DNA of 37,939 nt from Pelomyxa schiedti (Eukaryota; Protista; Evosea). A program made the position numbers and the translations under genes. The notes beneath the pieces are model-generated. The model saw nothing but the letters and a program-made list of their open reading frames with translations. It had not been told where the DNA came from and did not search any database. Positions 1-37,939 of the stretch are shown one piece after another. The stretch is from the NCBI GenBank assembly GCA_020536535.1, contig JAHLWZ010000960.1, forward strand, positions 1 to 37,939, in the 5' to 3' direction. Position 1 is the first letter of the stretch. The number at the start of each line of letters is the position of its first letter.

Positions 1-17
1 AGTTAAAGGCTAGAAGA

Positions 18-1427
18 ATGGGGCCACAACTCGGAAACAGAGACTTGGCTGGACGAAAGCAAAAATTTTTGATGAATTGGTGGCACGGATCCGACACAGG
101 GGACGTCTTCACACTTACACCCCACATCGCACTCTCAGCTGAGTCCCAGTTCGTCGCCCTTGCTTGCGCTGTAACACCCCAACAAGTGCGCCGTCAGTCC
201 ATCCGAACCGTCACAATCACAACTACCGTCGCTACTAGTAGGGCACAGTGCATCAGCCGATCCATCGATGTTTATACCCCTGCTAACGGCTGCAACGATG
301 TAAATGTAAAACGAGATTCTGGGCGACGTGTTTCGGCTGTGAGCATGATTGGCCAGTCGTTGATGAGTGAGCTGGGGCGTGAGTGGGTGGTGTGTGAGGC
401 GGTGTGGGAGCTATTCGACGTGGAATGCGGCGACGTTGGGCAGAGGAACAGAAGTGATGAATGGAGGCAGATTGAACGCAGTTATTATGAGCGGCGGCAG
501 GTGCTTGTATCCATGTCGCATACCCTGGGTGTGATTAGCATCAAGTGTCTGGGTGGCATGGGATACGGGCAAGTCCTTGGGAGCACCGGTGAGGGGCAGT
601 TCTTGACATACCGAGCTGGGTCTGCAGGATTGAGGACTACCCATTTTATCCGGGATGGGCCAAGCTGGTATTCTGAGAAGGGCATAACCATTGCTGATCG
701 CAATCAAGTGGCGTGGCAGTGCAACTCGAGGTGGGTGGTAGTGGTCTACTATGGCAGAATGGAAGTCTGGATGGTGTGCAATGGAGAGCCACAACCAGAG
801 TCACGCACAACGATTGTAACAGAACTCCTGGATGGGCAGTGTAAAGCAGCGTTCTCCCCAACAAACAGCAACGTTATTATGTTGTTCTGCTGTGAAGGAG
901 TGGAAGATGATCGAATCTTGCACATCGACCTGGAGAAGACCTGGGAAACTCAGTCACTGGTCACTGCGAGGGTAGCTACAATCCAACGTGGTGCCAAGGG
1001 CATTCTCTTTTCAGACCCTCCCTGGACCTTGCACTTGAATGCCGCTACACATTGCTATTCTCTGGTCAACAGATCCACAAATGAAGTGCACACTTTTCCA
1101 AGTGGGCTCAAAGTGGAAGTAATTACAACCCAGCACGTGTGTGTTTATCAGAATGCAGAAGTACAGGTGAGGAGCAATGTCAAGGTCTATCATGCATCCA
1201 ATCTTGCAACACCATGTTTTGCTTTAGATCCATGGACTCAACTCGGAGCCATCAATCTCATTTGTCGACCACTGTCAAATGTTCTGTTTGTACCACAAAT
1301 CATGCTGCCATCAAGTGAGGGCACAACAACCCCACAACAACAGGTGGCAGTTGTTAACGCCAACACCGGTGCCATAGTTGCCACCTTGGATTTGGTGCCT
1401 AGGCCCAAGGGACTTGATAAGGTTTGA
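18..1427 (+). CDS. Intronless uncharacterised protein, expanded 'SxxSQFVAL...GREWVV...CNSRWVV...IDLEKT' family (copy A); beta-strand-rich, possibly propeller-like
   Basis: 469-codon uninterrupted ORF. Its motifs are colinear with 5357..6634 (SQFVAL/SQFIAF, GREWVVCE/GRGWVVCE, VSMSHTLGV/VSLSYTLGV, CNSRWVV/CNCKWVV, NGEP, IDLEKT/IDIEKS, SDPP/TDPP, NANTGAIVATL/DPNSGVLVATL). The true start could be 18 or a downstream ATG. Confidence 0.75.
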   Translation: MGPQLGNRDLAGRKQKFLMNWWHGSDTGDVFTLTPHIALSAESQFVALACAVTPQQVRRQSIRTVTITTTVATSRAQCISRSIDVYTPANGCNDVNVKRDSGRRVSAVSMIGQSLMSELGREWVVCEAVWELFDVECGDVGQRNRSDEWRQIERSYYERRQVLVSMSHTLGVISIKCLGGMGYGQVLGSTGEGQFLTYRAGSAGLRTTHFIRDGPSWYSEKGITIADRNQVAWQCNSRWVVVVYYGRMEVWMVCNGEPQPESRTTIVTELLDGQCKAAFSPTNSNVIMLFCCEGVEDDRILHIDLEKTWETQSLVTARVATIQRGAKGILFSDPPWTLHLNAATHCYSLVNRSTNEVHTFPSGLKVEVITTQHVCVYQNAEVQVRSNVKVYHASNLATPCFALDPWTQLGAINLICRPLSNVLFVPQIMLPSSEGTTTPQQQVAVVNANTGAIVATLDLVPRPKGLDKV

Positions 1428-1715
1428 AAATACTTATTTAAAAAAAAAGGAATGACAGTACGAACGCGTCTGTACTCCCCGTCAGTGTGTGCCCNNNNNN
1501 NNNNNNNNNNNNNNNNNNNNNNNNNNNNNNNNNNNNNNNNNNNNNNNNNNNNNNNNNNNNNNNNNNNNNNNNNNNNNNNNNNNNNNNNNNNNNNATAGTT
1601 GCCACCTTGGATTTGGTGCCTAGGCCCAAGGGACTTGATAAGGTTTGAAAATACTTATTTAAAAAAAAAGGAATGACAGTACGAACGCGTCTGTACTCCC
1701 CGTCAGTGTGTGCCC
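1374..1715. repeat. 121-bp exact direct duplication flanking the gap (1374..1494 = 1595..1715), probably an unmerged contig overlap
   Basis: ATAGTTGCCACC...GTGTGTGCCC is identical immediately before and after the N run. Confidence 0.9.
1495..1594. other. Scaffold gap (100 N)
   Basis: Run of exactly 100 N. Confidence 0.99.
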
Positions 1716-1836
1716 ACAATTCTGAGTGTGCCAGGCCACCTTGACATTTGAAAAAAGAAAAACGGTCCCGCACCGCGGCTGACCGATTCGACGAACACAC
1801 ACCCAATCAAACAACAACAAGCCCAAACAACAATCG

Positions 1837-4800
1837 ATGTCAGATCAGCGCGAGGCCATGCGTGCTGCGTGCGTGCGTGGTGACATGCCCCGGTTGCCGC
1901 CACCCACCTGGGACATCAACACCCCCGTCGACACTGCTCTTGGTTGGACCATGCTTCACACGGCGTGCTATTGCGGGCACCAGTCGCTTGTTGTGAAGCT
2001 CCTTGCCGTGGGTGCATCACGCAGCCCCCCGATCGACCCGAATACAACCGACGGCGATGGTCGAACGCCACTGTGTCTCGCTGCTTATAAAGGCATGGAG
2101 AAAGTAGTGAGGACGTTGGTGGCAAGATCCGATGTGGATGTGAACAAGGCGTGCCCACTGGCCATTGCATGTAGGTATGCCAAAATGAGTGTGGTGGTGG
2201 CTCTGCTCGAGTGCCCACGTGTGGACGTGAACTTGGTGCATCCGACAACGGGACACCAGCCTCTTGTCGGTGAAACAGCACTGCACGTGGCTTGTGAATA
2301 TAGATTCCGGGAAGGGGTGAAAGTTTTGCTACAAGTCAATGGAATCGACACACAATGCAAAAACCACAAAGGTGAAACACCACTTGATGTTGCAACAAGA
2401 AGGAACTGCCCTGATATATGCAACCTCTTGACGAATAACACCACCAGACCGCAATCCTCAAAGCCCACCACCATCAACACACCAAAAACCATCAACGAAG
2501 TTGGCAGAATCACAGAGAACAAGAGGCTTGGAGATTCATTGACGGAAATGAATGAGAGGGTGTTGATTCTCGAAGGGAAGCTGCAAGAAAAGGAGAAGAG
2601 GATCCAGATACTTGAGGCGGAGAACTATGCTCTCAAAGCATGTCTCAAGGTATTGTTCTCTATTCTCCCCACCCCCAGCCTTCAACTGAAGGCAAAATTT
2701 CTGTTTAAACTTAAACTTTGCCTTTTGGAAAACACAACAAAAAAACAGAGGGCAGAAAAAAATGTGTTGGACATGCAAATAGCAAAGAACAAGGGTTTTA
2801 AAACATTCTCCTTGAACAAGAATTCAATAAATTGAATAAAGTAATTCCAAATCATTCCCCAACCTTTTTTCCAAACAAGAGCACATGGAACTGGAGGCAC
2901 ACATCACAACATTGGAAGAAGAAAGTGCAAACAACCTCAAGACCTTTTGTGAAGAAAGAGAATTTGAACAACAAAGATTTCATGATCTCCAACACTGTAT
3001 GTGAACAACAAACCACACATAATAACACTATGAAGACACGAATCATGTGATGTCACATGTGGAACAACGAGAAGGCATGTGGTGCAACATTCTCCCTGAA
3101 AACAGCAACAATAACAACTGCAAGCAATCACAAATCAGGATTGTGTTTGGGGATCTCCCCTCTTTTGATGAGTCTGTGTGTGTTTTCTGTCCTCTTCAAA
3201 TGGTATGCCTCTGTTCCTCTCTTGAAAATCCTCCCCACTTTCGTTGCTTGTGATGTTTCTGCCCAGTTGGTGTGAAAACAAACAAACGAACAGGTTGTGA
3301 AGATCATAATCTCCAGGAAGTTTGGAGTCGAACCAACTCAACAAGTCATTTTCATTATTGGCCCAAGAAACAACGACTCTGAGGAACTGTTAATGGATTC
3401 ATCCAGAACCTTGGATGACATTCAGAAACAACAACAAGGCAACAGCAGCCCAAATGGAGTTATTGTTCAAATCAAGGTGCAAATGAAGTCAACTGCGTCA
3501 ATCCAAGAGAAAGACCTGAAAGTTGTTTCCTCACTTGGAGTTGGATCGTATGGAACCGTTTTCAAGTGCATCTTCCTTCACAACGCAGCCACATACTCCT
3601 CATCATCAGAAACAGCACCAACATTCGTGGCAGTGAAAGCGCTTCACGAAATCATCAGATCAGAGTCCAACGACGCACGATTTCAGCAGGAAGCTCTGGT
3701 GTGAGAGTGCCCTCGGTAATTCAAACAATTTATCAACACTCACACAGATTTCGGCGAGTTTGAGGCACCCAAACATTGTGAGATGCCTTGGAACATGCAT
3801 CACGAGCACAGGGTCACTCTGGATCATCTCTGAACTCATGGAAATGAGCCTCAGGCAGCTCCTTCAACGTGTTTGTTTTTTTGCTCCTCGCTTTTTTTTT
3901 TTGTTGGACTCTAATTGTAAATGATACATTCCCGCAATCAGAAAGATTTGACATTCATGGAAGTTGTGGCAGTTTCTTCAGGAATTGCCAAAGGAATGGC
4001 TGCACTTCACAGGTTTCATAATGTAACCGTAAAAATAAAAAACCATACTACCACAGAAGGAACTTCATGCACCGGGACCTGAGCAGCAACAATGTTCTCC
4101 TGGATTCTAATGGAACTCCAAAAATCACCGACTTTGGTACTTTTTACAACCACACATGCATCGCTCCACTCACAAACCAACTGAAAATGTAGGAGTGTCT
4201 AGAGCCATCCAGGGCCAAATCGGCTGTGGGAGTAAACCAGCCCCGATTGGGAGTTTTACAAATGGGGCTGGAACACCGATTTACTTGCCACCACAGATGT
4301 ACACTAGGCACTACGGAATTCAAGGTGTGGATGGTGTTAATATCACTCAACATTAATTCCGCGCCACACACAAATATAATTCAAAAGGAGATATGTGGGA
4401 GTTTGCAGTTTTGTTGAGCGAACTTCTTCTACGCGAAGTACCATCGGTGACGATGCCAAAGTCCAGTGCACAAGTGGCAGAATTTATGAGGCTCAAGAGA
4501 GCATCACTCTCACCTCAAGAAATTACCGGTTTGTCGTTACCAACAACACAAAAGCGTTCTCTGACCCACAGGCACCTCTATACAGAAGTCGACCGGCTTT
4601 GCGATGACATTGGGGACATTCCCATTGCAGAGTGCCTCGGCCGGAAGATCACAATCATTTCCGCGTTGCATTCTGAGCCCAAGATGAACAACGTGCACCG
4701 TGCGTGCGTTGGTCTGTTCTCTCTCATTGTTGAGTCCTGCCTCTCGATCCTCGGTTCGTTTTTCTTTTCCCATTCGGTCACACTCACCCACTGAGCCCAT

Positions 4801-5029
4801 AGAAATGGACCGGCCGTCATTCCCGACAATTGACAAAGTGTTGATGACATGTGCCGAGATCGTGTTCACGAATTCCAGACCGAGCCCAACAACAACAACG
4901 ACAAGCACCACAACAACAAGTGACAGCGACGTGATCGGGCACATCACCAGGTGCCTCGCGAACATCGCTGCAACATCATTCCCAGACCGCAATCACACAG
5001 AACCAACAAGTGCCATGTCTTCCTCTTGA
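1837..5029 (+). CDS. Multi-exon ankyrin-repeat / coiled-coil / ubiquitin-like / TKL-type protein kinase
   Basis: Ankyrin motifs (WTMLHTACYCG, RTPLCLAAYKG, ETALHVAC, GETPLDVA), coiled coils (LQEKEKRIQILEAEN; EHMELEAHITTLEEES), a UBL-like stretch (IRIVF...VVKIIISRKFGVEPTQQVIF), and kinase motifs GVGSYG, VAVK, LRHPNIV, HRDLSSNN, DFG, GTPIYLPPQ, GDMWEF, DRPSF. Frame-preserving GT-AG introns were found at 2795-2879, 2997-3035, 3203-3293, 3699-3747 and 4754-4802, plus others between about 3870 and 4390. Confidence 0.85.
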
Positions 5030-5356
5030 ATTGAAGTGATCCCATGTTGCGTGTTTTTACCTCCTCTCTTCCTTAATGAATAATATTGCAACATAACAAA
5101 CAAAAAATCTGGTCTGTTAATTATTTTATGCAGCCATTTGACTTGTACATTGCATGTCAAGAGGAAGACGTGGCACTTGTTGGTTCTGTGTGATTGCAGT
5201 CCCATGTACTTTCTGAAAGCAAATAAGTTTTTTCTTTTGCCTTAACTCGAAACCAACGACAGGGAGGAGGCCCTCCATGATGTGGCCACAGTGGAGTGGA
5301 ACAAATTTTGGCCTTGGTCACTTTTCTGTTTGGACTTTATTTTCCATGTAATTTTT

Positions 5357-6634
5357 TCACTGCAGTGACAAAGTGGCCACCAATACACCTGAATTGGGAT
5401 CAATGAGACCAACAACAAGTCGATGTTGTCTGCTTCTGTTTGTTGTCTTGTTACTGCTGCCTCCATCTTGCCTGGAGACCAGGGGGCCAATTCGTGGAGC
5501 CCAGAGCCCACTTGGTGTATGCTGATTCACGAGGTTGGGGAGAATGACTTGAATGGTGGTGTCCAGCAAGAAGCAGGGCACAGTAAGGCTGCTGGAAGGG
5601 CTGTACACAGTCACCTTATTCCACGTAATATTTTCCTCGTGCACGGGCTGGGACACACAGAGGTGCTCATCGGTGATAATTTCCACCCAATCATCAGGTT
5701 GAAAATTGTGCACTTCACCTGTTGCTGAATTAACAACATAGTTGGAGTTCTTGAAGGGGTGGAAGCAGACGGGAAATGGTGGGTCTGTGAGCAAGACACC
5801 CCGGTTTGGAGCAGGATCGAGTACAACGTCCCTCACAATGGCCAGTGACTTGGACACACAGCTCTTCTCAATGTCGATGAACCACACGTGATGCGGCGGT
5901 GAAAGTTCCCTGCAGTCCACCACCAGTATGTTCCAATTCTTCTTGGAGAACACAGCAGTACTGACGAACTTGGCTGGGGTGTCACTCGGAAAGCTTGTGT
6001 GTGGCTCTTGCTGTGGTTCCCCATTTATCACCCTCCACACGTCCATTCTCAGGTGACCAAAGACCACAACCCACTTGCAGTTGCAGTACCCCCACTTCAC
6101 ACGATTCTCAAAATCAGACCACATCAAGCTCCTCTCACTTGTCCCATTCCAGGGCGACGTGATGCTTATCTGGGTCTGGCCCGAAGCCGTCTTTGTCAAG
6201 AACCTCCCCTGGCCAATACTTCCCAGGACTGTCCTGAAAGAAGGACAAGCCACGCACTTTATCCTCACCACACCGAGCGTGTATGACAGTGACACAAACA
6301 CCTGGTTCTTGACTGACTTGGCCTCATCGACCTCATCAAAGTCATTTGCAACCACATTTAGGCCCTCCCACCTGCTCTCGCACACAACCCACCCACGCCC
6401 AAACTCTCCCATCATTGACCAACTCATCATCGTCGCAGCCGGCATAAATATAAAATTATCATTGCCAGAGGTGCCAGTACGATTGGAGACCACAAGGGCC
6501 GAGGCGAATGCGATGAACTGGGACTTTGCGGACAAAACTACTTGTGGGACCAGAGTGACTCCGTTGTAGTCGTCGTTGTCAGGGCGGCTCAACTCCACCT
6601 TGCGTCGTTTCGGTGCCACGTTCGCGAACTGCAT
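5357..6634 (-). CDS. Intronless uncharacterised protein, same family as 18..1427 (copy B), with N-terminal NLS-like PKRRKV
   Basis: 425-codon ORF with colinear motif match to 18..1427. Confidence 0.8.
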   Translation of the reverse strand: MQFANVAPKRRKVELSRPDNDDYNGVTLVPQVVLSAKSQFIAFASALVVSNRTGTSGNDNFIFMPAATMMSWSMMGEFGRGWVVCESRWEGLNVVANDFDEVDEAKSVKNQVFVSLSYTLGVVRIKCVACPSFRTVLGSIGQGRFLTKTASGQTQISITSPWNGTSERSLMWSDFENRVKWGYCNCKWVVVFGHLRMDVWRVINGEPQQEPHTSFPSDTPAKFVSTAVFSKKNWNILVVDCRELSPPHHVWFIDIEKSCVSKSLAIVRDVVLDPAPNRGVLLTDPPFPVCFHPFKNSNYVVNSATGEVHNFQPDDWVEIITDEHLCVSQPVHEENITWNKVTVYSPSSSLTVPCFLLDTTIQVILPNLVNQHTPSGLWAPRIGPLVSRQDGGSSNKTTNRSRQHRLVVGLIDPNSGVLVATLSLQ

Positions 6635-6761
6635 CCGGGAGAATAATAATTAACCCCTCAGTAGCGTTTGCCGACGATAATAAATTCTGCCTGAAAGAGA
6701 AATATTTTTTTTTTGATGATTCCCCTAACCACACTGTACTGTGCGCTCTAAGTTGTTATGT

Positions 6762-8814
6762 TCACGATGAAAGGGCTGCCAACCACTTGGATTTAACTGC
6801 GTCAGAGGAGCAAAGGAACACGAGGGGGGTATCAGGGGTAGTAGCCCGAGTTATGAGCCTGCTGATGTGATGTGGTTGTTGCTGAGGTGATGGAGGTGGC
6901 GGTGTTGGCGGAGGTGTTGCGGGTGCCGGGGGCATCACGGAGGCAATAGCAATAGCACCATCACAGATGAGAGGGTGGGGATGGCGAGGTGTGCCCGGTG
7001 CATGTGGAATTTCACTCGGGTGTGCTTGCAGTTGTTGGTCCGGTGTGGAATTCCTGAGAGGGAATCGGGGTGATGATGGTGACAGCGACGGGGATGGGGA
7101 TGGTGAGGGCGATTGGGATTGGCGTTGTATGTTGAGTGCGGAGGGTTCCGGTGAAATTCTAACTTGGAAGCTCAGGGTTCCGGGTGTGTCCGTGACTTGG
7201 ATGCGGATTTTCTCTGATGATAGGAGGTCCCGCTTTGTTTGCAGAACTATCTTCTTGGGCATAACGCACAGGAAGTGGCTCTGCGTGACAGCGAGGTATG
7301 CTTCCTTTGGTTCGGCTAGGTTGCTTGTTTGAAGAGCGATTGTGCCGTCCATGAGAAGAGGGGGCATGCAGTTGACGGTTTGTGGAAGGCTCGGCGGCAT
7401 GAGCACACTGGAAACGAGCTTGTAGTTGGACTTGTCAACCATATCCGCTATCCTTTTCACCACTTCTGAACTCTTCACAAAGGCATTGGCCCTGGTATTC
7501 AGGAACTGCAGAGCCGTTAGAGCTGCAGAAAGAGAACAGTATCTGTCACAGGATGCGCTGGCAGGGTTTTTAGGGGGTTCCGGCAGCACTTCAAGGAGAG
7601 ATTTGAGCATCAAGGGGTACTTTGTCAGTCTTTGCAAAGGTTTTACAAGAAATGCCTGATTATTATTAGTGGGATGGAATCGGTGAGGGAAATCAAAAAA
7701 CCTGGAGTTGCAGCTTTCTGCATTCGGGTCTGCTACAAATTTCTTGCAAGACTTTGGAGAATTTGGGCTTGGACTGAATTTTCTCCAGTGTATGCTGACT
7801 CTGCCGTTGGCGTGAGACGACAAATTTCCGTGTGTGAGGATGCACATTGGCAATACCGTGCTTTGTCCGCATAGATATTGCGTGTACTCCCTTGTCATAT
7901 CTTGTTTTACACTAAGGAAAGCCTCCCCAATTGGCGGAATGAAATTCTGGTTTTCTTTGACTTCCTGAAAAGATTTTTTCAGTTGGGCAAGCAGTTTGCT
8001 GCAAATCGATTAAAAATTTGTGAAAAATTTGCGGGAGGGAGCTTTGCCTGTTAACCCGAACAAGTGATGTAATGTTGCAGAAAAGGCCTTGGAAGTGCTT
8101 TGGTTTCAAAATCTTCTCAAGCGGTTCAACAAAACATGTACAAATTATGTAGAGATCTGCAATGTAGCTATCCTTCAACAAGGATTAATTTTTTTGTTGA
8201 AGCATAAAAGAAAAAGAAAGTCAAATAAGAACCTCTGTCAAGAAGAGCTCTTCAATAATCTTGAATCTTTTAAATGCCCTCTGCATTGTTTCGCGAATTA
8301 GAATTGTTGTATTGGAGTGAAGAAAACATAGCATAATAAGCATTTAGTAAAGTACACAAACCTCATCAATTCTGTGGCCAGTGCCAGAAGCCGATATCAG
8401 GGCTCCTTCTCCGGCAGTTCTCCTTGAATTCAGTGTTCTCCACCAAATCCACGTAACCACAGCTGCCGTTATTACACACACTACAATTAAGCACAGCAAG
8501 GAACCATAGCCACCCACTCTCCGGCACGCTGCTCCTTCAACATCCGCACTCCCATAAGTACCATCGCCGGTCCCCCGGACTGACAAACACCAAATAGTGT
8601 CGCACCATCCCCAGATCTCACCCGTGTGCGACATCGTTCCCCGGCGGTTGGTGTTTCCGCACGAGGTGGTGAAAACGAGGGACATCAACCGCCGGACGAT
8701 GTGCGTTACAACCAGCCCCGCCGCCACAGCCGCCGTGGCCAATACTACGACCCGGCGGGCACCTCCCCTCATCGCGCCGTTGGGGTGGGGGCCAGCAGTC
8801 CCATTACTACTCAT
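6762..8814 (-). CDS. Dbl-family RhoGEF (DH-PH) with two predicted N-terminal transmembrane helices
   Basis: The spliced reading gives the DH hallmarks KRFKIIEELFLTEDSYIADL, FVEPL..LF.NI, IGEAFL, PECRKLQLQAFLVKPLQRLTKYPLML. PH-like elements follow (EAYLAVTQSHFLCV ... LVFLCSSDAVKSKWLAAL). Intron 8281-8361 joins the hydrophobic 8362..8814 exon in frame. The 5' end is uncertain. Confidence 0.8.
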
Positions 8815-9195
8815 GCCCACACACCAGTCACACTCTCCGCAGACTTACTTATTGCAACAATGGGGAATTCAGCGAACAAAACAAGGACGAATCAATGCGT
8901 TGCACTGCACGTTGCTTGTTGGAGAGGAGTGGCTCTCTTTTGGCAGCCAAAACGCCAGCCACAAGTCCTTCTTTCCTTCTTCTTGCTTGCACCTTCGCCA
9001 CCCGCCCTTGTCCGTCTTGGACGCAGCCTCCACGAGGACGCCGTTCACGTCGCACAACAACAACAATAACAACAACCACGGTGGCGACGTGGTTGGGCCT
9101 GCGGAGGCCTGCCGAAGGAGAGGTGCGGGCACCACCGCCGCCGAGATCGACGGCCTCCTGCCTGATCGGGACGGGATCTAGCCGCCAGCTTGTTT

Positions 9196-11100
9196 TTACT
9201 GTGGGATCTGCCTTAAATTATGATGGATGATGGTGATGGACAGTGAGAACAGCTGTGTGGAACCGCGGGAATTGCCGATGAATGCCATAACCTCCGGCGG
9301 AATGGTTCCGAGGTTTCCCCATGTGTTGCCGGTGGGTGTGAGGATTGCGATGATGTTGCCGCTGCGGCCTTGGTTGTCTGGAACACATTGCTGCGCCATT
9401 CCGAAGTCGATAAGTGTGAGCCGGTTGGTTTGCGGGTCAACAACGATGTTATCTTCCTTGATGTCTCTGCTTTCGAGGTTAGAATCCAGGATGGAAATGA
9501 AAAAGCGGCACACCTGTGGACAATCAAATTTGACCCAAGGTTGGTTGACTGCGGAAAGAGCTTGGTGGAATGCATTCAGAGTGAGCGGAACCTGCTGTTG
9601 TGGGGGCAAGGAGGGCACGAACGAACGCGGGGAACCGGACAAGCAAACTCCTCCACACGGCATGCTACGCCGTATGAGCAGGTTCCAAGGAGTTCTTTTG
9701 CAGCAAACTGAGAGATTCCGCCCGGGATCAGCGATGTCATTGTGCTGATTGTTTGCGGTGAGATTCAAGTTGGTGAGAAAAAGAACCCCAAACCTTGAAT
9801 TGCTCCGACTCCTCCTCCCAATTCTTCTGGGCGGTTCTCAATTTCTGATTGACATTCTCAACCTCTGCAAGGCGGCCCTGGAGAAAGTTGTTCTCATCAA
9901 GCAACTGTGCCCCAGAGATGAGTGAATTTGTTATGCGGAGACATCATTTGGTTATTAATTAACATTAATATTTATTATTGGGAATGTGATGCTCATGTTC
10001 TTAATTTTTGGGAGCAAATAACCTTTTGGAAGTGCGCCTTGACGGTTTTCACAACTGTTTCAATTTCCTTGTCTTCACTTTGGTTTGTAAAGGAGCCGCC
10101 GGTAAGGGCATCACCAGACAGAACTCTGCCCTGAGCAGGGAAAGCACTTGGGTGAAGTTGAAACTTGGTTGTGGTTGCAGTTGCAGTTGCATTTGAAATT
10201 GTGGTGGCATTTGAAGTGGTTGTTGCATTGGTGGGAAAGAAGTCTCGCCTTTTGAATTCTTCATGCCGTGTTTTTGAAAAAAAAAAAGAATTGTGAAGGT
10301 GTTACCTCAATATTCAGATTGATGTCCTTACAACTCAGCAGAAGTTTTACAATGGCGAAATGTCCCTTTCATATGCAAAGGTGTCTGGGGAAAAAAAAAC
10401 AATGTATTATATTAGTAAAGCGCACATCTCCCTATTTCATTTGTTCCCAGCACCAGATGATGAGAAAGTGATGATAAAGACAATGGAAAACCGGACATAC
10501 TATCTGAGAAGAGAGATTAATCGGCATAGCAGGGGTGGAGATAATACTTTCTGAGAAATGAAATAGTTTCCATGCACCACAATCAAACAGGGGGGTAAAA
10601 AAGGTGAGATGAAGCATCAAAGGGGAAGGTTGTGTTACCCACGGTGCACTTCCAATGCAAAAAGGAAGACCCTCAGCCTGGAAAAGGAGAGGACATCAGA
10701 AGGAGAAGATACACATAAACCGATATACGTACCGGAATATTCACAACAGGCCCGCTTTGCACAGGTCGACCAACGCACGAAGTGGATCCACGCAAGGCCG
10801 CCGAGTGCAAAGCTGTCTTTTTGTACGTTTTGGGTTGGGTCCGGTTGAGTTGGTGCATACATAGCCCCGTGGTTGAGAATTTACATCGGCTCCATTTCGC
10901 AACAGCCTGTTTAGTGTCGCCGCATCGCCGCCATATGCAGATCAATCAAAGGCTGCCCGGGACCATACTCACGGCAAGCATTTTTAAAGAAAAATAGATG
11001 GGTTGTTGATGCTCTGGGGTTTGGACTTTCACTGAAAGTGAGTTTGTCTGCTGTCCTGCCACTACTGCAGCAGTGATACAGCCGTGGATTGGCAGCAAAC
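9196..11100 (-). pseudogene. Decayed ankyrin / coiled-coil / protein kinase gene (PINK1-like C-lobe fragment)
   Basis: Ankyrin remnants SAYGGDAATLNRLLRNGADVN and TALHSAALRGSTSCV are preceded by an in-frame TGA (10944..10942). A coiled coil (LAEVENVNQKLRTAQKNWEEE), Gly-loop-like LLGTCSYGVACRV, spliced HRDIKEDNIVVD, LIDFG and WGNLGTIPPE follow. Subdomains II-V look absent and the frame stops soon after subdomain VIII. The 5' boundary is approximate. Confidence 0.6.
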
Positions 11101-11163
11101 AAGTTGGTTCTTTTCCTAACCCCCGAAAAAACGGCCAAACAAAGATCATAACAAAAAAATAAA

Positions 11164-11371
11164 ATGGGAAACCACGAAAGCGCAACCACATCGACGTCGG
11201 ACCTTGTCGATGGCAGCGAGGAGTTTCAGAGGTCGATTAGGGAGCGTGACGCTTTCTTCGCGAGGTTGGGGCGGTCGGCCACAGTCGACAACGTGCAAAA
11301 CACAGCCAAGGGTAGCGTGGTCGTGGCACCAAACTTCAGGCTCGTGAGAGTCATCTCACAAGCGCGCGACG

Positions 11372-11418
<47 letters not shown>

Positions 11419-14319
11419 TGTGCGCGTGATTCAACCAACTCATGACACTGTGAGGGGTGGGGGGGAGGGGGGGGATGCCACGTTTTTTTTGTCTGGGACT
11501 TTAACAAACAAAACAAACAGAGATTTGGTTTGAGGTGAAGTGCATTGGGTTGGGGCACCCCAAGTTGTTCAAGCATCAGTCATATGTACTCAAGGCCCTT
11601 TTCAATTATGGTTTCACTGCTGCAACAACAAGTGTTGATAATGACTTTGAGGCATTGCGTCTTCTTCTGCTTTTGGTTTTTGGGACTTGTTTTCATTTGT
11701 TTTTGTCTTGAGCTGCTTTTTATTTATCACCACCACCCTCACCTTTTTTTTTTCTGTGCCTGTGTGTCCTCCTGACTTCTTTTTTCCTCCTCTCCTCAGA
11801 ATGAGAACATTGTTGCTTCAGTTTCAGATGCACACCAACCAAACCAATATCTTTGCCACTTCACAGACTGCATCCCACAAGAGTATTTCAACCACCTTCC
11901 GCCAGCCACAAAGGAGCTTGCATTTGACCCAGTGCACAACAGGACACGTGAGTGTGTGTGGGTTGTCGTTGAGCATCACTCTGAGACATGGGACCAATTT
12001 CTAGCTCACATTGATCATCCCCAGGACATGCATGACCATGGGGTGTGTTATGAAAGAGGCAATGGTGTTGACAAGTATCAGAGGGCTGCTGATGCTGGTG
12101 ACACTATCGCAATGTGCAACCTTGCTGCATGTTATTACAATGGTGATGGTGTTCCCAAACACATTCATAAGGCAGTGTCACTGTGGCAGAGGGCTGCTGG
12201 TTCTGGTGATGCCAAAGCAATGCACAACCTTGGTGAATGTTATCAAAATGGCATTGGTGTTCACAAGGATGTTAACAAGGCAGTGTTGTTGTATCAGAGG
12301 GCTGTTGATGCTGGTGACATCAATGCAATGTGCAACCTTGGTTTGTGTTATGAACTTGGCAATGGTGTTGACAAGGATGTTCACAAGGCAGTGTCACTGT
12401 TCCAGAGGGCTGCTGGTGCTGGCCATTCCAAGGCAATGCACTACCTTGGTTTGTGTTATGAAAGAGGCAATGGTGTTGACAAGGACATTCACAAGGCAGT
12501 GTCACTGTTCCAGAGGGCTGCTGATGCTGGTGATGCCAACGCAATGCGCCACCTTGGTTGGTGTTATGACAATGGTGAGGGTGTTGACAGGGATACCAGC
12601 AAGGCAGTCACACTGTATCAGAGGGCTGTTGATGCTGGTGATGCCATGGCAATGTTCAACCTTGGTTTGTGTTATCAAAATGGCGATGGTGTTGACAGGG
12701 ATCTGAGCAAAGCAGTGTCACTGTATCAGAGGGCTGTTGATGCTGGTGACACCAACGCAATGTGCAACCTTGGTTTGTGTTATGAAAGAGGCAATGGTGT
12801 TTCCAAAGACATTCACAAGGCAGTGGCACTGCACCAGAGGGCTGCTGATGCTGGTAACACCATAGCACTTGGCAACCTTGGTGTATATTATGAATTTGGC
12901 AATGGTGTTGACAAGGACGTTCACAAGGCAGTGTCACTGTATCAGAGGGCTGCTGATGCTGGTGATGCCAAGGCAATGTTTAACCTTGGCTTGTGTTATA
13001 AAAATGGCAAGGGGGTTGACAAGGACATTCACAAAGCAGTGTTGTTGTATCAGAGGGCTGCTGATGCTGGTAATGCCACTGCAATGCGCAACCTTGGTTT
13101 GTGTTATGAAAGAGGCAATGGTATTGACAGGGATGCCAGTAAGGCAGTGTCACTGTATCAGAGGGCTGCTGATGCTGGTGACACCATTGCAATGTCCAAC
13201 CTTGGTTTGTGTTATGAAAGAGGCAATGGTGTTTCCAAAGACATTCACAAGGCGGTGGCACTGCACCAGAGGGCTGCTGATGCTGGTAACACCATAGCAC
13301 TTGGCAACCTTGGTGTATATTATGAATTTGGCAATGGTGTTGACAAGGACGTTCACAAGGCAGTCACACTGTACCAGAGGGCTGTTGATGCTGGTGATGC
13401 CAACGCAATGCACAACCTTGGTTTGTGTTATGAAAATGGCAAGGGGGTTGACAAGGACATTCACAAAGCAGTGTCGTTGTATGAGAGGGCTGCTGATGCT
13501 GGTAATGGCAACGCAATGTTTGGGCTTGGTTTGTGTTATCAAACTGGCAATGGTGTTGAGAAGGATGTTCACAAGGCAGTGCCACTGTATCAGAGGGCTT
13601 CTGATGCTGGTATTCCCTGCGCCATGTACAACCTCGGTGTGTGTTATGAAAGAGGCAAAGGTGTTTACCAAGACATTCACAAGGCAGTGTCACTGTATCA
13701 GAGGGCTGCTGATGCTGGTGATGCGAAGGCAATGTACAACCTTGGTTTGTGTTATAAAAATGGCAACGGTGTTGACATGGACATTCACAAGGCAGTGTCA
13801 CTGTATCAGAGGGCTGCTGATGCTGGTAATGCCACTGCAATGTGCAACCTTGGCTACTGTTATTACAAGGGTGATTGTGTTGACAAGGACATTCACAAGG
13901 CAGTGTCACTGTATCAGAGGGCTGCTGATGCTGGTAGTGTCATTGCAATGTGCAACCTTGCTGACTGTTATGAAAATGGTGATGGTGTTGACAAGGACAT
14001 TCACAAGGCAGTGTCACTGTATCAGAGGGCTGTTGATGCTGGTGATGCCATTGCAATGTGCAACCTTGGTGAATGTTATGAAAGAGGCAAAGGTGTTTCC
14101 ATGGACATTCACAAGGCAGTCTCACTGTTCCAGAAGGCCGCTGATGGTGGTAGTGCCCAGGCGCTGCACTACCTTGCATTGCGTTACAGCCGAGGTGTGG
14201 ATGGTTTTGCCAAGGACATTCATCAGGCACAGAGACTGTGGCTGAGGGCAGCTTCCCTTGGTAATACTAATGCCATTGTCCAACTCAGAATTCTGAATGT
14301 TGGGAAGCAGTTACATTAA
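11164..14319 (+). CDS. Putatively N-myristoylated protein: PINK1-like kinase N-lobe fused directly to about 21 Sel1-like repeats
   Basis: MGNHES start. Exons at about 11164-11371, 11520-11670 and 11799-14319 give ..ISQARDEIWFEVKC..SYVLKALFNYGFT..DNDFEALRLL..NENIV..YLCHFTDCIP..LPP..RTRECVWVVVEHHSETWDQFL. These are followed by 36-aa repeats of consensus AMxNLGxCYxxGxGVDKDIHKAVSLYQRAADAG. Confidence 0.85.
11372..11428. repeat. Compound microsatellite (GT)n-(CGTG)5 at the 5' end of intron 1
   Basis: Directly visible; the first GT serves as the predicted splice donor. Confidence 0.95.
12030..14280 (+). repeat. Coding tandem array of 108-bp Sel1 units (about 21 copies)
   Basis: Near-identical AAGGCAGTGTCACTGTATCAGAGGGCTGCTGATGCTGGT blocks recur every 108 nt. 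Confidence 0.95.
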
Positions 14320-14711
14320 TTTTCATTTACTCCCTCAAAGGTTGTCTTTACACTGTGGCTAAAACAACTGAACAACACGTTTCCCACATGCACCACCATA
14401 CAACGCCATCGGCGCGTTGACAACGGGGCGCCCTCGGGCCCCACCACCAATACCCCCTTTCCCGGCAATACCCAAAAGAAACATAATTATGCCGCCCTCT
14501 GACGCCACTATAGCCCCGCTTGCTTAACAGTTTCCACGCCCTCGGGCCTTCGCCACTAGCACGCGCCAAGCCGCCACGACGCGGTCTCTTGTATAGGCAG
14601 GCGTGCGGCGCCCTCCCCCCACCCCACGTCGACGTGTGCCGGTTCATGGGTTTTGGTTGATGCCACACGCACGAATTTTCGTGTTGATTTAAATAAGGAA
14701 AAAGTAATAAC

Positions 14712-16256
14712 ATGAAGGGGGCGGCGAGGACTACTACGCCGGGGTCTGATGTCAACGTCAAGGCAGCCATGAGGCAGGCAAAATCCGCCACTACAAAAGG
14801 GAAAAATCCAGCGGACGACAACGCAGCGGCGGGCAAGATCTGCTCTCCTTTAGTCAAGTGAGCGCCGGTGTGTGTGGGGTGTGGCGGAGATCTCTCGTCT
14901 GTGACAAGTGTCTTTTTTTTATTTATTTCCACAGGTATAACGCTGCCGGTAACGCTGTGTGCATCGTATGCAACACGACAATTAAGGATCCTGCTTTGTG
15001 GATGGCACATGCTGCCAGTAAGCAACACAACGAGGTATCCTTCACTTTTTAATTATTCCTATTCAATTATGTCTTTTTTCCCGCAGCAAGTCCTGTACTT
15101 CAAGAACCTCAAGAAACAGCAGCAAGAGGAGCAACGATTACGTGAGGAAGCAGAAAAGGCTAGAAGAGAAGCCGAGGAGGAAGAAAGGAAGAGAAACCCT
15201 CCACCACCACAATTTACTCTTACCGTTTACGAAGAAACTGTTGAAGGTAGTAGTGCAAAACCCTATTCACTCTAACATCCACAAGATGATACCACCCAAA
15301 AACCAAGTCTACCTACTTCCCAAGTACCATCAACAGTAGTCTCTGATGAAAAAGAGGAGGTAAACCAGGAGGATTACATAGTATGTAGTAACCCTAAATC
15401 AGGAGGCTCTTCTGGAACAGTTAGAAACAACCGGTACATTAACTTCTGCCACAGAAGAACCTCCCGCCAGTAGTGAGTTCACTATGCACCGCCCCCCTGG
15501 TGATGATGATGACACTTTCCGCAGACCGAATCCTACTCCGACATCAAGAGACACTGGGGCCCTCCCTGACCTCCCGAAATCATTTTTTGATGACAAAACG
15601 CTTGATGCACGAGCAAGAGGTCTTCGAACTCCTAAGCAAGTTGAGGAAGACCGCTTAAGGTTATCCTTATCTCAAAATTTACAGTAAAGTCTGTACTAAC
15701 CGTCTGACAGACGAGAGATGAGGAACTTCCAACAAATTATAACCCTTGAAAGTTCTCTCGCGGAACAGAAGAACGATGAGATCGCCAGTGCTGCTAGTGG
15801 TATGTATGAGAGTCAATTTCTCTACTAATTACTTTTGCAGGCGAATTTGGCCGCGATGTAGAGCTTGATGCAGAGTTGATGGGTCTCAGAAGCTCTCGCT
15901 CTGTAACTGATAGCTATGGCATGGCTGACAGTGGTGGTGAGGGGGCAATACTGAGCCAAGCGCAATTACAGGCCAAGCTTGAATTATTCAAAGCGAAACA
16001 CAAGCAATTACTGAAGCAAGCCAGTGCTCTCACCAAAACAGCCGCAACAACAACATATACACCAGAACAACCACCCGCTTCAGAAACAACACCCAAGCCA
16101 CAACAAGCAACAACACTGGCACCAGCCGAGACAACAAGAAAACGCGAAGGCAAACCCCTCACAGAGGACAATGATAATGACTTGGAGGAACTATTTGACT
16201 GGAGAGCCAAATGTGCCAAAGTACCCAGGAAACAACAAACCAAAACCAAGAGTTAA
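14712..16256 (+). CDS. ZNF830: Zinc finger protein 830 (CCDC16/OMCG1) homologue, spliceosome-associated
   Basis: Spliced KICSPLVKYNAAGNAVCIVCNTTIKDPALWMAHAASKQH (C2H2 finger; intron 14858-14934), LPKSFFDDKTLDARARG, an acidic coiled coil, and C-terminal ELFDWRAK match the ZNF830 layout as I recall it (FAKYN..C..C..W..H..GKQH; LPEGFFDD...DARVR; DWRAK). Confidence 0.82.
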
Positions 16257-16358
16257 GGAATAAAAGAATAGAATAAGTTTTTTTCTTGTAGAGACCCTAG
16301 TCACTATACATTAAACAATAAAACCACTATTCATATCAGCAGCCAATCCTTGCCATTC

Positions 16359-18692
16359 TTATGAAAGGAGGCTGTTGAGTGATAGTATTTTTTTTGAACC
16401 TGATTCTGTTGCTGATACAAGTTGCCGATGCGGTTTTAGTTGATCCTGGCGTGAGGCGGGGGGTAAAGATGGCGGTGATGATGGAAGCTGGATTATGGGA
16501 GGCAGCTGGTTTGTCGGTGGAGGTGTTGCGGAATTATTTATTGTAGAACTAGTAGTAGTGCTGAAGGATTCTATTTTCTGAGTTGATTCCAACTCAGAAA
16601 TGTCTACTAATCTGTTTTGGAATTAGAAGAGGATAATAAATGGAGTAACTCACTCGTGAAGGTGATTGGGTACTTCGTGAGCCGGAAACTGGGAAGGTCT
16701 TTTGTATGGTCCGGATTCTCGCCGGTGCTATTGATTGGTAAGAAAAGGGGAATTACATGGCCGAGAATACACTTACTCGCTTTATTTTCATCTTCGAAGA
16801 TAATGAGCCGGAAGGTTGAGGCTGTTCATCTTCTGAATTGCCACAACTTCCAGATCCTTCTTCACAGTCATCATTCTGCTGTGGGGGCTGATTGCAACTT
16901 GGTGAAGTTACAATAGCCGGCAGAATATTGCCTGACCCTCGGAAGTTGCAAGGCGGGTTTGGAGGTGGTACACTTGATGCGTAGCCAAGTGCTGTCACGT
17001 AACTTCTTGTTTCAGTGCTGCGGGAAGGAATCGGCACTTTGATAGAATCACAGCTCATCACTCGTTTGGCCTCCAAATTTCTTCCACTGTCAGCGACGCT
17101 GAAGCTGGCACTTTTAGCCAAGGGATTGCTTCCATCCATGGTAGGGAAACTCGGGCACCTGCCAACACTATCTACAGAATCAAAACTGCCATTACGGCTC
17201 ATCTCGGTAGCTGGGGTATCCCGGCAGAAACTCCCCTTCTCACTGAGTGGTGCACATTCAGAAGGATAACTTCCTGTTCTGTATAGGGGCTCCCCTGTGG
17301 AGTTTTCCATCAAACCAGAGTTAGGGTCCGCAATCCCTTTAGGGGATTTTTTCTTGCATGGAGAAGTTGATTCCGCACGCCCCTGTGTATTGGGAGTCTG
17401 AGGGCTATTCATATTTTGTGTAGGTGACAGAGTATTCACAGTATTACGCGGAGTCTTCTGCCCGGCGTTCGAAGCTCTTCTCCGCTTTGGAGGATTCGAT
17501 GCTGGAGGACGCCCTTGGGTTACCGGCTGAGGAGAAGCTGGAACTGCTGGAGGAGGAGGATGAGGACGTCGCTCTTTGAGCATTTCTAGTAATTTATCAG
17601 CTCTCTCTGGGGAGAGCGGCCGATTTTTTTCTGAGCTGCTGGCCTGAGCTAGAGGCTTGGAGGTTTCACATAATGGTAGCTGCGGTTGGCAGGGGGTAAC
17701 TACTGGGCGGTTGGTGTGGGATTCTGTTGAATGATGGTGATGAGAAGGAGGCAGGTAGGAAGGTGGTAATTTGACGTTGTTCAGGAACATATCTCCGAGA
17801 CTTTGCTGTGCGGACAGAGTTCAGTAAAGGAAATTGATATAAGAGGACACACTCGAAGCGGAGGTGGAACTAAGGCAGTCATAGCGTTTAATAGGTGAAC
17901 AGCATCAGAGGCCTTGGCCAGAAAGCGCCGACCTACATATTCTGGCATGTCGCCGCTCTGTTGAGCCTTTATTGACCAACTGTGCAGAGCCAAACTAGTT
18001 TCCTCTATCTGGAAATAACTCAGCATATTTTCACTATACTATCCAAATTACGAAATTATTCCTATCTAGATTATAGATACCAATTTCAGGTGCTGCAAAT
18101 ATGTAGAAGCTGAGGCGGTAGTAACGCTGCTAGTTTGTAATGGCATATTCTCAACTCGGAATGGAAAAGGCCGCCCGGCGCAGCTTCCCCCCACTTGTGC
18201 CAATCCCATAACTCTCCCACTACCCATTGATCCATTAGGGTGCCTACTCGCATTTCCAGTCACATCGGATACTGAGGATGGATGCACAATCACTCGCGGC
18301 GGTTGGTTTACGTTTGGTAGAATCTGTTGTGGTTGTGGCACTATTCCCCGGGAAACCTGTTTCGCGGCGGGTCCCCCCGTCCCACAATTCTGTGTTGTAG
18401 CCGTTGGGGCAGCACCGCTGCTGTTCTTTTGACGACTAGGGGAGGAATTGATATCATGAGGCGACGCTGGGGACACCGACCTGGATGACGACGAGGACCC
18501 GGCGGCGTCATCGCCCTCAGAGGAAGACGATTGTGGGTCACGAATTCCTTGTTGTTGGTTTACTACTGAGTGGTACTGCCGAAAAAACGCTTGCTGCTGT
18601 AAAAGTAACAGTTGTTGCTGTTGCTGTAGGCTGGGTACGGGTTGTGATGGCGCAAACGGCATTGTGGGATGGTGCTGTGCGGTGGGATGCAT
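16359..18692 (-). CDS. Multi-exon, largely disordered Q/S/P-rich protein with one short helical domain; possible transcriptional regulator
   Basis: ORF pieces 18066-18692, 17781-18026, 16753-17790, about 16660-16735 and 16359-16610 join in frame through GT-AG introns (donors GTATCT, GTGTGT, GTAAGT, GTGAGT). It has a poly-Q N-terminus and ends KKILSLNSLLS. The start is uncertain. Confidence 0.7.
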
Positions 18693-19248
18693 GGGGTGTT
18701 GATGAAGGGGTTGTACTGTTCTTTTTTCTGTGTTTTGTGCTTTTGGATAATCCAGTTTGCACTGGTGATTTTCGATTCACCAAATCGTGGAGTCGTTCAT
18801 AGGATGTGCTAAATGAACTTAGCGGAAGGTTACTCTTTGCCGTGAATTGACGAAGTCTGTTTCTAAACCTGGACTCCACAACGAACGGACTTTCGTTGAC
18901 ACGTAAATAAGGCACGTTCCATTTGGTTTTTTGGTTTTTCTCCTTGTTCAGCAACATCACTCTAGATTGCAATTCCACTGTGTTGAAGGATTGTCCTCCA
19001 GGTTCAAGATTAATATGCAAATTTCTCATGGAAACACCAAAGTGCTCCTTGATAGCAACCTGACCAGTCTCAGAAGAGTTCCGAAAATAGAGGCAACTGC
19101 TCATCAACTTTTCAATTTCGTGAAGGGTAACACAACAAAAAACAAACAAGCGACACCGGTTGGTCGTACGTGCGCCGAGATCTACGTTATTAATATATCG
19201 ACATTTAGCAGTGCCGAATTTGCGACTACAGTAGTTTGTGCTTTGCGT

Positions 19249-22200
19249 ATGTCGTCGTCCAGCTCGCAACACGTTTCCGGAGGTGCGACTTTGACGTCGA
19301 GATCTCGCGCTCATTGGGGTCAATATTCTCTTCCTGGAGATGTTCCTAGCGCAGCTCCTTCGCTCAGAAAGACCGACGCCACTTCTTCATCTTCGGCTGT
19401 AAAGAGACAGGCCGCTTCTTCTACTACTGTGAAGAAGCCCGCCCAGAGGCTACTTGGTTCTTCTTCTCTGTCGAAGACTACAGGAGCCAGCACGGCGCCG
19501 AGCACTGCTTCGACAAAGGGGAAATCATCTTACACTAAGCCTGCCACTTCAACTGGCTCTGCGTGTAAGACTACGACGGTGCCAAGGGTAAGTCGAACTC
19601 CCGTGAAGGCTGTCGGTACCTCTACCTCTTCTGTCCACACTGCAACCCCGATGCCACCCAGAGTGACGGGGGCGAAAATTGCGCCCCCTGAGCAAACCCA
19701 ACCTCGCACTTCTATGCAGCAGCAACAAAGAGAGGAAAAGGTGCTACCACAACCTATGTTTCTTTTGAAAAAGAAGAGCCAATCGCAAGTGTCTTCCCAC
19801 GAAGAGTGTGAAGATGATAAAGTCGCAATTCCCAAGCAGATGCAACCCTCACTGGAAGAAGCAAACACCATAGACCCACACCTTCATGGGGAAGAAGAAA
19901 TCCCTCCAGAAATTTTAGCACCCGCACTGCTTATGCAACCAGACCCTCAAGTGGTACAGAGCAATGAGTATGAAGGTATTATCAAATCACCCGATTCACA
20001 ACACGCCGTCCCTCCATCACCAAAGAGGCACAGATCTTCTTTAAGTAGTCCCGCTAAACACCCTCTGCCATTACCCCAACAGACGGCAGACCCGAGTGTA
20101 ACCCCCACACGCAATCAAATACCTGCAGAAACTCCATTTCAATCCCCTACCCTACAAACTGCTGTTTCAACCAAACACATTGCCACACCACATCCCCCAA
20201 ACCCTGTGGAGTCTGACCTTCATCTTTCACAACGCCGAAAAGGAATTATCAGCACTCACCTTCTTCCACCCTCTTATAAGCGGCCTTCTGAACCACTCTC
20301 TGCAAAACCAAACGGCTCGGTTTTCAACCAACCCTCTGTTACTGCACCTAAAACTGACACAATTAAACGAGCACTCGATGAAGAATTTGAGCAGGAATCG
20401 ACTTCAATACAAGCTTTTACCCCTATGTATTCATCTGCCTCTATTAATTAGTTCTCACACACAAAGAAGGCCTGCTCATTCCACAAAGAAGAGCCCATCT
20501 AGCGTATGCCTTCCCTGCTTTCCTATCCTTTCTTAGTAATTTGCCAAATACAGGTAAAAACTACTACACCGACTGCGAAATCGCTCATCCAGCCAGTACA
20601 GTCCCCCACATTCTGTGTTGCCCCACTTGTGCCCTCTATCCCGCCTCTGGTGCCTATTTCTACCTCTAAGCAAGCACAGAGTGTCTTCAAATCTCCCAGT
20701 GTTACATCTTCTCCGCACCTGACCCCAGCCCTTCCTCTTCTTATAACACCACCTCCAATCCCAGTTACTACAGCTCCCACGCCAAGTAAATCAGTATTTA
20801 GCCAAATCCCGCCTACCTCTGTTGTTGTAGAATCAATCGCCCCAAATAGTTCCGCCATAGATCCTTCCAAAAAACTGAAGAGAAATGTCACTTTCGAAGT
20901 TAATTCCTTGCCGCCGCCAACACCTGTACCAGGTTCCATAGAATCAAGAAGAGTATGCATTTGTATGCAGTATTCAATTCTCACGCATTCTAGAAATTAA
21001 CAAAAGTGAGAGCACCTACCCCCTTCAGGCAACCCACAGTAAGTATAAGGCAGTGAGACATTTCTTCTGCTCATATTTTTCAGAAAAAGTACACAGGGCA
21101 AGAAACAACTTCCCGTGAACCTTCATCCAGGCGTGGCTCTATTTCCAGAGAAATTTGTATTGGTGATGAAATAAGTGACAGTACCGACAATGAAGATAGT
21201 GACATGGAAGGACAGGAACTGAAAGAGGAGAATGAAGATGACGTGGAACATAACGAAGAGCAGGAGCAGGAACCGGAACAGGAAGTGGAACTAGATCAAG
21301 ATCAGTACCAGGAAGAGGGTCAAAATCAAGAACAGGAGGAGGAACAGGAAGAGGAACAACAGGAGGAGCATGAGGAAGAGCAAGAACTGGAACCGGTACC
21401 CGACCAGGAGCAACCGGAGGAGCAAGAGGAAGAACCTGAACAAGAAGCTGAGGAGGACGGTGAAGATGTGCCTGAACCGGAGCCAGAGCGGGAGCAAGAG
21501 CAGGAGCAAGAGCAGGAGCTCGAAGAAGACCAGGACCAGGACCAGGAGCCAGCGGAGGATGTGCCAGAAGGGGAGAAGGAACGGGAAGAGGAAGAGGAAG
21601 AGGAAGAGGAAAACGTCGAAGGGCCGGAACTAGCGGAGGTAAATGCAGAGGAAGAAAAACGGGAGCTTGAAGAACAGTACCCTGGAGAGCAGGAGCAAAC
21701 AGATGAGAACCAACCCGCCGAAGAAAATGACCTTGTTCAACCAAGTAGTGAAAGTGTTGATGAAGTGCATCTAGCCGAAGAGGAGGAAGAAGCTGTTCCA
21801 AGTGAACTTGTACATGAGGAGGAAGAACCTGAGCCTGAACAAGAGCCTTTGAATGTTTCCGATGATGAAACTGGAAAGAACATGGCAAAGAATGCCGGAG
21901 ACAATGACAAGGATGTGACCAATGATGCTGAAGAAGTCAATGGTAATAGTCACGAAGAGGAGGACACGGAAACAGTACCTGAAAAAGAAGTACAGAATGA
22001 AAATGATGAAACCAGAAAACCAACTGATTTTCAGAATAGAAGTTGTAAAGCCAACTTACTAGGTATGTTGGGCAAAAAGTGTGTACGTTAAAACCAACAA
22101 ATCCAAGATGAATCTACTTCACCTCCACGAAGACTCTCAGTTCAGCAGACTCCAACTCGTCTGGGTACAACTTCCTTTTAAAAAACAAAACTTTTCTTAT

Positions 22201-24215
22201 TCTCCCACAGGGCAAAAAGTGCATACCCCTCGAACCCTTCCAAGAATTACAGACGGTACCTCGGAAGTTTCAGACGACATTCTCTCTGTTACCAAGGTAA
22301 ATAACTTTATGAAAATAAGGCCAACAACTTCACAAGAAACTGTTCCCAGCCGTTCTTCCTGCCGAACCCAGTTCTTTTTCTAAAACCAGAAAGACTCTAC
22401 CAGCTGAGACACATCCCTTATGGCGTTCTGGAACTTCACAAAGAAAGTCACAATCTTCAAAAAGAAAGACAAGTGCAGACTTTGAAGCGTATGTCTATTC
22501 ACTCTCCCAATTAATTCATAATCTTGTACAGGTACTCCCCTCCCCAGTCACCAATTTTATCCTATACTCATCTTGACAACCAGCCAGCCCCATCTACACC
22601 CCCCTTGAAACCTGCACGACTATCCAATTCCACACCACGTAATTCCGCAACTAAACACTGCAGTCCAACAAAAACTCCTCCTCAACCACGTGTTTCTGAA
22701 TCAAGAGTTCCACCAATTGAGGTGGAATATTGCAAAGTACATCCTGTGGACACACCAGACTCGTCTCCACGGGAATCCCCAACACCCAAGTCCGCCTCCA
22801 AGAAAAAGAAGACAAGTGCAAAGAAAAGTGCAGCCAAGTCCGAAGAAATCTGTGAGCCAAGTGCAGAGCTAGAGGATAGCAGTGCCGTAGATGAAGACGG
22901 AACGATGGAAGATATTAACGAAGATAGCAGCGAGGCCATAGTGAAAGATAACATCAGAGAGGACGAAACTGATCAACCTAGGAGCGCAGAATGTGAGGAA
23001 GAGAACAAGGGTGGGAAAGAGGAATCGGACCAAGTTGCTTCAAGTGAAGAAGACTCCGGCGTACCCAAAAAAGTTCCTTCAACATCCAGTCCAGTGATAA
23101 AACGCAAGTCGGTAAAAAGCAAAGCAGCCCAAAAGTCTCCCGGAAAGAAGAGCAAATCGGACAAGGAAAGAAAGTCAGAGTCAAAAGTGAAAGCAGCTAA
23201 GGCAAAAGCAAGAGCTCACACTGAATCCTCTGATTCTGAATCACCTGAATCATCTGATTCTGAAACACCTTCAGCAAGAACAAAGACCAAGCCAAAGTCG
23301 GATCAGGAGCCTAAACGTGATCTCAAGCATAAAAAAGCCAAGGCGCATGTTGATGAATCCAGTGAAGAAGAAGTGAGGAAAGAAAAGAAAAGACACCCAA
23401 AGACTACAGAAAAAAGCAAGGGGAAAGACCTCAAAAAGGACAGTAAGAAGGCAAGAGGCAAGGCCGGGAAGAAAAAAGCCGCAATTCCTTCATCTTCAAG
23501 TTCCAGTGAGGATGATACTCCAGTTCCTCGAAAACGCAAGCAGCCTCTCTTTTACTCCAGTGACAGCTCAAGTGAAAGTGACAGTGAAAGTACTTCCAGT
23601 GAAAGTGACAGCGAAGTAGTACCCAGAGTCCCTATCACTGTAACCCAACAGCGTTATTTGAGTAGGACAACAGGAAAACCAGTTTCTGCCGTTTCCAGAC
23701 TTCAAGGTGAGCCATCCCAACCCAAACCAATTTCTAACTCCCGCTAAGATAGTACAAGCAAGCCGCCGCCGTCGCCTACCCGGCACCTAGCACGACCAAT
23801 GCAGACGCCGGCAATAACTAAATCCAAGACTACCAGAGTTCCAAGCACCGGGACTACGCATCGAGCTCCGCCACCTTCACCACTCACACCAGAAACACCC
23901 AAAACCAAAAAAGCAACAACCAAGTCCGCAACCAAGAAAGCAGTCCCAGCCACAGCCCCCAAGAAGACCGCCTCCTCGTCTACTTCCGCCGCCACAGCCA
24001 AGAAAGCCGTTCCAGCAACATCCAGCAAAGCCGAACCAACCAAGAAACCCAGCAGCACCAAGTCCAAGTCCAAGTCAAAGTCCAAGTCCGCAACCAAGTC
24101 AAAGACCAAGGCGAAACCCAAGGCCAAGCCCGCGACCCGCCGCCGTAACACCAGCACCAGCAGCGATAGTGACTCTGACAGCTCATCCCCATCCTCCAGC
24201 AGCGGCAGTGAGTAA
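19249..24215 (+). CDS. Very large (roughly 1400 aa) low-complexity / intrinsically disordered protein with segregated charge blocks and a histone-H1-like K/A/T/S tail
   Basis: Long ORFs 19249-20420, 20554-20950, about 21085-22060, 22531-23706 and 23749-24215 are linked by GT-AG introns (for example 23707-23748, which has a CTAAC and removes the in-frame TAA). No folded domain was recognised. Confidence 0.7.
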
Positions 24216-24420
24216 ACAGTCCCGCAAACCCTAAAGCACAAAACCTACAATACCAAAAACAACACCCGCAGCAGCCCCAACGAACACTACTTATTTCCCA
24301 CTCACCAAGGCAGCAACCCACCATCACCATGCCTATCACCCAATTTCAATTCAATCCCCAGTTGTTTTTTTTTTTCGCTTTTGGTTTTTCTGCTTGTTTC
24401 TGATTTCCGCTCACCACAAA

Positions 24421-25936
24421 ATGAATAGGAGCAACAACACACCCGAGTCACCACAACAAGGAGATGGTGATTCTGGGACCAAAGTGGGTAGTAGTAGTTG
24501 TGCAGGCGCTGCAGCGAGTGACCACGACGTTTCGGCGATAACGATTACTAGTGGTGAGGCTATTACCGATAGTACTACTAGGAGTAGTATTCCTTATTGG
24601 ACTTGTTGGGGTTTTTACTTTCCTCCCTTGTTTCCGAGCGGATTATACTTGTATAGTAGCATCTATTGTTTTTGTTAAAGGCTTTTTTATTTTCCTGGCA
24701 CGCCACTATTTTACAGTATAGTATGTAAAACTAAAAGAAAAGCAGAAGACGAAAAATGCGGCATGCACGTAGTGCAGTTGTTTGCAGAATCCAGGTTTAA
24801 GGAAGCATACTGTACATGTGTGAACATTCTCAACAAGTGCAACATCCATGTAACAACACCCACACAGCAATTCCGAAGGGAACTGCCAACAAAAAATACA
24901 GCCACTACTTCTACTACAAATGCACCGGCACTGAGGGAGGGGGTTCCTATGCTGGATGCATTTGCTTTTTTGATGCTGAGATACATATGGTCGATGAAGC
25001 CGGATTTGTTCCTTCACCCTTCTGTGATTGATCCTTGGGATGACCTCATGATCAAATGCACTAGCTGTTCACCTGAATCACTCAAGTTGATGTTCAGAGT
25101 GATAAACCTTTGTTGCTACTCTTTCACTGGACCTAGTTTGTCTACTGCAAAGTTCTTTCTTGGAGTGCTGCATGACAAAGGCATTGGCTGCAGAAAAGAC
25201 TGTGATGAAGCGCTCAGACTGTACAGAGCCAGTTCAGATTACGCCTGGTCAACATATTACATAGGACTGTCCTACGTATTTGGTGACGGAGTGCAAAAGG
25301 ACAATGCAGAGGCTGCCAAATATGTAATAAAAGCTGTTCAGATGGGTCTTCCTACTGCCTATGGCAAATTGGCTCAGCAATACTGTTTCGGCCTCGGACT
25401 TACTAAGGATGTAAGTGAGGGGATAAGGTTATTTCTTTACCCAGTTACATTCAAGAAGATTTTGCAGTAGTAATATATGAGTAGCGCAATATGCGTAATT
25501 TCCCGGGTGGTGGTTCAGACAGTATAATAACAGTAAAATAATATTTTATGTAATATTTTATTTAATTTAAAATACTACTTCCACAATAGTTTTCTTTCTT
25601 ACTCCATTTTATAGGTATGCCAAAATCGGAGCTGAACTAGGGTGCTCCTACTGCCAAACGTTACTGTCTTTTGGTTACCGATTCGGCACCGAATTCCAGC
25701 CCATGGACACGGATACAGCCAACAAATTAGACTGGAAAGCAGCCATGAATGGGGCTGGTGAGGCGCATCACTGTCTATCATTCTGCTATGACAATGGCGA
25801 GGGTGGCTTTGCTACGGATTTACGGGAGGCTCTCAGGTGGTGCAGGCTGGGTTGCTCTCAGGGCTGTGAACCACAACCGGGAAGGACTGAGGAAATCATG
25901 CAGATAGTAAATCAAATGTCACAATCACCCCCTTGA
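24421..25936 (+). CDS. Sel1-like repeat protein with an N-terminal helical region
   Basis: Sel1 units AKFFLGVLHDKGIGCRKDCDEALRLY, YYIGLSYVFGDGVQKDNAEAAKY, GKLAQQYCFGLGLTKDVSEGIR and HCLSFCYDNGEGGFATDLREALRW. An AT-rich intron at about 25428-25614 joins IR|YAK in frame. Confidence 0.78.
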
Positions 25937-26020
25937 CCCTTCTTCAACGGAACTGTTGTTTCTGAGCACACTTCCCATTGATAAGAGATCTAAGCACTTC
26001 GAATAACCACGACCAACTTG

Positions 26021-27342
26021 ATGGCCTCGACGCCCAACACCCAATCAACGTCAGCTGTAACCTCCAGTGTTTGGCACCAAAGAAAGAAACAGTGTGGTCA
26101 CGTGGTGAGCACCGCACCGACGGCGAGGGACCAAGTTGGGGCGATGGCGGCGGGGACCCACCCCCGGTGCGGCGGCGCCGGGTGCCCGCTGCTGTCGCTG
26201 ACGATGGCGTCGACGACGACGGGAACAACACCGAATTATGGGAGTGGTGGCGGTGATCTCGGGGTGCTGGTTGTGAGGCTGGTGTGGGAGTGGCTGATCG
26301 AGAACTCGAGGTTTTACTGGATGGAGTGGGATAACGCCCGAGGACAAAGTGTGATGATCACGTTCGGGGTGTCACTGGTGCTGCTGACGCTCACTCACCA
26401 AATGAGGTGGTGGGTCCCGAGGCGCAATGAGTATCTTTGTTGTGCCACTCGGGACTACTTGGTGCTGCAGAAACACTTCTGTTTTATCCTTCAGGACAGG
26501 GTGACGGGCCAGAGGGCACCAATGCTGAACGCTCGCAAGTGCTGCGTACCGGGAGGGAATCCGCCGTGGTGTGTGACAAATCCAAGATGGTTGGTGGTGT
26601 GTGACTGTAATGCTTGGGCTCTGGTTCTAGTTGAGATTCCAAAGAAAAATACGGCAAAATGCGGGACAACCACGATAAAGAAGCCAACTGTTGTTCCAAT
26701 TAACATCGCCTGCAACGAGGGAAGAAGAAGGTGGAAGGATTGCAAACCCAACTTAAGGCTTCGTAATGAAGACCACGGCCTGCTGCTGTTACAGGATCAT
26801 GAGAGCTTTTTTGAGATTGGACCTCAGGGGAACCTTTTCATCCAATACACTTGTGGTTTTGAGCTCAACTGTTCCAAGGTTGGCTGACTTGCACCTTTCT
26901 GACTATGCTTGCTTCACTGACGGCTGTTATGCTCTGTTGACACGAGCGGGTGGTGGTCATACCTTAGTCAAACGAGGCTCTTATAATCATCGGGTGTTCG
27001 TGATCGAGGAAGGGACTGGCAAACTGCAACGAGTTCAAGAGCTTTCCTACAATGAAACCTCAAGCTGCCAGGTATCACAGCTGAACGAATCACAGTTCTG
27101 TGTTTTTCACCCCAAAATGGACACTTACACAGTGTGGGATGTGAACGACACAAGCAAGCCAGTCAGGTCACAGCAATACAGCAGGGTGCACGAGGGGGCG
27201 GCTTTGCTTCAGATGGCCTTCTTTTCCAAGTGAGTGACTCAGGAGTGAGGAGTCCTCTGGTGCCCACGTCGTCGCATTCCAGTTGTTCACACCTCTCCAA
27301 GCCTTGTTTGAATGGTCCTCATCCCCTCTCTCCAACAGTTAG
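26021..27342 (+). pseudogene. Frameshifted intronless paralogue of 29205..30530 (HPRCG family, copy C)
   Basis: Relative to the paralogue there is an 8-nt deletion at about 26820 (GAGATTG^GACCTC vs GAGATTGCCATTGTTGACCTC), a +1 shift in the G-run at about 27195, and a further deletion at about 27243. Homology continues to AACAGTTAG. Confidence 0.85.
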
Positions 27343-27404
27343 CAAAAACAGTTAGTTGATTAGGACCCTAAGATCATTCCTGTTTTAAAAGTCACTTGGT
27401 TTTT

Positions 27405-29136
27405 TCAAGGGTTTGAGAGTTGTGTGGGTGGTGGATGTGGTTGTGGGTCTGTTGATGATGAAGATGGAGAGGGATGATGATGAGGACTGAAGGGGCTTGG
27501 GAGGTGGGTCGTATCACAGTGGATGGAGCAGGCTTGCTTGATGAGGGTTGTGATATCAGGGTTGTTGTGTCCGCGTGTTGCGGGATCGGCTTGGAGCAAC
27601 TGCATGGTCTTGTCCAGGCCCATGCCCATAAGCTTGGGTGAGAAGTGCCCCAGGTAAGCAACGCAGCAGCAAATGAAGTAATCACAGAACGAACTGCGGA
27701 GGTTTCAGTGCAATGTGTGATTGAAGGAGAGGGTTGTTACAGACAACCTTGGTGCGCAGGAAATCAAGAAATCCCAGATGAGCACGAGGTGCGAGATTGG
27801 GAATTCCCGGATAAGCAAGCATGTTGCCCAACTGATTCCAAAGTGAAGAAATGAGACCCCAACGGACCGGAAGTGTTCGCAAAGTGGTTCTGAAAGCAGT
27901 TATTCAAATGGGAAATGCAAATTGAGCACGGACCGTCAACAACTCTTGCGATTTGCTCCATGTACTGCAGCATGACCTCAGAGTGAAAACGCCAAGTTTT
28001 CCCACTGGGCTGCGAACGAAGCATTTAGAAAAAAAAAGGTGTGATTTTGAATGGGGCGTACATAGAGTTTCTGCAAGATTTTTTCAGTGCATCCATAAGC
28101 GTCAGCCTCAATTGTCATCATCTTTGCTGCCGATATCCCGGAAACATTATTCATGTTTCCTTTTTGTTAATGTTTTGCCTTTTAGGTTTGTATTGCTTGG
28201 GAATATTTTGTGAGGGTGGGAAAAATATCCCCCCCAATACCTCGCAGAAAAGAGTGCATGAAAACGATCAGAAACACAGCTGGGATCTCATTCAACCTTT
28301 TTTTTTTGGGAAAGGCGTGTTAAGACTGAAAGAAAGCATAAAACTTGGGGTTAGATACCCTTGAAAATAGGAAACATGTGGATTTCTCGAAGACCATATG
28401 TACAGGATGCGTGTCAGGGACATTCTGACTTCAAAGAGCAGGAAGATTTTCGCAAACCCATTGGGGAAAGTGCGGACCACGTCAAGTGCAATCTGGTTCA
28501 ACAGGTCGTTTGTCACCATATCAGATGACGAAGCGGTCGTCGCCGTGGTTGAATGCATGATTGCAGTTTCAGGAGGAACCACTTTTTCCGCGGATGATGG
28601 CGAACTGTGAGCAATGAGTCTCTTCATAATACCGAGGCACTGTCCTTCAACTGGGGAAAAAATAGCCCCCACAAGGTCACGATATTCTGTGTACCACTGT
28701 TCTCTTCCCTCGGGCCTGGCCACAAACAATGGTAAGCACAGATATATGTAGTCGTAAACATTACTTATCCATGTGACCCAATAAAATCTGCCACACTCGC
28801 GCACGCAATCGGCATGGAACACCCCTCTGCGTCAAATTTCTGAGTGCATCTGATCCCAATACAATAAGAAGAACGAATGACATTAATAAAAGAGAAAAGC
28901 AAATCACGTGAGGTTGAAACGGTTTCCACGCAATAATAATAATAATAAAAAAAAAAACAAATAAAGTGAGGAAACACGTTTTCGCGGTGTTGTTGACACC
29001 GAAAAAAAATCGAAAAAAAACCCGTACCAACGGAAGGAACACCGTAGGGAGACGACAACGCCTTCACATATAATTGAAGCAGATCTTGGTCCCCACAAGG
29101 CGACCCCCTCCCGCACCCACACAGCACCCCCTCCAT
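27405..29136 (-). CDS. TBC-domain Rab GTPase-activating protein, TBC1D22/Gyp1-like
   Basis: Spliced motifs LRNLTQRGVPCRLRARVWQILLG, QIALDVVRT (Arg finger), SYFQGLNEI (Gln finger), IEADAYGC and EHFRSVGVSFLHFGISWATCLLIREFP..LIWDFL. Confidence 0.88.
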
Positions 29137-29204
29137 TGTGGTTGTGTTACCCGAATGCCATCAGATCGAAAGAAAGACAGAAGGAGCTCACACTGTCAGA
29201 GGAG

Positions 29205-30530
29205 ATGGCACAAGAGCAATGTAAACCGCCCAACAACCCACCAATAATTATACACCAGCAATGTGGTCACGTGGTGAGCACCGCACCGACGACGAGGGGG
29301 AGGGAGACACCGGCGGCGAGGGACCAAGTTGGGGCGATGGCGGCGGGGACCCACCCCCGGTGCGGCGGCGCCGGGTGCCCGCTGCTGTCGCTGACGATGA
29401 CAGGGGCAGCGAATTATGGTGGCGGGGATCTCGGGGTGCTGGTTGTGAGGCTGGTGTGGGAGTGGCTGATCGAGAACTCGAGGTTCTACTGTGTTAAGTG
29501 GGATAATAATGAACGAGGGCAAAGGGTGGTGATCACGTTTGGGGTGTCACTGGTGCTGCTTACGCTCACTCACCAAATGAGGTGGTGGGTACAGAGGCGT
29601 GGGGAGTACCTTGTTCATGCAACACAGGACCACTTGTTCCTGCAGAAAGGGCCTCTTTTTATCCTTCAGTACAGAGTGACTGGTCAGAGGGCGCTGCTTC
29701 TGAACACATGGGAGCCCACGTGGTGTGGGACAAATCCAAGATGGGCGCCGAAGCCCCTCACTTATGCTACAAATTCGAAATGGCTGGCTGTATGCGACTG
29801 CAATGACCGGGTTCTGGTTCTTTTTGAGGCACCAGAAACCATGATCAAGAAGTCGACTGTCGTTTCACTTAACAGCGCCTGCAAGGGAATAAGAAGGTGG
29901 AAGGATTGCATGCCCGACGTAAGGCTGCGCAATGAAGATCACTGCGTGCTGCTGTTCACAGACCATGAAAGGTTTTGTGAGATTGCCATTGTTGACCTCA
30001 GGGAAACCTTTTCGTCCAAGACCCTGATTGTGGTGAGCTCAACTGTTCCAAGGTTGGCTGACTTGAACCTTTCTGACTATGCGTGTTTCTCTCTCTGCTG
30101 GTATGCTGTGCTCACACGAGTGGGTGGTGGTAATGTCTTGGTCACACGAAGAAGCTCAAAAACCTCAAATTTAATCATCATGGTTGATGAAGGAACTGGA
30201 AAGTTGCATCAAATTCACCAGGCATTTGAGAGCTCAGATTGGAGTGTATCACAGCTGAACGAGTCACAGTTCTGTGTTTTTCACCCCAACATGGACACCT
30301 ACACAGTGTGGGATGTGAACGACACAAGCAAGCCAGTCAGGTCACAGCAATGCCGCAGGGTGAACGAGGTGCATTTTGTTTCAGATGGCCTTCTTTTCCA
30401 AGTGACTGAATCCGGTCACGAGATACTCGTCAGTGAGGAGTACTCTGGTGCCCACGTCGTCACGTTCCAGTTGTTCACACCTCTCACAGCCGTTTTTGAT
30501 TGGATCTCGTCCCCACTCTCCAACAGTTAG
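29205..30530 (+). CDS. Intronless uncharacterised protein with ARDQ..HPRCG N-terminal motif (copy D, intact)
   Basis: Single ORF of about 441 aa from ATG 29205, highly similar to 26021..27342 and colinear with copies A and B. Confidence 0.8.
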   Translation: MAQEQCKPPNNPPIIIHQQCGHVVSTAPTTRGRETPAARDQVGAMAAGTHPRCGGAGCPLLSLTMTGAANYGGGDLGVLVVRLVWEWLIENSRFYCVKWDNNERGQRVVITFGVSLVLLTLTHQMRWWVQRRGEYLVHATQDHLFLQKGPLFILQYRVTGQRALLLNTWEPTWCGTNPRWAPKPLTYATNSKWLAVCDCNDRVLVLFEAPETMIKKSTVVSLNSACKGIRRWKDCMPDVRLRNEDHCVLLFTDHERFCEIAIVDLRETFSSKTLIVVSSTVPRLADLNLSDYACFSLCWYAVLTRVGGGNVLVTRRSSKTSNLIIMVDEGTGKLHQIHQAFESSDWSVSQLNESQFCVFHPNMDTYTVWDVNDTSKPVRSQQCRRVNEVHFVSDGLLFQVTESGHEILVSEEYSGAHVVTFQLFTPLTAVFDWISSPLSNS

Positions 30531-30558
30531 AAAAAAGAATTTTACTCCCTGTCTGGAA

Positions 30559-31734
30559 ATGGGTGGTATTACTTCCGTCGACTACGTGGGGGATGCGAGG
30601 AGACGTGCTGGTGCCGGCGACACCGATGCGATGTGCTCCCTGGCCACGTACCATTTGAACGGCTGGCACGGCGTCGCGCGAGACGCGGCCGCTGCCGTTT
30701 CGCTGTGGCGCGAGGCCGCCGAGGCCGGCGACAGGAACGCCATGTGGCACCTGGGGAGCTGCTACCTGCGCGGCAATTGTGGGATGCGCAGGGACATTGG
30801 GATGGCCAGGGCGTGGTACCTGAGGGGTGGCCACAAACATGGCCTGTGGGAAGTTGGAATGTGTCACTACTGGGGCTGTTGCGCATGCAATGGCGACATG
30901 GCATGTGATGGTGCTGAGCGGGATGTGGGCAGGGCTGTGTCGCTGTGGGAGGAAGCTGCGGATTTGGGCGAGCCGCAGGCGATGGCGTCTCTTGGGTGGT
31001 GTTACCAGAACGGCGTGGGTGTGGAGTGTGATGCTGTGAAGGCGGTGTCACTGTACAATGAGGCGGCCAGCCGGGACTCATCGCATTGGTGGAGGATTGG
31101 TGTGTGCTATTTGCGCGGGGAGGGTGTGGAGAGGGACTGGGAAATGGCTGTGGAAATGTTCCACAGGGCAAGGGGTGACAGGGACGCACAGCCGTACCTT
31201 GGGTGGTGTTACTTGTTGGGATGTGGCGTGGAAAGGGACGTGGCAAAGGCTGTTGAGTTACTCACCAGCTCTGCTCATTTTTCAAGAAGCTGCAGGGCCA
31301 ATGTGTTTCTCGCCTATTGCCATGAAACAGGCGTGGGTTTTGAAATGAACCTCAACAAGGCCAGTGAGCTGTACAATGGGGCGAAATTTGGGCATGATGG
31401 GGCAGAGGAGCTTGGAGAACTTGGAGAGTTTTGCCAAAGGGGCGATTGCGGTGTTCCAACGGACACGCGGGCCGCTGTTGGGTATTTCAGGATGGGTGCT
31501 GAGGGTGGTGATCCTGTTTCAATGTTCCACCTTGGCGTGTGTCTCAGGGATGGTGATGTTGTTGGTGTTGATTGTGATGCTGGCAAATCACGCCTTTGGC
31601 TGGAGAAGGCTGCTCATATTGGTCACAAACGGGCACTGAGGGTACTACGTGAACAGTCTGCCGCTCTTTGGTCACAACCAGGAGTCTCTGTGGCTTCTGT
31701 TCGTTACCCAGCAACCTACAGCAATACATTGTAA
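30559..31734 (+). CDS. Intronless Cys/Trp-rich Sel1-like repeat protein
   Basis: MGG start; about 9 Sel1 units (AMCSLATYHLNG, AMWHLGSCYLRG, AMASLGWCYQNGVGV, AQPYLGWCYLLGCGV, SMFHLGVCLRDG). Confidence 0.85.
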   Translation: MGGITSVDYVGDARRRAGAGDTDAMCSLATYHLNGWHGVARDAAAAVSLWREAAEAGDRNAMWHLGSCYLRGNCGMRRDIGMARAWYLRGGHKHGLWEVGMCHYWGCCACNGDMACDGAERDVGRAVSLWEEAADLGEPQAMASLGWCYQNGVGVECDAVKAVSLYNEAASRDSSHWWRIGVCYLRGEGVERDWEMAVEMFHRARGDRDAQPYLGWCYLLGCGVERDVAKAVELLTSSAHFSRSCRANVFLAYCHETGVGFEMNLNKASELYNGAKFGHDGAEELGELGEFCQRGDCGVPTDTRAAVGYFRMGAEGGDPVSMFHLGVCLRDGDVVGVDCDAGKSRLWLEKAAHIGHKRALRVLREQSAALWSQPGVSVASVRYPATYSNTL

Positions 31735-31776
31735 ACTATGCTCAGGTTACTTGAGGACTGGAATGATGAAAGAAAT

Positions 31777-33106
31777 TCAAAAAAGTCTCTTCTTCAGAAT
31801 CGAAATTGGACACCTTGAGCTTATTGTGGAGGAGTATGTCCTGTCTGCAGTGAAAAAAATAGTGGGGTTGTTGGCTACAGGAATAAGAATCTCGCCATTG
31901 CACCCACCCAGGAATCTTATGAGGAGCCCTTGAGGTAACTTTTCAAACTGAAGACTGCCCTTGCGCAACACCTTCCCATAACTCATTCCAGTATGACCAA
32001 CTACTGGGATAACGGCTGCTTGATCTGGTACTAGCAGGCTCTCAACTTCTTTCTGGTTTAATCTTGAAAACACCTTCCTGAAGTCAGTCTACAACCAGTA
32101 CCTTCAAACTAATATTTACGTATAATTTTAATTAACAATCTCTTTGTACACTTCAGGGAGTCAAATCCCATCCAATAATAAAGTCATTATGCAATGTAGT
32201 ACATTTACATTAAAATAAGAAAACCTGTTGCCAGTTCTCATAACCCTGCCACAGCTTCCATGCACCATTTGACCATGGAGAAATGCTCAGGACCACACGC
32301 CCATCATCCCTCCACACATAAACAAGTGGCAGGCTGTCACCCATCATTGGATCCCGCCCAGGCTGATTGGCTGCCAAGTGCCACATCTCCCTCCCCACCT
32401 GCACATCGTATCCCATCCTGGTCTCCAACTCCACAGGGGAGGCAGAGCACCGCAGCAGCAGGCGGCACACAGGTTCAATGAAGTGAGGTGGCAGGGCGTG
32501 GAGCCTGTGCGCACCACAGCGAGGGTGGTGGAGAAGGAGCAGGGCCAGTGACTGCTGCCCACAGTAGCCCAGAGTGGTCATGCGCCCTTGTGATTTTGGC
32601 CTGGAGAATGGGAGTGGTGGGGCACAGGGAGGGGGACCTGCAGCTGCGGGAACAGCCAGCGGTGATGGTGGTGGTGGTGGTACTTTTGAGTGTGAGGAAT
32701 AAACAGCCTTGAGTTTTGCTGTGGACAGGGGTGAATGGGATTGGGTAGTCTGGTGATCTGATGAAGACCCCATTGCCGATGGGTTCCCCGTGGTGTGCAA
32801 GGGCGAAGGAGGTGTTTGACTCTGATGATTGGATGAACAGCCCACTGTTGGTGGCTTTACATCTATTATCCCTGCTTGCGTTGTGCATAGCTCAGATAGG
32901 GCAGACACCACATTGCCCTGTAGTTCGTTTGGTGTAACATAAAATGCCAAGCAAGCAGTTTATTTCAAGGGGAGATTAGAAATGACACGCACGTTGTGGT
33001 TCTGGAGGCACCTTGTCGCCCTGGACCTCGTCACGTCACTGAACTGCGACATGATGAGCTCCACGTCGGTGGTTCTCAAAACAGTCTTGCATGACGCTTC
33101 TGTCAT
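31777..33106 (-). CDS. Protein with an N-terminal NAC-alpha/HYPK-type UBA domain, a Pro/Ser linker, an HPRCG/F-box-like motif and an unknown C-terminal domain
   Basis: Spliced TDVELIMSQFSDVTRSRATRCLQNHN|GNVVSALSEL resembles the NAC-alpha UBA ([29 protein letters not shown]). It is followed by LLHHPRCGAHRLHALPPHFIEPVCRLLL. The 3' exon structure is uncertain. Confidence 0.7.
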
Positions 33107-33321
33107 CCTCTTCGTCGGTTGATTGTTGTTATCGGTGTAACTCCCAAAAAAAATTTCCGGTAAGAACAACAATCACGGATCTTGGCGGCGGGTTATTATG
33201 AATATTAGGGTAGGGTGCTAGCACTCATTCACCATCACCTGTTTTATTTATTTATTGTTTTGGGCTCAATCTAGTTCTAATTGAAAATTCAACCTATTTC
33301 TTCTGCTTGGGAGTAAGAGCT

Positions 33322-35222
33322 CTAGAGGTCAGAGGGCCAGGTTGGAGGGTATAACTTTTGATTGACAACCTCTATACCCCAGTATTCTTGAAGCTCTCTA
33401 GTGGCACATCTCTGTGCGAAGGTACTAAGAGAGGCAACAACGCACCCACCTGTGATTGGTTCGTTTGGAGGTCATTTCCAAAGAATAATAAATAAAGTAA
33501 GATAGGTAACCTAGCCAAGCAGCATAAGCTCTGCTTGGATGAGCTATCACTCTGACCTAGGTAAAAACCCATTACATATGGCTTTGTTTCAGGATTGTAG
33601 ATGGCTGAACCTTGGTGCCGGGATGGCAAAGCTGGGTAATTTCTTTGGTGAGCCGATTATGGAATCCGGGAAAGAGAGAGTTTCCACCGGCAAGTACTAT
33701 TGGAGAAGGTCAAAAAGGATGAGCCGTGATATAAAGTTACAGAGACACCGGTATTTTGGAACATTAGTTTTTGGAGCTCAGTCTGGCAACTGCTTATTGC
33801 ATTATGGCACATGATTTGAATGCCTTCCTTTGGAGAAGTATAAGTTGCGTATTGGGTATCGTAATTCTTAATCAATGTTGGTGTGAACATTGGTTCCGGG
33901 ATCCTTCATTTGGGTTAACTAATTGTTAAAGCTATAGTTTGTGTAAAACTGTATCAATTCAGGGCCGAGGTCAACTGTTTCACCATCAGGAAGCGAATAA
34001 GTCCTTCGTTCTTTCACCTTCAAAAAAGAATAAAAAATATTTGCGGCAATGTGGATTGTATACCTGCACCTCAGGTAGAAAATGTTGGGCCACATAAGCC
34101 AGATTGTGCTTTATGTACTGAAGTTGTGGAACCCGCAACTCTTCTTGTAGATCTCTCAAGTGTTGAGAGATATCTCGCCCACCCAAGGCCATCTTCTTGC
34201 AACTTGATGTGAGAATTTGACCTTGTTTTAACTGTAAGAAGCTTGTGCAAAATGACACAGCACAAATACCTTCAAAAATAGGTATTGCTCTTGTGATATT
34301 TTCACCACAGTCCACGACAAGGCCAGATGTTCTTCCAGTTGAATAGAGAGCCAATAGTGCTGATGGTGCAAAGAACACAGCAGGACAGCTATCTCCTAGT
34401 ATATCATGAGCTAATTCTTGCCAGTTCCTTGATTCCATTCCAAGTGGTTCAGCAAAGACGACTGGGTGATCACTGGTTGCACCAAGGAATTTAAGACCCT
34501 GTTCAAACATCTTTTTGAACCGATTTGTTAGTTATTATTCAATTGCACCTTGAGGAAACCCTCAAACCTCCGTTGTGAGACTACGTAGCATGCAGTCTCG
34601 TCCATAAAACAAGTACTTGTTGATGCCAACGCACTTACCCCAATAAAAGGTTTGCTCCGGCAAATACCCCTGATGGTGCGGGAATGAATGAACAGACTCA
34701 ACATCAAAAGGTGGCAATTCATTGTTACTGTAGCCAACTCTGGTCCTGCCGGAACCAATGTCGGCGATAACTGCCGGTCTGAATCCACCTTTGTTCCATG
34801 ACTCTGCCCAGTTTGCAACCTCTGAAGTCGCACTCAACTCAGACAGTTGTCCACATGTTACATTCTCCTCAGTTCCGCTCACATCAATAACATTGTTCAC
34901 AATTCCCTGATCCACAGTAACGCAGGGCCTGCTATCTATTCAGGGGGAAAAACAAACAAACAAAAAAAAAAAGAAAAATGTCTCCAAATAGTTAATACTC
35001 GAACATTAAACACACACAAAATTTCAAACCGAGAAGTAGAGGAGGAGGAGAAGTTGACCAACCGTCGTGGCACCATTTGCCGTCGACCACGAACTTGTAC
35101 TGATGGCGACCCGGAGGCAAGGACACACGCAGCGACGGCGTCGGGTCACAAAACCACCGCCGGAGCATCTGTCGACGCTCCCAGTTTGTGAAGCTGCCCG
35201 CCAGCTCCACATTCATGGCCAT
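33322..35222 (-). CDS. Actin-related protein fused to an N-terminal AMPK-beta-type glycogen-binding domain (CBM48)
   Basis: CBM48: VELAGSFTNW..VSLPPGRHQYKFVVDGKWCHD|DSRPCVTVDQGIVNNVIDV. Actin fold: AVIADIGSGRTRVG, HPVVFAEP, AVFFAPSALLALYSTGRTSGLVVDCGE..IPIFEG, LGGRDIS, TYSLPDGETV, IPEPMFTP, VLAGGNSLFPG..RL.KE, AYAAWLGGCVVASLSTF. The start may lie further upstream (about 35394). Confidence 0.88.
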
Positions 35223-35987
35223 TCCCCCCTCAGCCCCGTTGGTAATCCGCTCCGGCGCTGCGAACAAAACCCGCCCGTTCCCCCTGGGTGGTGCCTGAAT
35301 TTGTTCATTGTGTTTGAAAATTAGCGGAGGATGATATTCACAGCTTGCACGAGCGAGACATTATGTAAGTAAAGTCAGTCATACTCTGTACCATGTAATT
35401 ATTCACAGGGTCTGTGTGATCCAGACGACTGTGCACATAAGGCAGCTGCCTTTCCTTGTTGAATCTGTAATATGTACAATACCCTATGTCGTTAATGCAG
35501 TACTAACTCCTCTAGGTGCTGCTGCTGAGGCAACCAAGCATTATATGTGAACCAAAGAATTATTCAACCAGAGCTACAGTCCTGTCTTATGTTGCCAGCT
35601 CTAAATACACCGAAAATTTACTCAATTCTCTCCCGCCACATAAGAACTGCACAACAGACTATGCCCCTTGCCTCCCTGCCCATGATGCCTGCATGGGACC
35701 GCAACACTGCAATAATCCCACCCTCAAATCCCACAACAACTACAACATCCACTCCAAGCCTTCTGAGCCAAATTCATTATTTCCATTCCTGAGCCTCAGT
35801 CTCAAGTACTGTTCATAAAATGCATTTTGGTCTCACACATTTTACAGAGCCACTGACGCAAATGAGCAGAACAGCATTACATTTGCCATAGCCGGGTTTC
35901 TCATGCAACCCATATTAGTTCTTACTAATCGTGGGCAGGTATGGAACTTTTTCACAGTACTTCTCCAAACTTGTTCTGAGAATATAA
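35215..35987 (+). CDS. Putative spliced orphan gene, head-to-head and overlapping with the CBM48-actin gene
   Basis: Candidate introns 35288-35324, 35365-35408 (GTAAGT..CACAG) and 35467-35515 (GTAAT..CTAAC..CTAG) keep one reading frame from ATG 35215. Further consensus introns follow near 35806-35847 and 35896-35938. No homology was recognised. Confidence 0.4.
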
Positions 35988-37666
35988 CATATTATAACCC
36001 AAGACCACACTTATCCCAGACTCCACCAAAAATCTTTACGAAAACAAGAACTTCAATAAGTTACCAAGTAAAAAAGACCTTGCCAAGGTACAGCCGAAGC
36101 ACAATTAAAGTCGATGTACATAACCATCCCCCAGGATATATGTTGCCGGCTATTTAGCACATTACGTGTTACACTATTGTATTGTGTGACGAGGAAACGA
36201 TGCCTCCGACTCAAGCGGAGTCGGAACGACATAAGAAACTGCTAGCTGAGGGTTGTAGTCACTCAAACTGTAACTACCACACAAACCACTTGCACGAGTC
36301 CCACATCAAGGGAGTGTGGAAGTTATCAAGCAGTTCTCTTCCAGTCATCTCTGTAAAGGAATAGTCTGCATTGACCTAGGTTAGGTTCTTTTTTCTTTCT
36401 GCAACGATTTTATGTCTATCTTATGTTCTCGTGGGTGAAATATAATGAAGTTCCAGTATTATTCAAAAACTTAAACAAGTATTTTAAAATACTGTCTTTT
36501 AACATGTTAGTGCTGATAATGCTGAAGAGGAGTGAGGTGCATTAAATGCCTTTCTTGGCTTTGTGGCTCCTGTCAAACTTGAGTTTGACATACATTCATC
36601 AAAGTCGGACACATCACTTTCCTGTGTTCGACTTGGTGATTTGATTTCCAACCTCCATAACTGGTGCTTGAGTGCTTTTCTGTCTGTAGAACAAAATGGG
36701 ACCCAGACACCCTGTGTGCTTCTGTGGGGATGTGTAGTTCAGTGTGTGACGAGAAAGCAGAGAACAAGAACGAGATCAAGAAAGGATTCTATTATTTGTT
36801 CTGTTTTGTTGTTTGTTTTGATTTATGAGGTTTGGGTCGTGATTCTAAGGTCGGAGTGTGTCGGGCTTATAAGGACTCGAAAACGACTTGAAATCGAGGT
36901 GAACGATCAGGTAGATTTCCGCGAACTTGATTTCCTAAGATGTCAGCTCCGAGTGCTGACTCAGCAGGTCAGTCTCAGTGTTCGTGCTCGCGCTCGCAGA
37001 GAGTTTGCTTGTGTATTCTACTGAATCACACAACCCAACCAACACAATTCCAATCAAACTTTACACAACCCATCTTTCTGGTACCAATGCACATCCCATA
37101 ATTCTGGTAGAGAAAAAAAAAGGAGGTTCTTAAGATAAAAACTGAGAAGAAAACAGGGCTTCCCCCCCCAAATAAGTTCAAATACATTGCATTGGAGTGA
37201 TGTAAGACCTCTTTTGGGTTTCTAACTAATGTCTCAATGACTTGTTACCTTATTTGGCGACATAAACCCAACAAACAACAACAGGATTTTTATTGAAATT
37301 TGTTTTTGGTACAGTTACCATACCAGGCAACTAACATGTACATGCCCATCTTCTGGCACGTCTGTGCGCTGGGCGGCATCTACCTCTGGAGACTGGTGAT
37401 GCGACACTCGGATTCGATCGATCAAACATATTCGGGAAACAAAGCCCAGGTGCCAGGGAAAAGCGCTCGTCACCTCCATTCCGCCAGAGCCCAATCCAGT
37501 GCATTGGGGAACCCGCCTCCCATGAGGGTTCTGTAGCCACCGCGGCCTTTTTTGGCTGGCACTATCACTTTGCTGACGAAAACGCCAATGAGGGTCCACA
37601 GCGCAGCCAATTGGACCCGGGGCCAGGCATCCTCTGCTGCCTTGCCCAACGCAGGGCCTCCCATGG

Positions 37667-37795
37667 TTGCGGTACATGCCACTCCACAACAAGTTGGAGG
37701 TACACGACGAAGTCTAGTAACTATTTGCTCCACTCAACAAAGAAAATAGTTACTAGACTTGAGTCCCCATTGCCTCTGAGTGGCATGTACCGCAA
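37667..37795. repeat. 129-nt nested inverted repeat (fold-back hairpin)
   Basis: Perfect 18-bp outer arms (37667-37684 TTGCGGTACATGCCACTC / 37778-37795) and perfect 17-bp inner arms (37710-37726 AAGTCTAGTAACTATTT / 37744-37760) around a 17-nt loop. Confidence 0.9.
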
Positions 37796-37939
37796 AAAAA
37801 ATCACATGCCACGTAAAAAACCTGGCAACCACGCCAACCACCTCGTTGTTGTAAACACAAGTCATCTTTCCAAACCCTCCTGCCGCACTTCCTTGTGGAG
37901 GTGTCACACCCACACTGCCTCGATTTTTAGCTTAGACCG

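Follow-up and report, generated by a model that had tools for sequence, protein, structure and literature searches.

Non-enzymatic CBM48 scaffolds are known from plants, in which PTST/FLO6 proteins with coiled coils act on starch in plastids, and bacterial actin-like proteins such as MamK and ParM position organelles, hydrolyse ATP and polymerise. In mammals, the actin fold has diverged in ACTL7A, ACTL7B and ACTL9, of which ACTL7A has an N-terminal domain of its own (PF16840). Between glycogen and actin, only an indirect link has been described in animals, e.g. glycogen synthase moving to actin structures (PMC3240831). Pelomyxa is reported to form many glycogen granules, which coat cytoplasmic organelles (PMC12018496), and a species description of Pelomyxa that PMC10579272 cites names an association of the nucleus with glycogen in its title.

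Here, we analysed a window of 37,939 nucleotides from the nuclear genome of the anaerobic archamoeba Pelomyxa schiedti (GCA_020536535.1). In an intron-rich stretch of this window, a multi-exon gene on the minus strand encodes an N-terminal CBM48 domain, a conserved linker of ~35 residues and a divergent, complete actin fold, in that order. The P. schiedti genome contains three paralogous genes with this CBM48-actin architecture on separate contigs, namely the window gene (annotated product P0001) and the genes for P0151 and P0002. The novelty lies in the combination, each domain being ordinary alone; a single protein that combines glucan binding with an actin fold would provide a direct and genetically simple link between glycogen and the cytoskeleton.

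The N-terminal domain finds its best match in the carbohydrate-binding module of AMPK beta (CBM48; PF16561; 1Z0M/1Z0N, 2F15), with an alignment that is gapless across the sugar-binding strands. Different from AMPK beta, the P. schiedti protein has an actin fold rather than a kinase complex as the partner of this module, carries Q at the L146 position in the window copy (phmmer versus 1z0n) and is without the C-terminal scaffold domain, since Pfam searches of P0001, P0151 and P0002 returned AMPK1_CBM, Actin and weak actin-clan matches only and no alpha/gamma-binding domain. Similar to PTST/FLO6, the CBM48 may direct a non-catalytic partner to a storage polysaccharide, but the cargo is an actin fold and the setting is the amoeba cytosol. 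The analogy with MamK and ParM is that of an actin fold fixed to its own cargo; there is no kinship closer than the superfamily, and polymerisation is doubtful for the P. schiedti protein. ACTL7A, ACTL7B and ACTL9 are ~25-30% identical to the P. schiedti protein, with scores like those of other single-domain actins, but none of them carries a CBM and they are not orthologous to the Pelomyxa proteins, which form their own 100/100 clade.

Gene structure

Joining of the GT-AG sites gave a frame that closes at the stop codon 33324-33322; this stop and the ATG at 35222, taken as the two ends of the ORF in a first-pass annotation of the window, both lie inside the minus-strand spliced gene (Table 1). 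The final model comprises 10 exons, the first of which (35361-35342) is putative, and nine introns, all GT-AG, with eight of 46-61 nt and one of 127 nt. The predicted product is 496 residues long, and translation from ATG 35222 would shorten it to 469. The first-pass annotation was right in proposing a spliced gene, but had overlooked the 48-nt intron 34269-34222, which is spliced out in P0001 and without which the alignment to the paralogs and to actin is gapless. Its junction between the CBM and actin parts (~34950-35058) does hold an intron, the bounds of which are corrected here to 35062-34936. Two candidate splice sites were rejected, a GTAAGT donor at ~34640, for which no acceptor in the right phase was found, and a 38-nt intron ending in TTACAG, which shifts the frame in place of the correct 48-nt intron.

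The annotated product P0001, named "actin, cytoplasmic 2 [Pelomyxa schiedti]", departs from the final model at three places. Its start is placed at an internal Met (35168), and a donor at 35029 is chosen that inserts 11-12 residues, falling in a gap versus both AMPK-beta1 and the paralogs, whereas the donor of the 35062-34936 intron gives a gapless AMPK-beta1 alignment. It also reads through the last intron (33510-33450, 61 nt), the removal of which yields a C-terminus homologous to both paralogs. The GenBank gene model is wrong at all three places.

Table 1. Coordinates of the CBM48-actin gene in the window and of its two paralogs
Feature	Position	Strand	Evidence and remarks
Putative 5' mini-exon	35342..35361	-	ATG 35361-35359, 20 coding bases, MSRSCKL; hypothetical
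CBM48 exon, strands 1-6	35063..35283	-	Pfam AMPK1_CBM; holds ATG 35222
W100, K126 and W133 equivalents, CBM48 exon	35183-35181, 35096-35094, 35075-35073	-	
Phase-1 GT-AG intron within the CBM48 domain, 127 nt	34936..35062	-	Homology, intron position in paralogs
Fusion exon	34568..34935	-	Last CBM48 strands, ~35-residue linker, DIGSG, shortened subdomain 2
N150 equivalent, fusion exon	34897-34895	-	
Actin phosphate-1 loop DIGSG, fusion exon	34762-34748	-	
Actin exon	34270..34510	-	Pfam Actin E 3e-13; residue table
Q137->S; D154-C-G-E-N loop; H161->R	34363-34361; 34312-34298; 34291-34289	-	
GT-AG intron, 48 nt	34222..34269	-	Spliced out in annotated P0001
Actin exon, W-loop region (Y169->Q; LGGRD)	34064..34221	-	
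Actin exon (YSLPDGETV)	33950..34017	-	Flanking 46-nt introns 34063-34018 and 33949-33904 confirmed by RNA
Actin exon, plug-loop region with ~10-residue insertion	33749..33903	-	Pfam Actin profile 279-328; RNA contig
Actin exon, adenosine loop LAGGNS	33611..33696	-	Pfam Actin profile 331-358, E 1.6e-5
G301 and G302 equivalents	33688-33683	-	
Actin exon (VRVIAHPSRAYAAWLG; K336->A)	33511..33556	-	
Last exon (ASLSTFAQRC..., W356->C)	33322..33449	-	Stop 33324-33322
Paralog P0151	L002 6001-7977		AMPK1_CBM residues 21-91 and Actin 123-462
Paralog P0002	L001 5811-7803		CBM exon 5811-6020 absent from the GenBank model; Pfam AMPK1_CBM 27.7 bits

The CBM48 domain

The Pfam profile AMPK1_CBM (gathering cut-off 26.8) matched 35267-35063 alone with 50.7 bits (E 2e-13, profile 11-60 of 85), whole P0001 with 34.1 bits and whole P0151 with 38.8 bits (residues 21-91). 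The CBM exon also matched the CBM structures of AMPK-beta1/2 in phmmer (E 1e-8, 38 bits) and fell among CBM48 clusters in a protein-language-model search. It shares 60% identity with residues 5-66 of P0151, and this match reaches upstream of ATG 35222. AlphaFold models of the CBM part, made within the full-length paralog and alone with five rows, reached pLDDT values of only 27-45 for want of a deeper alignment, and are uninformative on the fold.

In a phmmer alignment with rat AMPK-beta1 (1z0n), all four sugar-contact residues named by the first-pass annotation were found to be retained in the window copy, i.e. W100 as W41 (FTNW), K126 as K70 (YKF), W133 as W77 (DGKW) and N150 as N94 (IVNN). 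In both paralogs, W100 alone is kept, with M in place of K126, P in place of W133 and R in place of N150. Of the three copies, it is thus the window copy that still resembles a glucan binder, and glycogen binding should not be assumed for the whole family. In the majority of the family, the CBM48 domain may serve a role other than glucan binding.

Purifying selection acts on the CBM exon, with a dN/dS of 0.37 between the two close paralogs and of 0.25-0.29 between the paralogs and the window copy. The dS of the window copy versus the paralogs is 1.4-1.7, indicating that the split between them is old.

The actin-like domain

Pfam Actin matched the exons 34933-34568 (profile 5-39), 34510-34064, 33902-33750 and 33694-33611 in a collinear profile order, and the whole proteins with 181-190 bits over profile 3-397 (P0001, 181; P0151, 183.8). 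An AlphaFold model of the paralog P0151, not of the window protein, reached pLDDT >90 over most of residues 121-465, and its comparison with Swiss-Prot gave a TM score of 0.84 (normalised to the match). Together, the Pfam score of P0001 and the structural match of the paralog model bear out the full actin fold that had been proposed.

The identity to actins is ~30-31%. Numbered against a 375-residue metagenomic actin, the protein retains D11, G13, S14, G15, Y143, D154, G156, K213, G301, G302 and R335 along with the fold and domain order of conventional actin, whereas the replacements K18R, Q137S, D157E, G158N, H161R, Y169Q, E214H, T303N, K336A, M355R and W356C, as well as indels in subdomain 2 and the plug loop, set it apart. 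The paralogs carry A14 and A15. The hydrolysis residues are replaced in all three paralogs (Q137 by S and H161 by R). Subdomain 2 is shortened by ~8-17 residues around positions 70-95, the plug loop is extended by ~10 residues and the C-terminus departs from that of actin; in the actin alignment of the paralog P0151, the D-loop is 3 residues shorter.

The three nucleotide-binding motifs pointed out earlier (DIGSG, DCGE and LAGGNS) are present, but phosphate 2 is only partly canonical, reading D-C-G-E-N with G158 replaced. The window copy is probably still able to hold a nucleotide, since its phosphate-1 and adenosine loops are intact, while hydrolysis by the actin-like domain is unlikely, since Q137 and H161 are replaced. 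Of the suggested ATPase module, nucleotide binding thus stands as possible, but catalysis is doubtful. The formation of canonical F-actin by this domain alone is also unlikely, because the D-loop and subdomain 2 are shortened, the plug loop is enlarged and the barbed-end cleft is altered.

Distribution of the CBM48-actin architecture

An exhaustive phmmer search of 1.84 billion representatives with the largest actin exon returned P0001 and its relative P0002 at 55% identity, all other matches scoring ≤71 bits. Among the matches, PF16561 and PF00022 occurred together only in the three P. schiedti proteins. No CBM48-actin was found outside P. schiedti in 1.84 billion cluster representatives, 5.8 billion clusters and the JGI metagenome contigs. 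Ten matches with a long N-terminal extension, and P0018, had a B-box, CRAL-TRIO, Ist1-filamin or no domain, and never a CBM. In one metagenome scan, 600 stretches matched with no relative among them, and a second scan with a family-specific pattern for GRTSGLVVDCGE led to two actin-like genes, L003 and L004, neither of which has a CBM-like part as judged by direct reading of the L003 N-terminus and by tblastn alone for L004. A search of 5.8 billion sequences with the CBM region alone retrieved only the query, a blank that says little because of the few shared words and of E-values scaled to 5.8 billion sequences.

In the literature, we found no description of a CBM48 with an actin-related protein or of AMPK1_CBM with actin, and the P. 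schiedti genome paper names actin merely as a PCR marker (PMC8887013). The expectation that no known actin or Arp carries a CBM48 therefore holds for the protein, metagenome and literature searches, in which none was found described or catalogued outside the P. schiedti genome. The architecture is real, lineage-specific and so far undescribed, with both domains of known kinds.

Proposed function

Glycogen tethering by the window protein, as judged from its residues, is plausible. The reading that we favour, with moderate confidence, is that the CBM48 of the window copy binds alpha-glucan and that the actin-like domain serves as a non-hydrolysing adaptor coupling glycogen granules to actin filaments or partners. 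Glucan binding is suggested by the W100, K126, W133 and N150 equivalents, which are kept despite the divergence from AMPK-beta (phmmer, 38 bits). Such binding would keep the actin-like domain at the surface of abundant glycogen granules, where it would probably hold a nucleotide without hydrolysing it. In the style of an orphan Arp, it could then couple the granules to conventional actin filaments or actin-binding partners, and this coupling would serve granule clustering or positioning, with the protein being no dynamic filament-former. P. schiedti is an anaerobic amoeba, as guessed in the first-pass annotation, and its cell biology is dominated by glycogen granules; if glucan binding holds, the protein would offer a handle on the organisation of large glycogen bodies, and an unambiguous example of domain fusion bringing an actin fold to a non-membrane cargo.

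Alternatively, the CBM48 may have lost carbohydrate binding and now act as an intramolecular or protein-protein regulatory domain, in which case the family would be unrelated to glycogen. A precedent is AMPK, in which the CBM of the beta subunit is docked to the N-lobe of the kinase. In P. schiedti, two of the three paralogs are without the K126, W133 and N150 equivalents while the dN/dS of their CBM exon is still 0.37, and the linker that is conserved across the paralogs (CGQL...W.E.W) suggests a fixed domain arrangement. We nevertheless consider this reading, the main rival, unlikely, as the window copy retains 4/4 sugar-contact residues, among them two surface tryptophans that would hardly be expected to last in the absence of a ligand.

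By analogy, the CBM48-actins might also form a eukaryotic cargo-bound actin system, that is, a shell or network, either self-assembled or co-assembled with actin and anchored on glycogen through the CBM48, that builds and positions glycogen bodies and the glycogen coats round nuclei and organelles. This we regard as improbable; if true, such a network would amount to a cytoskeleton of storage granules, comparable to MamK on magnetosomes.

The 5' end of the gene

Upstream of ATG 35222, the frame is open to ~35283 and homologous to the paralog N-termini. This stretch resembles the first strand of the paralogs (RVLFAAP in the window versus PVLFRAP and SVSFRAP) and also AMPK-beta2 (phmmer). No in-frame ATG was found upstream of 35222 in the open frame to ~35283, and the ORF starting at 35222 is without the first CBM48 strand. 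Only ATG 35361 has a GT donor (35341) and an AG acceptor (35284) that restore the paralog-homologous frame, and the predicted intron of 58 nt fits in length among the gene's other short introns (46-61 nt). Translation may start at this mini-exon ATG, which would add MSRSCKL and restore the first CBM48 strand, whereas translation from 35222 would give a CBM48 minus strand 1, possibly with loss of the fold. The domain can thus be called complete, as first proposed, only with the putative upstream start and not with the ORF from 35222.

An assembly frameshift that would put ATG 35308 in frame was rejected, because the window sequence over 35264-35430 is reproduced by contigs from three DNA runs, indicating that there is no assembly error at the 5' end. 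On the plus strand, a spliced transcript starts at or before 35409, leaving a promoter region of <190 bp and making a distant upstream exon unlikely.

Could the window copy instead be a decaying or N-terminally truncated paralog, which has lost its start and makes a crippled CBM48 from ATG 35222 or 35168, or nothing useful? Such decay would be consistent with the missing in-frame ATG upstream of 35222 despite homology running to 35283, with the match of three DNA runs to the assembly, by which an assembly frameshift is excluded, with the low RNA depth of the gene (1.5-4.6) and with a GenBank model that begins at an internal Met. However, the frame is open over ten exons with all GT-AG sites intact, the dN/dS versus the paralogs is 0.25-0.29 and the 3' half is spliced correctly in RNA. 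Moreover, an ATG mini-exon in the correct phase is available next to a 58-nt intron, and the ligand residues are better preserved in the window copy than in the paralogs. Decay is therefore quite improbable.

One polypeptide rather than two merged genes

The last CBM48 strands (GIVNNVIDV) and the actin phosphate-1 loop (IADIGSGRTRVGY) share the uninterrupted ORF 34562-34915 within exon 34935-34568. The CBM48 domain itself is split by the intron 35062-34936, and the AMPK1_CBM match on P0001 extends to residue 67, within the fusion exon. In all three genes, a phase-1 intron lies at the same codon, directly behind the CD/HD found C-terminal to the W133 position. Since one exon spans both domains, the paralogs share the layout and the phase-1 intron, and the dN/dS of the CBM exon is 0.25-0.37, our data indicate that the fusion proposed at first is a genuine nuclear gene product, a single polypeptide of ~470-496 residues, and not a gene-model artefact.

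One single-cell transcriptome run (X1) contained one 283-nt contig of the gene, at a depth of 1.5-4.6. The joins in this contig, 34015/34062 and 33902/33949, confirm two introns (34063-34018 and 33949-33904), and from 33749 a loose end continues into the exon that follows, confirming the intron 33748-33697 as a third splice in the actin part. The gene is thus transcribed, and its 3' half is spliced correctly. No contig of this one RNA run fell within 34206-35277 or covered the CBM exon, the CBM/actin junction or the mini-exon, and the junction is supported by homology and exon structure.

That a small CBM48 gene and an adjoining, separate actin-like gene were merged into one model would fit the finding that no contig of the one RNA run spans the intron 35062-34936. 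This reading is already close to refuted, however, as the CBM48 domain crosses that very intron with its last strands in the same ORF as the start of actin, as the CBM48-actin layout is repeated at two other loci, and as there is no stop or start signal between the two parts.

Relationships of the actin part

The best 60 PDB chains (up to 168 bits) were all named conventional actins, from eukaryotes wherever a species was named, and the best 30 Swiss-Prot matches of the P0151 model were all conventional actins as well, with no Arp in either set. These matches argue against orthology with the Arps of solved structure. In a tree limited to 43 rows picked from the matches, none a labelled Arp1-11 reference, the three Pelomyxa proteins formed a 100/100 clade with a stem of 1.7 changes per site, outside the 100/100 clade of Asgard actins. 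The designation as an actin-related protein thus applies in the sense of a very divergent actin-like fold, but probably not in that of a classical-Arp orthologue, and from its matches and tree position the protein is best described as a lineage-specific, very long-branch actin-like protein.

An origin of the actin part from an Asgard archaeon, to which Lokiarchaeota and Thorarchaeota actins pointed as the best named matches after the paralogs in a word-indexed search, has a negligible probability and was ruled out, because that ranking is a product of candidates being picked by common words such as LPDGETV and is not meaningful, phmmer scores of 145-160 bits are reached alike by actins from insects, humans and Asgard archaea, the PDB matches and the tree position point elsewhere, and the coding sequence is interrupted by nine or ten spliceosomal introns. 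Within the tree, the three-protein clade joins the divergent P. schiedti actin P0018 weakly (93/69), a join that is flagged as long-branch.

Deposited models of the CBM48-actin genes

The GenBank model of P0001, the product of the window gene (33322-35222), is in error at three places. It takes an internal Met as the start codon, a donor placed at 35029 inserts 11-12 extra residues into the CBM48, and the last intron (33510-33450) is left unspliced, which gives the protein a false C-terminus. In the paralog P0002 ("actin 2"), the CBM48 exon is missing from the annotation; this exon has an ATG of its own and the same phase-1 splice (see the table).

A second allele of the window gene was found in one genome DNA run, X3, differing at 33961, 34423 and 34454. 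Two of the three differences are synonymous (P355 and F222) and the third changes W233 to R. At 33961, the X3 variant is also shown by the RNA contig, a 283-nt piece of this gene from a single-cell transcriptome.

Features in the window and at other loci
Feature	Location	Strand	Remarks
Spliced transcript	window 35409-36458	+	head to head with the CBM48-actin gene
High-copy repeat	window 36618-37000		based on DNA word depth and variant contigs
CBM48 exon of P0002	L001 5811-6020		precedes annotated exon 2 by ~110 nt
L003 actin-like gene	JGI metagenome contig Ga0209230_10115341, 167-1373	-	carries motif STGRTSGLVVDCGE

Other divergent actin-like proteins

The motif STGRTSGLVVDCGE, otherwise specific to the CBM48-actin family, is also present in the metagenomic L003 gene, whose product has a charged N-terminal extension of ~55 residues and lacks a CBM. 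A further divergent actin-like protein of P. schiedti, P0018 ("actin 4"), carries no N-terminal domain and was placed in the tree as sister of the CBM48-actins with weak support, a grouping that may reflect long-branch attraction. Public data also hold other odd actin fusions, namely Ist1-filamin-actin, B-box-actin and CRAL/TRIO-actin proteins (P0135, P0052 and P0056).

Surroundings of the window gene

The neighboring plus-strand transcript has an RNA depth of 16, and its four or five introns, all GT-AG, are 42-48 nt long. No long ORF was found in its joined exons, and the transcript could be non-coding or represent a long 5' UTR. Farther along the window, word depth in the genome DNA runs rises from ~50 to 500-2700 and variant contigs are numerous, indicating that this segment is a high-copy repeat.
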